Below are positions 1 through 64,000 of a stretch of DNA of 64,000 nt, piece by piece. Below the pieces are notes generated by a model that was not told the origin of the DNA, searched no databases, and was given only the letters and a program-made list of their open reading frames with translations. Each line of letters opens with the position of its first letter. Positions within the stretch are counted from its first letter, which is position 1. The position numbers and the translations under genes were made by a program. Location of the stretch: assembly GCA_965116875.1 (NCBI GenBank), contig OZ220733.1, positions 3,392,001 through 3,456,000 of the forward strand, written 5' to 3'. The stretch comes from Candidatus Latescibacterota bacterium. Its GTDB lineage: Bacteria; Latescibacterota; UBA2968; GCA-2709665.

Positions 1-791
1 GCCAGCGCATCTGCGTTCTTGAAGCGCGCCACATCCTGCAGTTCCAGGAGGATCTCCATGGCAGACAAGCATCCCACGCCCGGGATCGACGTCAGGATCG
101 CCACCCGATCCCGATACGTGTCTGTTTGCGCAAGCTCCCACAGCATTTTCGTCTGGCGCCCCACCAGTTCACACAGATCATCGTATTGTTCCAGCATGTT
201 CTCGAAGCTTTCCTGCGCACACGGCTCCCCCAGGTCCACACCACGCAGTGCGGTCACGAACTTGTCAGACCACGTCCCTCTGGATTCTTCGTGCACATAC
301 AAACCCATATACCGCAGTTCGGCCTTGATCCGTAGTTGTACACGCACCCGATCCTTGATGAACTGCCGGCGGCGACGACTCACTTGGCGGTGGCACCGCT
401 CTTCATGCGTCGGCACATAGATCGATGCCAGCAGGTCCGTCCTCAGATAATCCGCCAGCTTGAAGCTGTCGATGGGATCCGTCTTGACCCGATTCCCACT
501 CTGGCTCGGGATCAGGCTCGGCGGCGTCACCGAAGCAGACACACCCATATCGACAAGAAAATCATATAACCAGAAACCGAAATAACCGGCTTCATACACC
601 GCAAAGATCTCTTTCGCTTCGCCATAACGACTCAACACCTTATCGATCGCCTCTGCTGTGCCTGCGATGCGATTGGAGAACAGTCGCAACCCATCCTCGT
701 TGAGAATCGTCACGTGCCACTGCTTGAGATGCATGTCGATGCCCACGAAAAGATCCTTGCCATCCCACGCTTCAACGGTATACCTTGCCAT
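1..791 (-). CDS. IS110 transposase/recombinase, 5' part (runs off window)
   Basis: Same reading frame as 23870-24940; ATG at 791 behind AAGGAGG. Confidence 0.9.
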   Translation of the reverse strand, partial: MARYTVEAWDGKDLFVGIDMHLKQWHVTILNEDGLRLFSNRIAGTAEAIDKVLSRYGEAKEIFAVYEAGYFGFWLYDFLVDMGVSASVTPPSLIPSQSGNRVKTDPIDSFKLADYLRTDLLASIYVPTHEERCHRQVSRRRRQFIKDRVRVQLRIKAELRYMGLYVHEESRGTWSDKFVTALRGVDLGEPCAQESFENMLEQYDDLCELVGRQTKMLWELAQTDTYRDRVAILTSIPGVGCLSAMEILLELQDVARFKNADAL

Positions 792-878
792 CACGAGCCT
801 CCTTGTGAAAGTGTTTGTTACGGGCAAAGGCAAAGTATACTCTCACAAGCTGAGGCTCAACTCATTTTAACATAGTGA
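1..878 (-). mobile_element. IS110-family (IS1111-type) element copy 1, truncated by window start
   Basis: 1-880 matches 24150-25029 except at about 5 positions; subterminal IR TTTTAACATAGT at 865-876, then GA and CT core at 879-880. Confidence 0.93.
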
Positions 879-984
879 CTTCCCTCTGCCGTCTCCCCGC
901 ATTTCGGCGACCTCTCTCCCCGGCCCGTCGCAAAGCCATCAGCGGTCAGCCGTCAGCTAAAGACGAAAAGCAAAAGCAACCGCG

Positions 985-1180
985 CCCCACCTCCCCGCAG
1001 ACCTCTCTCCCCGGCCCTCTCTCCCACCGGGAGAGAGGGAGGATAAACAGGTTTCGCGTGCCGGTCATTGATAGACACTCTGATTGAAAGGAAATTGCCA
1101 CCCGGCACATTTGTATGCCCAGGACATCAACCCATCGCCGTTCCCCCTTCCTGCAGGAAGGGGGTTAGGGGGTAGGTCTC
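985..1180. repeat. Intergenic REP-like palindromes (CCCTCTCTCCCACCGGGAGAGAGGG at ~1015-1040; CCCCTTCCTGCAGGAAGGGG at ~1144-1163 with GGGTTAGGGG tail)
   Basis: Two GC-rich hairpins in opposite orientation, seen directly. Confidence 0.55.
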
Positions 1181-1483
1181 GCGCCATAGTCGTTTTTCCA
1201 TTCCAGCGACCGGGGGTATGGGGGTTCTTCCGCGCATAAGAAAAAGGACGACGAAGAAAAGTGAGTATTGATTTGTAGCGATTGCTTGTCATATCGACTT
1301 TATTTATATATATTTTATCCTGTATTTCATCATAATCGACAAGATATCTTTACGTCATTCCGTCAATAGAACCTGTCGAGACATGATCCACCAATATCAG
1401 GATGCCCCCGCTCCCGGGAATGCCAACCACACCCGCCCCAGGTCGGTTTCTGTCCGGGACAGCATTTTCTGCAAAAGGAGAAC

Positions 1484-1825
1484 GTGAATGTGATTCTGAT
1501 CAAACTCGAAGACATGATGTGGCGGCGGAGAATCCGCAGCATCTCCCGGCTTGCGCGTCTTGCGGGGCTGTCTCGGCAGACGGTGGATGCACTGTACAAT
1601 CGGCCGAACCGGGTGAAGGGGTTTCGGCTGGAGACGCTGGAAGGGCTCTGCCGCGCGTTGGATTGCCGGATCGAAGACCTGATCGAATACGTGCCTGAAA
1701 CGCATCCGGAGGCGCCGCCTCGGATCGGGGAGGCAGGCGAGGGGGATCCCGATTCAGATCTCGCCGGTGTTGTCGGTGCGGGGTCGACGCCCGAAGTCGC
1801 GCAGCCTGTGCCTCCATCTCAATGA
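1484..1825 (+). CDS. XRE/Cro-C1 helix-turn-helix regulator (HTH_26-like)
   Basis: SISRLARLAGLSRQTVDALY...LETLEGLCRALDCRIEDLIEY; AAGGAG before GTG. Confidence 0.85.
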   Translation: MNVILIKLEDMMWRRRIRSISRLARLAGLSRQTVDALYNRPNRVKGFRLETLEGLCRALDCRIEDLIEYVPETHPEAPPRIGEAGEGDPDSDLAGVVGAGSTPEVAQPVPPSQ

Positions 1826-1966
1826 AGGTACGGGGGTCCCAATACAGTAAAAGGCGCCCCCTGCATTGAGCTCAATGCAAGCAGCACAAGCAGGACAACG
1901 GCTCAGGGAGCGGCTCAGGTCGCGGGTGCAGGGCGTTTGAAATCTTGAACGGTCGGAGGTGAAGTT

Positions 1967-3523
1967 GTGCTTCAGGTGCATGATCTACGGGTTGCCTACG
2001 GAGCTGTACCCATTCTGGACGGCATTTCGTTCAGCCTGCACGGCGGCGAGGCGGTCGCGCTCGTGGGTGCGAACGGATGCGGCAAGACCACGTTGGTGAA
2101 ATGCCTTATCGGGGAAATCACGGACTTCGAGGGCGAAGTCGCGGTTGACAGGTCCGTCACACCCGTCTGCGTACCCCAGGAAAGCCCGGTTGACCTGGAC
2201 GGGTCGGCGATGGAGCGCGCGCTCTCGTTCGACGCTGAGTTGGCTCGGCTCTACAAAGGCATCCGGAACGGGCGGCACGAGTTCTATCAGGACTACTACG
2301 AGTCGGGCGGGTTCGCGCGGGAAGACAGGATTCGAGCTTATGCCGCGAATTTCGGAGTGGAAACGGAACAGGGGTACAGGAGCATGTCCCGCGGGCAGCA
2401 GAGAAAGGTGGACCTGGCGGGCGTGCTGGCGCAGGATGCGGATCTGATGCTGTTCGACGAACCGCTCAACTATCTGGACATCAGGGGGATCACGGCGTTC
2501 GAGGAGGCCATCGGTCTCGCAAAACGCCGTGGGAGTGCCGTTTTGATCGTGAGTCACGACCGGGAGCTGATCGACAACGTCGCGGATCGTACGATTTACC
2601 TGGAGCGGGGGAGCATGTTCTCGGTCCGGGGCGGCTATTCCAACGCGCTGGAGCACAGGGCGCAGGATTTCCACGGACGGAAGGAACGAGCCAGGGCGCT
2701 GAGGAAGAAGATCTCCAGCCTGCAGGAGGCCATGCGCCGGCGTATGGCATGGGGGGCGAGCCGGGAGAACGAGACGAAGGATTCGTCAAGCCGTCGTCTG
2801 GCCGCAAAGGTGACGAAGGGCGGGAAGGTGATGGAGCGGCGTCTGGAACGGCACAGGGCCGCATTGGACGAGGAGAAACCCTGGATCGAAAAGAAAATCA
2901 GGTTGAATTTCCCGCCCTATGACGTGGACCGGCGGCTCGTGGCGAGGATGGAGTCGGCAGGCAGGCGGATGGGCGGCAACCCGGTCCTCGAGGCCCTGGA
3001 CCTCGTTGTGGAGACCGGGGACCGGATTGCGCTGATGGGTCCGAACGGGGCCGGAAAGACCACGCTCCTGAACGTGATGACGGGGAAGCTGCCGCCCGAC
3101 TCGGGCGCAGTCTACTTCAATTCACATGCGCGGGTGGGGTATCTGACGCAGGGCCTGGACGGGTTTTACGACCGGGAGATCTTTCTGGAAAATTTCATCG
3201 GTGACGATCACGTGGAAAGCGAGGTGCGCCAGTACCTCGGCGCAGCCAGACTGAAGGCCGACAAGGTGGTCCGGCCGGTACGTACGCTGAGTTACGGCGA
3301 GCGGATGCGCGGCGCCATCGTGAAGATGATTCTGAAACGGATGGAGTTTCTGGTCCTGGACGAGCCCACGACGCACCTGGACATCGAGTCCGTGGAGGTG
3401 CTGGAGGGTCTGCTGGAGACGTTTCCCGGCGGATTCCTCGTCGTCAGCCATGACCGGCGACTGATTTCCAGCGTAGCGGATGAGGTATTTGTCCTGGCGG
3501 ATGGGCGGCTGGAAAGGTTGTAG
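1967..3523 (+). CDS. ABC-F family ATPase (ribosome-associated, possibly ARE-like)
   Basis: Two ABC domains (GANGCGKT/DEP, GPNGAGKT/LSYGE/DEPTTHLD), charged linker, no TM segments; GGAGGTG RBS. Confidence 0.9.
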   Translation: MLQVHDLRVAYGAVPILDGISFSLHGGEAVALVGANGCGKTTLVKCLIGEITDFEGEVAVDRSVTPVCVPQESPVDLDGSAMERALSFDAELARLYKGIRNGRHEFYQDYYESGGFAREDRIRAYAANFGVETEQGYRSMSRGQQRKVDLAGVLAQDADLMLFDEPLNYLDIRGITAFEEAIGLAKRRGSAVLIVSHDRELIDNVADRTIYLERGSMFSVRGGYSNALEHRAQDFHGRKERARALRKKISSLQEAMRRRMAWGASRENETKDSSSRRLAAKVTKGGKVMERRLERHRAALDEEKPWIEKKIRLNFPPYDVDRRLVARMESAGRRMGGNPVLEALDLVVETGDRIALMGPNGAGKTTLLNVMTGKLPPDSGAVYFNSHARVGYLTQGLDGFYDREIFLENFIGDDHVESEVRQYLGAARLKADKVVRPVRTLSYGERMRGAIVKMILKRMEFLVLDEPTTHLDIESVEVLEGLLETFPGGFLVVSHDRRLISSVADEVFVLADGRLERL

Positions 3524-3533
3524 CGGATGACAC

Positions 3534-4679
3534 CTATTGAGGGTCGATATTCCAGAGATAGATGGGTTTGCCCGTATTGTCAATATAACCGCAATTCCGG
3601 TCTCCCATAACCGGCGCAACGCCGTTGTTGAACGGCCAGCAGGTGTTGAATTGGGGTTCGGCAATGGTGTCGCCCGATTGATTGATGTATCCCCATTTAC
3701 CCTCTACCCTGACCGCGGCGATACCTTCGGAGAAGTGCTCGACCTGTTCGTAACGAGGCGGCACCGCAAACGCCCCGGATCTGTCGATAAAACCGAATCG
3801 TTCCCCGATTCGTGCGCCCGCGAGCCCTTCACTGAAGGGGTGGGCTTCGTCGAATTTCAGGGGGATGACGAACTTCCCGGTTTCGTCGATATATCCCTGT
3901 TTGTCGCCTATGCCCACGCGTCCAAGGCCCTCGACAAAGCCCAGGGCTCTCTCGAATTGGGGCGGGATGATCATTTCCCCGTTTTTGTCGATGTACCCGA
4001 ACTTCCCGTCCTTCTTCGCGGCGTACGGCGCAGTGAATTCAAAGGGTGTGTGAGGCACGGCGGGTTCTCCTTTTTGCGGTTGTTTCGATGTTGGAGATGG
4101 AATGGCTGCCGGCGATATGGCATCTTCGTCGGGCGTGAACTGGAAATCGGCGAAGGTCCGTTCGAGTTGAGTACGTACCTTGCGTTTGGCTCTGAGTATG
4201 CGCATCGTAAGGGCCTTGTAAGAAAGGCCGTGGATTTTTTGCAGGTCCGCATACGGGATCTCGTCCAGATAGTGGGATTTGAGCAGGTCGCGTTCCAGTG
4301 CGGGCAGTCTGTCAATTGCGGAAATGGCTCTACCAACCGTCTCGTCTCGAATCAGCCGTGCTTCGGCGGACTGTTCGTTGGCGGGTTCCTCAGGGGTGAG
4401 GGGCCGTGAACCGGGTTGTCTGAGGCGTAGCCGGTTCCGGCATTCGTTACGGGCAATTTGACGAAGCCACGCCTCGAAACGCTCGGGCTGTCTCAGTGAA
4501 GCCAGGTTCTGATACGCCTTGAGAAAGACGTCCTGAACGACTTCCCGGGCATCTTCGGGATTTCTCATCCAACGGAGCGATTGGGAGTAAACGGACGCCT
4601 GGTGCTTGCGAATGAGTTGCTCGAGCGCTCGCGAATCACCCGTCAGAATCTGTTGGATCAGGTGCGCGTCATTGTTCAT
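3534..4679 (-). CDS. ECF sigma-70 factor fused to C-terminal WG (KWG) repeats
   Basis: DAREVVQDVFLKAY...FEAWLRQIARN (region 2), region 4 HTH, then repeated K(F/W)GYID..G..I.PQF motifs. Confidence 0.88.
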   Translation of the reverse strand: MNNDAHLIQQILTGDSRALEQLIRKHQASVYSQSLRWMRNPEDAREVVQDVFLKAYQNLASLRQPERFEAWLRQIARNECRNRLRLRQPGSRPLTPEEPANEQSAEARLIRDETVGRAISAIDRLPALERDLLKSHYLDEIPYADLQKIHGLSYKALTMRILRAKRKVRTQLERTFADFQFTPDEDAISPAAIPSPTSKQPQKGEPAVPHTPFEFTAPYAAKKDGKFGYIDKNGEMIIPPQFERALGFVEGLGRVGIGDKQGYIDETGKFVIPLKFDEAHPFSEGLAGARIGERFGFIDRSGAFAVPPRYEQVEHFSEGIAAVRVEGKWGYINQSGDTIAEPQFNTCWPFNNGVAPVMGDRNCGYIDNTGKPIYLWNIDPQ

Positions 4680-4846
4680 AATAATGCCTCTTTATAGAGT
4701 TAGACACTCGAACGAGGTATTTTCTTCATGCAATATGCCTGAAATATAACGAAACGCCGGTTGAATCTTCGTGCCATGCAGGTGGATCCCCGACCGATTC
4801 AGAAAAAACCGACCGGGGGGCGATCGGAATACCATAACAGGATGCA

Positions 4847-5863
4847 ATGAAAGTCATCTATTCACCGGGCCACGGACGCCATGCGCCGCGCGATCAGTTC
4901 ATCGGCGGCGGGCTGAGACCGAATCCGGAAATCCCGGCGCGGGCCGAGGCGATTCTGCGCGCGATTCAGGGCACGTACGAAGTGCTGCCGCCGCGGACGT
5001 TCACAATGGATGCCATCCGGGCCGTCCACGACGCGGGCTATCTGCGCTTCCTGGAGCACGTCCACGCGGCGTGGGTGGATCGGGGTGGAGGCGGCGAGAC
5101 CGGCCTGATCCCCGACACGTTCGCGTCGCGCGCGTCGTCCCGCAGGCCCCGCGACCTCGTGCACCAGGCGGGGTACTATTGCTTCGAGACGCAGACGCCG
5201 ATACTGGAGCACACCTTCGCGGCGGCGCGCGAGGCCGCGTACTGCGCGCTGACCGGCGCGGCGATGCTGCTGGAGGGCGAGACTTCGGTCTACGCGCTCT
5301 GCCGTCCTCCCGGGCATCACGCGGCGGGCGACCTCTACGGCGGCTACTGCTACCTGAACCATGCCGCGGCCGCGGCGAAACATCTCAGCGAATGCGGGCG
5401 CGTGGCCGTGCTGGACGTGGACTATCACCACGGGAACGGGACGCAGTCGATCTTCTACGGCTCGGACGCGGTTCTGTTCGCATCCATCCACGCGCATCCG
5501 GACTTCGAGTATCCCTGGTTCAGCGGACACGCGGATGAGACCGGTACGGGCGCCGGGCTCGGGCTGAACGTGAATCTGCCCCTTTCCTCCGGCACGGGTG
5601 AAACGAGGTATCTGGAGACGCTGGACCGGGCCCTGAACGACGTGGAACGGTTCGCGCCCGCCTTCCTGGTGGTTTCGCTGGGCGTGGACGCGTGCCGGAA
5701 AGACCCGCTGGGCAAGTTCGACTTGCCGGTCGCCGCATTCGAGACCATTGGACGAAGGCTCGCCAGGGCGGAACTTCCAACGCTGCTGGTGCAGGAGGGC
5801 GGTTACGACCTGGACAGCGTTGGCGCGTGTGTGCAGAATGTGCTTGATGCGTTTGGGCGTTAG
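4847..5863 (+). CDS. Histone deacetylase-family / acetylpolyamine amidohydrolase
   Basis: RPPGHHA, GGYCYLN, DVDYHHGNGTQ, QEGGY. Confidence 0.92.
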   Translation: MKVIYSPGHGRHAPRDQFIGGGLRPNPEIPARAEAILRAIQGTYEVLPPRTFTMDAIRAVHDAGYLRFLEHVHAAWVDRGGGGETGLIPDTFASRASSRRPRDLVHQAGYYCFETQTPILEHTFAAAREAAYCALTGAAMLLEGETSVYALCRPPGHHAAGDLYGGYCYLNHAAAAAKHLSECGRVAVLDVDYHHGNGTQSIFYGSDAVLFASIHAHPDFEYPWFSGHADETGTGAGLGLNVNLPLSSGTGETRYLETLDRALNDVERFAPAFLVVSLGVDACRKDPLGKFDLPVAAFETIGRRLARAELPTLLVQEGGYDLDSVGACVQNVLDAFGR

Positions 5864-5950
5864 GCGTTAATTGTCCGTCCTGACAATTGCGACGGGAACG
5901 CGCGATTTCGGCGCTGTCGCATCGTTGATATCCACGGCCGCCGGCGAAAG

Positions 5951-6706
5951 GTGGAAGACATGATTCTCGCTGAAATGACGTCCCCCGAGATCGACGCATT
6001 GCCGCGGGATATCGTGGTACTGATACCCGTGGCTTCGTGCGAGCAGCACAGCCTGCACCTGCCCGTGTTTACGGACAGTCTGATCGGCGGCGAAGTGGCC
6101 AGGCGGGTGCACGAGCGCTGCCCGGACGACGTACTCGTGCTGCCGGTGCAGTGGCTGGGATACTCCCGGCATCACATCCGCTATCCCGGAACGGTCAGCG
6201 CCGTTTCCGAAACGCATCTGCTCCTGATGATGGACATCGTAGCGTCGATGGTGGGGCACGGGTTCCGGAAGATCCTGATTCAGAACAGCCACGGCGGCAA
6301 CGGCGCGAATGTCTCCGTACTGCTGCAGCGGTTGATGGACCGGTACCCCGACGACGGGTTGGAGTTCTACTCGCGCTGGGCGTGGGCCTCCGGCGAAGAG
6401 CTGGACAAAATACGCCAACTGGGATCGGGAGGGTCCGGGCACGCCGGCGAAACGGAGACGTCCATGATCCTTGCGCTCCGTCCCGATCTCGTGCGCACCG
6501 ACCGGCTGGACGCCGACGGCGAGCGTGACGGCATGCGGGTGCCGGGGGTGACGTCCTACTACCGTTTCGATCAGCGCACGCGGCACGGCGGCGTTGGCGA
6601 CCCCACGGCGGCAAACGCGGAGGCCGGCGAGAGGATGCTGGACGCTTCCGCGGATGAGGTGGCCGAACACGTGAAGCAGATCCGGGACCTGAAGCCGTTC
6701 GCCTGA
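5951..6706 (+). CDS. Creatininase-family amidohydrolase
   Basis: EQHSLHLP.FTD, NSHGGN, HAGETETS. Confidence 0.9.
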   Translation: MEDMILAEMTSPEIDALPRDIVVLIPVASCEQHSLHLPVFTDSLIGGEVARRVHERCPDDVLVLPVQWLGYSRHHIRYPGTVSAVSETHLLLMMDIVASMVGHGFRKILIQNSHGGNGANVSVLLQRLMDRYPDDGLEFYSRWAWASGEELDKIRQLGSGGSGHAGETETSMILALRPDLVRTDRLDADGERDGMRVPGVTSYYRFDQRTRHGGVGDPTAANAEAGERMLDASADEVAEHVKQIRDLKPFA

Positions 6707-6812
6707 ATGGCTGAATTGGCGCCGGGCCTTGTTTGAAACGGCCGCCCACGCCATTGTCCGATGCGAACGACAGTCAGACACGAAACGTCGAAGGAACTAC
6801 GGAGGTTTTCGC

Positions 6813-7604
6813 ATGCGCAGAAACAAACTGAGTGAGCTGTTGAAGGCGGACAAGCCGAGCATTGGGACCCACGTGCACAGCCCATGGCCGACCGTAATGG
6901 AGCTCGTGGGGCTTACCGGAATGTACGACTACGTGGAATACGTGTCGGAATACGCGCCGTACGACCTGCATACGTTCGAGAACCTCGCCAGGGCGATCGA
7001 ACTCAACGATATGTCGTCCATGATCAAAGTGGAGCAGGAACCCAGATCCCACCTGGCTTCGCGCGCGATCGGCGCGGGCATACAGAATGTGCTTTTCGCC
7101 GACGTGCGGAACGTCTCAGACGCCCGCGAGTGCGTGACTGCAGTGCGCGCCGAAACGCCGAAGACGGGCGGACAGCACGGGGCGAGCATGCGACGCAACA
7201 TGGGGTTCGGGATGGCGGGCGGCCTGCCGGAGTTCGTGGATGCCATGGAAGACGTGGTCATCGCCATTATGATTGAAAAAGCGCCGGCGGTGGAGAATCT
7301 GGAGGCGATCCTGGCCGTGGGCGGCCTGGATATGGTACAGTTCGGCCCGGGAGACTTTTCGATGAGTATCGGCCATCCGGGTGAATACGGAAACGAGAGG
7401 GTCAGGGAGGCGGAGAAATTCGTCATCGAGACGTCATTGAAAATGGGCGTTGCGCCGCGGGCGGAGATCAACGCGCCGGACCAGGCGAAGCGCTATCTGG
7501 ATATGGGCGTGAAACACTTCTGCATCGGTACGGACGTCAGTATTTTGATGGACTGGTTCCGCACAAATGGTGAGGAAATGCGGCGGGTGCTGGACGGCGC
7601 GTAA
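6813..7604 (+). CDS. HpcH/HpaI-family aldolase
   Basis: IMIEK.PAVENLEAIL..GGLDMVQFGPGDFSMS; GGAGG before ATG 6813. Confidence 0.85.
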   Translation: MRRNKLSELLKADKPSIGTHVHSPWPTVMELVGLTGMYDYVEYVSEYAPYDLHTFENLARAIELNDMSSMIKVEQEPRSHLASRAIGAGIQNVLFADVRNVSDARECVTAVRAETPKTGGQHGASMRRNMGFGMAGGLPEFVDAMEDVVIAIMIEKAPAVENLEAILAVGGLDMVQFGPGDFSMSIGHPGEYGNERVREAEKFVIETSLKMGVAPRAEINAPDQAKRYLDMGVKHFCIGTDVSILMDWFRTNGEEMRRVLDGA

Positions 7605-7697
7605 TGGTGGATACGGTTCGCGGGCGATACACCAGGCAGTACCCATTCAACAGGTCTGCAGCCGGTGCGTTGCGGGCCGGAGGGAGGCGAGATACTG

Positions 7698-8753
7698 ATG
7701 GCAACGGAATCAACCGATAACGGCCGGTCGGACCCTCACGGTCTCTGGGACAAGGACAGCCCCCGCATGCACGTGGGTACGCAGCGGTTCGACACAACGG
7801 ACGAGCACCTGGCGTTTCTCGCGCGCCACGGCGTGAACAATATGGCCGCAAACGACATCACCTTCCACCGCGACCGGGGCTGGGATGCGGAGGAGCTTGC
7901 GGCAAAGCGCGAAAAGTGCGCTTCCTACGGCGTGGACCTGGAGATGGTGGCGCTGCCTCTTCATCAGTTCAACGAAGACGGTGGATCGGTGCCCAACTAC
8001 ATGCTGGGGAATTGGAAGAAGGGAGAGAAGGAGATCGATCGCGTATGCAGGATGGTGCGGGCGACTTCCGAAGCAGGGATTCCCGCCATCAAGTATTTCC
8101 TGTGCGAAATGGAGAACCAGCGAACGGAAAGCGTTCCTCCCGGCCGCGGGGGCGTCCGGTATTCCACCTGGGATCTCTCGAAGGCAGACGCCGATACGCC
8201 GCGGTACGACAAACCCGTGACCGCCGAAGAGAACTGGGAACGTGTCACGTTTTTCCTGGAGCGCGTAATTCCCGTTGCGGAGGAGTGCAAGGTCCGTATG
8301 GCCTGCCATCCCTGCGACCCGTGGTTGCCGCCGGGATACAAAGGCGTGGACCGGGTCCTGGGCGGGGCCGAGGGTTTCAAGCGGTTTATCGAAATCTGTC
8401 CCAGTCCGTATCACGGCCTGAATCTCTGCCTGGGCTGCATGGCCGAGAGTGTGGAGGATCCCGCCACGGAGGTACCGGACATCATCCGCTATTTCGGCGA
8501 ACGGAAGAAGATCCACCTGATCCACTATCGGAATATCTTCGGCGGCCGCAACAGGTTCCAGGAAGTTTGGCCCGACGAGGGCGACATGAACATGTACACG
8601 CTGATGCAGGCGCTGAAAGACGTCGGATATCCGCACATGGTCGTGCCGGACCACGCCCCGGGCCACGGCGCGCCGGGGAGTTTCGAACAGGCGTTCGCCT
8701 TTCAGTTCGGCTATATCAAGGCGATGATGCAGGCCGTGCTCTCCCCGGCGTGA
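7698..8753 (+). CDS. uxuA: Mannonate dehydratase (UxuA family)
   Basis: FLERVIPVAEE..V.MACHP.DP, IHYRNI, PDHAP, AF.FGYIKA. Confidence 0.78.
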   Translation: MATESTDNGRSDPHGLWDKDSPRMHVGTQRFDTTDEHLAFLARHGVNNMAANDITFHRDRGWDAEELAAKREKCASYGVDLEMVALPLHQFNEDGGSVPNYMLGNWKKGEKEIDRVCRMVRATSEAGIPAIKYFLCEMENQRTESVPPGRGGVRYSTWDLSKADADTPRYDKPVTAEENWERVTFFLERVIPVAEECKVRMACHPCDPWLPPGYKGVDRVLGGAEGFKRFIEICPSPYHGLNLCLGCMAESVEDPATEVPDIIRYFGERKKIHLIHYRNIFGGRNRFQEVWPDEGDMNMYTLMQALKDVGYPHMVVPDHAPGHGAPGSFEQAFAFQFGYIKAMMQAVLSPA

Positions 8754-8861
8754 GCGCTCGCGTGTGTTTGCGAATCCAGTTGCGCAGTCCGATACGCCCC
8801 GCGAGCGGGCGCATGAGAGACAATCTTCGACGGCGGAAAAACGCGCGTCTCCGGAGTCGAG

Positions 8862-9203
8862 ATGAAGTTCGATACGAGCCTGTTTGACCAGGCACTCAGG
8901 AAACGAAGAGAGAAGCGAAGCCGCGAGAGAAGGGAATGCCTGGATACGGTTACGGGGACCCTCCACCGTGTCCGGAGTCAATACGACATTCGCGAGGCGT
9001 ACGTAACGGGTTCACTTATCGTCGAGTATCGATGGAATGAGGATTCCGACGTGGACGTGGCCGTCGGCGGTTGTTCAGGATCCGTCCTCGACGTCATGAA
9101 GGCGCTGGAAGATGCCACCGGAAAGGTTGTGGATGTCATCGATCTGGACGCCCATCCAAATCCTGGCGCCGTCAGGGACAGGGGATTGACGGTCTATGGA
9201 TGA
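8862..9203 (+). CDS. Minimal nucleotidyltransferase (MNT) antitoxin
   Basis: GS...SDVDVAV and VDVIDL motifs; overlaps HEPN gene. Confidence 0.85.
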   Translation: MKFDTSLFDQALRKRREKRSRERRECLDTVTGTLHRVRSQYDIREAYVTGSLIVEYRWNEDSDVDVAVGGCSGSVLDVMKALEDATGKVVDVIDLDAHPNPGAVRDRGLTVYG

Positions 9204-9657
9204 AGCCGGGATTGCCATACTGAAGGCTGAAGTCGATTCGCGCCAGCGTGATATCGATGCCATTTACGATCGGATCGAAAACAGACGGGGAACATTCCGT
9301 GAATCGGTCGAAGGCGTCGACAGTATGGCCTATCAGATTCACAACCTCTATTCCGCTTTTGAGCAACTCTTTGAGACGGTTGCGCGTTTTTTCGAAAACC
9401 GCCTTGAGGAGGAGCGGTATCACGTCGACCTCCTGCGCCGAATGCGGCTTGATATCGACGGCGTCAGACCTGCCCTGGTATCCGACGAAGCCTTCGTTCT
9501 GCTGGATGAGTTGCGTCGATTCAGGCATCTGTTCAGGCACGCGTACACAGTCGACATGAAGCCGGAAAACCTTGCGGATCTTCTCTCGAAGGCCGAACGG
9601 TTGAGACCGGTTCACCTCCGGGATGTGGCGGAATTCCTGGGTCGGATAGCGCGATAG
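9196..9657 (+). CDS. HEPN-domain (HepT-like) RNase toxin
   Basis: HNLYSAFEQLF; RX4H motif in FRHLFRHAY; coupled to MNT. Confidence 0.85.
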   Translation: MDEAGIAILKAEVDSRQRDIDAIYDRIENRRGTFRESVEGVDSMAYQIHNLYSAFEQLFETVARFFENRLEEERYHVDLLRRMRLDIDGVRPALVSDEAFVLLDELRRFRHLFRHAYTVDMKPENLADLLSKAERLRPVHLRDVAEFLGRIAR

Positions 9658-9731
9658 GAAGCGTCGTTCGGATGCACGCGCGCGTGGGCGACCGCAGGGT
9701 GCAATTGAGGATATGTCATGTGGAGGACGCG

Positions 9732-10523
9732 GTGAGTTTGTTTTCACTGGAAGGACGTGTCGCGCTGGTGACGGGCGCGGGCCGGGGGATCGGGCAGGGC
9801 GTTGTGAAGGGCCTCGCGGCTCACGGCGCCAGGTGCGTTTGCGCGGCCAGGACCCGCTCCCAGTTGGAGGAAACCGCAGCGGCGATCCGGGCGGCGGGAG
9901 GCGACGCGCTGGCCGTGGAAATGGATATGGCAGACCTGGAGGGTGTTAAGCGCGGCGTGGAAACGACCCTTGACCACTATGGCCAGATCGACATTCTGGT
10001 GAACAACGCCGGGATGAACGTCCGGCAGCCGCTGGAAGAGGTCACCGAGGAACATTACGACCGGATTATGGCTGTCAATCTGAAGGGACTCTTTTTCCTG
10101 ACACGGATGGCCGCCGAACATATGATCCCGCGGAAACAGGGCAAGATCATCAACATCGGCTCCCTGACCACGGGAGTCGCCCTGCACGGCGTGTCGGTCT
10201 ATACGGCCACCAAGGGCGCCGTCGGACAGTTGACGAAGGCGCAGGCGCTGGAGCTGGGCCCGCATCATATCCAGGTGAACGCGATCTGTCCCGGTTTCAT
10301 TCTGACGCCGCTCACCGAAAAGCTGTGGTCCGACCCGACGATGCGGGCGTGGGGCGAGGGCCGGACTCCGGCCGGGCGGCTGGGCGTACCGGACGACCTG
10401 GTGGGAACCGCCGTGTTTCTGGCATCCGCGGCTTCGGACTACGTAACCGGCCAGCACATCTACGTGGACGGCGGCTTCATGGCCGGCGAGAAGTGGCCGC
10501 TGCCGCCGAAGGCGGGTCAATAG
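9732..10523 (+). CDS. SDR oxidoreductase (gluconate 5-dehydrogenase/KduD-like)
   Basis: TGAGRGIG, NNAG, YTATK; GGAGG before GTG 9732. Confidence 0.9.
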   Translation: MSLFSLEGRVALVTGAGRGIGQGVVKGLAAHGARCVCAARTRSQLEETAAAIRAAGGDALAVEMDMADLEGVKRGVETTLDHYGQIDILVNNAGMNVRQPLEEVTEEHYDRIMAVNLKGLFFLTRMAAEHMIPRKQGKIINIGSLTTGVALHGVSVYTATKGAVGQLTKAQALELGPHHIQVNAICPGFILTPLTEKLWSDPTMRAWGEGRTPAGRLGVPDDLVGTAVFLASAASDYVTGQHIYVDGGFMAGEKWPLPPKAGQ

Positions 10524-11174
10524 ATGGATGCCGACAGGCTTGAGCAACAGATCGCCTTTATCCTCGAGGTCGACAAGCTGAAGCAGGTGCTCCGGCGGAC
10601 GTACCTGATGGACGGTAAACGACGGGAGAACAGTGCGGAGCATTCGTGGCACCTGGCCGTGATGGCCGTACTGCTGTTGGAATACGCACGAGAAGAGGTG
10701 GATCTCGCGAGAGTTGTGAAAATGCTGCTGCTTCACGACGTCGTTGAGATTGACGCCGGAGATACCTTCGCCTACGACGAGGCGGCCCACGCCGACAAGA
10801 ACGAAAGGGAGCGGCGCGCCGCCGAGCGGATCTTCAACCTGCTTCCGGCCGAAATGGCGGGAGAGGTGTTCGCGTTGTGGGAGGAATTCGAGGCGGGCGC
10901 GACGCCCGAGGCGAAATACGCCGAAGCGTTGGACCGGTTTCAGCCGATCCTGCTGAACCACGGATCAGGCGGGATCGCGTGGCGGGAGCACGGAATCAGT
11001 TCGGAGCAGGTGATTGCGCGGAATCGACATATCGAATTGGGGGCGCCTGCCCTGTGGACGTACGTCCGCGGGTTGATCGACCGGGCCGAGAGCGCGGGTA
11101 CCTTGCGTCGGGAGCGTGATCGTGCGGAAGGCGAACGCCCCCCGGTCGGGCGGGACAGGACGGGACAGACCTGA
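10524..11174 (+). CDS. HD-domain phosphohydrolase (YfbR/HDDC2-like)
   Basis: ENSAEHSW, LLHDVVEIDAGD, LWEEFE. Confidence 0.9.
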   Translation: MDADRLEQQIAFILEVDKLKQVLRRTYLMDGKRRENSAEHSWHLAVMAVLLLEYAREEVDLARVVKMLLLHDVVEIDAGDTFAYDEAAHADKNERERRAAERIFNLLPAEMAGEVFALWEEFEAGATPEAKYAEALDRFQPILLNHGSGGIAWREHGISSEQVIARNRHIELGAPALWTYVRGLIDRAESAGTLRRERDRAEGERPPVGRDRTGQT

Positions 11175-11189
11175 CAGGAGGATCGGGAT

Positions 11190-12251
11190 ATGACACAACA
11201 GCAGATGGAATCGATGTGGTTTTACGTGGGCGGCGCCGGAATCTCGGTCTACCGTCTGGACCTTTCCACCGGGGACCTGGCGCACCGGAGTACGGTTTCG
11301 GAAGTGAAGAATCCTTCATTCCAGGCCATCCATCCGTCGAATCGGTTCCTTTACTCTGTAGCGGAAGTCAACGACGGCGGCGCGATATACGCGTTTGCGA
11401 TCGATCCGTCCACGGGTGCGTTGCGCTCGCTGAACCATCAGTCCTGCATGGGCGCGGGTCCCTGCCACGTGAGCGTGGACGCAACCGGACGAGTCGTGCT
11501 GGCGGCCAACTATTCCAGCGGCGGCGTGTCGGCGCTGCCCATCATGGAAGACGGCAGCCTGGGCGAGGCCACTTCCTTCTTTCAGCACGAGGGTTCCAGC
11601 GTGAATCCGGGCAGGCAGCAGGGGCCGCACGCGCATTCCATCACCATCGATCCTGGCAATCGATTCGCCGTCTCGGCAGATCTGGGAATCGATAAAGTGC
11701 TGGTGTACCGGCTGGATGCGGAGAAGCAGACGATAACGCCCAACGATCCGCCATGGGTGGACGTTCAGGCGGGCGCCGGACCCAGGCACTTCGCGTTTCA
11801 TCCCAACCGGAAACACGCCTATCTGATCAACGAGCTGGACAATACGGTCGTGGCGTACGCGTACGATGAAGATCGCGGGATCCTGGAGACCGAGCAGGTG
11901 ATTTCCACGTTACCCTCGGAATTCACCGATACCAGCTATTGCGCGGATATCCACGTGTCGTCGGACGGCCGCTTCGTGTACGGCTCGAACCGGGGGCACG
12001 ACAGCATCGTAATCTTCGAAGTCGACTCCGGTACCGGGAGGCTCTCGATTGTGGACTACGAATCAACCCGGGGCGAGTTTCCGCGCAATTTCGCGCTGGA
12101 TCCTTCGAGGCGGTTCCTGTTCGCCGCCAACCAGAATACGGACAATATCGTCACGTACCGGATCGACGCTCAGTCGGGGAGACTCACCGCGACCGGCCAT
12201 CAGGTGGAGACTCCGCAGCCGGTGTGCATCAACATGATCCCTGCCGGATAA
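11190..12251 (+). CDS. pgl: Beta-propeller lactonase (6-phosphogluconolactonase family)
   Basis: PCHVSVD, ANYSSG, PHAH, GAGPRH, SNRGHDSI, PRNF. Confidence 0.85.
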   Translation: MTQQQMESMWFYVGGAGISVYRLDLSTGDLAHRSTVSEVKNPSFQAIHPSNRFLYSVAEVNDGGAIYAFAIDPSTGALRSLNHQSCMGAGPCHVSVDATGRVVLAANYSSGGVSALPIMEDGSLGEATSFFQHEGSSVNPGRQQGPHAHSITIDPGNRFAVSADLGIDKVLVYRLDAEKQTITPNDPPWVDVQAGAGPRHFAFHPNRKHAYLINELDNTVVAYAYDEDRGILETEQVISTLPSEFTDTSYCADIHVSSDGRFVYGSNRGHDSIVIFEVDSGTGRLSIVDYESTRGEFPRNFALDPSRRFLFAANQNTDNIVTYRIDAQSGRLTATGHQVETPQPVCINMIPAG

Positions 12252-12440
12252 CGGTCCGCGAGCCTTACGTACCGATGCCTCACGCCTTGAATTCCCTTTT
12301 CTGGCTGAGGCATTTTCTGTATATACGGTTGAGTCGGTTGCACCGTTGTGGTTAGATTCCGATCGGGACCGGTCCCTTGAGTGATTGAGACACTTCCGCG
12401 TCGGCCGTGTGAATCGATCTCTCAGGAATGAGTGTTGCCC

Positions 12441-14006
12441 ATGAACATCGGCATGCTGCTCACGAAATCCGCGCGCACGTATCCGCGGAACCTGGCCGTG
12501 GCGTGCGGTCCCATGCGATGGACCTACGCCCGGTTCAACGAACGCGTGAACCGCCTGGCGCACGCGTTTCTCAGGCTCGGCGTCCGCCGCGGCGACCACG
12601 TCGCCATTCTCATGCAGAACCTCCCCGAAATGCTGGAGTCCATGTTCGCCTGCTTCAAGACCGGCGCCGCGGCCGTGCCGATCAATTTCCGCCTGCATCC
12701 CAATGAATACGCGTTCGTCATCGATCATTCGGAATCCGAACTGGTTGTTATCTCTTCCGAATTCAACGCGCCGATTTCGCGGATCAGGGATCGCCTGCCC
12801 CGTGTCAGGCACGTCGTCACCCTGGCGGACGCAAGCGAGGGAACACTCGACTATGAGACGTTGATTCGCGCCGAAAGCGCCGGATTCGAAGATGCGGACG
12901 TGGATCCCGGTGACGTGGCCTGGGTGTTCTACACCTCCGGAACCACGGCCCAGCCCAAGGGTGCGCTCCTGACGCACCGCAATCTGCTGGCGATGACGAT
13001 GAACTTCTATTCGGACATCTGCCAGGGCTTCGGTCCGGAGGATGTGGCCCTCCACGCGGCGCCCCTGTCGCACGGAAGCGGCCTGTATGCCCTGCCCAAC
13101 GTCGGCAAGGCGGCGGCGAACATAATCCCGGAGACTGTTTCGTTCGATGTCGAAAGGGTCCTGGAGGCGATTGAGAATTACCGGGTCACGAACATGTTCG
13201 CGGCGCCGACGATGGTCAAACGGATGGCCGAAAGCCCCGCGCTGCAACGGTACGACCTTCGATCACTCAGAATACTCAACTATGGTGGCGGACCGATGCT
13301 GGCCGAAGACCTGCGGGTTGCCGTTGAAAAGCTGGGACCGTGCCTCGTGCAGCTGTACGGCCAGGGCGAATCTCCAATGACGATCACCTTCCTGCCACAC
13401 CGCGACCACGTCCTGAACGGCACCCCGCAACAGATGAAGCGCCTCAGTTCGGTGGGGTATGCGCGTACCGACGTCGAAATCAGGATCCTGGACGAAGAGG
13501 ACGACGAACTCCCGCCGGGAGACGTCGGCCAGATCGTGACGCGGTCCGACCTTGTCATGAAGGGATACTGGCGCAATCCCCAGGCCACCGCGGCCGCACT
13601 GAAAGGCGGCTGGCTTCATACAGGCGACGTGGGATATATGGACGAAAACGGCTACGTCTTCCTGCTCGACCGCTCCAAAGACCTGATCATCAGCGGCGGC
13701 GAGAACATCTACCCCCGCGAGATCGAAGAGGTGCTTATCCGGCATCCGGCCGTATTCGAGGTTGCGGTCATCGGCGTGCCCGATTCCGAGTGGGGAGAGG
13801 CCGTCAAGGCGGTCGTGGTCAAAACGCCCGGGCGCGACGTGTCCGGTGAGGATCTGATCGACTTCTGCAGGGGCAGGATCGCCAGCTTCAAGAAACCCGG
13901 TTCCGTGGATTTCGTCGACGAGCTGCCCAGGAACAACTACGGCAAGGTCGTCAAAAACGTGATCAGGGCGCCGTACTGGGGTGGAAGGGAAAGCAGGGTA
14001 ATCTAA
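12441..14006 (+). CDS. Acyl-CoA synthetase (AMP-forming)
   Basis: [34 protein letters not shown]; start 12432 or 12441. Confidence 0.92.
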
Positions 14007-14050
14007 AGGAATACCCCGATGCGATTGGGGCCGTGTTGAGGCGGTATTCG

Positions 14051-15316
14051 ATGGTCAGGAAACGTAAACTCGGACGTGGTGTTGCCATGGTGGGCGCCGG
14101 CATGTCTCCATTCGGCATGTTCCGGGAAAAGGACTCCACGGACCTGTTCGTGGACGCCTTTCGCGCGATGATCGCATCGGTGGACAAAGGCGTGGATCCC
14201 GGCGATATCGATGCGCTGTATATCGGCAATTTTACAAACGACTTCTTCGTGCGTCAGGCCCACTGGGGCGCCATCCTCGTCGACGCGCTGGGTCTGGTTC
14301 CCATACCGTCGACCCGCACGGAAGGCGCATGCGCCTCCAGCGCGATCGCCTTCCGCGAAGGCGTGTTCGCAATTGCGTCGGGATTTTACGATATGGTCCT
14401 GGTCGGCGGCGTGGAGGATATGTCGAAGCGCTCCACGGCCGACGTGGCGGAGGGCCTGGCGTCCGCGGCGGTACCCTGTGAGCGGAAGTCAGGCTTTACC
14501 TTTCCGGGCGTATTCGGGGCGATCGCAACGGCCTATTTCCACAGGTACGGGGCCACGCGCGAGCACCTGATGGACGTCACCATAAAAAGCCATGAGAACG
14601 CGCCGCTGAATCCGAAAGCGCAGTTCCGCGCTTCGATCGCCGATATTATGGAATCGAAGGTGGAGCGCGCGAAAGCGAACGGAAACCCGGTCCCCCCCTG
14701 GGCGGATGAAAAGGACTTCCTGCGCGACCCCGGCGTCAACCCGCCGGTCGCCTGGCCGATGCATCTGTTCGATTGCTGCCCCATCAGCGACGGCGCCGGC
14801 TGCATTCTGCTGGTGGGCGAAGAGATGGCCAGGGAATTTACAGACGATCCCCTCTACGTGGTGGGCCTCGGCCAGGGCAGCGGCAGGGGGCTCCATGCCG
14901 CGCCGGAATTGACGAGCTTCGAGGCCACGGGCCGGGCCGCACGGGAAGCCTATGACATGGCGGACCTCGGTCCCGCGGACATACAGTTCGCCGAGGTGCA
15001 CGATTGCTTTTCCATCGCGGAGATCCTGCACGTCGAGGATCTCGGCTTCTTCGGACCGGGCGAGGGATACAGGGCCGCAGGCGACGGCGCGACCCGGTTG
15101 GATGGGCCGAAGCCGATCAACACGTCGGGCGGGCTGAAATGCAAGGGGCATCCCGTGGGCGCGACGGGAATCGCGCAGTTGATCGAAGTATGGGAACAGC
15201 TGAGGCAACGGGCCGGCGGCAGGCAGGTGCCGAACGGCGATCTGCGGCTGGGCGCGGCCCATAACCTTGGGGGCACGGGCGGCACAAGTACGTTTACGAT
15301 CCTGGAAAGGCGATAG
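14051..15316 (+). CDS. Thiolase (SCP-x/archaeal type)
   Basis: EGACASS (catalytic Cys), EVHDCF, KGHPVGATG, HNLGG. Confidence 0.9.
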   Translation: MVRKRKLGRGVAMVGAGMSPFGMFREKDSTDLFVDAFRAMIASVDKGVDPGDIDALYIGNFTNDFFVRQAHWGAILVDALGLVPIPSTRTEGACASSAIAFREGVFAIASGFYDMVLVGGVEDMSKRSTADVAEGLASAAVPCERKSGFTFPGVFGAIATAYFHRYGATREHLMDVTIKSHENAPLNPKAQFRASIADIMESKVERAKANGNPVPPWADEKDFLRDPGVNPPVAWPMHLFDCCPISDGAGCILLVGEEMAREFTDDPLYVVGLGQGSGRGLHAAPELTSFEATGRAAREAYDMADLGPADIQFAEVHDCFSIAEILHVEDLGFFGPGEGYRAAGDGATRLDGPKPINTSGGLKCKGHPVGATGIAQLIEVWEQLRQRAGGRQVPNGDLRLGAAHNLGGTGGTSTFTILERR

Positions 15317-15319
15317 GAA

Positions 15320-15754
15320 GTGACAACCCCCCCGATCAGCGATTACGGGTTCGAAGCGTTCCTCGGCGAAGAAAAACTGATGGGATCGGCGTGCGCTCGA
15401 TGCGGGGACACGTGCGTTCCGCCGCGTCCGCTGTGCTCGGAGTGTCATCACACGGAAATGACGTGGATCCGGATGAAGGGCGCCGGCAGGCTCGTCGCCC
15501 TGACAAGCATATCCATAGGCCCGCCCGCCATGCAGATGGAGGGCTTCAATCGAAACAACCCGTATTGTACCGGCGTTGTCGAACTGGACGAGGGCCCGAG
15601 GGTCGTCGCCCGCATTGAAGACGTCGACGCGCGGAATCCGGAATCCATCGAGATCGGCATGCCGGTAACCGCGGTCTACCTGCATCGCGGCGAGGGCGAA
15701 GACCGTAAAACGCAGTTGGCCTTTCGGCCCGGATCCGCTGACGACATTAAATGA
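15320..15754 (+). CDS. DUF35 Zn-ribbon/OB-fold thiolase partner
   Basis: CARCG..VPPR..CSEC followed by OB fold (VELDEGPRV, IGMPV). Confidence 0.9.
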   Translation: MTTPPISDYGFEAFLGEEKLMGSACARCGDTCVPPRPLCSECHHTEMTWIRMKGAGRLVALTSISIGPPAMQMEGFNRNNPYCTGVVELDEGPRVVARIEDVDARNPESIEIGMPVTAVYLHRGEGEDRKTQLAFRPGSADDIK

Positions 15755-15949
15755 AGGGAAACAATTGCGGCGGCCCGTACGCATGGTTATATTAGCACGT
15801 TTGTCTGTCCACAACGGGACCACGTTGTGCGTCTTCATACGGCGACGGGTTATGACGCGGCTCCGGGAATGGTCGTCAGACCGGCTGACGCCCGCGTTCC
15901 AAACGGGAGGGTCCCATCCCGGATCCGGCAAAAGAGGAGACATACGGAT

Positions 15950-17803
15950 ATGAGTCGGACACTCAAAGACCTGATGAACGAGAGCTTCACGGAGCACGCG
16001 GATCGGACCGCCGTGCGCGTTCTGAGGCAGTCCGATCAGCAGGGCGAACGGGGCTTGCGCTACGTTCCGATGACCTATGCGCAGCTCCGCGAACAACGGG
16101 ACCGGCTGGCCTCCGGACTGGCCCGCGCCGGTTACGCAAAGGGCGACCGCGTGGGGATACTGACGGACGGCGGCCTCGAGTCGGTGCTGATTTTCCTGGC
16201 GGCGGACATGCTGGGGTTGTCTTCCGTGCCGCTTTGCAACAAGCTTCCGGACGAGATTCTCAAATACATGATCGAGCATTCGGGCCTCGAGGTGCTCTTC
16301 CTGGACAGCAGGAGCCGCGAACAGGTGGATCGGGTGCTGCCGGGTCTGGCGAAGTCTCCGAAACTGATCCTCACCGAGGGCCAGTCCGACGACATCCGGT
16401 CGTTTTTCGCCCTGGTCCAGGACGGTGGCGAGGCGCCTCCTCCCGACGTGGAAATCTATCCGGACGACGAGTCGAAGGTGATCTACACATCGGGTTCGTC
16501 GGGCTTGCCCAAGGGCGTGGTGCAGACCCACCGCAACCTGGTGGACAACGTCAGGTCGGTATGGGACGGGATCTCTCTCCGTGAACAACCGGTTCTGTTC
16601 AAGTCCGCGCCGGACTACCATACCATGGGAATCCTGAATATCTATTATCCCCTGATGAAAGGCTGGACGCTGGATCTCGCGCGTTCGCCGGACCGGGTGC
16701 TGGTGGATATTCGCTATTCCGAGCCGCACGGCTTCCTCACGGTGCCCCTGATTCTGGACAAGGTTTACGGAAACGTGCGAAAGGAAATCGACGCCGGTGG
16801 ATTGAAGGGCCGGCTCGTGGGACGCGCGGTACGGGCCAAGCGAAACATCTCCAGGGGTACGTCTTCCGTCGGGGACCGGGCGGTGTACGGACTGATCGGA
16901 AAGAAGGTCGTCGCCGCGATAAAGGAAAAGCTGTCCCAGCGCGTGGGCGGACGGCTGGAACTTCTGATCGTGGGCTCGGCCAAGGCGGACCCGGAGGCGC
17001 TGGATTTCTTCCAGGACGTGCTGGATATCACCTCGCTCGAAGGGTACGGCACCACCGAGTGTTGTCCCCTGATCGCAGTCAATACGCTGGACGCCCAGAA
17101 GACCGGTACGGTAGGAAGGCCGCTGCAGGAGGTGAAGCTGATCACGGAGGAAGGCGAGGAAGTCGGGTCCGGAGATCCTGCCACGCACACGTACCGGGAC
17201 AGCAACGGAAAAGAGGGTGAACTCTGGGTGCACGGATCCCACGTCATGCGCAAGTATCTCAATGATCCCGATCGTACCGCGGAGACGCTGGTGACGGACG
17301 AGTCCGGTAAGACATGGTATCGGACGGGGGATCTGTTCAGCATCGACGGTGACGGGTACCTGACGTTTCGGGGACGCCTGGGCCGGCAGTTCAAACTGAG
17401 CAACGGGGAGTTCGTGAATCCCGAGTTGCTCGAGCGGCTGTACGCAAGGGTGCCCCTTGTCGAACACGTGATCATCTACGGCGATCAGAGCGGGTCCTTT
17501 CCCATGCCCGTTGTCACGGTAAACGTCGAGGAGGCGCGCACGCTGGCGGATTTCCAGGACCTTCCGGAGGACGATGACGCGGTGCGCAGGCATTCGGGCG
17601 TGGCGGATCGTTTGCGGGAACTCCTGCTGAACGAGGCGACCGCCGCCGGCCTGCCCGGACACGAGCGTCCCCAGAGGGTGCTGGTGCTGCCCGACGCGCT
17701 CAGCGAGGAGGCGGGTACGCTGACGCGGGGACTCAAGAAGGTCGTACCCGGAGCGATTCTGGAACAGTACCGTGACAGCGTCGAGGCGGCGTATTCCAGC
17801 TAA
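15950..17803 (+). CDS. Long-chain acyl-CoA synthetase
   Basis: YTSGSSGLPKGV, EGYGTTEC, YRTGD, FKLSNGEFVNP; GAGGAG RBS. Confidence 0.9.
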   Translation: MSRTLKDLMNESFTEHADRTAVRVLRQSDQQGERGLRYVPMTYAQLREQRDRLASGLARAGYAKGDRVGILTDGGLESVLIFLAADMLGLSSVPLCNKLPDEILKYMIEHSGLEVLFLDSRSREQVDRVLPGLAKSPKLILTEGQSDDIRSFFALVQDGGEAPPPDVEIYPDDESKVIYTSGSSGLPKGVVQTHRNLVDNVRSVWDGISLREQPVLFKSAPDYHTMGILNIYYPLMKGWTLDLARSPDRVLVDIRYSEPHGFLTVPLILDKVYGNVRKEIDAGGLKGRLVGRAVRAKRNISRGTSSVGDRAVYGLIGKKVVAAIKEKLSQRVGGRLELLIVGSAKADPEALDFFQDVLDITSLEGYGTTECCPLIAVNTLDAQKTGTVGRPLQEVKLITEEGEEVGSGDPATHTYRDSNGKEGELWVHGSHVMRKYLNDPDRTAETLVTDESGKTWYRTGDLFSIDGDGYLTFRGRLGRQFKLSNGEFVNPELLERLYARVPLVEHVIIYGDQSGSFPMPVVTVNVEEARTLADFQDLPEDDDAVRRHSGVADRLRELLLNEATAAGLPGHERPQRVLVLPDALSEEAGTLTRGLKKVVPGAILEQYRDSVEAAYSS

Positions 17804-17845
17804 AGACACCCTGGTTCAGACGTTTCGTTTCTGTGGGGTTTACGT

Positions 17846-18889
17846 ATGCCGGTCTTTTCAGCGGCCGAACTGCATCGAATAGGTCGGGAGATCTACGAGC
17901 GCGCGGGCGCCACGTCCGAAGAAGCGGAGACGGTCGCGGGGCAATTGGTGGAGTCCAGCCTTTCCGGCCACGACTCGCATGGCATTCAGCGCCTGCCGCA
18001 GTACGTTGCGGGGGTGGCATCCGGACAGATCGTTCCCGGCGCGGTGGTCGAGGTGGAAAGGGAGACGCCCGCAACGGCCGTTTTGAACGGGAACTGGGGG
18101 TTCGGACACGTAACCGCGGTTGCCGCGATGAAGGTGGCGATCCGCAAGGCCCGGGAGGCCTCGGTGGGGATGGTCACGGTTCACCGGTGCAACCACGTCG
18201 GCCGGCTGGGCGCCTTTACGCCGCTTGCAGCGGAAGCGGACATGATCGGCATGCTCGCGAACAACGGACACGGGGCGGATCTGGCGATGCCCCCGTCGGG
18301 CGGGATCGGAAGAATACTCCCCGCGAACTGCCTCGCGGTGGCGTGTCCGTCCGGCGGCGATTTTCCAGTCGCGCTGGATTTCACAACCGCGGTGGCTGCC
18401 GGAGGCAAGGTTCGCGTGACTCTGGCGAAGGGCGAACGGATGCCGGACGGATGGATGATCGACCACGAGGGGTATCCGACGAACGATCCGCGGGTGTACA
18501 TGACGGAGCCGAAGGGCGCATTGCTGCCGTTCGGCGGGCCCGTGGCGCACAAGGGATACGGGCTGGCCTTCATGATCGACATTCTCTCGGGCGCCCTGTC
18601 ACCCGCCGGTTGTTCCCGCGAAAACTCCAAAGAGACGGGCAACGCGCTTTTTGTACAGGCCATCAATATTGAAGCATTTCAACCGCTCGAGGCGTTCAAG
18701 GCGGAGGTAAAGCGGTTCGTCGACTACGTGAAGTCTGCCGAACCGGCGCCCGGGTCGGACGAGGTGCTGGTTCCCGGAGAGCGTTCGCGGCGCACCCGGA
18801 AGGAGCGGTCAGAATCAGGCATTCCCGTACCGGACGCCACGTGGGAGCAGATTGTGGAGACAGGAAGGAAAGTGGGACTCGAACTGTAG
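17846..18889 (+). CDS. Ldh_2-family dehydrogenase (malate/L-sulfolactate/ureidoglycolate type)
   Basis: GHDSHG, NHVGRLG, HKGYGL, VPGE. Confidence 0.9.
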   Translation: MPVFSAAELHRIGREIYERAGATSEEAETVAGQLVESSLSGHDSHGIQRLPQYVAGVASGQIVPGAVVEVERETPATAVLNGNWGFGHVTAVAAMKVAIRKAREASVGMVTVHRCNHVGRLGAFTPLAAEADMIGMLANNGHGADLAMPPSGGIGRILPANCLAVACPSGGDFPVALDFTTAVAAGGKVRVTLAKGERMPDGWMIDHEGYPTNDPRVYMTEPKGALLPFGGPVAHKGYGLAFMIDILSGALSPAGCSRENSKETGNALFVQAINIEAFQPLEAFKAEVKRFVDYVKSAEPAPGSDEVLVPGERSRRTRKERSESGIPVPDATWEQIVETGRKVGLEL

Positions 18890-18901
18890 GAGGCACTGGA
18901 C

Positions 18902-20236
18902 GTGTCAGACAAAATACGATCTTTAGCCGAGGGCGCCCGGGCTGCGGCGCTGCAATTGAGCAATGCATCCGAAGAGGAACGCAACGCGGCGCTGGAGGCA
19001 ATCGCGCGGGGTCTGGAGGTCAACGCGGGCGCCATACTGGAGGCCAACCGGCGGGATCTCGAGGCGGCAGACGTGCTGCTTGCCGAGGGCAGGCTGACGG
19101 GCGCGCTGGTGGGGCGGCTGAAGGTGGATGACGTCAAGCTTCGCAGTGAAATCATCCGTGGCGTTCACAGCGTAAGATCACAGGCGGACCCCATCGGCCG
19201 GACGCTGGCGGCCACGGAGATGGATCGTGGACTGAACGTGTATAAAATATCGGTACCCATCGGTGTCCTGGGGATCGTGTTTGAGTCGCGGCCTGACGCG
19301 CTCGTGCAGATCGCCACGCTCTGCCTGAAGTCCGGCAATGCGGTCCTGCTCAAGGGGGGCAGCGAGGCGTTCCATACCAACCGCGCGCTGGCGAACATCC
19401 TCATCGCCTCCACACGCGGCCTGCCCGGCATACCGGACGGCTGGATGCATCTGATGGAGGCGCGTGAGGACGTGCAGGCCATGCTGGACCTGCACCACCT
19501 GATCGATCTCATCATCCCCCGGGGCGGCAACGAGCTGGTCCAGCACATTATGCGGAATACCCGGATTCCGGTGATGGGGCACGCCGACGGCATCTGCCAC
19601 GTGTACGTGGACGCGGCGGCGGACCTCGAGAAGGCGAAGCGGATCTGTCTGGATGCCAAGACCCAGTACCCCTCGGGGTGCAACGCGGTTGAGACACTGC
19701 TGGTTGACAGAGAGATCGCGGGTGAATTCCTGCCGGAAATGTTGGGAATTTACCGCAGTAACGGCGTTGAGGTGCGGGGGGACGGATTGACGCGTTCGCT
19801 GGCAGGAGGCGAGGTGGCCGCCGTGTCCGAGGAGGACTGGGCGACGGAATATCTCGATCTGGTGATCTCGGTCAAGGTCGTGAACGGCGTTCACGAAGCG
19901 GTCGATCACATCAACCGGTACAGCAGCAACCACACCGATGCGATTGTCACCGAAGACCGGGCGGCGGCGTCCAGGTTCCTGCGCGAGGTGGATTCCGCGT
20001 CCACGCTGCACAACGCGTCGACCCGGTTCGCCGACGGGTTCCGCTACGGTCTGGGCGCCGAGGTGGGGATCAGCACCAACCGGCTGCACAGCCGGGGTCC
20101 CGTAGGGCTCGAGGGGCTTGTCATCTACAAATACATCATCGAGGGCAACGGGCAGGTTGCGGGCGATTATCTCGGGGAAGACGCAAAGGCATTCACCCAT
20201 CGACACCTGGCCGAGGACTGGACGCCAGAAAGCTGA
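18902..20236 (+). CDS. proA: Gamma-glutamyl phosphate reductase
   Basis: FESRPD, LKGGSEA, CNAVETLL, NASTRFADG, GAEVGIST. Confidence 0.96.
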   Translation: MSDKIRSLAEGARAAALQLSNASEEERNAALEAIARGLEVNAGAILEANRRDLEAADVLLAEGRLTGALVGRLKVDDVKLRSEIIRGVHSVRSQADPIGRTLAATEMDRGLNVYKISVPIGVLGIVFESRPDALVQIATLCLKSGNAVLLKGGSEAFHTNRALANILIASTRGLPGIPDGWMHLMEAREDVQAMLDLHHLIDLIIPRGGNELVQHIMRNTRIPVMGHADGICHVYVDAAADLEKAKRICLDAKTQYPSGCNAVETLLVDREIAGEFLPEMLGIYRSNGVEVRGDGLTRSLAGGEVAAVSEEDWATEYLDLVISVKVVNGVHEAVDHINRYSSNHTDAIVTEDRAAASRFLREVDSASTLHNASTRFADGFRYGLGAEVGISTNRLHSRGPVGLEGLVIYKYIIEGNGQVAGDYLGEDAKAFTHRHLAEDWTPES

Positions 20237-20411
20237 GAAGCTGTTTTAAAATTACCGGTGAGCTCCCGAGCGCGAGCGAAAAAGTGTCGGTCAAGGCGGG
20301 AAAATCCGCCCATATTTGTCTATACGGGTGGGTTTGACCAACGCCGACCGGCGCTTTTGCAGCCGCGCGAAGACCGCTGGGAATTTTAAGACAGCTTCGG
20401 AGGTCTTTTCA

Positions 20412-23297
20412 ATGAAATATGTTCTGCGGTTTCCGGTTCTGTTTTGCCTCGTCCTGTTCGGCGCCTGTGCCGCACCGCAAAAGGCGGCCCCGCCGGAGCC
20501 TGTTGCGCCGCCTCCCCCGCCGAAACTGCCGGTCGATCCGAATCTGACGCGTGGCAGGCTTCCCAACGGCATCCGGTATATCATCCGGGAGAACCAGCGG
20601 CCGGAGAACCGCGCCGAGTTGCGGCTGGTGGTGAACGCGGGTTCGATACTGGAAGACGAGGACCAGCAGGGCCTGGCTCATTTCGTGGAACATATGGCGT
20701 TCAACGGGACCCGGAATTTCCCGAAGCTGGACCTGGTGAATTACCTGGAATCGATCGGCATGCGGTTCGGGCCGGACCTGAACGCGTACACCAGTTTCGA
20801 CGAAACCGTGTACATGCTCCAGGTGCCCACGGACAGCGCGCTGATTGTGACACAGGCGTTTCAGATTCTGGAGGACTGGGCGTCGGGCATCCTGTTTGAG
20901 GCAGAGGAGATCGACAAGGAGCGAGGGGTGGTGATCGAGGAGTGGCGTCTGGGCCGGGGCGCGGGCGCACGGCTGCGGGACAAGCAGTTCCCGATCCTGC
21001 TCAAGGGCTCCCGCTATGCGGAAAGGCTGCCCATCGGGAAGAAGGCCGTGCTGGATACCTTCAGGCACGAGGCGGCGAAGCGGTTCTATCGCGAGTGGTA
21101 CCGCCCGGACCTGATGTCCGTCATCGCCGTGGGCGATTTTGAAACGGCATGGATCGAAGGGCTGATTCAGACGCATTTCGGGCGGATTCCCGCGGCGCGC
21201 CAACCCAGAAAGCGGACGCTGTATCCGCTGCCGGGGCACGAGGAGACCCTGTTCGCCATCGCCACCGATCCGGAGGCGACCAGAACGAACGTTTCCATCT
21301 ATTACAAGCAACCGGTTCGGGAACAGGACTCTGCCGGGGCCTACCGCCAGAACATCGTCGAGTCTCTGTACAACAGGATGCTGAGCGCCAGGTTGCGGGA
21401 AATGACAAAAAAACCCGACGCGCCGTTTCTGTTCGCGTACTCCAGCCAGGGTCGATTCATCCGGACAAGCGAGTTTTACCTGCAGGGCGCCGTCGTCAGA
21501 GAGGGTGGGATTCTGCGGGGGCTGGAGGCCGTACTCACGGAAGCCAGAAGGGTGCGCCTGCACGGGTTTACGCAGTCGGAACTGGAGCGTGAGAAAACCG
21601 AGGCGCTCCGCGGGATGGAGCGCGCTTACGCGGAGCGGGACAAGGTCCGTTCCCGCAGATATGCGTCGAAGTATATCCGGCATTTTCTATCGGGCGAGCC
21701 GATTCCGGGGATCGAGCATGAATACACGATGTTCCAGGAGATGGTCCCGGAAATCCGTCTGACCGAGGTGAACCGCCTCGCCGGCGAGTGGATCACCGGG
21801 CATAACCGCGTCGTTCTGGTCGACGGTCCGGAGAAGCAGGGCGTGACAATGCCCACCGAAGAGGAACTCACGGGGGTCATCGCGCGCGTCGACGAGATGG
21901 AGGTCGAGCCCTACGAAGACGCGGCCCTGGCCCGGCCGCTCGTCGAGACGCCGCCAACGCCCGGCGAAATCGTCGCGGAGAAGAAGATCGCCGAACTGGA
22001 CGTGACCGAATGGACGCTGTCGAACGGTGTGCGCGTCGTGCTGAAGCCGACTGATTTCAAAAACGACGAGGTGCTGTTTTCGGCATTCAGCCCGGGCGGA
22101 CTCGGGCTGGTTTCAGACGAGGACTATCTTGCAGGCGTTACCGCGTCTGCCGTCGTTCAGGAAGGGGGCCTGGGGAGCTTCAACGCGATCGGACTGGAGA
22201 AGAAGCTGGCAGGAAAGGTGGTGCGCGTATCACCCTGGATCCAGGGACTTCGCGAAGGGGTCAGGGGCAGCGCCTCACTGAAGGATCTGGAGACGATGTT
22301 TCAACTGGTCTACCTGACGTTCACTGCGCCGCGCAAGGATCCCGACGCGTTTCTGGCCTACGTGCAGCGCATCCGCGGATCGCTGGAAAACCGCAGCGCC
22401 AGCCCCGCGACAGCCTACGGCGATACGATTCAGGTAACGATGGCGCAGTACCATCACCGTGCGCGGGTCTGGTCGGAAGCGCTTCTGGAAGAAATGAATC
22501 TCGATCGTTCAATCGCGATCTACCGGGACCGGTTCGCCGACGCGAGCGATTTCACGTTCTTCTTCGTCGGCAACATCGAGCTGGAAGGCATCCGACCGCT
22601 GGTAAAGACGTATCTGGGCGGGCTGCCTGCGACGAGGCGAAACGAGTCGTGGCGCGACGTGGGTTTGCGGCCTCCCCGGGGAATTATTGAAAAAACCATC
22701 CACAGGGGCCTGGAACCCAAGAGCAGCAATCGGATCGTCTTCACCGGGCCCTTCGAATGGAGCCGCAGGAACCGTTACAACCTGGCGTCCACAATCGATG
22801 TACTCCGAATCAGGCTTCGTGAGGTTCTGAGAGAGGAAATGGGCGGGACCTATGGCGTGGGCGTGGGCGTGTCCACCTCCCGCTATCCCGAGCAGCGGTA
22901 CCGTATCCGGATCAGCTTCGGCTGCGCGCCCGACAGCGTCGAACAACTCACCCGGGCGGTTTTCGCCCAGATCGACAGTCTCAAGCAGTTCGGCGCATCG
23001 GATACGAATATCGAGAAGGTCCAGGAGGCGGACCGCCGCGCCCGGGAAGCTGCGTTGAAGGAGAACGGGTTCTGGCTGAGATCCCTTTCGTCCAACTACT
23101 GGCATGGCCTGGACCCCGTCGACATTCTGGCTTACGACGAACTGGTGAACGGACTCACGTCAGACGTTGTTCGGGACGCCGCGCGGAAGCATTTCAATAT
23201 GGAGAACTATGCGCGCTTCGTACTCTACCCGGAAACGACGGAGGACGGACCTCGGGACGGGGACACGGGTCCCCCGGACACCACCGACGGGCCCTGA
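20412..23297 (+). CDS. M16 zinc peptidase (PqqL-like), probable lipoprotein
   Basis: Inverted zinc motif HFVEH, NAYTSFDETVY; lipobox-like FGAC. Confidence 0.92.
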   Translation: MKYVLRFPVLFCLVLFGACAAPQKAAPPEPVAPPPPPKLPVDPNLTRGRLPNGIRYIIRENQRPENRAELRLVVNAGSILEDEDQQGLAHFVEHMAFNGTRNFPKLDLVNYLESIGMRFGPDLNAYTSFDETVYMLQVPTDSALIVTQAFQILEDWASGILFEAEEIDKERGVVIEEWRLGRGAGARLRDKQFPILLKGSRYAERLPIGKKAVLDTFRHEAAKRFYREWYRPDLMSVIAVGDFETAWIEGLIQTHFGRIPAARQPRKRTLYPLPGHEETLFAIATDPEATRTNVSIYYKQPVREQDSAGAYRQNIVESLYNRMLSARLREMTKKPDAPFLFAYSSQGRFIRTSEFYLQGAVVREGGILRGLEAVLTEARRVRLHGFTQSELEREKTEALRGMERAYAERDKVRSRRYASKYIRHFLSGEPIPGIEHEYTMFQEMVPEIRLTEVNRLAGEWITGHNRVVLVDGPEKQGVTMPTEEELTGVIARVDEMEVEPYEDAALARPLVETPPTPGEIVAEKKIAELDVTEWTLSNGVRVVLKPTDFKNDEVLFSAFSPGGLGLVSDEDYLAGVTASAVVQEGGLGSFNAIGLEKKLAGKVVRVSPWIQGLREGVRGSASLKDLETMFQLVYLTFTAPRKDPDAFLAYVQRIRGSLENRSASPATAYGDTIQVTMAQYHHRARVWSEALLEEMNLDRSIAIYRDRFADASDFTFFFVGNIELEGIRPLVKTYLGGLPATRRNESWRDVGLRPPRGIIEKTIHRGLEPKSSNRIVFTGPFEWSRRNRYNLASTIDVLRIRLREVLREEMGGTYGVGVGVSTSRYPEQRYRIRISFGCAPDSVEQLTRAVFAQIDSLKQFGASDTNIEKVQEADRRAREAALKENGFWLRSLSSNYWHGLDPVDILAYDELVNGLTSDVVRDAARKHFNMENYARFVLYPETTEDGPRDGDTGPPDTTDGP

Positions 23298-23330
23298 CCG
23301 CCTTCGGGACCTCTACCCCGGCCCCACAGA

Positions 23331-23449
23331 AGCGGGTAGACGTTAGACGGGAGAGATTACCTGCCTTGTGAGGATTTCCTTCGCGCCGAAGGCAAGGAGG
23401 GAAAACATCCCGGGCAAGGATTTCTTCTACCGTCTCGCCTCTACCGTCT
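23331..23449. repeat. Left part of an intergenic inverted-repeat element interrupted by the IS (continues at 25028-25056)
   Basis: Aligns by eye with 50820-50983 (GCGGGTAGACG..AGACG...GGCAAG...GGCAA...TTCTTCTACCGTCT). Confidence 0.7.
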
Positions 23450-23744
23450 ACTATGTTAAAAGTCAAGAGAAAACGACCATATGTTGGCCTCAGATGCTGG
23501 GGTTACTCTACCATTATGCGTACCTATGCGACGCGTTCATTCTGACACGCTCGTCGAGCGTGTCAGAATGAACGAAATAAACGTCATTGAGGCCTGAATG
23601 GTTCCCTGCCGCACGACAGCAGTAGGGACCAGGCGTACGGTGTTCTCTGTTGGATGGCCTCAGATGCTGGGGCAACGCTACCAATCTACTATTCGTAGTC
23701 GCCTGGTGCAGGCGCTGACATGTCATTTATCCGGAGCCGTGCGA

Positions 23745-23817
23745 TAGGGGACGGGGCGTGCAAACTTCACTTACGTAGTACCCTGTGGGTCTACAAGACG
23801 GTAGGCGCCGTCCCCTG
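23745..23817 (-). ncRNA. Predicted bridge/seek RNA target-binding loop in the IS 3' end
   Basis: Outer stem 23745-58/23806-17, inner hairpin 23775-94; loop strand 23795-804 reads CUACCGUCUU on minus, identical to target CTACCGTCTT; transcript boundaries unknown. Confidence 0.7.
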
Positions 23818-23869
23818 TACTCCGCGATCAAAAGCGGTGCGTGCGCAGGCATCTGTTGCGACCGTGTGT

Positions 23870-24940
23870 TCACCCGGCGATGAGGCCCAGCTGATAGGGC
23901 TCTCCATTCAGCAGGATCCTGCGCATACGGCCCACCAGGATTCTGGCAACACCGACGATGGCGCGTTTGCCACCGGCACGCACCTTCAAGTGTTCGTATT
24001 TTTCCTGCATCGCGGGATCTTTCTCGATCAGGCGCCAGGCCGCCTGGGTAAGTAACGCACGTACAATGGGCTTTCCCTGGCGGGTGATGCGCCCGTGCCT
24101 CACGTGCTCGCCCGACGAGTGCTGGCCGGGCGTCAGCCCCACGTAGGCCGCCAGCGCATCTGCGTTCTTGAAGCGCGCCACATCCTGCAGTTCCAGGAGG
24201 ATCTCCATGGCAGACAAGCATCCCACGCCCGGGATCGACGTCAGGATCGCCACCCGATCCCGATACGTGTCTGTTTGCGCAAGCTCCCACAGCATTTTCG
24301 TCTGGCGCCCCACCAGTTCACACAGATCATCGTATTGTTCCAGCATGTTCTCGAAGCTTTCCTGCGCACACGGCTCCCCCAGGTCCACACCACGCAGTGC
24401 GGTCACGAACTTGTCAGACCACGTCCCTCTGGATTCTTCGTGCACATACAAACCCATATACCGCAGTTCGGCCTTGATCCGTAGTTGTACACGCACCCGA
24501 TCCTTGATGAACTGCCGGCGGCGACGACTCACCTGGCGGTGGCACCGCTCTTCATGCGTCGGCACATAGATCGATGTCAGAAGGCCTGTCCTCAGATAAT
24601 CCGCCAGCTTGAAGCTGTCGATGGGATCCGTCTTGACCCGATTCCCACTCTGGCTCGGGATCAGGCTCGGCGGCGTCACCGAAGCAGACACACCCATATC
24701 GACAAGAAAATCATATAACCAGAAACCGAAATAACCGGCTTCATACACCGCAAAGATCTCTTTCGCTTCGCCATAACGACTCAACACCTTATCGATCGCC
24801 TCTGCTGTGCCTGCGATGCGATTGGAGAACAGTCGCAACCCATCCTCGTTGAGAATCGTCACGTGCCACTGCTTGAGATGCATGTCGATGCCCACGAAAA
24901 GATCCTTGCCATCCCACGCTTCAACGGTATACCTTGCCAT
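23870..24940 (-). CDS. IS110 DEDD recombinase/transposase (356 aa)
   Basis: FVGIDMH, YEAG, KTDPIDS (RuvC-like DEDD), SIPGVG, YVGLTP.QHSSG (Tnp serine), RITRQG; AAGGAGG RBS. Confidence 0.96.
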   Translation of the reverse strand: MARYTVEAWDGKDLFVGIDMHLKQWHVTILNEDGLRLFSNRIAGTAEAIDKVLSRYGEAKEIFAVYEAGYFGFWLYDFLVDMGVSASVTPPSLIPSQSGNRVKTDPIDSFKLADYLRTGLLTSIYVPTHEERCHRQVSRRRRQFIKDRVRVQLRIKAELRYMGLYVHEESRGTWSDKFVTALRGVDLGEPCAQESFENMLEQYDDLCELVGRQTKMLWELAQTDTYRDRVAILTSIPGVGCLSAMEILLELQDVARFKNADALAAYVGLTPGQHSSGEHVRHGRITRQGKPIVRALLTQAAWRLIEKDPAMQEKYEHLKVRAGGKRAIVGVARILVGRMRRILLNGEPYQLGLIAG

Positions 24941-25175
24941 CACGAGCCTCCTTGTGAAAGTGTTTGTTACGGGCAAAGGCAAAGTATACTCTCACAAGCT
25001 GAGGCTCAACTCATTTTAACATAGTGACTTCCCTCTTATCTCTACCCGCATTCCGGCTTTTTTGGCCAATATGTTTTTTTTCAATTGAGGTCTAATTGCA
25101 GCGAAGTCCCGGCGTGTCCAGATGCCGGGACTCGTCTTTGATGTGTGAACGCGATCGCTGACGGAGGGGCAATCG

Positions 25176-26210
25176 ATGGCGAGATTCGCACGGGCCGGGG
25201 ACGTAAAGACAGGGGTGGTCGGATACGGCGCGGCCTTCGATATGGGTCCGCGCCACCTGTCGGATATGCGGAAGGCGGGGATGACGCCCTGCGCGGTCGC
25301 GGAGACGGATCCGGAACGGCTGGACGCGGCGGGTCAGGATTTCCCCGGTATCGAATTGTATCCGACCGTCGGGGAGATGTTGAATACGTCGGCCGTGAAT
25401 CTGGTGGTGTTGATTACGCCGCACAATACCCACGCGGATCTGGCCCTGCAGTGCCTCCGTGGGGGACGCCACGTCATCAGCGAAAAGCCTATCGCCATTA
25501 CGACAGAAGAATGCGACGCCATGATTCGCGAAGCCGCTTCGCGGGACCTGCTGGTCACCGCGTACCATAACCGGCATTGGGACGGCTGTGTCCTGGAAGC
25601 GTTGAAGCATCTTCACGAGGAGAGGGCGATCGGCGAGATCTACCGCATCGACGCCCGGATCGGCGGATACGGTCATCCGGGGGACTGGTGGCGGAGCAGC
25701 CGGTCGATTTCCGGGGGCGTCATGTACGATTGGGGGGTACACCTGCTGGAGTACGGGCTCCAGATTATCCCCTCGGATATCGTCGAGGTCTCCGGGTTCG
25801 CAAAGACGGGCTTCTGGGCCGGCGAAACGCCGTGGAAAGACGATACGAACGAAGACGTGGCGTGCGCGGTGGTCCGGTTCGAAAACGGCGCGTGGCTGAG
25901 CCTGACGGTTTCCTCGCTCGAGAGCAATCCCAGACAGGGGCAACTGGAGATCTCGGGTACGGAAGGCAGTTATGTCTTCGACGGACGCAGCTACGAATTG
26001 ATCCGGCAGCAGGGAGACGATAAGGTGGTGACGAAGGGCGCCAACATGCCCAGTCGCTGGGAGGCGTTCTACGACAATATCGCCCGGCACCTGAGTGAAG
26101 ATGAAACCCTGGTGATTACGCCCGAATGGGCCAGGCGCCCGATCCACGTACTGGACCTCGCCGCGAAGAGCGCGAAACAGGGACAGGCGATGAAGGCCCG
26201 GTATAGATAG
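25176..26210 (+). CDS. Gfo/Idh/MocA oxidoreductase
   Basis: GVVGYG, TPHNTH, EKP, HNRHWD, GG.MYDWGVH. Confidence 0.9.
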   Translation: MARFARAGDVKTGVVGYGAAFDMGPRHLSDMRKAGMTPCAVAETDPERLDAAGQDFPGIELYPTVGEMLNTSAVNLVVLITPHNTHADLALQCLRGGRHVISEKPIAITTEECDAMIREAASRDLLVTAYHNRHWDGCVLEALKHLHEERAIGEIYRIDARIGGYGHPGDWWRSSRSISGGVMYDWGVHLLEYGLQIIPSDIVEVSGFAKTGFWAGETPWKDDTNEDVACAVVRFENGAWLSLTVSSLESNPRQGQLEISGTEGSYVFDGRSYELIRQQGDDKVVTKGANMPSRWEAFYDNIARHLSEDETLVITPEWARRPIHVLDLAAKSAKQGQAMKARYR

Positions 26211-26220
26211 GGGACCCGCG

Positions 26221-27543
26221 ATGAAGAAGGATACCCGGAACTCGTTCTGCACCGTCCCGTCGGTGCACCCGCCGCCCGACGTGACCCGCATGCAGGGTTA
26301 TGCCTCGCGACTGAGCGCATCGCCGGACGACAATATCGCGTTTCGGATGACCACGAATGCGCACACGTACGACGTGGCGTTCAAGCGTGTGGGCAAGACC
26401 GCTGTGGAGATCGGTGAGTTGAAGGGGATGCACGGAAGGATGCAAGCCTGTCCCGAGAGAGCGTGGGAAAACGGCTGCGACTGGGAGTCCGACTTTTTCT
26501 GGATTGTTCCGGAAGAAACCCGTTCCTGGATCTATACGGCGGAGTTTACGGATGAAAACGGCGTGAGGTTTCACGTACCGTTCGTCGTCAAACCCTATTT
26601 CCACCGGAAGGGTGACGTCGCGGTGCTTGCCTCCACGAATACGTGGAACGCATACAACGGATGGGGGGGCAAATCGGCCTACAGCGAGCCACAGCCCGTG
26701 ACGCTGAGCCTGGATCGTCCCATGCCCTCCGCGACCCCGGAAGGCGAGGGCAGAAGCCACCTGCTGAGGGCCGAGATGTGGATCCTGGACTGGATGGAGG
26801 CGTGCGGTTACGCGGTGGACGTCTATTCGGACCTCGATCTGCATCGGGGATGGGACTGGCTTGCCGATTACAGGGCTCTGGTGATCAATACGCACAGCGA
26901 ATACTGGTCCGGGCCGATGCGGGACCATCTGGATGCCTTTCTGGACTCGGGAGGGAGTCTGCTCTATCTGTCGGGAAACGGGGTTTACTGGAAGGTGACG
27001 TGGGATTCGACCTGCCGCATCATGGAAGTCCGCAAGGACGGGAAGCCGCATTACCAGAACGGCGAAGAGGGCGGGCTCTGGCGAAACCTGGGCCAGCCCG
27101 AGCACGCGGCGCTGGGTGTGGGCTATGTACGACCGGGATATATGACGTTTGCGCCCTATAAGGTCGAATCGGCCTCGCACTGGGTTTTCGAGGGTCTGGG
27201 ACTCGAGACCGGCGATCTGATCGGCCGGGAAGGCATCAACGGCGGCGCGGCAAGCGGTTGGGAGGCGGACCAGGTGCGGGAAGACTGGTCTCCCGAGAAT
27301 GTCACCGTGCTGGCGCGGGGAATCAACCCGCTGGACTTCATGGGTCCGGGAAAGACCGCGGTCTACCCGGACGAAAGATACGATTGGGATGGATCGGGCG
27401 GCGCTCACATGACGTATTACGACCATCCGGGCGGTGGCGGTGTCTTCTCGGTGGGGTCCATCGCCTTTGGAGGCAGCCTGGTCGTCGATCCGATTCTGCA
27501 GAGGACCGTGAGAAACGTGCTCGACCGGTTTCTCAGCCCATAA
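26221..27543 (+). CDS. N,N-dimethylformamidase large-subunit-like protein
   Basis: TNTWNAYNGWGGKS.Y, SLDRP, HSEYWS, LSGN, GWEAD, VFSVGSI. Confidence 0.8.
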   Translation: MKKDTRNSFCTVPSVHPPPDVTRMQGYASRLSASPDDNIAFRMTTNAHTYDVAFKRVGKTAVEIGELKGMHGRMQACPERAWENGCDWESDFFWIVPEETRSWIYTAEFTDENGVRFHVPFVVKPYFHRKGDVAVLASTNTWNAYNGWGGKSAYSEPQPVTLSLDRPMPSATPEGEGRSHLLRAEMWILDWMEACGYAVDVYSDLDLHRGWDWLADYRALVINTHSEYWSGPMRDHLDAFLDSGGSLLYLSGNGVYWKVTWDSTCRIMEVRKDGKPHYQNGEEGGLWRNLGQPEHAALGVGYVRPGYMTFAPYKVESASHWVFEGLGLETGDLIGREGINGGAASGWEADQVREDWSPENVTVLARGINPLDFMGPGKTAVYPDERYDWDGSGGAHMTYYDHPGGGGVFSVGSIAFGGSLVVDPILQRTVRNVLDRFLSP

Positions 27544-27554
27544 AAGGCGGGTCA

Positions 27555-28442
27555 ATGGAGGACGCAAAGATGACGGCGCGATACGATCTTCATCTGCACA
27601 CGTATTGGAGCTACGATGCCCTGGCGAGGCCGGAGAGCCATTTCAGACGCGCCAGGGAACTCGGGGTGGATTGCTTCACCATAACGGACCACCACGTGCT
27701 GGACTCGCTGCCGGAGGTGCTGGAGATCACTTCGGGCTATCCGGAGATACGGGTCGTACCCTCGGCTGAACTGACCATGACCACGTCGATCGGGTCTGTG
27801 GACCTGCTGTGCTATGGCTTTCCCGCGGAACTGCCCGCGTCGATGGTTCAGGTACTCGAGGCGTATCACGACTGGCAGCGGGACTACGGTTCGGCGATAT
27901 CGGCCGGTCTGCAGGCGATCGGACTGGATTTCTCCGATGCCGACCGGCTCGATCTGTTGAACTCGTACAGACCGTCGAAGACGATCGAGGTACAGGGAAA
28001 TACGCACGTCAAGGGCGGCGTCATCCAGCGGTACTGCGTGGAGCGGGGGTTTATCGACAGCATCGAGGACTATGGGGACCTGATGGCCAGCGCCGGCGCG
28101 GCGATCCGGTTTCCGCCGTACCCACACGTGAAGGATGCGATGCCGGCCGTCAAGGAGGCGGGCGCGCTGGTGGCGATCGCGCACCCGTTCGGCTATTTCA
28201 GGGAAGACGACGTGGAACGGATGGATGCGCTCCGCGTGGAATGTTCGCTGGACGGGATCGAGTGCGCCCACCCCAGCGTGCCGCCGGAGTTTACGGCGAA
28301 ATACCGGGAATATTGCGAACGCCACGGGATGTTCTCCACAGGCGGGTCCGATTGTCATACCGATGAGGACGTGGAGAAGGGTTTCGCCGGCCACGGAGGC
28401 CCGGATGAATGGCTGGACGAGTTTCTGAATCGGCTGGATTGA
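27555..28442 (+). CDS. PHP-domain metallohydrolase
   Basis: DLHLHT, ITDH, AHP, TGGSDCH. Confidence 0.88.
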   Translation: MEDAKMTARYDLHLHTYWSYDALARPESHFRRARELGVDCFTITDHHVLDSLPEVLEITSGYPEIRVVPSAELTMTTSIGSVDLLCYGFPAELPASMVQVLEAYHDWQRDYGSAISAGLQAIGLDFSDADRLDLLNSYRPSKTIEVQGNTHVKGGVIQRYCVERGFIDSIEDYGDLMASAGAAIRFPPYPHVKDAMPAVKEAGALVAIAHPFGYFREDDVERMDALRVECSLDGIECAHPSVPPEFTAKYREYCERHGMFSTGGSDCHTDEDVEKGFAGHGGPDEWLDEFLNRLD

Positions 28443-28872
28443 GATGTCGTGTTGGCAGGAATGAAAAAGGGTCCGTTGTTAACACGTAGAAACCGCGAGC
28501 GCTTAATCGTAGCAATTTCCTCCCCTGTTACAGCGGAGTACGTTGTTACTTGCAAGTTGCTCCTAATAACAATCGCCCCGTCGCAGCCATTCAACGCTTC
28601 GACAACCTCACACGACGATGTAACGCATCGACCTTTTCTGGCATACCTCCAAAGTCAGGTGTTGTCGGCACCCCGCTACGGTTCCTTCAAAAACGACAGC
28701 TGCCGCGCAGTGAGCACGGCAGCTTTTCCTCATAAACAATGAACAACGGACGCCCTGGTTCATTCTATAAATTGCGACAAATTTGCTCCAGGATCCCGTT
28801 TTATCCCAACTGGCCTCAAATGGACAATCGGTCGCCAATAGGAGAAATTTTAATTGATGGCCTGTTTGCGCC

Positions 28873-29340
28873 TCAATCGGTTTTGTCTTCATCGAGCAAT
28901 AGAGATGAACCTGTGATCTGCGCCTCTTCACCGATAGGCAAATCAAACATGACTTCGTAACCTTCCTTGATTGAGATGCTTGACCATGCACCTATCTGGC
29001 TGCCGTTCGCCGTTGCTCTAATAAGATAACGACCTGATACATTGTTGCCTGACGCAACCTCTATACGCGCTTGACCGTTTTCATCGGTGGTTGCGGACCA
29101 TACATTATTGACGGCTTGCGTTGCTGCAGTACGGGAGAGTTCTATTCTTGTACTGCCCACCGGAATGTCGCGTTTTCGCACTGTAACGACCGCGATACCC
29201 CGTGGGGTGCTCTTGCTTTCCTGCATTGAGTTTACGTTTCTCCTGGTTATCTCTGGTTGCATCCAGGTACAGGATCCCTGACAAGAACCCAGCGATAACA
29301 TGATCAGGAGTGCTATTATTCTTCGTATATTCGTGAACAT
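28873..29340 (-). CDS. Hypothetical lipoprotein in lower-GC islet
   Basis: Signal peptide with LGSC lipobox; GAGGAG RBS; TTDENGQARI prealbumin-like motif. Confidence 0.65.
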   Translation of the reverse strand: MFTNIRRIIALLIMLSLGSCQGSCTWMQPEITRRNVNSMQESKSTPRGIAVVTVRKRDIPVGSTRIELSRTAATQAVNNVWSATTDENGQARIEVASGNNVSGRYLIRATANGSQIGAWSSISIKEGYEVMFDLPIGEEAQITGSSLLLDEDKTD

Positions 29341-30136
29341 TTTAACTCTCCTCAGAAGTAGACAAACCCACGATTGATACAGGTGGCGACTTTAGATGGG
29401 ATTATTCCAGAAAGCAGAACACTTTGCTAGCGTTTGAGTCACGTCAAACTGCCACTTGGGGAGGCTGACTGTCAACAATGAGAAAGTGAATGCATTGTGC
29501 TGTCAGTACTTCCAAATTGTTCGCCCGAAATTGACCGCGAGGCCATCGAATCCGTGTCGGAATTCTCCCGAATTATCCCTCTCCGAATCTCGGCGGCTCA
29601 CCGCATCGAAACTCACACAGCGGAAAATACAGGTTGAATCATGCGCGGCATCGAAACCCATCAACAAAAAACGCCTCAGAGAGCCTGCTGGAATTGTCTA
29701 CCCTGATTGAAATGGGTCACCAGGAATGTTTTGGATGAACTCGTTGGCCTTAACAAATATATCACCCCAAACTCAAAAAGATCAAGTCCTTAGTTTTGTT
29801 CTATCGTCCGAAATTTGTCCCAGAGTCCATAATGTCTGCTCAGAGTGTGATTACATAACAATCAGAATCTCCGGTCGCCGCGAATTCCGCTGTTGGTACA
29901 TCAGCATCTTTAACTCCATTTCTTCCGGATCCAGTACCTCGCGCAGGGGTACGGCACAGGTTGTCCTCTTTCCGGATACCAACCTCGATTCCGCATGTCC
30001 TGGCTTTTTTCGCTGAAATCCGGCCGGAAGTCCAACGGCGAATCGATGTTGAATGTCGAAGATACGTGAAGTCACAGGATGCGAGCAGTGCAGGAGCCCA
30101 ACGGATCGAACGTAATGCCGGGGAGTGCAATTGCCA

Positions 30137-31768
30137 ATGAAAGCCTCCGATTTGTTTGTAAGAGCCCTTGAGGCAGAGGGCGTGGAATACATCTTCGCCA
30201 TCCCCGGCGAGGAGAACCTGGACCTGCTCGAGTCATTGCGCGAGTCGAGTATCCGCGTCATCGTCAACCGGCACGAACAGGCGGCGGGCTTCATGGCCGC
30301 CACGTACGGGCGTCTCACCGGCAAGACCGGGGTGTGCCTGTCCACTCTCGGGCCCGGGGCCACGAATTTCGTCACGGCGGCGGCGTACGCGCAACTGGGC
30401 GGCATGCCGCTGCTGATGATCACCGGGCAGAAGCCCATCAAGTCGAGCAAGCAGGGCCATTTCCAGATCGTAGACGTGGTTGAGATGATGCGGCCGCTGA
30501 CGAAGTACACCACCCGCATCGTCAGCGGCGCGACCATTCCGCCCCGGGTGCGGGAGGCGTTCCGCGTGGCGGAGGAGGAGCGGCCGGGAGCCGTACACCT
30601 GGAGTTGCCCGAAGACATCGCCGCGGAAGAGGCAGTGGCGCACCTCTATCCCGGGGATCGGGTGCGGCGACCGGTAGCGGAGGACAAGGCGGTCGCACGG
30701 GCCGTAGCGATGATTGAGGATGCTTGCCGGCCCCTTCTGCTGGTGGGGGCGGGCGCCAATCGCAAGCGCACGTCCAATATGCTGGTCCGGTTCATCGACA
30801 AAACGGGCATACCCTGGTTCAACACGCAGATGGGCAAGGGCGTTGTGGATGAACGCCATCCGCTGTACCTGGGGAACGCGGCCCTGTCTTCCGGCGACGC
30901 CATCCACTGCGCCATCGAGCGGGCCGACCTGATCATCAACGTGGGACACGACGTGGTTGAAAAGCCGCCCTTCCTGATGCAGGACGGCGGCCTGAATGTC
31001 ATCCACGTCAACTTTTCCTCGGCCGAGGTGGATCCCGTCTATTTCCCGCAACTCGAGGTGATCGGCGACATCGGCAACAGCCTCTGGCAGATCTACCGGA
31101 AGATCGAGCGCCAGCCCCACTGGTCGTTCGACTATTTCCTCAGGGTGAAGGCGTGGGCAGACGCGAAGCTGGCCGTCGGCGATGACGACGACCGTTTTCC
31201 GGTGCTCCCGCAGCGGTTGGTGGCCGACGTGAGGCGCGTGATGCCGGACGACGGCCTGATTGCCCTGGATAACGGTGTCTACAAGATTTGGTTCGCGCTT
31301 AACTATCGCGCCCACCAGCCGAATACGGTGTTGCTGGACAACGCCCTGGCAACCATGGGCGCGGGTCTGCCTTCCGCCATGGCGGCCAGCCTGCTGTACC
31401 CGGACCGCGACGTGGTGGCAATCTGCGGCGATGGCGGCTTCATGATGAATTCGCAGGAGCTGGAGACCGCCGTCCGGCTGGGCCTGAAACTTGTGACGCT
31501 GGTGCTGCGGGATAACGCCTACGGCATGATCAAGTGGAAGCAGGCCGATATGGGGCTGCCGGATTTCGGGCTGGATTACGGGAATCCGGATTTCGTGCGC
31601 TATGCCGAGAGCTACGGCGCCGCGGGGCACCGGCTGGAACGGACGGACGCGTTGGCCGGATTGCTGAAGCGTTGCCTCAAAGAAGGCGGCGTTCACCTGA
31701 TCGAGGTGCCGGTGGACTATTCGGGAAACCACAAGCTGCTGGATGGACAGTTGGTGTGTCCGTTGTAG
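30137..31768 (+). CDS. Acetolactate synthase large-subunit-like ThDP enzyme
   Basis: IPGEENL, RHEQAAGFMA, TLGPGATN, GDGGF..N, DNAYGMI. Confidence 0.92.
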   Translation: MKASDLFVRALEAEGVEYIFAIPGEENLDLLESLRESSIRVIVNRHEQAAGFMAATYGRLTGKTGVCLSTLGPGATNFVTAAAYAQLGGMPLLMITGQKPIKSSKQGHFQIVDVVEMMRPLTKYTTRIVSGATIPPRVREAFRVAEEERPGAVHLELPEDIAAEEAVAHLYPGDRVRRPVAEDKAVARAVAMIEDACRPLLLVGAGANRKRTSNMLVRFIDKTGIPWFNTQMGKGVVDERHPLYLGNAALSSGDAIHCAIERADLIINVGHDVVEKPPFLMQDGGLNVIHVNFSSAEVDPVYFPQLEVIGDIGNSLWQIYRKIERQPHWSFDYFLRVKAWADAKLAVGDDDDRFPVLPQRLVADVRRVMPDDGLIALDNGVYKIWFALNYRAHQPNTVLLDNALATMGAGLPSAMAASLLYPDRDVVAICGDGGFMMNSQELETAVRLGLKLVTLVLRDNAYGMIKWKQADMGLPDFGLDYGNPDFVRYAESYGAAGHRLERTDALAGLLKRCLKEGGVHLIEVPVDYSGNHKLLDGQLVCPL

Positions 31769-31783
31769 GTAGGACCGGCAGAC

Positions 31784-32200
31784 GGGCGACCACAAGGGTC
31801 GCCCCTGCAGATGGAATATCGGCGCGTGGAACATAAGCGCCTGGTTTGGTGATGGCAGCGCGGTCTTCTCGATTTCCAGGATCGAGGGCATCCTGCCCTC
31901 GTTGGCCGTTTCGCGAACGTGTTGGCTACCGTCAGGCGGGCGACCACAAGGGTCGCCCCTACATAGGAAATAAAGGTGCAAGGTTCCGGGATGGCAGCGT
32001 GGACCTTTCGATATCCAGGAGCGAGGGCATCCTGCCCTCGGTAGCCGTCTCGCGACAGCGTTGCGCTGCCGACAGGTGGGCGACCACAAGGGTCGCCCCT
32101 ACAAATGGAACATGGTCACATGGAACATAGGCGCAAGATCTGGTGATGGCAGCGCTGTTTTCTCGATTCTCCAGGAGCGAGGGCTTCCTGCCCTCGATAG
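31784..32200. repeat. Three tandem 140-154 bp units, each with two different REP palindromes
   Basis: GGGCGACCACAAGGGTCGCCCCT at 31784, 31938, 32078; CGAGGGC(A/T)TCCTGCCCTCG at 31883, 32022, 32178; shared GATGGCAGCG linker. Confidence 0.9.
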
Positions 32201-32281
32201 GCGCCTCGCGACGACGTTCTGTCTTAAAACCGCAGAAAGACATGCGGAAATGAGCGCGCGACCCCGTTTGATGGTCCAATC

Positions 32282-32409
32282 ACTCCCCCCTTGAGGGGGA
32301 GTCGCAGAAGCCGAGCCGTCCCCTGAGCTTGCGGTCCCTGAGCACTTGCCCTGAGCCTGTCGAAGGGTGTCGAAGGGTCGAAGGCGCTGCCCTGAGCCTG
32401 TCGAAGGGG
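32282..32409. repeat. REP cluster: ACTCCCCC-hairpin plus CCCTGAGC(CTGTCGAAGGG) repeats
   Basis: Four CCCTGAGC and four GTCGAAGG copies; related CATTGAGCTTGTCGAAATG at 63965. Confidence 0.75.
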
Positions 32410-33096
32410 CCGGCGACGGCTGATGCAGTGGGGGATTTCAACACCATTCGGTATGCAAGCAGCAAATTCAAACATGAACGCATCTTGCGTTGACGTCATA
32501 GTTGTAGTGTCTAAGGTCATTTATCTCGATGAGTCCGGATTCCGCTCCACTCATGGTTTATTCGTCCTGCCATCGTCGAGAATCCCACCTCGTTAATCCA
32601 TATCCACCGCTTGAACCTTCCCGGCACTCCTCTCGCGAAACATCCTGACAGCGACCGCTCGACTTAGTACACCCCTCCTCATCTGTACACCATCCCCCAC
32701 ACGTTCATGTCGCGGAAACGGACGGCGAAGCACCACTCCGAAGACCATAACGACGGCTTCAACCGCTCGTTTGACCGTACTGTCAAAGCCGTCAGGCAGG
32801 CGAAGGATCTCCTTCGGCATGGGATGAACCTGAGTGTTCGTCATCTACCCCGCCCGCCCTTCCTTTTGAAGCATACGAGGCAGGCGGAACAGCCGCTTCC
32901 TCCCGCCGTTCTGACACCCCGATGCTTCCCTTATCAGGCGAAAATCGGTATCTGATTAAAAAAAACACCGGATTTCATCAGAAAACCCGCAAATTCACCA
33001 CATTTATCAGTAACAACCCAACGAAATTTTATTATACTGTCACGCGCTCTGACGCAATTTGCGACACTGTTGTTGACTTCAATTCAATAAAGCCAA

Positions 33097-33291
33097 GCGG
33101 ACGTCCACGTAAAGATCGCCGTGTACTTCGCCGCCGGAACCCGACTGGTCTGGCTTGTGAAACCCGAGACCCGCATGGTACACGTCTACCGGTCACCACA
33201 GCAGGTCGAAGTTCTGGGACCGTAGGACGACCTCGAAGGCGGTGACGTGCTCCCCGGGTTCCGATGCCCCGTTCGGGGGCTCTTTCTTTAG
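33097..33291 (+). pseudogene. Uma2-family (PD-D/ExK) endonuclease C-terminal remnant
   Basis: Manual translation KIAVYFAAGTRLVWLVKPETRMVHVYRSP...GP*DDLEGGDVLPGFRCPVRGLF; internal TAG, no N-terminus. Confidence 0.8.
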
Positions 33292-33305
33292 GATCGTTCA
33301 TCACT

Positions 33306-35012
33306 ATGAGTCTCGAATTCGCGCTCACAGAGAATTTCGTCACGGTCTACTGTGTAGGTATTGTAGCGATCACTTCTATCTTGGCAATAAAGATGGCACG
33401 GAACGCGGTTCCCCTGTATGGTAGGCTTCGTAGCGCGAAGAAGGAATTGACAGACGTTAATGGATCAAAGGATTTCGTCGACGCGTTTGAAGAATACAAT
33501 ACCCATGTCGAGAAGGAACTGGGTCTTCCGTGGACGGAATTTGTAGAGACGCTGCTTCTTCCTGAACCTGAGTCTGGTGATCCCATCCGCAACACCGGTG
33601 ACGTGTCGCGGTACCTGAACGACGCCACCATTATATTTCCCAACATATCAACTGGTTTCTACCAAGCGGTCCCGAATCTGCTGACCGGCGTGGGCATCCT
33701 CGGTACGTTTCTCGGTCTGGCCGCCGGTGTCGGTGCAGCAAGCTCCGGTCTGGCCTCGAGCGATCCGGGAGAGATCACTACCGCCTTACATCGACTTCTG
33801 GGCGGGGCATCGCTGGCGTTCTGGACGTCTATTGTGGGAATAGTCTGTTCTATTCTTTTTGTGGTCGGCGAGCGGTCTGTCACTCGGAGACTACATATCG
33901 CGCTAGTCGATTGGGTTGGAGCCCTTGAGTCACGCTTGGAGCGGGTAACGCCAGAGGGCGTCGCGCTACAACAGCTTGAACAGGCAAGGCGTACGACGAC
34001 ACAACTCGAACGATTTAACACCGAATTGATTTTCTCTCTTGAGAAAGCGCTCGATGAGAAGATTGCGGGTCGGCTGTCGCCGCAGCTTGAGCAACTGTTA
34101 GAAGCGGTCGAGCAACTCCGCGCGGACCGGTCGACTGACAGCGGCCGGATGATCAACGATGCGCTCGACAGGTTCGCGGCCGCAATGCAAGATCGGGCGG
34201 GATCGCAGTTCGATGAGATGGCGTCGATAGTCGCCGACTTGAACCGCACACTGCAGGAGTCGGTTGCCGGACTGGCGCAGTCACAACAGGATGCCCGTAC
34301 GGCGGTCGATTCGGTCCTCACTGCGGTCACGACGTCTATGGATGAAGGTGCGAGCGCCATGAATAGGACGTTGAATGAGTCGCTGGTTGAAATCACAAGC
34401 GCCGTCGCGGCCGCATCTGAAGAAATGGTAGAACGAATGAAAACATCCAGCGCGACGGCTGCAGCTGAAATGTCGAAAACCGTTGGGTCCGTAACTGACA
34501 ACCTGCAGTCCGCGGCGGAGAGTCTCGATCAGTCCACGCGACAGAGTGAACAGGTCTTGAGTGGCATGACGTCGTTCGTCGAGAAGCTCAATGAGTTGCG
34601 CGGTACCATAGAATCGACACATCGCCATATTGGGTCTGCGACGGAACCTGTCGTAAGCGCCGCCCGCGAGATCCGCGAAGCGAGCGACAGAACCGCCGAA
34701 ACGCTGTCGACGACGAGCGACCTGGTGGGCCGCGTCGACGAAGTCGTGAATGCGCTTGAGCAGCACCAGCAGTCGATAGCAGACGCGTGGACGCGATACC
34801 AGGAGCGATTCGAAGACATCGACGGGTCACTTGTAGCGGTCTTCCGACAGATCGACGAAGGGCTGTCGGGGTATTGCCAGCAAGTAAGTGAGTTCGCCAA
34901 CGAACTTGATAAGACGACTTCGGGGACCATTAGAAACCTGGCTGGAGCAACCGCGGAACTCAACGAGTCCATTGAGGATTTGATCACGCGTCTACCTGGA
35001 TCGTCGCGATGA
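33306..35012 (+). CDS. zorA: Zorya ZorA (MotA-like TM region plus long helical tail)
   Basis: PNLLTGVGILGTFLGL and AFWTSIVG TM motifs followed by long alpha-helical tail; start uncertain (33264/33306). Confidence 0.92.
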   Translation: MSLEFALTENFVTVYCVGIVAITSILAIKMARNAVPLYGRLRSAKKELTDVNGSKDFVDAFEEYNTHVEKELGLPWTEFVETLLLPEPESGDPIRNTGDVSRYLNDATIIFPNISTGFYQAVPNLLTGVGILGTFLGLAAGVGAASSGLASSDPGEITTALHRLLGGASLAFWTSIVGIVCSILFVVGERSVTRRLHIALVDWVGALESRLERVTPEGVALQQLEQARRTTTQLERFNTELIFSLEKALDEKIAGRLSPQLEQLLEAVEQLRADRSTDSGRMINDALDRFAAAMQDRAGSQFDEMASIVADLNRTLQESVAGLAQSQQDARTAVDSVLTAVTTSMDEGASAMNRTLNESLVEITSAVAAASEEMVERMKTSSATAAAEMSKTVGSVTDNLQSAAESLDQSTRQSEQVLSGMTSFVEKLNELRGTIESTHRHIGSATEPVVSAAREIREASDRTAETLSTTSDLVGRVDEVVNALEQHQQSIADAWTRYQERFEDIDGSLVAVFRQIDEGLSGYCQQVSEFANELDKTTSGTIRNLAGATAELNESIEDLITRLPGSSR

Positions 35013-35890
35013 CGGGCGGCGACAAACAGATTCCGGACGCGGGTTCCGAAGGACAGAACTACCTCGCCACCGTAAGCGACCTCGTGTCGGCGCTCATATT
35101 TGTTTTCATCATCATGCTGGCTGTATTCGCGTACCAACTCGCAAACGTAATCGAGGATCAGGCCAAAGTCACGGATGAATTGACCGCTTCGGACGAAACG
35201 CGCGACCGCATGCTCCGAGACATCAAGAGTAGGCTCGAAAGATCCGGAATGCGGGTGGAAGTACTCGCTGATCAGGGTGTCTTGCGCTTGTCGGACAATG
35301 CAATCAATTTTCCGTCGGGCAGTGAGATTCCCGTTCCCAAACACCATATGAACGTCGGACGCCTCGCGCAAGCCATCGCCGAGGTGGTACCTTGCTATGT
35401 CTCTACCCCGAAGGCGGCCTCGGCAGCCCGCGACGATGACGACGTCGTGGTCGTGAAGTACGGCGATGACTCACCCACGTACTGCCAACCACGGGCCGAT
35501 CCCGCCAAATACCCATGTAGGGAGCAGGAATTTCGCTGGCTTCTGGAGACATTACTGATCGAGGGCCACACCGACGATGTACCGGTAGCTTCCGGCAATC
35601 GCTTCAAGGACAATCTTGAGTTGGCGTCGATGCGCGCAGCGACTGTCCATCGCATGATCGTCGCGTGCGAACCCGGATTGGAGGGTCTTCTGAACACCAA
35701 CGAATATCCCATTTTGAGCACAAGCGGGTATGGCTACACAAGGCCTGTGACCCGAGACCCGGAGCGGGCTGACGATAACCGGCGCATTGACCTGAGATTC
35801 CTGCTTGAGCCTCCCGCCGGGGCGCTGCACCAGAAGGCGCCGGAGGTCCAGACCGACGTCCACGAAAGGTATGATGAGGAATCACCGTGA
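35009..35890 (+). CDS. zorB: Zorya ZorB (MotB/OmpA-like)
   Basis: TM with conserved Asp (SDLVSALIFVF), IEGHTD, N.ELASMRA, NRRIDLRF; ATGA overlap with zorA. Confidence 0.93.
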   Translation: MTGGDKQIPDAGSEGQNYLATVSDLVSALIFVFIIMLAVFAYQLANVIEDQAKVTDELTASDETRDRMLRDIKSRLERSGMRVEVLADQGVLRLSDNAINFPSGSEIPVPKHHMNVGRLAQAIAEVVPCYVSTPKAASAARDDDDVVVVKYGDDSPTYCQPRADPAKYPCREQEFRWLLETLLIEGHTDDVPVASGNRFKDNLELASMRAATVHRMIVACEPGLEGLLNTNEYPILSTSGYGYTRPVTRDPERADDNRRIDLRFLLEPPAGALHQKAPEVQTDVHERYDEESP

Positions 35891-37650
35891 ATGCGCCCTC
35901 CCTGAAGGAATCGCTGGAGCGTTGGACCCGCCCGCAAAGGCTCCCACGCCACTTCGATCCGCACAGAACGCGTAAAGCAGCCGCAGAAGCAACGAAGACA
36001 CTTGGCGATGTCCAGCCGACAAAGCCAAAGGACTACGACCTTGAGATTCTGCATCGTAGGGTCGTGGAATTATGGCGTCGCAACCGCACTCTTTCTCGAA
36101 TCGTACCCCGTGATCTACGGCGTTTGCCGTGGGTTCTCTTTTACCCGCCAAAACAGACGCGTACCCGTTGGCTGGGTGCGGAACCACGCTTTCTGGAATT
36201 GTACGGCCGCTGGCTGATCGAAGGCCGCCGGTCCCGCGCCGTGATTGCGCTGCTGCACGAGTTTCTCCGTGTATATCCTGTCGGCTTGCGGACCTTTGGC
36301 GATCTGCGAAAAGTGCTGCATAAGGCCGTCAACAGCGGGTCATCGCTGCCTCCTTCTCTGCAGAAATGGCGAAAACGGTGCGGCGATTGGGAGCTCCTCA
36401 GTATGGGTGGCGATCGGTCGTTCGTGGAGAAGCTTCTCTCGGCGTCTGATGCCGTTGACGATATCCTTTTGCGTGCGGGGTTCGATCTCGGACTCGCACG
36501 CGCCGATTTCCTGAATTCGGGCATGCGGGCCTACCTCCCGCGCGCCGAATCGTTATTGAATCAAGGCCGCCTTGAGGCCGCACAAATTGACCGATTGCTC
36601 AAGCTCCTCGAATTCGACGGAAAACTGCGATTTGACAGTATAGCCATGCGCACCGACGTCGCGACGGCGCTGCTCCGTCCCTTTGTCGATCGATCTCCCG
36701 AACCGGCCACGAAGGAATGCCTGCAGCCATTCTTCCTGAGTCACTTCCGTGATCCTCGGCTGGGAATGGGGAAGCACAGGTGGTCAGGGGTTCCGGACGA
36801 AATCCGCCGTGTCGTAATCCGATGGCTCGTAGAACGAACACTCGAACAATTCTTCCTGCTTGTCAAGGAAACGGCACTCGACAGACACTGGCGCTACCGG
36901 GAAGCTTTCTGGCGGGCCTTTCACGAACACGGTCTGATCGATGACATCTGGTTTGTACTTGGTCCACGCGCAAAGGACATTCTGCGAAAGACGAACCAGA
37001 AGAACGACGAGTCGGAAACGAGCGCGGATCTCCACGGCGCCCAGGGCGACCAATCGGTGCTTGTTTTGCGAATGCCCGGTGTGACCATCGCAGAGTGGAG
37101 CCACAACGGCTCGTGTCGAATATGGCTCGATGGAAACAACGCAGCACCAGGGTTTTACGAGTCCAAATATTCTCGATATGATCTTATTGGCGGTGCGAAT
37201 TTCAAACAGGCGCACCAGGGAAGCGACCGCGGATTCTGGCAGGATAGAATTGCACAATGGTTGCGCGAAAATACTGGTGTCGAGATCGGTCGGAACGAGT
37301 ACTTTCCCGACCAGCTGCGTGAACGGCGAAACGACAGATACTCTCACATTGCATCCTCGACCCGGAGACAACGAATTCGGCCGGCTGCAGGCAGCAGGAG
37401 TCGCCCCGATCTACAATTCAAGCGAAAAAAGACGGCCGCGACCGTTATTCGGGAGTTGCGAAAGGTTCGGGACGCTGTAATCGGCTCTCCTAAGAGTCTA
37501 TTGGATCTACGTGATTTCATTAAATCGACCTCACCAGCATGGGCCGCATACGTAGAGGACCACGGAATTCCTGGTTATGAAACACAGTGGAAAACGTTAA
37601 CCGATCACTTGGACGCGACGATCAAACGTCTGCGAGTTGTAGGCAAGTGA
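35887..37650 (+). CDS. zorC: Zorya ZorC (EH-signature protein)
   Basis: F.DPR..W, R..FW, IAEWSHNGSCRIW, H.G...W; GTGA overlap with zorB. Confidence 0.88.
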   Translation: MNAPSLKESLERWTRPQRLPRHFDPHRTRKAAAEATKTLGDVQPTKPKDYDLEILHRRVVELWRRNRTLSRIVPRDLRRLPWVLFYPPKQTRTRWLGAEPRFLELYGRWLIEGRRSRAVIALLHEFLRVYPVGLRTFGDLRKVLHKAVNSGSSLPPSLQKWRKRCGDWELLSMGGDRSFVEKLLSASDAVDDILLRAGFDLGLARADFLNSGMRAYLPRAESLLNQGRLEAAQIDRLLKLLEFDGKLRFDSIAMRTDVATALLRPFVDRSPEPATKECLQPFFLSHFRDPRLGMGKHRWSGVPDEIRRVVIRWLVERTLEQFFLLVKETALDRHWRYREAFWRAFHEHGLIDDIWFVLGPRAKDILRKTNQKNDESETSADLHGAQGDQSVLVLRMPGVTIAEWSHNGSCRIWLDGNNAAPGFYESKYSRYDLIGGANFKQAHQGSDRGFWQDRIAQWLRENTGVEIGRNEYFPDQLRERRNDRYSHIASSTRRQRIRPAAGSRSRPDLQFKRKKTAATVIRELRKVRDAVIGSPKSLLDLRDFIKSTSPAWAAYVEDHGIPGYETQWKTLTDHLDATIKRLRVVGK

Positions 37651-37814
37651 GATTCTCAGTTGAGATATTAAAGGCGATCAGTGGAAGGCGAAAGCACATG
37701 ATCATACCATCTTTCCGTTAGATTAGAAGGCTGGGAAACCGGCCGGTTTTAAACAACTGAACTTGAGCGCAGACTTGGGCCTTGTATATATCCCAGGCCT
37801 GTCGAACGTATTCC

Positions 37815-40784
37815 ATGCCAAAACACTTTGTTTGCAATCCGACGTCAGACGGCCTGATCGTCGAAATGAAAGGCGATCCTCCGGTCCCGGTCAGTGAATG
37901 GACCGCACATGCGACCTGCGCCGGCGCCTTGATTCGACTGCGTGACGACGGCGGTGCAGTTGAGAACGAGAGCGGTAACGCACTGTGCGTCTCCTGGACG
38001 AGCGTCGCGGGACTGACGGAAGACGAACTGCGATTCACCGGTCTTCCCGACGCCGCGCCATTTGGGCTCGAAGTCGTCGCCAACGGCGCGATTCACGACC
38101 CCGGGTTCGATATCCGCTGCGGCTACATCAGGTATGGTCGACGCGTCCTCGGTGTTGAGCGAATCGGCGCATGGTTGCACGCAGGTGACGAAAACTTCGT
38201 TCTGCTCGATCCGTTATACTCTGTTGCCGAAGCCATTGGTCAATTCAAAGGGGAAGAAGAAAGGGATCTTGAATCGCGGATGCTCGGATGGGGACGCATC
38301 GCGGAGAAGCTGCCTGCTGATGTTGTTGTCGATGACGACAACCTCCGTTCGCTGCAAATCTACGTGGCGTCGAGTTTCGAACTCAACCCGTTCGTCAACG
38401 ACAATGGAGAGCCCGACTTCGATCCGGTAGTCGGGAGGCGCAAGACCCTCGTCACCGACGCCGGCGAGGAGGAGCAGGTGTTCGCCCGCGCATTGCCCCA
38501 GGCTCGGCAGGAGGAGTTCGCTCGTCGTTTCCGCGGCGTATCCACCGTGAAACATCGGTATGCGGCAGGCGGCGCCAGTTACGTTGTTCTGACGCCGGAA
38601 GTCGAGCGGGCACTCGGGGTGGTGCGGCGTGCTCAGGATGGAAGCACCGATGAGCGCCGCGACTTTCTGAGGAATGTCAGCGGGTACCTGCGCGAAGCGT
38701 TTGATGACGACGACAGCGACGAGATCGAACTGGACAGCGTTTTTAACGACGAGGGATTGAGCGAACGGGTAAAGGGCGTCGGCATCTGGGTCGACAAGGT
38801 GCTCCCATGGATCACGCTGGCGAAGGAGCCATGGTTGCCGCCCGAGGAATTTGGGATTCTGGTCGATGGACGGCGCTTGGTAATGCGGCCCGAAGAATTG
38901 GAAGGAATCTACGGGCAAATCAAGAATGCAATCGAGTGCGGCGAACCAGCCGCAATTGCCCGAATCGGTAACGAGTCTGTCGAAATCCCTGCTGACGAGG
39001 CCACCCTTAGTGCACTTGAGGATTTGCTTTCCCGGTTAGACCAGAAGCCGACATTAAGACCCGAAGACCACGAGGAGCAGGTCGAACCCGAAGATTCGGG
39101 TCAGGTTCTGCAGGTCATCGATAACCTGGATGATCTTCAATATCGACGCGAACGCAAACGACGCGCCACAGGTATCGCGGCAACCGCCCCCGACCTGCTG
39201 ACTCGAACCTTGCCCCACCAACAGGATGGTCTCGCGTGGCTCAAGAGTCACTGGGATGCCGGCAACTGGGGCGCCCTGCTTGCCGACGACATGGGACTTG
39301 GTAAGACGCTTGAAGCACTGGCTTTTCTCTCCTGTCTGAAAAGCTACGCGGAAACGGAGAATTTGTCACATCGACCGATACTTGTCGTCGCGCCGACCGG
39401 CTTGCTCCAGAACTGGAAGGACGAACACGACAAACATCTGTCCGGTGTCGGACTCGGTGTCGCCGTCGAAGCACACGGAAGTGCTCTGCGGCGCCTCAGA
39501 AAAGGAACGGTAACCGGACGCGCTGGTGAGCTCGCCAGCGGTCAACAGCTACTTGACCTACAGCCTTTAAGGAACGCCGAATGGGTACTCACCACTTATG
39601 AAACTCTCCGCGACTATCAACACAGCTTTGGCCGTATACGTTGGCGCGCAGGTGTCTTCGACGAGGCCCAAAAGATCAAGAACCCCGGCGCCCGCGTGAC
39701 CGATGCCGCGCTCGCCATGAATATTGATTTCTCCCTGCTGATGACCGGCACGCCCGTTGAGAATCGCCCATCGGAAATCTGGTCGATGCTTGACCGGGTC
39801 GAGCCCGGTATGTTCGGAACGCTTAAGGAGTTCAGCCAGCGGTATGAAGTTGATAGTGAAGGCGGCGCCTCGATGCTTACGGAATTGCATGAAAGGTTGA
39901 CGTCGGCATCCGACGCGCCGGCGCTAATGCTGAGGCGGCTCAAGGAGGACCACGTTCCGGAATTGCCGAAAAAAGAGGTGTATCGGCGCACCGTACTGAT
40001 GCCGCCGTTTCAGGCTGAAGCGTACGAAAGAATCGTACAGAACAGTAGCGGCGGCAACATGCTTCAGACGCTTCATCAGCTTCGAAGCGTCTCGCTCCAC
40101 CCCGCGGCTCCAGGCGAGTTCGACCTCGACGAGTTTATCCAGGCGTCGGCACGGTTGTCAGAGGCGTTCCGGATTCTGGATGAGATTGAAAACCTCGGAC
40201 AGAAAGCGCTGCTCTTCGTCGAGACGCGCTGGATGCAGGATTTCCTTGTAGGAGCACTGAGACGCCGTTATTCATTGTCCGACGACGTACTCGTCATCAA
40301 CGGTGCAGTGGCAGGCAGGATCCGCAAGACTCGCGTTGATACGTTTCAGGAACGGACAGGATTCGACGTGATGATTCTGTCGCCACGCGCCGGCGGCGTC
40401 GGTTTGACGTTGACGGCAGCAAATCACGTAATTCACCTCTCACGCTGGTGGAACCCGGCGGTCGAGGACCAGTGTACTGACAGGGTATTTCGTATCGGCC
40501 AGCGGGAGACGGTGTACGTGTACCTTCCGATCGCGCGTCATCCTGAGTTCGGAGAGTACAGTTTCGATATTCGGCTTGACAGCCTGATGGAAGGAAAGCG
40601 AGACATGAACCGTCGCGTGCTCGCGCCAACCGCGACGACGAAAGAAGACGTGAATAGTCTCTATAGAAGTACCGTGACGGACGCGCGAGGCGACATTGAT
40701 GAGAATGATGAACGGGGTCGGCTTCCCGTCGCCAGCGAAGTGTCTGGCGACAGCAAACAGCATACGGCTGGGGGACCGTCTTAA
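37815..40784 (+). CDS. zorD: Zorya ZorD SNF2-family helicase/ATPase
   Basis: LADDMGLGKT, DEAQKIKN, TGTPVEN, GVGLTLTAANHV, WWNPAVEDQCTDRVFRIGQ. Confidence 0.92.
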   Translation: MPKHFVCNPTSDGLIVEMKGDPPVPVSEWTAHATCAGALIRLRDDGGAVENESGNALCVSWTSVAGLTEDELRFTGLPDAAPFGLEVVANGAIHDPGFDIRCGYIRYGRRVLGVERIGAWLHAGDENFVLLDPLYSVAEAIGQFKGEEERDLESRMLGWGRIAEKLPADVVVDDDNLRSLQIYVASSFELNPFVNDNGEPDFDPVVGRRKTLVTDAGEEEQVFARALPQARQEEFARRFRGVSTVKHRYAAGGASYVVLTPEVERALGVVRRAQDGSTDERRDFLRNVSGYLREAFDDDDSDEIELDSVFNDEGLSERVKGVGIWVDKVLPWITLAKEPWLPPEEFGILVDGRRLVMRPEELEGIYGQIKNAIECGEPAAIARIGNESVEIPADEATLSALEDLLSRLDQKPTLRPEDHEEQVEPEDSGQVLQVIDNLDDLQYRRERKRRATGIAATAPDLLTRTLPHQQDGLAWLKSHWDAGNWGALLADDMGLGKTLEALAFLSCLKSYAETENLSHRPILVVAPTGLLQNWKDEHDKHLSGVGLGVAVEAHGSALRRLRKGTVTGRAGELASGQQLLDLQPLRNAEWVLTTYETLRDYQHSFGRIRWRAGVFDEAQKIKNPGARVTDAALAMNIDFSLLMTGTPVENRPSEIWSMLDRVEPGMFGTLKEFSQRYEVDSEGGASMLTELHERLTSASDAPALMLRRLKEDHVPELPKKEVYRRTVLMPPFQAEAYERIVQNSSGGNMLQTLHQLRSVSLHPAAPGEFDLDEFIQASARLSEAFRILDEIENLGQKALLFVETRWMQDFLVGALRRRYSLSDDVLVINGAVAGRIRKTRVDTFQERTGFDVMILSPRAGGVGLTLTAANHVIHLSRWWNPAVEDQCTDRVFRIGQRETVYVYLPIARHPEFGEYSFDIRLDSLMEGKRDMNRRVLAPTATTKEDVNSLYRSTVTDARGDIDENDERGRLPVASEVSGDSKQHTAGGPS

Positions 40785-41034
40785 TCTGCCGCGAATTCGT
40801 TCCGAAGGGAACGAAGCAATTGACCAGCCATGGTACGCTCAGTTCGGGTGTTTTGGGTTGTGAAATTCTCAGGTATGTGGTTGTTGTATCGAAGGGTGTT
40901 TGAATTCATAACAGAACTGGTGGATAAGAATGAAAACAAAGGATTTAACGATTCAGGCATTATTCAAGGATGGGACTGTATACGTAGCCAGGCGTTATCA
41001 ACGATCCAGAGACCCGTCATGCGGTAGGTCTTTT

Positions 41035-42246
41035 TTGCGCAACATTGTCATTGCCCTGGTTGTCTTCTTCGCTTACGGAGTCGCTAGTGCAGTTCAGGAG
41101 CAATCTGTATTTCGTGATATGCGTCTCGTACTAAGCTTTTACGATGACGCTGATAATCCACTCTTGGAGATGAGCGCCCCGAACGTCGGGCAATCGTTCA
41201 CGATTTACATGTTTGTCCCTGAAGCCGCCGGGATGCGCTCGGTAGGGTTTCAGGTCAATTTCCAATTCCTAAACCTCCGGAACATGTATCGGTTTACGAC
41301 AATCCTTAACGGTAACGCTTACGATGGGTCGGCACTGTTTGTCAACGAAGAATATCCGCAGGTCTCCGCGCTCCTAGTGAGCAAGCCGACAATTCCGGCC
41401 TCCGGTTTCATCGGGTCGGTGACCTTCAAGGTGCTAGAAGCGCTCCCGGAGGGTAACCGCTGGATCTTTTCGGGTCACGCGTCGATGGGAGATCCAGACA
41501 CGAACCAAAACGACCGACTGAACACCGACGATGGCTTGTTGAAACTGATTGGCAAACCGCAATACGTCGTCGCGTCGATTCCTGGTGACCTGGACTTGGA
41601 CGGCGATGTTGATTTCAATGATTTCCTTATCTTCACCGGCAACTACGGACGGGTCGGAGATCCGCCACAGGTCCCGGAGCCCCAGACCGTTTATGTCACG
41701 GTTCGGGATACGGTCTATATCGACCGCCCTGGGGCGGACACGCCACAAATGGCCCGTGCCCACTTTATGCAAGGCTTTTGGCATTTCGGCACTGCTTTTT
41801 CAGCTGACCAACCGCATCTGATTGACACATTTGGGGGTTTTCTTTTGGGTGAAATCCTCCACCCTGATCCCGACGAATACCCGGAACTAAAGGGCGAAAA
41901 GGTCGTGATGGGCGCTGCCTTCGATGGTTCGTTGGCGGCAATGGGATATAATCCCGACAACGAAAACTACATTTTGAGTTACAAGTTTGTAGATGATGAC
42001 GACTTGGAAGATGAATCTCTAGAATTCAGAATGATACAGAATAGGCCGATAGGTTTTTGGGTCAGTCGAAACCCGCAGACAGGCCAGATTATCAGCAGTT
42101 CGCTCCATATCAGCAATGACAGCGGCAAGGGATACCATCCCAACTCCGGATTTGTGAATCGCATGGCATCTGCAAATAAGGTGGCCGAAAGCGTCCCGGG
42201 ACACATGAGGTTTGTCGAACGGCTTGCTCGAATTATCAACCAATGA
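41035..42246 (+). CDS. Secreted protein with dockerin/EF-hand-like motif
   Basis: Signal peptide RNIVIALVVFFAYGVASA (TTG 41035 proposed; ORF open from 40930); GDLDLDGDVDFNDFLIFTGNYG. Confidence 0.7.
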   Translation: MRNIVIALVVFFAYGVASAVQEQSVFRDMRLVLSFYDDADNPLLEMSAPNVGQSFTIYMFVPEAAGMRSVGFQVNFQFLNLRNMYRFTTILNGNAYDGSALFVNEEYPQVSALLVSKPTIPASGFIGSVTFKVLEALPEGNRWIFSGHASMGDPDTNQNDRLNTDDGLLKLIGKPQYVVASIPGDLDLDGDVDFNDFLIFTGNYGRVGDPPQVPEPQTVYVTVRDTVYIDRPGADTPQMARAHFMQGFWHFGTAFSADQPHLIDTFGGFLLGEILHPDPDEYPELKGEKVVMGAAFDGSLAAMGYNPDNENYILSYKFVDDDDLEDESLEFRMIQNRPIGFWVSRNPQTGQIISSSLHISNDSGKGYHPNSGFVNRMASANKVAESVPGHMRFVERLARIINQ

Positions 42247-42351
42247 TCCATAAAACACGGCAAGCGTGACAGATAGGCGAATTAACGATTGTTTTCTTTT
42301 GGCGAACTATAAATGAAAGTGTCGGGGTTTTAGAATATGTCGATAAAAGAG

Positions 42352-42382
42352 TTGACCTATCGAATAGGTCATTAGATATTAT
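42352..42382 (+). promoter_or_regulatory. Candidate sigma70 promoter overlapped by palindrome TGACCTAT-CGA-ATAGGTCA
   Basis: TTGACC at 42352-57, AT-rich GATATTAT at 42375-82, perfect 8-bp inverted repeat at 42353-42371. Confidence 0.5.
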
Positions 42383-42486
42383 GCTCTAAAGAGCAGCGGC
42401 TCGATACTCCTTTCGCCTTGTCCGGCGCTCAAAACCTGCCGTATATCGGCAAAAACGCCGGACAAATTTGAAAGGAGGTGGGGCAT

Positions 42487-42642
42487 ATGTCTCAGGCAAC
42501 CCACTATCGGCCTCGAAGATATGGGGGATATTTCACGATTTATCGCCCATACTTCACCTCGCCGAGGGGGCGTCGCATCTACGCTAGGGATTATGGGTAT
42601 AAAGCATGGCCTATTAAAATCCCGAATGACCGTCGTAGGTAG
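42487..42642 (+). CDS. 51-aa Arg/Tyr-rich small protein of unknown function (absent from ORF track)
   Basis: MSQATHYRPRRYGGYFTIYRPYFTSPRGRRIYARDYGYKAWPIKIPNDRRR; GAAAGGAGGTG RBS; downstream terminator. Confidence 0.8.
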   Translation: MSQATHYRPRRYGGYFTIYRPYFTSPRGRRIYARDYGYKAWPIKIPNDRRR

Positions 42643-42680
42643 AATTACCGCTCGCCGCGCCTGAAGTCGCCTGTTTCTTC

Positions 42681-42710
42681 AACCCCCGATCTTCCCGGAT
42701 CGGGGGTTTT
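42681..42710 (+). terminator. Intrinsic terminator
   Basis: AACCCCCGATC-ttcccg-GATCGGGGGTT then TT. Confidence 0.8.
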
Positions 42711-42746
42711 CATCACCTTCAACCATTCACGCCAGGAAGTAGATGT

Positions 42747-43196
42747 CTAACAACCAAAGTCGCTTCGATTGTAATACAGGTAGATACCTCCGTTTAGCCA
42801 GGCTTCGGGTTTGGCGAATTGATATCGAATGAGAGTTTGTTTTGGATACATCCCGTTTTCAATAGCTTTTCCTATATACCAAATATGGGTGATATAACCG
42901 TGGCTCTCTCCTCTTTCTCCAGAACCATATGCCTGACGTAATTGCTCGAGAATAAACTTGAAAGTCTCACGAACTTTAGGGTCTGGCGATGGAAAAATGT
43001 ATTCCATTCCAACCAACATATCATTAAAAAACTGATATTTGATCGAATATGTCATCACAAGTGATTGTCCAGTGTATTTGTACCATTCATAGATATCTGG
43101 TCTGTTAATCAAAATTCTCCGATTGTTTATAATCAATGAGACGAATTTGAGAAGAGTGTTTTTAATGTTGTTAAAAAAGATCAGATGGTGTATCAT
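42747..43196 (-). CDS. Hypothetical protein or fragment, low GC
   Basis: Open frame with protein-like C-terminal half; start unreliable and overlaps the opposite ORF. Confidence 0.4.
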   Translation of the reverse strand: MIHHLIFFNNIKNTLLKFVSLIINNRRILINRPDIYEWYKYTGQSLVMTYSIKYQFFNDMLVGMEYIFPSPDPKVRETFKFILEQLRQAYGSGERGESHGYITHIWYIGKAIENGMYPKQTLIRYQFAKPEAWLNGGIYLYYNRSDFGC

Positions 43197-43203
43197 ATGG
43201 GTA

Positions 43204-43566
43204 ATGGATTATTTAATGAGTGTATTTCAAAAGCAGATGGCTCATGGATCACGAAGTACTTCCTTAAACCCCTTATTATGGATATTTGGGGTGTTGCTTT
43301 TTTCCTTATTCGTCATTAATTGTAAAACAGAGTTCAGCGGCATATGCTATTTGATAAGTGGTTTTCTTGTACTGAACATCCTTGCCATTTTTGCCGCTTA
43401 TGCGTATTTCGCGCATAAAGATCCAGATGCATTAAGATCGGAGCGTTTCTCCATTCAGAAATTGGCCATTGAAAAAGGATACTATGGTGATACTCTCACC
43501 GGCCCTATTGAAAAGGAAGAGGTTTCGCAGTCAAGTAGTAAGGGTCAGGGGGTTATAGGTGAGTAA
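43204..43566 (+). CDS. Small two-TM membrane protein, low GC
   Basis: STSLNPLLW, two hydrophobic helices, then KDPDALRSE. Confidence 0.7.
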   Translation: MDYLMSVFQKQMAHGSRSTSLNPLLWIFGVLLFSLFVINCKTEFSGICYLISGFLVLNILAIFAAYAYFAHKDPDALRSERFSIQKLAIEKGYYGDTLTGPIEKEEVSQSSSKGQGVIGE

Positions 43567-43870
43567 TCATTTTATGATTGCAGTTGAAAACCTTGATCAA
43601 GATGAACAGAAAAAACTTGCAGATTACTTATCTTCCAGAAATTGTGGCTGGTGGCATTGGATTAACGGCATGTGGCTAGTGGTCGATGGCGATGAGTCCT
43701 TGTCTGCTGAACAAATACTCGAAAACGTTAGAGAAATTGACACAGCCGACAACATTGCTTTGGTTATTTGTGTGCGGGTTCAGGATTGGGCAGGATACGG
43801 ACCAATGTCTAAAGAAAATGAAGGAAAAAATATGTTTCATTGGTTACAGAAATTATGGACGCCAGGATAA
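43559..43870 (+). CDS. Small Trp-rich protein, possibly ferredoxin-like fold
   Basis: WWHWINGMWLV...LSAEQI...DWAG...WLQ; overlaps previous stop. Confidence 0.7.
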   Translation: MSNHFMIAVENLDQDEQKKLADYLSSRNCGWWHWINGMWLVVDGDESLSAEQILENVREIDTADNIALVICVRVQDWAGYGPMSKENEGKNMFHWLQKLWTPG

Positions 43871-43990
43871 AATGGTCGGGGGTTTCACTCTACCAACTTT
43901 GGACGTCCATTGTTGAATAATAGAGAAATCCAGGGGGTTGATTGCGGCTGATTTGCTCTTTCTTTGACAAGTCAAATGAAGCTATATTTG

Positions 43991-44026
43991 AAACGGCCCA
44001 AGGGAACGCCCTTGGGCCGTTTTGTT
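43991..44026. terminator. Hairpin, probable (bidirectional) intrinsic terminator
   Basis: AAACGGCCCAAGGG-aacg-CCCTTGGGCCGTTT then TGTT. Confidence 0.7.
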
Positions 44027-44138
44027 AATTGTTGTGAAGGGTGTAAATTACGCTTTATCTTATCGGCAGTCACCTGAAAGAATTTTAAGGATTTCAAGAA
44101 CAGCTTTGGGATCTACGTCGCCAACAGGAATCCCTACC

Positions 44139-44740
44139 TGCCAATATAGAGTGAGACAACTCCCCCTTTGAGATTAATGTCGTAAAATGGGCGGAGAGGC
44201 GAACACGACATGACGTCAAGAATCGATGTTGGAGACAACGGCAGCACGAGGCCGGATCCGGAGGCGCCGACGCGTGCGAAGCGTCGCCGGTTCACCGCAC
44301 GGTACAAGCTTCGCATTCTGGAAGAGGCGGATGCTTTCCGGGTTCCTGGCGAAGTTGGCGCGCTGCTGCGTCGCGAAGGGTTGTATTCCTCGCAGTAGAC
44401 CCAGTGGCGTCGCGCGCGTCGTGAGGGTACGCTTAAGGCGCTATCCAGGCCGCGGGGACCCAAGGGGCGTCGTCGCGACGAGGTCGCCGTCGAGAACGAG
44501 CAGTTGCGCAAGGAAAACGCGCGGCTGCGGCGACGGCTGGAACAGGCGCAGACCATCCTCGAGATCCAAAAAAAAGCCTCCGAGATCCTGGGCATCCCCC
44601 TGAACCCTCCGTCGACCGACGACGACGTTTGATACGTGCGGCCGAACATCTCGCCCCGAGTGTGGGGTTGGCTTCAGCCTGCCGGGCATTGGGTGTGGCG
44701 CGGGCGTCCGTATACCGTCATCGCAAGCCACATCCAACTC
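44139..44740 (+). pseudogene. IS3-family remnant: left end, orfA (44210-44632) with internal TAG, start of orfB
   Basis: RRRFTARYKLRILEEAD...GALLRREGLYSSQ*TQWRR...ILEIQKKASEILG; orfB start ACRALGVARASVYR then truncated. Confidence 0.85.
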
Positions 44741-44763
44741 TCCGGGTCGGTCGCTCCGTTTTC

Positions 44764-44845
44764 TGTCAATGATCGCCCAAATGCGGCCACTGCAAGATCG
44801 GCCTAATCAGGCCATTGCAGGATCGCCTTAATCAGGCCACCGGGC
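44764..44845 (+). repeat. Three 25-bp tandem repeats after TGTCAAT, IS21-like terminus
   Basis: GATCG.C..AAT...GGCCA units at 44771, 44796, 44821. Confidence 0.6.
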
Positions 44846-45129
44846 CTTATTGGCAAAACTCCAAGCCCACGGCTCTAAAAAATCACCTGAATAACCGGTC
44901 TGAAGACCTGATGTTGTAAAAGCCCAGGGGGGCGAAATCCTCCTGGGCGTTTACACATAAGGCTTGTCGGAACAGACGAAGCCGTTTACCTTTGAAGACA
45001 TTGATGAAGGGCGAAGCGAAAGGCGGCGAGGGTTTGATGCGGCAAAATCCAGGGAAGCAACACATATTCCGGCACTGCTGTCCAGAAACCGAGGGATTCT
45101 CAGAGATGAGGTTGTGAAAGTGGCTTCAA

Positions 45130-45324
45130 CTGGCGATTACGACGGTGGCTCCTCCCCCGACGCATCCGAGAGTTCTGCTGGGCGCCGAGGGAGTGGACGG
45201 GTTCAGCGAGAGGGCGAATGCGACAGCGGGATTTGTCGATAGGCTCGCGAGGGTGGCGTGACGAGCGTCCGCCAGCGAAGACCGTTTTGGCGCCGAGCAG
45301 GAACTCCTGTATTTCTGCAAGAAG
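45130..45324 (+). pseudogene. Degenerate copy of the 5' end of the heparinase-like gene
   Basis: TTVAPPPTHPRVLLGAEGVDG...GFVDRLARVA*RASASED.FG.E.EL.YFC versus TTVAPPETRPRVLLGAEEVDG...GFVDSLAEAAQEASANED.FG.E.EL.YFC; TGA at 45259. Confidence 0.85.
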
Positions 45325-45392
45325 ACGATTTTGACGTGAACGAAACGATCGAACGGAACCGCTCGCCGTGTTCCTTATCGAAGGGGTAAAAC

Positions 45393-45665
45393 ATGCGCAA
45401 GATTAATCTCAACGAAGCGAAGACCTGTCTTGCGTCACTGGTAAAAGAGGTTGCCAAAGGCGAGGAAGTAATAATCACCGAGGAAAGCGGTCTGGCATTC
45501 AGACTCGTTCCATTGGAAAAGGTAACAGGTTCGTCTGGCTTGGATCAAGGCAGGCTTTTCAATCCCGAAGGCTTGTGGGAACACGGGAAGCCGATTACCT
45601 CTGAAGACATTGCTGAAGTGCGAAGCGAAATGTGGCGAAAGTTCGATCAGAAGGATGAAACATAA
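45393..45665 (+). CDS. Phd/YefM-type antitoxin, no toxin visible
   Basis: INLNEAKTCLASLVKEVAKGEEVIIT. Confidence 0.78.
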   Translation: MRKINLNEAKTCLASLVKEVAKGEEVIITEESGLAFRLVPLEKVTGSSGLDQGRLFNPEGLWEHGKPITSEDIAEVRSEMWRKFDQKDET

Positions 45666-45921
45666 GGTATCTGGTCGCTGGCACGGATACGGTATCCCCG
45701 CGGCGTCAGCTCCACCTTACAGATAATGCGTTGCTGAAAGGACCAGGTGCCGGACAGGTGGTCCCACGAACCATAAAAGCGCGCGGCTTTACCCGGAAAG
45801 CTATCGTTGTTAGGCGCATAACCGGTTTAGATCCGGGTGAATTTCCCATCAATACGTACGACGTTACGAAAGCCAACCTACCTGTAAACGTATATTGACA
45901 GACCCGAAAGGGAGTCCACAA

Positions 45922-47790
45922 ATGAAACCCTTCTCTGAAGATCTGCTCGCGAAGCTGGCCAATACGACGGTGGCCCCTCCGGAGACGCGTCCGAGGGTGC
46001 TGCTGGGTGCCGAGGAAGTGGACGGAGTCCGGGAGCGGGCGAGGGCGACGCCGGGGTTTGTCGACAGCCTTGCGGAGGCGGCGCAAGAGGCGTCCGCGAA
46101 CGAGGATCTATTCGGCTCCGAGCCGGAACTTCCCTATTTCTGCCAGACGCCGCTCCGATCCCTGGCGAACGCCGCCTTCATCCTGGAGGACGAGGCATTC
46201 GCGGCCAGGGCGCTGGAGGGCGTGGAGGTGATGTTCTCGTTTCCGCCGGAGGAGTGGGTGGCGCGCCCGCACCGTCCCATGCGATGCGACCACGCCATGC
46301 TGAACGTGGCGTCCGCGATCGGTGTTTCAATGGATCTCTGCTCGCCGCTCTGGACGGCCGATGCGGTGGTGTCGATTTCAGAACGGATCAACACGTACAC
46401 GGTCGCGCGATTTCTCGAGACCTGGGAAAAGCAGGATGCGCACTGGTCCAGTCCCAACTACCACTGGAACTGGAAGATCATGTGCTGCGGCGAGATGGGG
46501 ACGGCGGCGATCGCGTGCGCGGAGGCCATTTCTGATTTTGACGCGGTCATGCAGGCGGCGCTTGCGGGGTGTCTGGATATTCTGGATTTCGTGCCGCCGG
46601 AAGGAGACTGGGCGGAGGGCCCCGGGTATTGGCTTGGCACCCTGGGGCACGGTGTGAGATTCGGCGTTGGGCTGCGGCGGGCAACGGGCGGAACGGTGGA
46701 TCTGTTCGAACATCCCGCGTTAAGGGAAACCGGGGACTACATCGTTCACGTGACCGAACCCGACGGGCAGGTCTACAATTTCAATGACAACGGCATTTCC
46801 CTCGGTTCCAGTCTCGACTATCTGCTGCTGCTGGCAAAGCTGAACAGACGGGGAGACTGGGCCCGGACCGCACGGGCAAGCGACCACGCAACCGTGGAGC
46901 GGCTGATTTGGGACGATCCCTCGGTGCCCGACGCCATTCCCGACGAGACGTCTCGAAGTTATCCGACAACGGGCGTTGTAACGATGCGCAGCGGGTGGGA
47001 GAACCAGGCCACGTTCGTCGGATTGAAGTCCGGTTCGAGCGCCGTCGGCCATTCGCAGCTGGACGCGAACTCATTCGTCGTCTCCTCGCGCGGAGAACGG
47101 CTGTTGATCGACGAGGGGATCTGGCCCTACGGCCACGACCTGGGATTCTTCGACAGCGACGGTGGAATGCGGTGGAATTTCGACGGCAACGGCACGATCG
47201 GCCACAACACGCTGATGGTGGACGGCGAGGGACAGCGATACGGGGCCGACTATCCTGGCAGAATCGTCTCTTTCGACGCCGGCCGGGAGATGGACGTGGC
47301 GGTTGCCGACGGCACGGCGGCATACGGAGGCAGGCTGAAACGATATCTGCGGACGCTGGTCTTTGTGAAACCCGACGTGGTCCTGGTCTGGGACCGGGTT
47401 TCGTCGGAGGAGCCCCGGGTGTTGGAATGGCTGTTTCACCACCGGGCGGATGTGTCCGGCGACGAGCGGCTGACCCGGTTCACGCGGAACGGCGTGACGC
47501 TGTCTCTGTCCAGGGTGATTCCGGAGCAAATGGAATGCTGGCGGCTGAGCGACGTGAAACGCACCAGTACGTATACCGAATCAAACCAGTTTCATCCGAA
47601 GCGAGTCAGCATTGAATACCGGGGTTTCGGGCCGTTTCATCCCTGCCGGGAAATCCAGGTATTATGGGGTATTCACGTGGGAGACGCTTCCGAACTACCG
47701 GAGTTCGACGCATGGGTCGAGGAGGGGGCAGCCACGGTCAGCGTGCAGTTCCGCGACGGCGATGAGCGAGTCGTGAGTTTACCGGAATAA
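45922..47790 (+). CDS. Heparinase II/III-like polysaccharide lyase family protein
   Basis: NW..C, GDW.EG.GYW, NFND, MRSGW, GH.QLDANSF, HNTLMVDG.GQ. Confidence 0.85.
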   Translation: MKPFSEDLLAKLANTTVAPPETRPRVLLGAEEVDGVRERARATPGFVDSLAEAAQEASANEDLFGSEPELPYFCQTPLRSLANAAFILEDEAFAARALEGVEVMFSFPPEEWVARPHRPMRCDHAMLNVASAIGVSMDLCSPLWTADAVVSISERINTYTVARFLETWEKQDAHWSSPNYHWNWKIMCCGEMGTAAIACAEAISDFDAVMQAALAGCLDILDFVPPEGDWAEGPGYWLGTLGHGVRFGVGLRRATGGTVDLFEHPALRETGDYIVHVTEPDGQVYNFNDNGISLGSSLDYLLLLAKLNRRGDWARTARASDHATVERLIWDDPSVPDAIPDETSRSYPTTGVVTMRSGWENQATFVGLKSGSSAVGHSQLDANSFVVSSRGERLLIDEGIWPYGHDLGFFDSDGGMRWNFDGNGTIGHNTLMVDGEGQRYGADYPGRIVSFDAGREMDVAVADGTAAYGGRLKRYLRTLVFVKPDVVLVWDRVSSEEPRVLEWLFHHRADVSGDERLTRFTRNGVTLSLSRVIPEQMECWRLSDVKRTSTYTESNQFHPKRVSIEYRGFGPFHPCREIQVLWGIHVGDASELPEFDAWVEEGAATVSVQFRDGDERVVSLPE

Positions 47791-47805
47791 TCCGCGCCGC
47801 CGCGT

Positions 47806-50010
47806 TCAGTCCGATGGCTGCTTCGAGCCCTGTTCGTGTTCTTCTGTTTTGTCGCGTCCGGCCCTCTGTTCCACGTTGATCTTGTGGATCAGCCAACCGT
47901 ATTGCTGCAGGAAGGGATCGTTCACTTTGTTGGCTTTGGCAAGTTCGATATATTTGTTCAGATACCTCGCGCCTCTTGCCACAAATCCAACCCGGATCAT
48001 GCCCACGTACGCGCCGGCGGTCAGCCCGGAATCTGCGATCCTGCGAAGTTCCCGCTTCGCGTCCGTGTGCCTGCCCTCTGCAAGATAGACCTCACGCAGC
48101 AGAAGCCGTCCCAAAGCGAAATCCGGCTTGACCTCCAGGCTGCGCTTGAACGCATTCTCGGCCTGCCTCCAGGCCTTGCGACGGTAGGCCTGCACGCCCT
48201 CAATGGCGTATCTGTCCGGGAGCGCGGGATCTGCCCGGATTTCCGCCTTCCACCGCACCAGCAGGTCCTCCACGTTCGCGCCGGACCGCCGGTACACCGC
48301 AACGAGTGGATGATCGAAACCCGTGATCGTGGGTTCGGCGTCGGCTTCCGAATACGTCAGTCCCAGGATTTCCGGGGGCACTTTGAACTCCGCGACCCGC
48401 TCGTAGCCCAGGCTCTCCTCGGCCAGGCGGCGGTAGTAGGTGTGAGCAATCGGGAACCGCTGCCGAACGTTCAGGAACGGCAGCATGCGATTCTCCTCGA
48501 TAATGACGATCCAGTCCACGCCTGCCAGACGGTTCTGTATGAATTCGACATGCGCTTCGTAGGGCAGGTTGCCGTCGGCTGAAAGAAACCAGGCCGCCTC
48601 GTCCAGCTTTCGCTTGTACCGGTCGGCCGGCGCCATCCACGACGTCGGATATCCGCCCCGCTCCGTCAACACGCCGGCCCCTTCGGGGATATTTCGCACA
48701 ATCCATTCCGCGGCCTCGAAGCGGCTGCTGGACCGGTAGACCCGGGACGTGGCGATGCCGTAGGCTGCCGTCGGAACCACCACAAGCGCCACGGGCAGCG
48801 CGTAGACCCAGGCCCTGTTCAGGCGCGCGCGGATCCAGCCCGCGGCTTCCATGCAGGCCCACGCGCCCATCACCGCCATCAGGGGTTGCATGGGCGTGGT
48901 GTACCTCAGGGGCTTGGTGTGAAGCCCGCCGACCATAAAGAAGTACGGGACCATCCATGCCAGCAGGACCCACCATCCTCTTTCACGCCTCCAAACGGCA
49001 AGCGCGACGCCGCACAGGGCCGCGATCTCCAGGGGCGTTCCCAGCGCGTAGCGGAAGAGGTGCGTGACGAAAAACAGGTAGGGTGTGGTGGAGAAGTCGT
49101 AAAGCCCCCAGATGCGGATCGTCTCCCCTTGTGCAACCTTCATGCTGGGCAGGAAATTCCGCATGTCTTTCGAACTCAGGAACTCGCCGGGCTTGAGGAG
49201 CAGGGGTTCGCAGATGACCGCAACCACGACCACGACCGCCGCGCAAAGCAGCGCTCTCGGCGTAAACGCCCGTTTCAGATGCGTCCATACCGATAGGGCC
49301 CCGGCCGCGATCCGGTTGAAACCGCTCTTCCGCTTCTCGTGAAGGTTTTCGCCGGTCCGCTCCCGCGCCTGCCACACGTGCGCCAGAAGGAAAGGCAGAC
49401 ACAGCATTCCGGCCATCAGCCGTGTGCCCGCCGCCATACCGCAGACCAGCCCGCAAACCAGGTAGGGCGCGGTGCGATCGGAGGGCAATTTCAGGATGAG
49501 GTAGATGCCCAGCGTCGTCCAGAATGCCAGGGTGATATCCACGGTATAGAAGTGGCACTGCTGGATGTGCCCGGCGCAAAAGGCCAGAAAGCCCGCGCTC
49601 AGGACCCCTGTCCAGAGTCCGGCAAGATGCCTGCCGATGGCAAAGACGACCCATACGGTAAGAATGCCCAGCGTCGCAGAGATCCCGCGTCCCATGAGAT
49701 GGGTGAATCTCACCGATCGATTGTCTTCTTTGTCGAACGGCTCGATGCCCGCGACGAAACCGGCGCCTTCGGAAAGTGCCCAAAGTACGTACGCCGGGCC
49801 CTTGGCGTAGGCCGTGACCGCCCGTGTCACCTCCACACCCACCAGGCCGGCGCTCTCGACAACCGTGCGTTCGTCCGGATGGAAGGTGTGAAATCTGCCG
49901 GTTTCGGGGTCGGTTCCCCATCCGATCCCGTAGAACCTCAGAGCCGCCGATGCCGCCAGGATCAATATGAGAAGCGCATATGCGCCTCGGTTTTTGTCGA
50001 TAGTGGCCAT
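47806..50010 (-). CDS. GT-C membrane glycosyltransferase (GT39/PMT-ArnT-like) with C-terminal TPR
   Basis: LRFYG..WG, HPDE, multiple TM helices, HFYTVD, DHP, TPR-like AFKRSLEVKPD. Confidence 0.82.
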   Translation of the reverse strand: MATIDKNRGAYALLILILAASAALRFYGIGWGTDPETGRFHTFHPDERTVVESAGLVGVEVTRAVTAYAKGPAYVLWALSEGAGFVAGIEPFDKEDNRSVRFTHLMGRGISATLGILTVWVVFAIGRHLAGLWTGVLSAGFLAFCAGHIQQCHFYTVDITLAFWTTLGIYLILKLPSDRTAPYLVCGLVCGMAAGTRLMAGMLCLPFLLAHVWQARERTGENLHEKRKSGFNRIAAGALSVWTHLKRAFTPRALLCAAVVVVVAVICEPLLLKPGEFLSSKDMRNFLPSMKVAQGETIRIWGLYDFSTTPYLFFVTHLFRYALGTPLEIAALCGVALAVWRRERGWWVLLAWMVPYFFMVGGLHTKPLRYTTPMQPLMAVMGAWACMEAAGWIRARLNRAWVYALPVALVVVPTAAYGIATSRVYRSSSRFEAAEWIVRNIPEGAGVLTERGGYPTSWMAPADRYKRKLDEAAWFLSADGNLPYEAHVEFIQNRLAGVDWIVIIEENRMLPFLNVRQRFPIAHTYYRRLAEESLGYERVAEFKVPPEILGLTYSEADAEPTITGFDHPLVAVYRRSGANVEDLLVRWKAEIRADPALPDRYAIEGVQAYRRKAWRQAENAFKRSLEVKPDFALGRLLLREVYLAEGRHTDAKRELRRIADSGLTAGAYVGMIRVGFVARGARYLNKYIELAKANKVNDPFLQQYGWLIHKINVEQRAGRDKTEEHEQGSKQPSD

Positions 50011-50032
50011 GATTCCAGTATAAATTTATGAT

Positions 50033-50776
50033 TTATCTATATTTACGGCATATTTCGATCATGCCGAATATGGCGATGACGAAGTCGCGAGCTTTGATTT
50101 TGGACCCCGCCGCGTCCCTCCATTCCGATAGCGGGACTTCGTACACGATGTCACGCACCTGCGGTCGCTCCTTTCCCGTTCTGGCGCGCATCAGCCTGGC
50201 GATGATTTCGACGTCGAAAATCCATCGGGTCGCGAACGGCTCCTGAAAGAGGGCTCGCAGGTCCGGCGTCACCCTGAAGAGCTTCGCGCCGCATTGCGTG
50301 TCGTAGATATCCACGCGAAGAAACAGGGAAGCTGTTACTGCGAACAGCCTCCCCAGCAGGTGCCGCAGCCTGTTGCGCCGGATCGCCCTGCCCAGGAGGC
50401 GGACCCTGGCGCCAAAGGCCATTTCGATGTCCGGCCTGCCGTCCAGGACGCCACGGAACTCAGGGATGGCATCCAGCGGCGTGGCCAGGTCCGCATCCCA
50501 GAATCCGACGTAGTCCGGATCGGATCCGAGTGCTGCCAGGATGCCGTGCCTTATCGCTTCGCCCTTGCCCGCGTTGGCGGCAAGCGCATGGACGTCGAAG
50601 CTACCGGGCGCCGACGCTTTCAGGGCTCGAAGGACGCCGGACGTAGCGTCCGTGCTTCCGTCGTCGACGAACAGAAACCGGATGCCGTGCGTCCGCCTGA
50701 CGAATTCCTGGAACGCCTCGACAGGAAGCCGTTCTGCTTCGTTGTAGCACGGAACGACGATGACGGTATCCGACAT
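50033..50776 (-). CDS. GT2 polyprenyl-phosphate glycosyltransferase (dolichyl-P-glucose synthase-like)
   Basis: VPCYNE, DDGSTD, GKGEA, DADL, DTQCGAKLF, FDVE. Confidence 0.92.
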   Translation of the reverse strand: MSDTVIVVPCYNEAERLPVEAFQEFVRRTHGIRFLFVDDGSTDATSGVLRALKASAPGSFDVHALAANAGKGEAIRHGILAALGSDPDYVGFWDADLATPLDAIPEFRGVLDGRPDIEMAFGARVRLLGRAIRRNRLRHLLGRLFAVTASLFLRVDIYDTQCGAKLFRVTPDLRALFQEPFATRWIFDVEIIARLMRARTGKERPQVRDIVYEVPLSEWRDAAGSKIKARDFVIAIFGMIEICRKYR

Positions 50777-50819
50777 GCGATATCACGCGAGATAAGGAAA
50801 AACAAGCGATCAGCAAAAA

Positions 50820-51012
50820 GCGGGTAGACGTGAGACGTGAGACGGAAGAGGACCACACCCCGCCACACCACCTGGTGAGAGGTGAGACGGGAGAGGGTAG
50901 AGATCGCATGCCGTGTAAGGTTTTTTTTATCATGCCGCAGGCAAGTAGGAGGAATATATCGGCAATGGCTTCTTCTACCGTCTTCCCTCTACCGTCTCCC
51001 CGCATTTTGGCA
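50820..51012. repeat. Intact intergenic inverted-repeat element with empty IS110 target CTACCGT-CT-TCCCTCT (50975-50990)
   Basis: Left arm with (TG)AGACG repeats, right arm CTACCGTCT repeats; matches the flanks of both IS copies. Confidence 0.75.
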
Positions 51013-51273
51013 ACGCGCCACCTGGTACGGCCAATATAGCGTACCCCGATTCAAGTGTCAATGCAATCGCCGGGAATGAGGACCAGGCGCCGAAGACGCC
51101 GATAATCCTTCCGGAACCCATTCGTCGGACTGTCAGGCGGTATGGGGCGGGCGTCTCCGGTATCGGTTCGGGACCACCTGCCGGGCTTGACAAAGGGTTG
51201 TGGAGGCCGTAGATTTCGCCGTGAATCGAGGCGCCGGATGGACGGCCCGAAGCCCTCTGAACAGGAGGTCGTA

Positions 51274-52557
51274 ATGGCCGCGGAAGAACACGAGATCGAA
51301 GTGGCATACGGCCAGGGCAGCGTTGCGATCGCCGCCGACCCGGAATTGGCGGAATGGGAGGTGATCCGGCCTGCCTTCGAGGCGGCCCTGACTGACCCGG
51401 AACGCCGGTTCCGGCAGGCGATTGATGAGCCCGTGGAATGCAGGCCGCTGCATGAGATCGTTTCGCCCGGGGACAGGGTGGTCATCGTGACCTCGGACGG
51501 TACGCGCGCGGTGCCCAACCGGCAATTGATTCCGTGGATTCTGGAAGCCCTGCCCGTGCCGGAGTCGCACGTTACGATACTGCTGGGAAACGGCACGCAT
51601 CGGGCGAATACGGAAGATGAAATCGGGGAAATGTTCGGCAGCGACGTCGCCGGGCGGCTGGCGATACGGAATCACGACGCGTACGATGAGCGCAGCAACG
51701 TGTTTCTGGGCGCGTCCGCCTGCGGTACGGACGTGTGGCTGGACAGGGCATACGTGGAAGCGGACAAGCGGATCGTGCTGGGATTCATTGAGCCCCATTT
51801 CTTCGCGGGTTTTTCGGGCGGCCCGAAGGGCGTCGCGCCGGGAGTGGCGGGAATCGAGACGATCTATCGGCTGCACCGGTGCGACCTGATCGCGGACCCC
51901 CGGTGTACTTGGGGCGTGCTCGACGGGAACCCCCTGCAGCGGGAGGTCCGGGAAGCCGTGGCGCTCTGCCCGCCGGATTTCCTGGTGAACGTGACGCTGA
52001 ACGGGGAAAAGGCAATTTCCGGGATGTACGTCGGGAACTATCTGGAAGCCCATCGTCGGGGGTGCGCCGGGGCGAAGGCGGCCTCGATGGCGCCGGTGGA
52101 AGAGCCGTTCCAGGTCGCGTTGACGTCGAACAGCGGATTTCCGCTGGACCAGAACCTCTACCAGGCCGTCAAGGGCATGTCGGCCGCCGCCCGCATCGTG
52201 GACGACGGCGGCGCCGTACTTGTCGCCAGCGAGTGTAGCGACGGCGTGCCGGATCACGGGAACTTCGCGGAGTTGATGCGGACGGGGGAGGGGCCGCGGG
52301 ACGTCATGCAGGCGGTGTACAACCGTGAACCCGTTCTGGACCAGTGGCAGGCGCAGACCCTGGCTGCCATCCTGGAGCGGGTTGAGGTTGGCGTGTATTC
52401 CAGTATGGACCGGGCCGATATCGAGGCGTGCAAGCTGGCCGCCGTGGACGATCTGGACGCGGCCCTGCGGGAGAAGATAAACGCGGTCGGCCCAGGCGCG
52501 CGGGTGGCCGTACTGCCGGATGGCCCGCTGACCATTCCGTATCTTATTGATCCATAA
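51274..52557 (+). CDS. larA: LarA-family nickel-pincer-dependent racemase/epimerase
   Basis: SDGTR, GTHR, NHD, EPHFFAGFSGGPK...PG, DQNLYQAVKG, DQW; AGGAGG RBS. Confidence 0.9.
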   Translation: MAAEEHEIEVAYGQGSVAIAADPELAEWEVIRPAFEAALTDPERRFRQAIDEPVECRPLHEIVSPGDRVVIVTSDGTRAVPNRQLIPWILEALPVPESHVTILLGNGTHRANTEDEIGEMFGSDVAGRLAIRNHDAYDERSNVFLGASACGTDVWLDRAYVEADKRIVLGFIEPHFFAGFSGGPKGVAPGVAGIETIYRLHRCDLIADPRCTWGVLDGNPLQREVREAVALCPPDFLVNVTLNGEKAISGMYVGNYLEAHRRGCAGAKAASMAPVEEPFQVALTSNSGFPLDQNLYQAVKGMSAAARIVDDGGAVLVASECSDGVPDHGNFAELMRTGEGPRDVMQAVYNREPVLDQWQAQTLAAILERVEVGVYSSMDRADIEACKLAAVDDLDAALREKINAVGPGARVAVLPDGPLTIPYLIDP

Positions 52558-52613
52558 ACAGGATTGACGCGAAACAGATGGCCATGGCGAAGGGGTCACG
52601 AATGCCTTTCACG

Positions 52614-52763
52614 GGAGCGAGGGCATCCTGCCCTCGATGGCGAATTGGAGGGGTCTTGGCGCCGTCATTTAGGATGAGTTTTCGGAAGGAAGGGAGGCAG
52701 TTGGCCCTTTATGTGGGTATTGACTGGATACCTGCAATTCGAGGGCAGGGATGCCCTCGCTCC
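52614..52763. repeat. Inverted REP doublet (REPIN-like)
   Basis: GGAGCGAGGGCATCCTGCCCTCG at 52614-52636 and near reverse complement at 52740-52763; same REP as in the 31.8-32.2 kb array. Confidence 0.8.
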
Positions 52764-52829
52764 GGCACTGCTTTTCAGTGTAATTTGAGAGAGTCAATTT
52801 TGGTCACGTGTATGGAAAGGCGTTAATTC

Positions 52830-55367
52830 ATGCAGAAATCCATTTCAATAAGACTTCAGGTTGTCGAATCCGCGGGCATCGCGCGGCGCGGATGGCCCGT
52901 GACGCGGGGGGTCCCTATGCCCCCGGGCGCCGTCTCCGATCCGACCCTGTTGGGCGTGAACGATGCGGACGGCCGCCCGGTATCCGCACAATTTCGCGTG
53001 TTGAGCCGATGGCCGGACGGGAGTCTGAAGTGGGTTCTGACGGATTTTCAGGCGGATGTACCGGCTGGCGGCGAGTCGACTTATACGGTCTGTCAAAGCG
53101 GCGCCGGCGACGGGCAGGGCGACCGGGTCCGCGTTCATGAGGACGACGAGAGTTTGGTCGTTACGACGGGGCCCCTCCGGTTCGCCGTGAGTCGCCGGAG
53201 GTTCTCTCTTGTGGAGACCGCGGCGCTGGGGCGGACGGGACCGGACGGGACGTTCGCGCCGGAAGTGGAAGTCGCCGGCCCGGGTGGAGACGCGTGGGTG
53301 CGTATCCGAGAGTCGCATCTGGACGACGACGGAAAGCGGTACATCTACGGGATGGGCGGCGATTGCCTGGCATCCCTCGCGGAAGCCGTGTACGACGTGA
53401 GCGTGGAGGAGTCCGGACCACTCCGGGCCGTGATCCGGTGTGAAGGCGCATTCGAGGCCGATCTGCCGATGCACCATTACGCGGGTTATCGGCCGTTTCG
53501 TTTTGTGACCCGAATCTACGCGTACGCGGGCCGCACCGAGTTACGTGTGCTGCACACCGTAATCGCGGCCTGCAATCCGAGAGAGACCGAAGTGGAGGAA
53601 ATCGGTCTGCGGGTGCCGTTCTCGCTGTCCGGTTCCGTGAATTACCGGGTTGCCGCAAGCCGGGAGATCGCAGGTACGGCAACCGCGGGTGAATCCCTGT
53701 TGCTTTCCCAGCGGCTTCACAATCACTTTCGTCTCGACCGTCGTCAGGGCCAGCGAACGGGAACGCTTGCCGAGGGAGACCGGACGGAAGGCTGGATTGC
53801 CTGCGACGACGGCAGTGCGGGCGTTGGCGTCGGCCTTCGCTATATGCCCGAGGAATATCCAAAGGCGCTTGGGCTTTCCGGCACGGGCGGCGGGATCGAC
53901 GTGTATTGCTGGAAGGATCCCGATGGAAAATGCCTTTCTCTGAAGCGGTATTCGGAAGCTGTGGCGTGGGACGAGGGTGAGGGTGTCTATGCGGACGGCA
54001 CCGGTACGTCCAAGACCACCGAGTTCTTCGTCTGTTTCCACCGGGCGTCCGACGGCGCCGGCGTCCCGGGTCTCCTGACGGGCTGGTTGGCGCCGCCGCA
54101 CGTGTCCGTGGATCCGGCATGGATGGCGGCATGCGAGGCGACGGGGGGGTTTCAACCCCTCGACGAGGGACGGTTTCCAAAGTCCGAGCGGATGATGGCG
54201 GGGTTTGTCGACTGGCTGCGGCGGAATATCGAACTGGGCGCATGGTACGGGTATCATGACTGGGGCGATGCGCTGGTGGCGTGGGACCAGGGTACGGACG
54301 ACTGGCGTTTCTACGGCCGATGGGGGTGGTGCAACAGCGAGTGGGACCCCAGGCACGGCGTATGGGTGCAGTATATGCGGACCGGCCGCGCCGGAGATTT
54401 CCTGCTCGGGGAAGCGATGACCCGTCACTCGACGGACGTGGATACCTGCCACTATCACCCGTTCAGGCCATATATGGTGGGTGGCTGTTTCCGGCACAGC
54501 GTGGACCATTTCGGCGATGAGAGTTGCGCGTCACACACGTTCCTTGACGGATGGATGGATTATTACTACCTGACCGGCGACCTGCGGACGCTGGAAGTGA
54601 TCCGTGAGGCCGGCGAGTTTCTGCTGCGGTACCGGTGGACGGAGGACCCGGCGTTCAGTTTCAGCCTGCGCAGCATTTCGAACACGCTGCGCGGCCTGCT
54701 TTACGTGTATGAAGCCACGGGCGAGGAACGGTTCAAGGCACGCGCGCTGGACGTGTACGAGGCGATCGCGCGCGGTCAGAATGAAGACGGAAGCTGGCAC
54801 AAGCGGTTCCAGATCTCCACAGCGGAACGCCTGTCGGACCAGAGGCCGTACGGCATGGCCACCGAGGGCACGACGCTGGCCGTGGAAATGGGCACCGCGG
54901 CGCCGTTCACCGACGCCGAATTCCGCACCTTGAGAGGCGATGCCAGGACGACTCACCGGGTCCTGCCGGTCTCGGAACAGAAGGGGTACCAGACCCACTA
55001 TCTGATGGTGGGGCTGGAACTGCTGCACCGCCTCACGGAACGGGACGACGTGGGGAAGGTCTACCTCAAGGCCGTGGACTGGTTCTGCGGCGATCCGGAA
55101 GGGTCTGACCCGGAACATGCCATCCAGCAGCGATACGGCGGCGTCATCTGCCGGCACCTGGGCTATGCGTACCGGATGACGGGGAACCGGAACTACCTGG
55201 AGATCGGCCGGGCGGTCTTGAGGGTACTGATCGAAAGCCAGGATTGGAGCGACGATCCGAGACGCCGCGGGGCGGTGGAAATGAGTCCCATGCACATCAG
55301 TCTCCTGTTCTTCGGCGTACCCTGTTTTCTCGGCGCACTGTCCCACGCCGGGATGGGCGAGGAGTGA
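52830..55367 (+). CDS. YetA/exo-rhamnogalacturonan lyase-like protein
   Basis: PVTRGVP..PG, RWPDGSLKW, WYG..DWGD, W.NSE, AMTRH..DVD, YYLTGD.R. Confidence 0.7.
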   Translation: MQKSISIRLQVVESAGIARRGWPVTRGVPMPPGAVSDPTLLGVNDADGRPVSAQFRVLSRWPDGSLKWVLTDFQADVPAGGESTYTVCQSGAGDGQGDRVRVHEDDESLVVTTGPLRFAVSRRRFSLVETAALGRTGPDGTFAPEVEVAGPGGDAWVRIRESHLDDDGKRYIYGMGGDCLASLAEAVYDVSVEESGPLRAVIRCEGAFEADLPMHHYAGYRPFRFVTRIYAYAGRTELRVLHTVIAACNPRETEVEEIGLRVPFSLSGSVNYRVAASREIAGTATAGESLLLSQRLHNHFRLDRRQGQRTGTLAEGDRTEGWIACDDGSAGVGVGLRYMPEEYPKALGLSGTGGGIDVYCWKDPDGKCLSLKRYSEAVAWDEGEGVYADGTGTSKTTEFFVCFHRASDGAGVPGLLTGWLAPPHVSVDPAWMAACEATGGFQPLDEGRFPKSERMMAGFVDWLRRNIELGAWYGYHDWGDALVAWDQGTDDWRFYGRWGWCNSEWDPRHGVWVQYMRTGRAGDFLLGEAMTRHSTDVDTCHYHPFRPYMVGGCFRHSVDHFGDESCASHTFLDGWMDYYYLTGDLRTLEVIREAGEFLLRYRWTEDPAFSFSLRSISNTLRGLLYVYEATGEERFKARALDVYEAIARGQNEDGSWHKRFQISTAERLSDQRPYGMATEGTTLAVEMGTAAPFTDAEFRTLRGDARTTHRVLPVSEQKGYQTHYLMVGLELLHRLTERDDVGKVYLKAVDWFCGDPEGSDPEHAIQQRYGGVICRHLGYAYRMTGNRNYLEIGRAVLRVLIESQDWSDDPRRRGAVEMSPMHISLLFFGVPCFLGALSHAGMGEE

Positions 55368-55439
55368 CGAAGAGCACGGCGTCGCCCCCGCGGGCAGGCA
55401 TCGCGGAGGACACTTATACGGGCAGACGTTAATCAGCCG

Positions 55440-56543
55440 ATGGAGGTCGTAAAGATGGCAGGTTCGGGGTGTGTTCGGGTTGGAATTCTGGGTCAGGGGC
55501 GAAGCGGACGCGACATTCACGCGGAATGGTTGTGCCGTTCGCCCGAGAAATATACCATCGTAGCCGTCTCTGATCTGCTGAGGGACCGCCGCGACCGCGC
55601 GGTACGCGAGTTCGGGTGCGACGCGTTCGCCGACTACAAGGACGTGCTGGCGCGGGAGGACGTAGACCTGGTCGTCAACGCATTGCCCAGCCATCTGCAT
55701 ACGCAAAGCACCGTGGAAGCGTTCCGTGCCGGCCGTCACGTCGTCTGTGAAAAGCCCGTGGCGGCAAGCACGGGTGACTTTCGCCGCATGGTGGCCGCGT
55801 CCCGGCGCTCGGGCAGAATCCTGGCGCCGTTTCAGCAGTCCAGGTACGCGCCGCACTTTCAACAGATACGCCGGGTGATCGACTCGGGCGTCCTGGGGAG
55901 AATCGTGCAGATCCGCATTGCGTTCAACGGATTCGCGCGCCGGTGGGACTGGCAGACCCTCCAGGAATTCAAGGGCGGCAACCTCCTGAATACGGGGCCG
56001 CACCCGATGGATCAGGCGCTCTGTCTGCTGGATTGGAAAAAGCCCGCCGTGCAATGCATCATGGACCGGACGAATACCTACGGCGACGCGGAGGACCACG
56101 TAAAGGTGCTGCTGCAGCGGAAGGGGTCGCCCACGATCGATCTGGAGATCTCCTCGTGCGACGCCTTTTCCGGGGACATGTACCGCGTCTACGGGACCCG
56201 TGGCGGGCTGGCGGGCGGTTCCGGCGGCGTCAGGTGGCGGTTTTACGATCCCGGTGCATCGCCGATACAGCGGCTGACGCGTACGCCGCTGCCCGGTCCG
56301 AGCTATTGCAGGGAGGAGTTGGCGTGGACCGAGGCGTCGTGGGCGCCCGATGAAGCGGAGAAGGATGCGTTTACGTTTATGTCCCGAGCGTTTTACGATC
56401 ATCTGCATCAGGTCCTGAAGGGAGGTGCGCCATTGTATATTACGCCCGAACAGGTCGCCGTGCAGGTGGCGGTGATGGAGGAATGCCACAGGCAGAATCC
56501 GCTGTCCAGGCGGAAGACAAGAGGCTGGAAAAACGGGAGTTAA
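55440..56543 (+). CDS. Gfo/Idh/MocA oxidoreductase
   Basis: GQGRSG, EKP, RWDWQT...GGNLLNTGPH.MDQ. Confidence 0.9.
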   Translation: MEVVKMAGSGCVRVGILGQGRSGRDIHAEWLCRSPEKYTIVAVSDLLRDRRDRAVREFGCDAFADYKDVLAREDVDLVVNALPSHLHTQSTVEAFRAGRHVVCEKPVAASTGDFRRMVAASRRSGRILAPFQQSRYAPHFQQIRRVIDSGVLGRIVQIRIAFNGFARRWDWQTLQEFKGGNLLNTGPHPMDQALCLLDWKKPAVQCIMDRTNTYGDAEDHVKVLLQRKGSPTIDLEISSCDAFSGDMYRVYGTRGGLAGGSGGVRWRFYDPGASPIQRLTRTPLPGPSYCREELAWTEASWAPDEAEKDAFTFMSRAFYDHLHQVLKGGAPLYITPEQVAVQVAVMEECHRQNPLSRRKTRGWKNGS

Positions 56544-56560
56544 TAAAAGAGGGATACGGC

Positions 56561-57661
56561 ATGGCGAGTTCCTGTCGGACGGTGCTGGTCGGTTGCGGGG
56601 GGATGGGCCGACAGCATCTGAAGATCATCCGGGGAATGCCCGATTTCGAAATTGCCGGCATCTGCGACGTGTTCGACGAAGCGATCGCGGACGCCGGTGA
56701 CGCGTTCGGGGTGTCCGGACGGTACTCCGACTTCGAACGGATGTACGACGAGACGCGTCCCGATCTCGTCGTGGTGGCCACCCAGACGCGGGGGCATCGC
56801 GCCCCCGCCGTGGCGGCGCTGCGGCGCGGGATATCCGTTCTCTGCGAAAAGCCGATCGCCATCGATCCCGCCGAGGCGGATGAGATGGTTGCGGCGGCTG
56901 ACGCATCGGGCGCGAAGCTGGCCGTCAACCAGCAGAGCCACGTGAGTTCGGCTGTATTGACGGCGCGCGAAATGGTTCGCAAAGGGGATATCGGGCAGGT
57001 TGTACTCGTGCGGGGGCGGAACAAGTCCGGGCGCCGGAGTGGAAACGAGTTTACGGAGATGGGAACCCACGTCGCCGACATGATGATGCGCTTCGGCGGC
57101 GTGCCCGCGTGGTGCTCCGGCAACGTCTGGTGTCAGGGGCGCCTGGCGAACGTCAGCGACGTGATGGAAGCAAAGGAAATGTCGCCGCGTGACAGGGATT
57201 CCGGCCTTGTGGCGGGCGACCGGGCAACGGCGCAGTACGGCTTCGAGGGCGGTGTCCTGGGAGAAGTCCACTTCCTGAGATTCCGGGCGGCGATGAGCGA
57301 AAATTACGGTGTGGACGTAATCGGAACCGAAGGTCAGCTTGCGGTCCGCGCTTCAGGCAGCGTTGCGCACGCGCTCTGGCGCCTTCCCAGGCCCATGGAA
57401 GGATTGCCGGGGGGTCGCGGGGACTGGGCGCCGGTGCCGTTGGGCGACTCCGAGGACGGCGACTCCATTGCCAGGATGTATCGCCGGATGGTCGCGGCGA
57501 TTGAGTCGGGGACGGACCCGCCCTCGAGCGGGGCCGATGCACGGACGGCGTTCGAGATGATCCTCGGTATCTACCAGTCACACAGGGAGGGCGGGCGCCG
57601 CGTGGCGTTGCCGCTTTCGGACCGCCGGCATCCCCTGGTTGCGTGGCGGAGTGAAACTTGA
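56561..57661 (+). CDS. Gfo/Idh/MocA oxidoreductase
   Basis: VGCGGMG, CEKP, EMGTHVAD. Confidence 0.88.
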   Translation: MASSCRTVLVGCGGMGRQHLKIIRGMPDFEIAGICDVFDEAIADAGDAFGVSGRYSDFERMYDETRPDLVVVATQTRGHRAPAVAALRRGISVLCEKPIAIDPAEADEMVAAADASGAKLAVNQQSHVSSAVLTAREMVRKGDIGQVVLVRGRNKSGRRSGNEFTEMGTHVADMMMRFGGVPAWCSGNVWCQGRLANVSDVMEAKEMSPRDRDSGLVAGDRATAQYGFEGGVLGEVHFLRFRAAMSENYGVDVIGTEGQLAVRASGSVAHALWRLPRPMEGLPGGRGDWAPVPLGDSEDGDSIARMYRRMVAAIESGTDPPSSGADARTAFEMILGIYQSHREGGRRVALPLSDRRHPLVAWRSET

Positions 57662-57681
57662 GACAGGAATCGGACGCAGAC

Positions 57682-58755
57682 ATGCCAATTGCCGAAAGCG
57701 TCAGGGCGGCGCGGGTCGAACTGGATGCTCACGTGCGGGACACCGTGGCATGGCATTTCGACCCGGAAACGGGCTGCCCGTTCTGGCTGGAATTCGCAGC
57801 CGGTCTTGACTTCGATCCGCGCCGGGAGATCGGGGGCTATGAAGATCTGAAGATCCTCGGTCATTTTCAGGACGAATGGCTGCGCGGCGGCCCCGTGCGC
57901 CGTTGGATTCCCCGCGGAAGCGCGGAAAAGCGGACGTACGTGTTCGAAACCGGCGGATCCACCGGGGTGCCCAAGTACCGGATCAGCCAGGACGACTTCC
58001 AGACCGACTACGAGATCTTCAGCAGGCGCCTTTCAGACGAGACGTTTCCCATAGGGGCCGACTGGCTGATGCTGGGTCCCACGGGTCCGAGGCGGCTGCG
58101 GCTGGCGGTGGAATACCTCTGCCAGATCCGCGGCGGCATCTGTTTCCTGGTGGACCTGGACCCCAGATGGGTCAACAAGCTGATCGCGCGCGGCGCCCTC
58201 CAGGAGCTGGAGCTCTACAAGGCCCACGTGATCGATCAGGCGCTGACCATTCTTCGTGCAAACGACAACGTCAGGTGCATGTTCACAACGCCGAAGCTTC
58301 TGGAAGCAATCTGCGAAAAGATTTCATTGAAAAAGGCCGGCATTTCGGGGATATTTTGCGGTGGGACCGAGATGGACGCACAGTTCAACCGGTTCGCGAG
58401 AGAAGAGCTGGTTCCCGGAATCGACTTCGTGCCCACGTACGGAAATACGTTGATGGGCCTGGCGTATTCCAAGCCGCTCAAACCCTCGGACAATTACGCC
58501 ATTACCTATTATCCTCCGGTCCCGCGGGCCGTGATCGAACTGGTGGACCCCGATCATCCTGACGAACCGGTGGAATATAACGCGGTTGGCAGGGTCATGT
58601 TGACAACCCTGACCCGTGAGTTCTTCATGCCGCGGTTTCTGGAACGGGACGAGGGCGAACGGGCCGAACCCATCGAGGCGTTTCCCTGGGACGGGGTGAG
58701 GAATCTGGGTCTGTTCTCCGAGATGCAGGAGTCTGTTGTCGTCGGCGTATATTAA
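57682..58755 (+). CDS. EhpF-like truncated ANL-superfamily adenylating enzyme
   Basis: WHF.PETG.PFWL, ETGGSTGVPK P-loop, PTGP, DLDPRWV, TTP, GGTE, YG.T, ERD, C-terminal GVY, as recalled for EhpF. Confidence 0.8.
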   Translation: MPIAESVRAARVELDAHVRDTVAWHFDPETGCPFWLEFAAGLDFDPRREIGGYEDLKILGHFQDEWLRGGPVRRWIPRGSAEKRTYVFETGGSTGVPKYRISQDDFQTDYEIFSRRLSDETFPIGADWLMLGPTGPRRLRLAVEYLCQIRGGICFLVDLDPRWVNKLIARGALQELELYKAHVIDQALTILRANDNVRCMFTTPKLLEAICEKISLKKAGISGIFCGGTEMDAQFNRFAREELVPGIDFVPTYGNTLMGLAYSKPLKPSDNYAITYYPPVPRAVIELVDPDHPDEPVEYNAVGRVMLTTLTREFFMPRFLERDEGERAEPIEAFPWDGVRNLGLFSEMQESVVVGVY

Positions 58756-58788
58756 CGGGAAGGCTCGACAGCGATCCACGAGGATGGT

Positions 58789-60213
58789 ATGAACCATATC
58801 CCGGTTTTGCGTGCGGGAAATCCCTATACGAGTCTGGACATCCAGGAAATCCCCCACGTTGGGACCGGAGAACCGCTGGTGAAGGTCAGCCAGGCGAATC
58901 CGGGTCTGATCGCGAGGGACCTCAACGCCGCGCACGCGAATAGACGGACCCTGGATGCGATCAGCGTTTCCGACCTTGCAGCCATTACGCGCCGCGCCGG
59001 CGGATTGTTCGCGGAGGCGGACCTGCCGCTGGATGGCCAGACGCAATCGCCCGGGGACTACGTCCGACAGGTCTCCGGGACAACGGGAATTCCCGAAACC
59101 CTTTGCCGGGAGAATATGGAAAAGATCCGGTTGGCCTGCAGCCGGATCGACGCCGTGCTTACCGGTCTGACTCGCGGGCTGGATCTGGCAGTACTGGATG
59201 AGGGGTGGGTTCCGGAGAACGGCCGGCCATTGAGCTATGTCCGGCAGGCCGACGCGCTTGGCGCCGTTTTGCCAAGCAATTCGCCGGGCGTGCATTCGCT
59301 CTGGATTCCGGCGGTTTCGCTGAAGGCGCCCCTCGTGCTGAAACCCGGTCGTGAGGACCCATGGACGCCGTACCGGATTGCACAGGCGTTTTTCGCCGCG
59401 GGATGCCCGGGCGAAGCGTTCGCCATCTATCCCACCGGTCACGCAGGGGCCAACGAAATCCTCCTGCGGTGCGGGCGATCCCTTTTGTTTGGGGGCGGCG
59501 CTACTGTCGCGCCGTGGCTGCACGATCCGCGGGTATCCGTCCATGGTCCGGGCCGCAGCAAGGTGATTCTGGGAGAAGACGTGGTGGAACGCTGGGAGGA
59601 TTTCCTGGACGTGATCCTGGTTTCCATCGCGGCCAACGGAGGACGTTCCTGCATCAATGCGTCCGGCGTGTGGACACCCGCGTGCGGACGCGAGATTGCG
59701 GAGGCGATTGCGCACCGGCTCGCGCGAATCGAGGCGCGGCCGCTGAACGACCCACAAGCCCGGATTGCCGCATTTTCCAATCCGGCCGCGGCCGCCGGGA
59801 TTTCCAATAGGATCGACGTCCAGTTGAATAGCGGTGGAGCGGAGGATCTGACCGCTGGCCTGCGCGGCGGCCGGCTTGTCGAACTGGACGGCCTGACGTT
59901 CCTGAATCCGACGCTGGTATGGTGTGAATCTCCGGATCACCCTCTTGCAAATACGGAATACCTGTTTCCCTATTCAAGCGTGGTCGAAGTACCGCAGGCG
60001 GAGGTGGCCCATCGGATCGGGCCCAGCCTGGTGGTCACGGTATTGACAGAGGATGAAGACCTGATCGGCGATCTGCTGAATTCGCCTCAAGTGGATCGAC
60101 TGAACGCGGGGCCGATTCCCACGAACCGGATCTCATGGGACCAGCCGCACGAAGGGAATCTGTTCGATCACCTCTACCGCCAGCGGGCCTTTCAGTTCGC
60201 CCGGGGAGCGTAG
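58789..60213 (+). CDS. ALDH-fold protein, acyl-reductase (EhpG/LuxC-like) type
   Basis: LPSNSP, LKP, GGRSCINAS (catalytic Cys), EYLFP; HGPGRSK where ELGGK is usual. Confidence 0.8.
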   Translation: MNHIPVLRAGNPYTSLDIQEIPHVGTGEPLVKVSQANPGLIARDLNAAHANRRTLDAISVSDLAAITRRAGGLFAEADLPLDGQTQSPGDYVRQVSGTTGIPETLCRENMEKIRLACSRIDAVLTGLTRGLDLAVLDEGWVPENGRPLSYVRQADALGAVLPSNSPGVHSLWIPAVSLKAPLVLKPGREDPWTPYRIAQAFFAAGCPGEAFAIYPTGHAGANEILLRCGRSLLFGGGATVAPWLHDPRVSVHGPGRSKVILGEDVVERWEDFLDVILVSIAANGGRSCINASGVWTPACGREIAEAIAHRLARIEARPLNDPQARIAAFSNPAAAAGISNRIDVQLNSGGAEDLTAGLRGGRLVELDGLTFLNPTLVWCESPDHPLANTEYLFPYSSVVEVPQAEVAHRIGPSLVVTVLTEDEDLIGDLLNSPQVDRLNAGPIPTNRISWDQPHEGNLFDHLYRQRAFQFARGA

Positions 60214-60223
60214 GGGGGCCCGG

Positions 60224-61339
60224 ATGGAACCCTTCGACCTTCATCCTGCGCCGCGAGTGATCTTTGGAGAAGGTGCGCTGGCGCGGCTTCCGGAGCTGGC
60301 GGAAGGACTGGGTGGAGGACGGATTCTGCTCGTGACGGATCCGGGGATCGTCAACGCGGGCATCGCGGACAGGGCGTTGTGCCTGCTGCGGGGAGCGGGG
60401 CGCGACGTCTTCGTGTTCGACAACGTGGACGAGAACCCGACGACGGTCCACGTGGACGCGGGCGTGGAGGCGGCCTCGGCGCACGGCGGGACCGGGCTTA
60501 TAGTGGGCCTGGGCGGCGGCAGCGCGATGGATTGCGCCAAGGGGATCAATTTCATTCTCACGAACGGCGGGCGCATGGAGGACTACCGCGGGATGGGCGG
60601 GGCGCGGCGCCCGATGCTGCCGTCGATCGGCATTCCGACCACCGCGGGTACAGGGAGCGAGGCCCAGTCCTTTGCGTTGATTTCCAGGCCGGATACCCAC
60701 GAAAAGATGGCCTGCGGCGACCTCAAGGCTCGATTTCGAGGCGTCATCCTGGATCCTGAGCTTGCCGCGAGCACACCCGGAAACGTGGCTGCCGCGACGG
60801 GTATCGACGCCATCGCCCATGCCGTGGAGAGTTGCGTGTGTACGCGGCGGAACCCGGTATCGAGAATGTACGCGCTGGAGGCGTGGCGTCTGCTCGCATC
60901 CGGATTCGAAGCGGCGCTGGCGCCGGCGGCCGGCCCGGAGGCCAGGGCCGCCATGCTTCTGGGCGCGCATTTCGCGGGGGCGGCGATTGAAAATGCCATG
61001 CTGGGCGCCGCCCACGCATGCGCCAACCCGCTGACCGCCCGGTACGGGATCACGCACGGCGTCGCGGTGGGCGTGATGCTGCCGTCGGTGATCCGGTTCA
61101 ATGGAGAAACGGATGGCGCGCGCTACGAATGGTTCGGGTTGACTCCCGTTGCGCTTGCGGAACGGATCGAACGATTCATGCGCGCGGCGAATCTGCCGCT
61201 GCGCCTTCGAGAGTTGCGCGTGGAAGCGGAACGCCTCCCGGAACTGGCGTCGGATGCGGCGCGGGAGTGGACGGGTACGTTCAATCCGCGGCCGGTCCGG
61301 GAAACGGACTTTCGGGCGTTATATGAAGAGACGTATTGA
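60224..61339 (+). CDS. Iron-containing alcohol dehydrogenase
   Basis: GGGSAMDCAK, PTTAGTGSE, DAIAHAVE, H...H metal ligands. Confidence 0.93.
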   Translation: MEPFDLHPAPRVIFGEGALARLPELAEGLGGGRILLVTDPGIVNAGIADRALCLLRGAGRDVFVFDNVDENPTTVHVDAGVEAASAHGGTGLIVGLGGGSAMDCAKGINFILTNGGRMEDYRGMGGARRPMLPSIGIPTTAGTGSEAQSFALISRPDTHEKMACGDLKARFRGVILDPELAASTPGNVAAATGIDAIAHAVESCVCTRRNPVSRMYALEAWRLLASGFEAALAPAAGPEARAAMLLGAHFAGAAIENAMLGAAHACANPLTARYGITHGVAVGVMLPSVIRFNGETDGARYEWFGLTPVALAERIERFMRAANLPLRLRELRVEAERLPELASDAAREWTGTFNPRPVRETDFRALYEETY

Positions 61340-62480
61340 GTTTTATGCCCGGCGAAAGTCGACGTGCCGGTGGAACGTTTTTCTCGCTTTCTGCGTCTTG
61401 TACATACCGGTTTCCGTCTGCGTGGCCGGCGAGACGTCCTGGCCGCGGTTTCGGGGCGATGCGCAATCCACGGGCCTCGCGCATGAATCGCTGTCCGACA
61501 GCCTGATTGTCCTGTGGGTCGCCCGCGTGCCGGAAGGCATCGAGTCCACCGCGGCGATCCGGGAGGGAACCGTTTTCGTTGGCGGGCTGGACGGGAATCT
61601 CTATGCGTTTGATTTCGTCACCGGCGCGTTGAAGTGGAAGTACTCCGCCGGCGGGGAGATAAAGGCTTCGCCGCTGGTGGCGGATCACACGGTTTTCATC
61701 GGAGATGGGGACGGTGGTTTTCACGCGGTGGACGCGTCATCCGGAAAGGGGTTGTGGACGTACCGGACGGGAGGAGAAATCATCTCTTCCGCCGCGGCGT
61801 ACGAAGCGCGGGTGATCTTCGGGTCCTACGATCAATTCCTCTACTGCCTCGCAATGGCGGACGGGACCCTGGTGTGGAAGGTGGAGACGGAGGGCTACGT
61901 TCACGGGTCGCCGGCCCTGTGGGGCGGCCGCGCACTCCTCGCCGGTTGCGACGGTCTGCTGCGCATGGTGAATGCGGCCGGCGGACGTGAAGTCTCAAGG
62001 GTGGAGTTATTCGATTACGTCGCGGCGAGTGTTGCCGTGCGCGGCGGAAGGGCGTACGCGGGTACTTTCGGAAACCAGGTCCTGGGTGTGGACCTGTCGA
62101 AAGCCAAAGTCCGGTGGCGGTACGAGCACCCCACTCGCAAGTTTCCGTTCTACGCGTCTCCCGCGGTCAACGAGAAACACGTCATTGTGGCCGGCCGCGA
62201 CAAAATGGTGCGCGCGCTGCGTCCGGACGATGGCGAGGTGATCTGGATTCGGTCGTTTCGGTCCCGGCTGGATTCATCGCCCGTGATTGCGGGCGACCGG
62301 GTGTACGTGGGCACGACCGGCGGGAGGATTGTGGCGCTGGATCTGAAGTCGGGCGAACCGGAATGGGAGTTCTCCACCGGCTCGGGAGTGCTGGCTTCGC
62401 CAAGCGTGGCCGGCGGCAGGCTCGTGATCGGAACGACGGACGGGATTTTGTATTGTTTTGGAAGTGAGGAAAGGGAATGA
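61323..62480 (+). CDS. Exported PQQ/BamB-like beta-propeller repeat protein
   Basis: Signal-like segment, WPRFRGD, repeated SSP...V.VG..DG.LYA.D..TG..W. Confidence 0.88.
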   Translation: MKRRIEFYARRKSTCRWNVFLAFCVLYIPVSVCVAGETSWPRFRGDAQSTGLAHESLSDSLIVLWVARVPEGIESTAAIREGTVFVGGLDGNLYAFDFVTGALKWKYSAGGEIKASPLVADHTVFIGDGDGGFHAVDASSGKGLWTYRTGGEIISSAAAYEARVIFGSYDQFLYCLAMADGTLVWKVETEGYVHGSPALWGGRALLAGCDGLLRMVNAAGGREVSRVELFDYVAASVAVRGGRAYAGTFGNQVLGVDLSKAKVRWRYEHPTRKFPFYASPAVNEKHVIVAGRDKMVRALRPDDGEVIWIRSFRSRLDSSPVIAGDRVYVGTTGGRIVALDLKSGEPEWEFSTGSGVLASPSVAGGRLVIGTTDGILYCFGSEERE

Positions 62481-63823
62481 GTACCCAGGTTCACGTCCCG
62501 GAGCCCGCGACCTCCAGGAAGGAATGGAGCGAAACCGCGGTCGGTAGCGTTTTCGTGTCCAACTATCCTCCGTATTCATTCTGGCGGGACGAGCACAATT
62601 CGCGGGTTGAGGCGATGTTGCAGGTTCCGGACCGGTCGGAGACGGAGGCGCCGCTCGGCCTGTATCTGCATATCCCGTTTTGCCGGAAACGGTGCAAATT
62701 CTGCTATTTTCGCGTGTATACGGACCGCAACAGCTCCGAGATCCAGGTCTATCTGGATGCGCTGGCCAGAGAGGTGGAAAACTACGCCGCTCTGCCCGGA
62801 ATTGCCGGACGCAGCCTGCAATTCGTCTACTTCGGAGGGGGTACGCCGTCGTATATCAGCGTGAAGCACCTGAAGGCGCTGGTGGACAGGCTGAAGGCCG
62901 TGTTGCCGTGGGACGACGCCGAAGAGGTCGCATTCGAGTGCGAGCCGGGCACGCTCACACAGCCGAAGGTGGCGGCCATTCGCGAGATCGGGGTGACGCG
63001 ACTGAGCCTGGGTCTGGAGAACCTGAATGACGAAATTCTGAGGGAGAACGGCCGGGCGCACGTGGGCAAAGAGATCTACCGGGCCATGGGCTGGGTGAAA
63101 ACGCAGGGGTTCGAACAGGTGAACGTGGACCTGATCTCGGGGATGGTGGGCGAAACGTGGGCGACGTGGAAGGAGACGGTGCAGGGCACGATTGACCTGG
63201 ATCCCGACAGCGTGACGATCTATCAGATGGAACTGCCGTTCAATACGACGTATTCGAAGTCGCTCCTGGATGGCAACGGTGTGACGGTTGCCGACTGGGA
63301 GACGAAACGGGCGTGGCACGCCCACGCGATCGACGCGTTCGGCGACGCGGGATACGAGATCTCAAGCGCATATACGATGGTCAAGAAGGGCCGCCCGAAG
63401 CGCTTTGTCTACCGGGACGCGCTCTGGCGGAGCGCCGATCTGATCGGCGCGGGCGTCGCTTCGTTTTCACACGTGGGCGGGATACACTTTCAGAATCACA
63501 CCCAATGGGACCCCTACGTCGACGCCTGCATGCAGGGTCGGCTGCCGCTGAACCGGTCCTTCGTTCCTACCGATGAGGAACGCCTGGTGCGCGAGATGAT
63601 CCTCCAGCTCAAGTTGGGCAGGATTGAAACAGCGTATTTTCAGGACAAATTCGGTCTCGATATTCTTCGGCAATTCGGTGATGCCTATCGAAAACTCCGG
63701 GAATACGGCATGCTGGATTTCGACGCAAACGAGGTCAGGCTGACTCGCAACGGATTGTTGCGGGTCGACCAGTTGTTGCCGGAGTTTTACGACGAAAAAT
63801 ACCGCGATTCGCGCTATACTTAG
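62477..63823 (+). CDS. HemN-like (class C) radical SAM enzyme
   Basis: NYPP, LYLHIPFCRKRCKFCYF, YFGGGTPS; ATGA overlap with upstream gene. Confidence 0.9.
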   Translation: MSTQVHVPEPATSRKEWSETAVGSVFVSNYPPYSFWRDEHNSRVEAMLQVPDRSETEAPLGLYLHIPFCRKRCKFCYFRVYTDRNSSEIQVYLDALAREVENYAALPGIAGRSLQFVYFGGGTPSYISVKHLKALVDRLKAVLPWDDAEEVAFECEPGTLTQPKVAAIREIGVTRLSLGLENLNDEILRENGRAHVGKEIYRAMGWVKTQGFEQVNVDLISGMVGETWATWKETVQGTIDLDPDSVTIYQMELPFNTTYSKSLLDGNGVTVADWETKRAWHAHAIDAFGDAGYEISSAYTMVKKGRPKRFVYRDALWRSADLIGAGVASFSHVGGIHFQNHTQWDPYVDACMQGRLPLNRSFVPTDEERLVREMILQLKLGRIETAYFQDKFGLDILRQFGDAYRKLREYGMLDFDANEVRLTRNGLLRVDQLLPEFYDEKYRDSRYT

Positions 63824-64000
63824 GGAATATCGAATATCACACCTGTCCAAGACATAAACCAACCTTGTACCGGTGTGGTCGGCGTTCTCGAGAACGAGGG
63901 CATGCAGGTTATTGGTCTCCTAACAGCGGTTTAATGACGTCCAATGAACCATATAACGCGTGGTCATTGAGCTTGTCGAAATGCCCGCTATTCAAAAGCC

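Follow-up and report, generated by a model that had tools for sequence, protein, structure and literature searches.

Background

Elements of the IS110 and IS1111 groups move by means of recombinases whose guidance by bridge RNAs or seekRNAs was published in 2024 (PMC11187229 and PMC11208160, in the parts covered here). An insertion sequence in the genome of a Candidatus Latescibacterota bacterium raises the question of whether the DNA into which such an element has inserted can be read from an RNA that the element itself encodes and, if it can, how much of the reaction (target, core and donor junction) is spelled out there. We have addressed this question in a 64,000-nucleotide stretch of the genome, referred to here as the window, in the whole genome (one contig, 5.45 Mb) and in 84 homologous loci from elsewhere.

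We are highly confident that the locus is an intact IS1111 element and that its DEDD recombinase would be guided by a two-loop RNA encoded in the 420 nt that follow the gene, in the gene's own orientation. According to the mechanism that we propose, the first or target loop (approximately 23816-23747) would pair through its 5' strand, CUACCGU-CU, with one DNA strand of CTACCGT-CT and through its 3' strand, AGUGA-AG, with the other DNA strand of CT-TCCCT. The second or donor loop (approximately 23735-23681) would read the joined ends of the excised circle, with UGAC as its 5' strand and AUAGU-AG as its 3' strand, and recombination at the shared CT/AG core would insert the circle into a dispersed intergenic repeat. 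The existence of an IS1111-type element with a bispecific guide RNA had been proposed from an inspection of the window; covariation, both within the genome and across some 70 homologues, supports this proposal.

Results and discussion

The element and its recombinase

Within the 370-aa open reading frame that holds the recombinase, Pfam detects PF01548 (DEDD_Tnp_IS110) at residues 30-173 (E 1.5e-19) and PF02371 (Transposase_20) at residues 245-330 (E 5.9e-27), and the NCBIfam model NF033542, 'IS110 family RNA-guided transposase', scores 218 bits against a cut-off of 140. An alignment of six homologues has D19, E67, D105, D108 and S276 invariant; these five align with the catalytic DEDD residues and the SG serine, in ISCro4 the positions of GID, E, KTDxxD and ESG. 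The nearest solved structures are those of the ISCro4 (E 4e-11) and IS621 (E 1.1e-10) recombinases, the similarity lying mainly in the C-terminal domain.

The marks that separate IS1111-type from IS110-type elements are, in the part of PMC11187229 covered here, the protein motif GL-P----S(t)G, a long downstream region and subterminal repeats. The recombinase has GLTPGQHSSG, which fits the motif; the non-coding parts of the element amount to 420 nt downstream of the gene (23869-23450) as against 87 nt upstream (25027-24941); and the subterminal repeats, at 12 nt, fall inside the range of 7-17 bp given for IS1111 subterminal inverted repeats in the covered part of PMC11208160. Counted from its ATG, the protein is slightly long, with 356 aa compared with the 330-350 quoted for the IS1111 group. 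Assignment of the element to the IS1111 branch of the IS110 family is thus supported by motif, subterminal repeats and long downstream region.

The best relatives of the recombinase have 54% protein identity in genome contigs (8 loci), 59% in 168 genomes of the phylum and 64% in metagenomes, the last figure being taken from the best 80 of 418 matches. Among the plasmids of PLSDB nothing exceeds approximately 41% identity. The element is present in sponge and coral-reef metagenome runs and absent from all 14 of the other genomes of the genus that were searched.

On the plus strand, the left junction reads CTACCGT-CT and then the element start ACTATGT (23441-23465, ...TTCTACCGTCTCGCCTCTACCGT-CT/ACTATGTTAAAAGTC..., where '/' is the element boundary), and at the right junction the element end CATAGTGA is followed by CT-TCCCTCT (25014-25040, ...TTTTAACATAGTGA/CT-TCCCTCTTATC...). 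The original prediction held that removal of the element leaves CTACCGT-CT-TCCCTCT, and precisely this site was found unoccupied elsewhere in the window (Table 1), its 14-mer CTACCGTCTTCCCT being empty four times in the genome. The homologues have the same kind of ends. Their recombinase-proximal end is AG/T[ACGT]ACTATG in nearly every locus in which it was found, AG preceding the left end in nearly all of those listed and a single left flank ending in AAT (L081); their distal end is CATAG[N]AG/ in nearly every case found, and two depart from this by one base. The genome contains six full copies of the element, with identities of 100, 99, 99, 99, 95 and 89%, and the recombinase frame is open in all six.

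When the ends are joined through one core they give TTGACT-N17-TATGTT. We infer that this arrangement would serve as a promoter across the junction of the circle; it resembles the junction promoters reported for the family, Pjunc with its -35 and -10 halves reportedly being that of ISEc11. TTGACT is found at the matching place in 30 of 51 distinct distal ends of the homologues, and TATGTT or TATGAT in 22 of 23 distinct proximal ends.

An extra module makes the non-coding region approximately 170 nt longer than in most relatives, and between donor guide and element end there are 238 nt, where most homologues have 43-71 nt. The 29-nt direct repeats of the module are 90% alike and 170 nt apart, the first of them contains the strand that follows the donor guide, and the module occurs in all six copies. 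The upstream neighbour of the element encodes a 993-aa M16 (insulinase-type) peptidase (20316-23297, plus strand; Peptidase_M16 and M16_C), and the element lies about 150 nt past its stop codon.

Table 1. Positions, in the window, of the element and of the features discussed in the text (strand '.', no strand assigned)
Feature	Position	Strand	Basis or remark
IS1111-type insertion sequence	23450..25027	- (by recombinase)	1,578 bp without core copies; six genome copies share ends
DEDD recombinase/transposase, 356 aa	23870..24940	-	ATG at 24940; AAGGAGG before it
Core dinucleotide CT (AG on recombinase strand), left copy	23448..23449	.	CT at both junctions in 6/6 copies
Core dinucleotide CT, right copy	25028..25029	.	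Junction reading; CT in all six copies
Subterminal inverted repeat ACTATGTTAAAA	23450..23461	.	12 nt, 100% complementary to 25014-25025
Subterminal inverted repeat, partner arm	25014..25025	.	2-nt terminal extension GA follows
TTGACT, -35 half of predicted circle-junction promoter	23461..23466	-	Read directly; putative function
TATGTT, -10 half of predicted circle-junction promoter	25018..25023	-	Putative function
Target-binding loop module (outer stem, two guide strands, inner hairpin)	23747..23816	-	Fold and family covariation
5' target guide CUACCGU-CU	23796..23804	-	9/9 with left flank and core
Inner hairpin of target loop	23775..23794	-	Fold; family column 62:95 is GC 49 / AU 17
3' target guide AAGUGA (23772-67), core AG (23766-65), UU (23764-63, handshake position)	23763..23772	-	
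Donor guide UGAC	23722..23725	-	Complementary to core G and first three bases (TCA) of recombinase-proximal end
Inner hairpin of donor loop	23694..23720	-	Family columns 154-161 with 176-184; 5/8 pairs compensatory
Donor guide AUAGU-AG (23692-86) and AU (23685-84, handshake position)	23684..23692	-	
Extra module, 29-nt direct repeats (23485-513, 23655-683) around 20-bp perfect palindrome (23534-74)	23485..23683	.	Repeat search
Second element copy, recombinase-proximal part, cut by window start	1..878	-	Same right junction, CATAGTGA/CT-TCCCTCT
Unoccupied perfect target CTACCGT-CT-TCCCTCT	50975..50990	+	Exact match in window

The target-binding loop and its sites

Folding of the minus strand (23830-23735) reproduces the layout that had been predicted, an internal loop with an outer stem and an inner hairpin, at the expected places. 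The outer stem pairs 23815-23805 with 23758-23747 (GGGGACGG.GC with GC.CCGUCCCC); a repeat search gives its arms as 23746-57/23805-16, 92% complementary. Between stem and hairpin lie the 5' loop strand CUACCGUCUU (23804-23795) and the 3' loop strand GUAAGUGAAGUUUGCA (23774-23759).

The 5' strand includes CUACCGUCU, which is identical to the plus-strand left flank and core, and the guide, being of the same sense as these, would pair with the other DNA strand. A match of ten bases out of ten had been counted for this side of the loop. The count is correct; its tenth base, U 23795, turns out to be a constant spacer that ignores the target, since it is fixed in the nearest relatives (L020, L026, L033 and L034) whatever their flank. 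For the 3' side, the match of 6/8 (AAGUGAAG against CTTCCCTC) was again rightly counted, and what has to be redrawn is the extent of the guide: in the family this is five nucleotides plus AG, by which measure AGUGA-AG matches the right flank at 4/5, plus the core, with one nucleotide more here than in the family guide.

As a fold, the target loop (73-96 nt) is not significant when taken alone, with z = -0.97 and 31 of 200 shuffles folding as well, and the value for the whole 421-nt region, z = -5.59, owes much to the 20-bp palindrome. A search of 23300-25200 against Rfam 15 at E up to 1 gave no relevant family; the sole match, to an lncRNA at 20.3 bits against a cut-off of 60, was set aside as chance. 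With an ordinary fold and no match in Rfam, the evidence for the RNA is comparative and not thermodynamic.

Each of the two site types that the element occupies belongs to a dispersed intergenic repeat. In the first repeat, heptamer-like units (CT[ACT]CC[GC]T...) are strung into an array (CTACCGT CTTCCCT CTACCGT CTCCCCG...); it is seen in the window at 23300-23449, 50930-51010 and 11249, and of its sequences CTACCGTCT occurs 159 times and CTCCCGTCT 245 times in the genome. The second repeat is longer and conserved (...GAGCG.AGCGAAGAATCTCCCGTCTTCTCG...). Unoccupied exact 14-mers in the genome number four for the first type and seven for the second, and 50 and 28, respectively, when one mismatch is allowed. 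The six matches of CTACCGTCT in the window, where 0.14 would be expected, follow from the target being a dispersed repeat, so that this enrichment is by itself no proof for the RNA.

The fact that the target is a repeat with so many copies in the genome, together with a loop whose fold is not significant alone, could be put forward in favour of a quite different reading, namely that the match between loop and flank is due to chance and that the protein alone picks the target. Covariation between guide and flank, first among the homologues and then within the genome, decides this question.

Covariation of structure and target guides in the family

Ten of the 84 homologous loci end within 120 nt of the gene, and the other 74 have at least 190 nt downstream of it. 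The RNA is carried by 72 of these 74, in 70 cases recognised by a sequence motif (66 distinct) and in two more by a covariance model; the two loci without it are truncated copies, one (L091) in the gene and the other (L080) at the first stem. With the covariance model, the matches in the genome are the six elements only, and no free-standing copy of the RNA was found either in the genome at E up to 0.01 (a first look had scored 150 of 545 candidates) or over the window.

The structure was examined in a 71-row MAFFT alignment of related RNAs. RNAalifold returned from these 71 rows only the outer stem of the target loop, in which 9 of 11 pairs show compensatory changes. The other helices, at the foot of the inner hairpin and in the hairpin of the donor loop, were added manually on the strength of column statistics. 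These hand-entered helices lean on the analyst's choice, and it is the slide control that argues for them: 90.8% of cells are paired, a share that drops to 77.1% after shuffling of columns and to 37-51% if partners are shifted by 1-3 columns. Over the 71 related RNAs, compensatory change is seen in 16 of 22 stem pairs. Two G.U pairs are invariant (column 48:111 in 71/71 and column 154:184 in 70/70), and since these would be C.A mismatches on the other strand, the RNA is placed on the recombinase strand. The register of the outer stem in the present element differs from that of the family model, as its mismatch marks indicate.

The 5' guide of each RNA was scored against the seven bases past the distal end of its own element, read as their reverse complement. 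A perfect 7/7 was obtained in 18 of 56 cases and the mean match was 5.75, compared with 3.53 for mismatched pairs, a difference reached in none of 5000 permutations; the values at positions 1-7 are too high, as the choice of offset was based on these positions. The match extends over seven bases, perhaps eight, and the complement of the core is CU in 40/56. For the 3' guide, the five bases before the invariant AG were compared with the five bases before the proximal end: 33 of 52 agree at 5/5, with a mean of 4.33 against 1.55 (0/5000 permutations), and the match by position runs 0.98, 0.96, 0.85, 0.83 and 0.71 before it falls to chance level. The tests took in 53 distinct 5' guides and 30 distinct 3' guides.

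Covariation had been named in advance as one of the tests on which the claim that the loop reads its own insertion site might fall. The stems covary, both sides of the loop track their own flanks with none of 5000 permutations doing as well, and the guide changes seen within the genome (below) agree with the approximately 70 homologues, so that the claim is supported. A match that arose by chance, with the protein alone choosing the target, accounts for neither set of changes, and we give that reading practically no weight beside guidance by the loop.

Two of the homologous loci showed peculiarities of their own. In L087, a metagenomic locus, the 3' half of the donor loop and the sequence following it recur in part at approximately 2200-2290, some 70 nt past the end of the element, which suggests a remnant or a MITE-like piece. 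A long non-coding region is found also in L033, which at 64% is the closest of the metagenomic relatives; the insert there (approximately 1500-1640) forms an imperfect palindrome and contains the motif GTCATTCTGAGC...GCGAAGAATC, which resembles the second target repeat of the Latescibacterota genome.

The donor-binding loop

The target loop is followed in the family by a conserved CYCGGAU, a hairpin and CGAAUAG[N]AG, and in the present element this second loop covers approximately 23735-23681. The variable base of AUAG[N]AG is identical to the base at the distal end of the element in 60 of 60 loci (G 26, C 21, U/T 13). The strand that corresponds to UGAC is UUAC in most homologues and GUCA or UAAC in others, and the base at its second position follows that at the second position of the proximal end (A:U 40, G:C 3, C:G 2, T:A 1) in 46 of the 48 loci tallied by script, the exceptions being L020 and L026. 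The pair of the element itself, UGAC/TCAC, was missed by the pattern used in the script and was read by eye.

A tentative donor guide, CTACTAT/GTAGTC, formed part of the original prediction. Its first half (CTACTAT, 23686-92, AUAGUAG in the RNA) is the strand that follows the distal end in 60/60 loci; its second half (GTAGTC, 23695-700) belongs to the 3' strand of the hairpin and had to be given up. Read as RNA, the latter is GACUAC (23700-23695), which aligns with the conserved hairpin strand CCAC and does not track the element ends.

These comparisons show, at the level of sequence, the anatomy of the RNA, its stems and a change in each of four guide strands with the DNA that the strand would read. 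They bear directly on the possibility that the first loop alone guides, as a short seekRNA of approximately 80-100 nt, and that the protein reads the element ends by way of the 12-bp subterminal repeats. Long subterminal repeats are indeed a feature of IS1111-type elements, and in the part of PMC11187229 covered here the RNAs recovered together with four IS1111 transposases have their length peaks at 82-96 nt, and the matches described in them are to the target only. Such a division of labour leaves without explanation the identity of the variable base with the element end in every locus, the tracking of the other end by the UGAC-type strand (with its two exceptions) and the tracking of the first flank base by the base after the donor guide, described below; nor can RNA folding explain the donor matches, which are same-sense identities and not RNA-RNA pairs. 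We consider guidance by the first loop alone to be very unlikely and retain the two-loop RNA as the preferred reading.

Bases at the handshake positions

After strand exchange in IS621, the two bases that follow RTG and RDG pair with the non-cognate DNA and thereby act as handshake guides (PMC11208158, in the part covered). In the present family, 25 of 36 distinct cases have after the donor guide a base identical to the one with which the target flank begins (0/10000 permutations), and the second base after the guide shows no tracking (11/36). At the other position, after the core of the target loop, 35 of 53 cases have U, which matches the T found invariably at the element end. Fifteen of the 18 cases with another base have the next base of the element's own target, an agreement that holds in 21/53 overall and in 0/10000 permutations. 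The element at 23450-25027 follows the IS621 handshake rule at both places, with U at the one and A at the other, the base after its donor guide and its flank base both being A.

Across the family, the base after the target-loop core is bimodal, and this may bear on the balance between insertion and excision. As regards precedent, in the covered part of the literature that names both the handshake and IS1111, the latter appears only in passing or in the references.

Guide and site changes within the genome

The six copies in the genome fall on two types of site. Three of them, including those at 23450-25027 and at the start of the window, occupy CTACCGT-CT-TCCCTCT and have the guide CUACCGU, and three sit in CTCCCGT-CT-TCTCGCT or CTCCCGT-CT-TCTGGCT. 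The copies with 95% and 89% identity occupy this second type of site and have the 5' strand CUCCCGUCU (CUCCCGU-CU), in which a single A to C substitution is the change that the site needs.

The 3' guides of these two copies have changed as well. In the 89% copy, AAG has become CGA, giving CGAUGA-AG with six bases before AG against the family norm of five; if the U is skipped, the resulting CGAGA-AG is fully complementary to CT-TCTCG, where the two remaining members of the second group are inserted, and matches the site of the 89% copy itself at 4/5. Three homologues with a guide of 6 nt (L089, L090 and L098) lend no support to a skipped U, for which the 89% copy is the one example. In the 95% copy, GA has become UG, and the guide fits neither site; the same change is present in contigs of two other runs, which makes it real and not a slip of assembly.

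The remaining copy of the second group, with 99% identity, has the second type of site and the first type of guide. Against its own site it has one mismatch in the 5' guide and 3/5 or 2/5 in the 3' guide, and the same site fits the RNA of the 89% copy at 9/9 and 5/5. The RNA of one guide allele may thus work in trans on an element with the other allele. Perfect targets of the element's own RNA, with TCACT or TCCTT as right arm, are found nowhere in the genome, so that sites matching at 4/5 are the best on offer.

At 1774062-1777971 of the genome, outside the window, two copies of the element that differ in guide type share an orientation and are separated by 750 bp. The pair occupies two units of the second repeat, with an empty unit between them and four more units within 17 kb.

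The right-arm guide may tolerate, or even use, a skipped nucleotide. Taken jointly, a pair of guide alleles reprogrammed for two repeat families, guidance in trans, tolerance of a skipped nucleotide and tuning through the handshake base would form a reading that we offer as tentative and consider on balance unlikely.

Transcripts and present activity

In one RNA library (the metatranscriptome run X20), a single 531-nt contig covers 24504-25034, the 5' part of the gene, at a depth of 3.3, and the RNA region has no cover, which counts neither for nor against its expression. By analogy with IS621, ISEc11 and their relatives, we infer that the RNA is produced, that the recombinase binds it and depends on it, and that the circle forms.

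The element might on the other hand be a fossil, its guides a record of past insertions and its copies now immobile. Contigs of four runs contain neither circle junctions nor empty-site joints, though contigs cannot show rare circles; no other genome of the genus examined has the element; and the 3' guide of the 95% copy fits no site. Loss of mobility is harder to reconcile with four copies that are 99-100% identical over 1,579 bases, with open recombinase frames in all six, and with the persistence of perfect empty targets of both types. On this evidence we judge a fossil improbable, if less so than guidance by the first loop alone, and an intact, guided element remains the reading that we prefer.

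Comparison with known systems

The IS1111 elements with seekRNAs, ISEc11, ISPa11, ISKpn4 and ISPst6, are, in the covered part of PMC11187229, like the present element in having a long non-coding region downstream of the transposase gene, subterminal inverted repeats and the protein motif GL-P----SG, in the position of the top-strand guide 5' of the bottom-strand guide relative to the gene, and in having a repeated sequence as target. The present element differs from them in the length of its protein, as given above, and in the extra 170-nt module of its non-coding region; its recombinase has at most 64% identity to the relatives found in the genome, phylum and metagenome collections searched.

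The bridge RNA of IS621 is similar in having two internal loops with two guides each, both of which include the core (PMC11208160, in the part covered), and the two bases after the 3' guides behave here in a handshake-like manner, as do those of IS621 in the covered part of PMC11208158, U matching the donor and A the target. When the core is written CT, as on the plus strand, the layout is that of IS621 in the covered part of PMC11208160, with an LTG-like strand 5' and an RTG-like strand 3'. In contrast to IS621 as described there, the RNA lies downstream and not upstream of the gene, and the right-arm guide has 5 nt in place of 4; the core, moreover, reads AG relative to the gene here, and similarity between the proteins is confined to the C-terminal domain. 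The guide order of IS1111 elements is called 'reversed' in the part of PMC11187229 covered, which probably reflects the opposite orientation of the gene with respect to the core.

ISPpu9, with its MITE-borne sRNA, shares with the present element recombination at AG, a REP-like repeat as target and extra material downstream of the transposase (PMC12288879, in the part covered). Unlike that system, the Latescibacterota genome contains no free-standing copy of either the RNA or the extra module.

Conclusions

The recombinase and guide had been put forward as a new pair. The pair does belong to an undescribed member of the IS1111-type RNA-guided recombinases; the mechanism had already been published in 2024 (PMC11187229, PMC11208160), so that the element is new only as an undescribed example. 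It is accompanied by a sizeable clade of such recombinases, which may stand in the supplementary tables of the 2024 papers (PMC11208160, PMC11187229). The picture of how IS1111-type elements work is unchanged, and no new mechanism is called for.

What the locus provides is a readable pair of recombinase and guide from a little-sampled lineage, for which four guides, the core, the donor junction and an empty target are predictable from sequence. Around it stands a clade of at least 70 related elements that use one code, 7 nt and CU, 5 nt and AG, and AUAG[N]AG, which makes the clade useful to those who mine genomes for bridge recombinases and offers a natural example of retargeting by point mutation. 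If the joint reading of guide alleles and handshake bases were true, the handshake base of the target loop would represent a natural tuning of insertion and excision, outside the IS110 group in which the handshake was defined.

Follow-up and report, generated by a model that had tools for sequence, protein, structure and literature searches.

A short, unannotated basic-protein gene beside a Zorya operon: probable moron-like origin and a leader predicted to lower its translation

The 64,000-nt stretch of Latescibacterota DNA analysed here (the window) contains a single-gene unit encoding a 51-residue basic protein, P0002, that belongs to an unannotated family. On balance, we consider this unit to be probably an autonomous, moron-like mobile-element gene, encoding a probable nucleic-acid-binding protein whose translation would be tuned down by its own leader. 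The features of the unit are listed in Table 1.

Table 1. Features of the P0002 unit, in window coordinates
Feature	Position	Strand	Basis
Candidate sigma-70-like promoter: TTGACC, 17 nt, GATATT	42352–42380	+	consensus scan
−35 hexamer TTGACC	42352–42357	+	consensus scan
−10 hexamer GATATT	42375–42380	+	consensus scan
Perfect palindrome TGACCTAT-CGA-ATAGGTCA (arms 42353–42360 and 42364–42371), candidate operator over −35	42353–42371	.	arm complementarity
5′ leader (start inferred), single long nested hairpin	42387–42486	+	MFE fold
Anti-SD CUCCUUUC	42407–42414	+	same 8 nt as in the 16S 3′ tail of this genome
Inner hairpin: 10-bp stem and 5-bp apical stem	42418–42465	+	fold, complementarity
Shine-Dalgarno GAAAGGAGGUG	42470–42480	+	complementarity to the genome's own 16S 3′ end
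CDS, 51-aa basic protein P0002, unannotated family	42487–42642	+	ATG at 42487, stop ends at 42642
Intrinsic terminator: 11-bp stem, 6-nt loop, T run	42681–42712	+	scan, arm complementarity
Module boundary, contigs of relatives diverge	42745–42748	.	contig comparison

The unit differs from its surroundings in composition, with a G+C content of 0.46–0.47 versus 0.51–0.60 in its neighbours, and it ends in a terminator whose 11-nt arms (42681–42691 and 42698–42708) are 100% complementary and are followed by TTTTCATC. The P0002 gene is present as a single copy in the window's genome. The same window contains a type I Zorya operon, ZorA1B1C1D1, at 33264–40784; the 51-aa protein is neither one of ZorA–D nor a conserved accessory to them, and no Zor domains were detected among 143 neighbour ORFs of its relatives. 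Upstream of the unit lies a gene for a 438-aa protein with no HExxH motif and no Pfam hit, and a check of the neighbour ORFs in the window found no regulator gene adjoining the palindrome or the unit. A preliminary description of this DNA had proposed a self-contained small-protein unit in a defence region, comprising an operator-like palindrome over TTGACC, a nested leader sequestering the ribosome-binding site, a very strong Shine-Dalgarno (SD) sequence, a basic, aromatic, non-membrane peptide and a clean terminator. Each of these elements was recovered in our analysis, and a contig from an RNA library, described below, was confined to the unit.

The palindrome arms are 8 nt each and 100% complementary, and they overlap the −35-like hexamer. 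This palindrome was the best in the interval from −200 to −50 (p ~0.03, 100 dinucleotide shuffles) and the sole site within two mismatches in the 5.45-Mb genome. The promoter itself matches 9 of 12 consensus positions, and the region contains three promoter-like sites versus 2.5 expected from shuffles; the promoter call alone is therefore not above chance. Significant upstream palindromes were also detected in 18 of 54 family loci, where palindromes and upstream structure may in part represent terminators of the preceding genes. In the window, a repressor encoded elsewhere, or the 51-aa protein itself, may use the palindrome.

P0002 has a pI of 10.98, a net charge of +10.6 and a GRAVY of −1.34, with 11 Arg, 8 Tyr and a longest hydrophobic run of two residues. 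It had no Pfam hit, and a word-based single-protein search with it found nothing; a single-protein search of the relatives' genomes gave chance-level matches only (best E 0.077), and the match in G021 looked like chance. A search of 1.84 billion entries returned 17 representatives at E ≤ 1e-3 (best 3.9e-6), and of 839 candidates from the profile search, 462 proteins had E ≤ 1e-3. These results define a family of basic proteins of about 40–50 aa that match nothing in Pfam or NCBIfam and no named PHROG; among the 120 matches listed, none had a Pfam domain or a name beyond 'hypothetical'. Two homologues in the ESM Atlas fall only in 'hypothetical' clusters, some of them viral, and a literature search with family peptide strings found no relevant paper. 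Only two longer (fused) forms were found, probably with mis-called starts. Related loci were collected with the subset alignments A2 and A7, and two loci (L031 and L033) were excluded as long unrelated ORFs sharing only the search pattern. In the 27-codon core, pN/pS was 0.16, 0.12, 0.25 and 0.30 in four subgroups, with 0.63–0.74 synonymous differences per site. Judged by these substitution patterns, the 51-aa ORF is a true gene under purifying selection.

AlphaFold2 modelled P0002 with a mean pLDDT of 81.9, rising to ~96–97 for residues 21–40 (blocks of ten), and predicted strands at residues 15–24, 30–32 and 41–46 that form a three-stranded β-sheet. No solved structure resembling the model was found (Foldseek against the PDB, best E 1.6), and in BFVD the only matches were two uncharacterised Siphoviridae proteins, family members by likeness. 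On the basis of charge, fold type and context, the protein probably binds nucleic acid, with DNA a more likely target than RNA, and it would serve a mobile element as regulator or effector. The preliminary description also raised putative roles as an anti-repressor or a defence trigger.

When we examined where the relatives are encoded, mobile contexts recurred. Relatives occur in E. coli phage LLS, Microcystis phage MACPNOA1 and a Bordetella prophage, on Bacillus and Agrobacterium plasmids, and on 16 IMG/VR contigs; three named phages carry them at E ≤ 5e-3, and weaker tblastn matches (E 0.3) were obtained in four Ralstonia phages. In phages and prophages they lie at module borders, next to genes for integrase, lysis proteins, terminase or tail fibres; in the viral loci the adjoining genes encode integrase, terminase or portal proteins, and an IS1-like transposase is a neighbour in 13 of 54 loci. 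Of 168 genomes examined from the phylum, just 3 carry the family, and none of the 14 from the same genus does. In the available text of one account, a moron is an independent promoter-gene-terminator unit added to phage genomes (PMC3594210). The unit described here resembles a moron in its self-contained layout of one small gene between a promoter-like site and a terminator, in having a lower G+C content than its neighbours, and in having sporadically distributed relatives in phages, but it differs in lying in a chromosomal defence island beside Zorya, outside any recognisable prophage.

The relatives' genes usually stand alone behind a putative regulator gene. An ImmA-like metalloprotease gene lies directly upstream of the family gene in six loci (L021, L111, L123, L125, L073 and L098), and an HTH gene precedes the protease in five of them, with none detected in L111. 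Locus L126, whose domains were not scanned, has the same layout, and the arrangement thus covers 6–7 of ~76 loci. One further upstream family, with weak winged-helix matches that are all below Pfam cut-offs, was found in at least eight loci. These arrangements fit the earlier suggestion that the gene is repressed and inducible, since relatives often follow such repressor-type genes; the leader is predicted to attenuate translation rather than to give a tight off-state. These 6–7 relatives resemble the ImmR/ImmA, DdrO/IrrE, CapH/CapP and Xre-COG2856 triads in that a protease directly precedes the small gene, with an HTH gene before the protease in all but one, and the window resembles HTH plus ImmA/IrrE control in that its palindrome lies across the −35, a position at which repressors of this kind would act. 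The window nevertheless has no adjoining regulators, and the Xre-COG2856 layout (HTH plus HExxH protease directly upstream) is absent from it. The regulators of the relatives are also co-directional with the small gene, whereas those of CapH/CapP, in the available part of the published description, are divergent from their cargo genes.

The leader is built from two nested helices, both 100% complementary: an outer 8-nt helix (42407–42414 with 42470–42477) that pairs the anti-SD with the SD, and an inner 10-nt helix (42418–42427 with 42456–42465), with the TGCCG/CGGCA hairpin innermost in the MFE fold. Its MFE of −48.8 kcal/mol corresponds to a z-score of −5.12, with 0 of 200 shuffles equally stable, and its structure is the most extreme among 41 family leaders. 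No second copy of the leader was found elsewhere in the genome. Across 11 nt the SD is the complement of the genome's 16S 3′ end, GAUCACCUCCUUUCU, and the duplex fold shows 12 pairs; the site ends 6 nt ahead of the start codon and its GGAGG core 8 nt ahead. The 16S:SD duplex has a predicted energy of −20.4 kcal/mol, and freeing the SD from the leader fold takes +14.6 kcal/mol at 37 °C; despite the pairing, net binding of 16S to the SD remains favourable at about −6 kcal/mol. The leader would thus remove ~15 of ~20 kcal/mol of ribosome–SD affinity, which argues for translation being tuned down and against a ligand-gated switch, and the excess of the 11-nt SD over the 8-nt anti-SD leaves a toehold. 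On these modelled energies, the leader would attenuate translation instead of imposing a tight off-state.

SD-sequestering 5′ leaders occur on the mRNAs of type I toxins, tisB, zorO and aapA1 among them, and include RNase III-activated phage leaders. As in these leaders, a CU-rich anti-SD lies upstream and forms a helix with the SD that encloses an inner hairpin. Unlike in them, the SD here is longer than the anti-SD and the net energy is favourable, the product is no membrane peptide, and there is no sign of an antisense RNA.

Contigs of close relatives (X16, X2, X4 and X5) were compared with the unit, positions without cover counting as no evidence. The RNA-library contig X16, from a 95%-identical relative, spans 42397–42683, from the leader to the terminator, and starts ~10 nt past the expected transcript start; it covers nothing else of the 1401 nt compared, and an RNA library can hold DNA. 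Its substitutions number 1 in 90 nt of leader versus 12 in 156 nt of ORF (Fisher p 0.02), a contrast that vanishes if the 2 of 15 differences without a position both lie in the leader. Within core codons 17–43, its four changes are all synonymous, and its five amino-acid changes all fall in the tails. The A>G change at 42465 in relatives turns a U–A pair into U–G, so that the leader pair is kept. X4 matches 41900–42748 and differs beyond, and X2 and X5 match 42745–43101 only, with other flanks. The whole stretch was found in one sequencing run only, possibly its own source.

We then considered whether the leader has properties shared across the family. An SD match of at least 9 nt to the 16S-tail complement was found in 17 of 42 loci versus 4 of 255 control ORFs, and upstream structure was more pronounced than in controls (mean z −1.86, 18 of 41 below −2, versus −0.41, 9 of 90); related loci share kinship and are not independent, and these statistics overstate the evidence accordingly. 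In many relatives the very strong SD is exposed. SD pairing was not enriched across the family (0.64 versus 0.63 in controls), and a long-range anti-SD duplex reached p<0.05 in only 2 of 41 loci, not above controls. SD occlusion is therefore not a family trait, and the leader in the window could have arisen by chance in its own lineage.

These comparisons bear on two readings centred on RNA. The leader might be a trigger-responsive cis switch (a riboswitch, a thermometer, or an RNase III- or protein-dependent element) that holds translation off until a signal arrives. Its stable and specific fold, its apparently higher conservation than the ORF in X16, the pair-preserving nature of the sole leader change and an SD opening cost that drops with temperature (18.7 kcal/mol at 15 °C, 12.8 kcal/mol at 45 °C) are consistent with this, as is an anti-SD-like CU-rich stretch 55–70 nt before the SD in the nearest protein relatives (L036, L037, L041, L052 and L066). 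The leader is, however, a plain extended hairpin without a junction or conserved loop; Rfam 15 gave no match in the window (best 18.9 bits versus a gathering score of 33), nor was any Rfam family matched in the leaders of eight related loci. It also fails to align with the leaders of the nearest relatives, and the consensus fold of five relatives' leaders recovers the inner hairpin but not the outer helix. Together with the negative family-wide pairing tests and the favourable net SD affinity, these results make a switch quite improbable, and the cis RNA switch envisaged in the preliminary description found no support as a conserved element. The same sequestered SD in the primary transcript would suit a type I toxin-antitoxin locus, with the toxin mRNA kept inert and an antisense RNA transcribed from the opposite strand. 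A minus-strand promoter-like site (TTAATA-16-CATAAT, 42617–42590) and the palindrome, which scores as a weak minus-strand terminator, could delimit such an RNA. This promoter, however, matches only 9 of 12 positions, its −35 is changed twice in relatives (42612 and 42617), its −10 merely reflects conserved Asp-Tyr-Gly codons, and the X16 contig, which reaches only to 42397, does not cover the proposed antisense end. Type I toxins are usually small and hydrophobic or membrane-active; the protein, moreover, is hydrophilic and highly charged, not membrane-active, and the family in phages is a single gene with an exposed SD. An atypical type I toxin, as suggested earlier, is thus very improbable.

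Other readings concern the protein. It could be an inducible, growth-arresting effector, the third part of a stress module of an Xre/HTH regulator and a COG2856 (ImmA/IrrE-type) protease, here orphaned and quieted by its leader. Makarova et al. proposed such a third component for RelE and PIN toxins, the available text of PMC2701414 describes Xre-COG2856 operons with a third, toxin-like gene, and the six family genes that lie co-directionally and directly behind an ImmA-like metalloprotease belong to different subgroups and hosts. The very long SD would be in keeping with a burst of synthesis on derepression, and the gene stands beside Zorya in a defence island. We nevertheless consider this reading unlikely, given that the layout is confined to 6–7 of ~76 loci, that the window has no such regulators nearby, that PADLOC gave no match for 18 family members, that many relatives combine an exposed strong SD with no evident antidote, and that the CapH/CapP regulators, as far as the available description goes, are divergent from their cargo. 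Rather less likely still is a stand-alone arm-type DNA-binding domain of the kind found at the N terminus of tyrosine integrases (PF14657, Arm-DNA-bind_4), serving as a recombination-directionality or regulatory factor, perhaps on its own upstream inverted repeats. PF14657 was the commonest weak Pfam match (10 of 86 members, best E 0.002), the predicted small three-stranded sheet fits, and hhalign against 17 such domains aligned both invariant glycines at the same 9-residue spacing (P 0.011). Integrase or attP is near in several phage loci, and an inverted pair TAGGT...ACCTA lies upstream in 7 of 54 loci versus 0.4 expected, in a post hoc test that involves three lineages only and with the half-sites in reversed order in the window. 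Against it, all Pfam matches fall under the curated cut-off of 22.3 bits and P0002 itself has none, the hhalign probability is 4% with a target family chosen after seeing the matches, the family is stand-alone and lacks the helix that comes after the sheet in arm domains, and no structural match was found. A further candidate was divergent paralogy to ribosomal protein bL34, which is similar in size and charge and has an F-R-x-x-x-x-T-K-N-G-R-like stretch; bL34 headed the matches when the 18-sequence profile was run on PDB sequences (E 0.063), making up five of eight rows. With the 86-sequence profile, however, the match weakens to E 0.31, hhalign against six bL34 sequences gives a probability of 0.2%, and PF00468 finds the true rpmH in 6 of 6 genomes but, at E ≤ 10 in the window's own genome, does not list the family ORF. 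The predicted β-sheet fold also speaks against bL34, and this candidate is refuted for practical purposes.

In the moron-like reading that we prefer, the unit would be an accessory gene that came from a mobile element. Its family is carried on phages and plasmids and in islands rich in transposons or integrases, and the window's copy is an orphan without an adjoining regulator. Transcription would probably start at the unit's own promoter, which the unique palindrome overlaps, and end at its own terminator. In the transcript, the leader's copy of the 16S anti-SD would pair with the 11-nt SD and so lower translation. A bolder proposal, to which we give only a small chance, is that the family forms a mini DNA-binding class built on a ~30-residue three-stranded sheet. 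Its members would bind TAGGT-type repeats upstream of their own genes and serve as the output of damage or stress repressor modules, and a burst of synthesis from the strong ribosome-binding site would switch the element or shut down the host as an anti-phage or anti-defence effector. The window's copy would then be a domesticated orphan beside Zorya, restrained by the 16S-tail mimic in its leader.

The result reveals no new kind of system. Genes so short escape routine annotation, and this 51-aa gene stands for hundreds of conserved, unnamed proteins that are encoded by phages, plasmids and defence islands in distant phyla. Their fold is predicted with confidence yet has no known match, their ribosome-binding sites are extreme, and their genes recur behind repressor or protease modules. 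The leader, in which a copy of the 16S anti-SD opposes an over-long SD, would be a clean natural case of translation tuning by competition. The presence of a relative in coliphage LLS of E. coli K12 makes the family directly testable, and its function, once learnt, would give insight into how mobile elements regulate themselves or interfere with their hosts.

All sequence features named in the preliminary description, namely the palindrome, the nested leader helices, the ORF and the terminator, were recovered in the window. The ORF starts with an ATG at 42487, and its 51-aa product, P0002, has a pI of 10.98, 11 Arg, 8 Tyr and no hydrophobic segment; the suggestion of a type I toxin is not supported. 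Because the consensus scan returned three promoter-like sites in the region against 2.5 expected, TTGACC-17-GATATT is a plausible but not proven promoter of the unit. The remark that the unit lies in a defence region holds, since a complete Zorya type I operon is located upstream (PADLOC E-values 1e-47 down to 6e-287).

Features of the unit and the Zorya operon, and the inverted pair found upstream of family genes
Feature	Position	Details	Source
ZorA1	33264-35012		PADLOC
ZorB1	35009-35890		PADLOC
ZorC1	35887-37650		PADLOC
ZorD1	37782-40784		PADLOC
Promoter-like site	42352-80	TTGACC-17-GATATT	consensus scan
Palindrome arms	42353-60/42364-71	8 nt, 100% complementary	repeat search
Outer leader helix	42407-14/42470-77	8 nt, 100% complementary	repeat search
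Inner leader helix	42418-27/42456-65	10 nt, 100% complementary	repeat search
Terminator arms	42681-91/42698-708	11 nt, 100% complementary	repeat search and consensus scan
TAGGT...ACCTA pair	-165 to -112 of family gene	window, L025, L053, L054, L032, L057, L068	

P0002 matched no Pfam or NCBIfam family, and a word-indexed protein search gave no match. At E<=1e-3, an exhaustive phmmer search of 1.84 billion representatives retrieved 17 proteins (38-70 aa; best E 3.9e-6), which share the core (V/I)(I/F)R(P/A)(Y/W)xTxKxGxR(I/L/V)YAxxYGxKA(W/F)P(I/L). The profile built from them identified 462 proteins at E<=1e-3 out of 839 candidates; among the 120 matches listed, none had a Pfam domain or a name other than 'hypothetical protein', and the literature search found no paper that prints the family motifs. 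Two longer forms were found. Locus L024 (3977-4342) encodes a 121-aa form with a C-terminal extension of about 85 aa. Over 27 core codons, pN/pS was 0.16, 0.12, 0.25 and 0.30 in four DNA-locus subgroups (the third with one of its ten sequences omitted, as it did not fit the core pattern), with 0.63-0.74 synonymous differences per site. In X16, an RNA-library contig 95% identical to the window with 13 listed differences, all four changes inside codons 17-43 were synonymous, and the amino-acid changes (H6R, Y12H, F16S, K44R, N47I) all fell in the variable tails. The relatives, the low core pN/pS and the pattern in X16 together indicate that the ORF is coding and constrained, as its earlier reading as a protein gene implied.

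The family is present as a single copy in the window's genome and was found in 3 of the phylum's 168 genomes, none of them among the 14 of the same genus; a search of 40 relatives for a 1.8-kb stretch that takes in the upstream gene gave a short unrelated match and nothing else. Members occur in E. coli phage LLS, as an unannotated ORF flanked by lysogeny genes and an invertase/tail-fibre region, in Microcystis phage MACPNOA1, in a Bordetella prophage, with the lysis cassette on one side and an XRE regulator on the other, and on Bacillus plasmids and one Agrobacterium plasmid. Pattern scans yielded 9 usable genome loci, 45 metagenome loci and 16 IMG/VR loci. Of 157 listed neighbour ORFs, the domain scan covered 143, which excludes the 14 of L021, L022, L042 and L070; mobile-element and defence genes were frequent among them, namely integrase, several transposases, TIR, RelA/SpoT, KAP NTPase, Fic, PIN, NYN and HTH_3. 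One IS1-like transposase cluster neighbours the family gene in 13 of 54 loci, a count that includes duplicates. The neighbourhood analysis proposed in the preliminary description revealed recurrent upstream genes of putative regulator type and no universal partner. An ImmA/IrrE-like metalloprotease gene lies upstream and co-directional at L021, L111, L123, L125, L073 and L098. An HTH regulator gene comes before the protease gene at all of these except L111, where the ORF upstream of the protease gave no HTH match; L126 resembles them by layout, making 6-7 such loci. A coiled-coil protein with weak winged-helix matches, forming one phmmer cluster, is encoded upstream and co-directionally in eight loci, and similar singletons occur at further loci, every Pfam match being below cut-off. 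The gap between upstream gene and family gene is typically 75-300 nt. At L037, the family gene has a SAM-I/IV riboswitch-like match (1507-1629, minus strand; 36.8 against a gathering score of 41.1 bits) at a distance of about 1.4 kb.

Xre-COG2856 modules are reported to have a third, toxin-like gene (Makarova et al. 2009, PMC2701414), and HTH/protease pairs are reported to derepress cargo upon DNA damage (Lau et al. 2022, bioRxiv 10.1101/2022.04.27.489752). Of the systems described, these come closest to the 6-7 triad loci, whereas the window differs from both in lacking the regulators.

We compared expression signals across loci that are related to each other, and found a perfect match of at least 9 nt to the 16S-tail complement in 17 of 42 non-redundant loci vs 4 of 255 control ORFs of the same loci (Fisher 6e-13). 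The 100 nt upstream had a mean fold z of -1.86 (18/41 below -2) vs -0.41 in controls (9/90; Mann-Whitney 4e-7), the window being the most extreme. Of 54 loci, 18 had inverted repeats at -200..-50 that were better than shuffles (p<0.05); some of the upstream hairpins probably serve to terminate the preceding gene. The SD pairing probability was not enriched (0.64, n=40, vs 0.63 in controls, n=128; p 0.29), and of 41 loci, 2 had long-range anti-SD duplexes better than shuffles (combined p 0.36). The family as a whole is marked by a very strong ribosome-binding site; SD pairing is not a family trait. The nearest relatives (L036, L037, L041, L052, L066) carry a CU-rich stretch 55-70 nt 5' of the SD; their leaders could not be aligned with that of the window, and their consensus fold retains an inner hairpin alone. 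In six other loci (L038, L040, L042, L043, L044, L049) the family ORF lacks an SD, and a conserved hairpin, CAATCGG...CCGATTG, about 110-40 nt before its ATG contains in its loop GGGAGGTGAAAAATG, a strong SD with the ATG that opens a short ORF in a different frame, which suggests coupling of the family ORF to an upstream ORF.

In the window, the predicted fold of the leader (42385-42500) has an energy of -48.8 kcal/mol against a shuffle mean of -30.2 (z -5.12, 0/200 as stable). The 16S rRNA of this genome ends in GAUCACCUCCUUUCU; this end is matched by 11 complementary nt of the SD GAAAGGAGGUG (-20.4 kcal/mol, the duplex fold showing 12 pairs), and CUCCUUUC in the leader is a literal 8-nt copy of the same tail. 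Opening the SD would take +14.6 kcal/mol at 37 C (with 18.7 at 15 C and 12.8 at 45 C), leaving a net SD:16S balance of about -6 kcal/mol, like an ordinary SD, and three SD bases outside the anti-SD helix could act as a toehold. From this thermodynamic estimate and the three free bases, we infer that the leader attenuates by competition rather than acting as a tight off-switch. The leader of X16 has one listed change in 90 nt (42465 A>G, turning U-A into U-G) vs 12 in 156 nt of the ORF (Fisher p 0.02), a contrast that two unplaced differences of 15 could erase. SD-sequestering leaders are known from the tisB, zorO and aapA1 mRNAs and from RNase III-activated phage leaders. Neither the window leader nor those of 8 related loci matched Rfam, and the cis RNA switch of the preliminary description is not supported.

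The palindrome over the -35 is unique in the genome, the leader is not repeated elsewhere in it, and no regulator gene adjoins the unit. In a post hoc test covering three lineages, 7 of 54 loci had the TAGGT...ACCTA pair in front of the family gene vs 0.4 expected (p 0.003), with the half-sites in reverse order in the window; this recurrence is left unexplained.

An AlphaFold2 model of P0002, from an 86-sequence alignment, had a mean pLDDT of 81.9 (~96-97 for residues 21-40, in blocks of ten), with strands predicted at 15-24, 30-32 and 41-46; residues 33-36 form a short turn. Foldseek against the PDB gave no E below 1.6, and the two matches of a BFVD structure search, both uncharacterised proteins of Siphoviridae with an rmsd of 0.7-1.6 A and 36-37% identity, are evidently family members. 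Kinship with bL34, the top PDB sequence match with a small profile (E 0.063), failed in every follow-up. The commonest weak Pfam match was Arm-DNA-bind_4 (10 of 86 members, best E 0.002), and hhalign against 17 such domains from Clostridia genomes aligned the two invariant glycines of both families (P 0.011, probability 4%), which offers a lead rather than membership.

A metatranscriptome-labelled run contained one 287-nt contig (depth 14) covering 42397-42683, from ~10 nt past the expected start to the terminator foot, and nothing else of the 1401 nt compared. Because RNA libraries can contain DNA and contigs show neither ends nor strand, we take it as a hint of transcription. Contig X4, which comes from another organism, matches 41900-42748 with ~93% identity and diverges after, and two others (X2, sponge metagenome; X5, organism C) match 42745-43101 alone with different flanks, placing a module joint at 42745-48; by these borders, the unit travels with the upstream 438-aa gene, separately from the downstream low-G+C block (42745-43196). 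The 438-aa protein (40930-42246) has a hydrophobic segment at its N-terminus and a DLDLDGDVDFNDF motif like that of dockerins and matched no family. The block contains a 149-aa minus-strand ORF (42747-43196), which occurs on its own in X2 and X5 and has no Pfam, PADLOC or PHROG match. A 147-aa ORF (43123-43566) with apparent membrane segments matches phrog_27377 of unknown function (E 1.8e-15). At 44210-44650 and 45393-45665, short ORFs with no Pfam match, read as IS3-type transposase remnants, are followed by an antitoxin-like gene of the Phd/YefM type (90 aa, Pfam E 8.5e-8), for which no toxin partner is evident. At the left island edge, directly past a TPP-enzyme gene, lie three tandem units of ~140-154 nt (31774-32218; 78-88% alike), each with GC-rich hairpins. 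At the right edge, a 198-nt direct repeat (76% identical) comprises the 5' end of a heparinase II/III-like gene (45955-46152; gene 45895-47790) and a fragment (45130-45327), which suggests that part of the gene was duplicated.

On the best-supported account, the unit is a moron-like, orphan gene from a mobile element, and its small beta-sheet product probably binds nucleic acid; the earlier proposal of an inducible, repressed nucleic-acid-binding peptide is compatible with this. Its strong ribosome-binding site would be damped, in this lineage, by the 16S-tail mimic of the leader, and its promoter may also be under a repressor.
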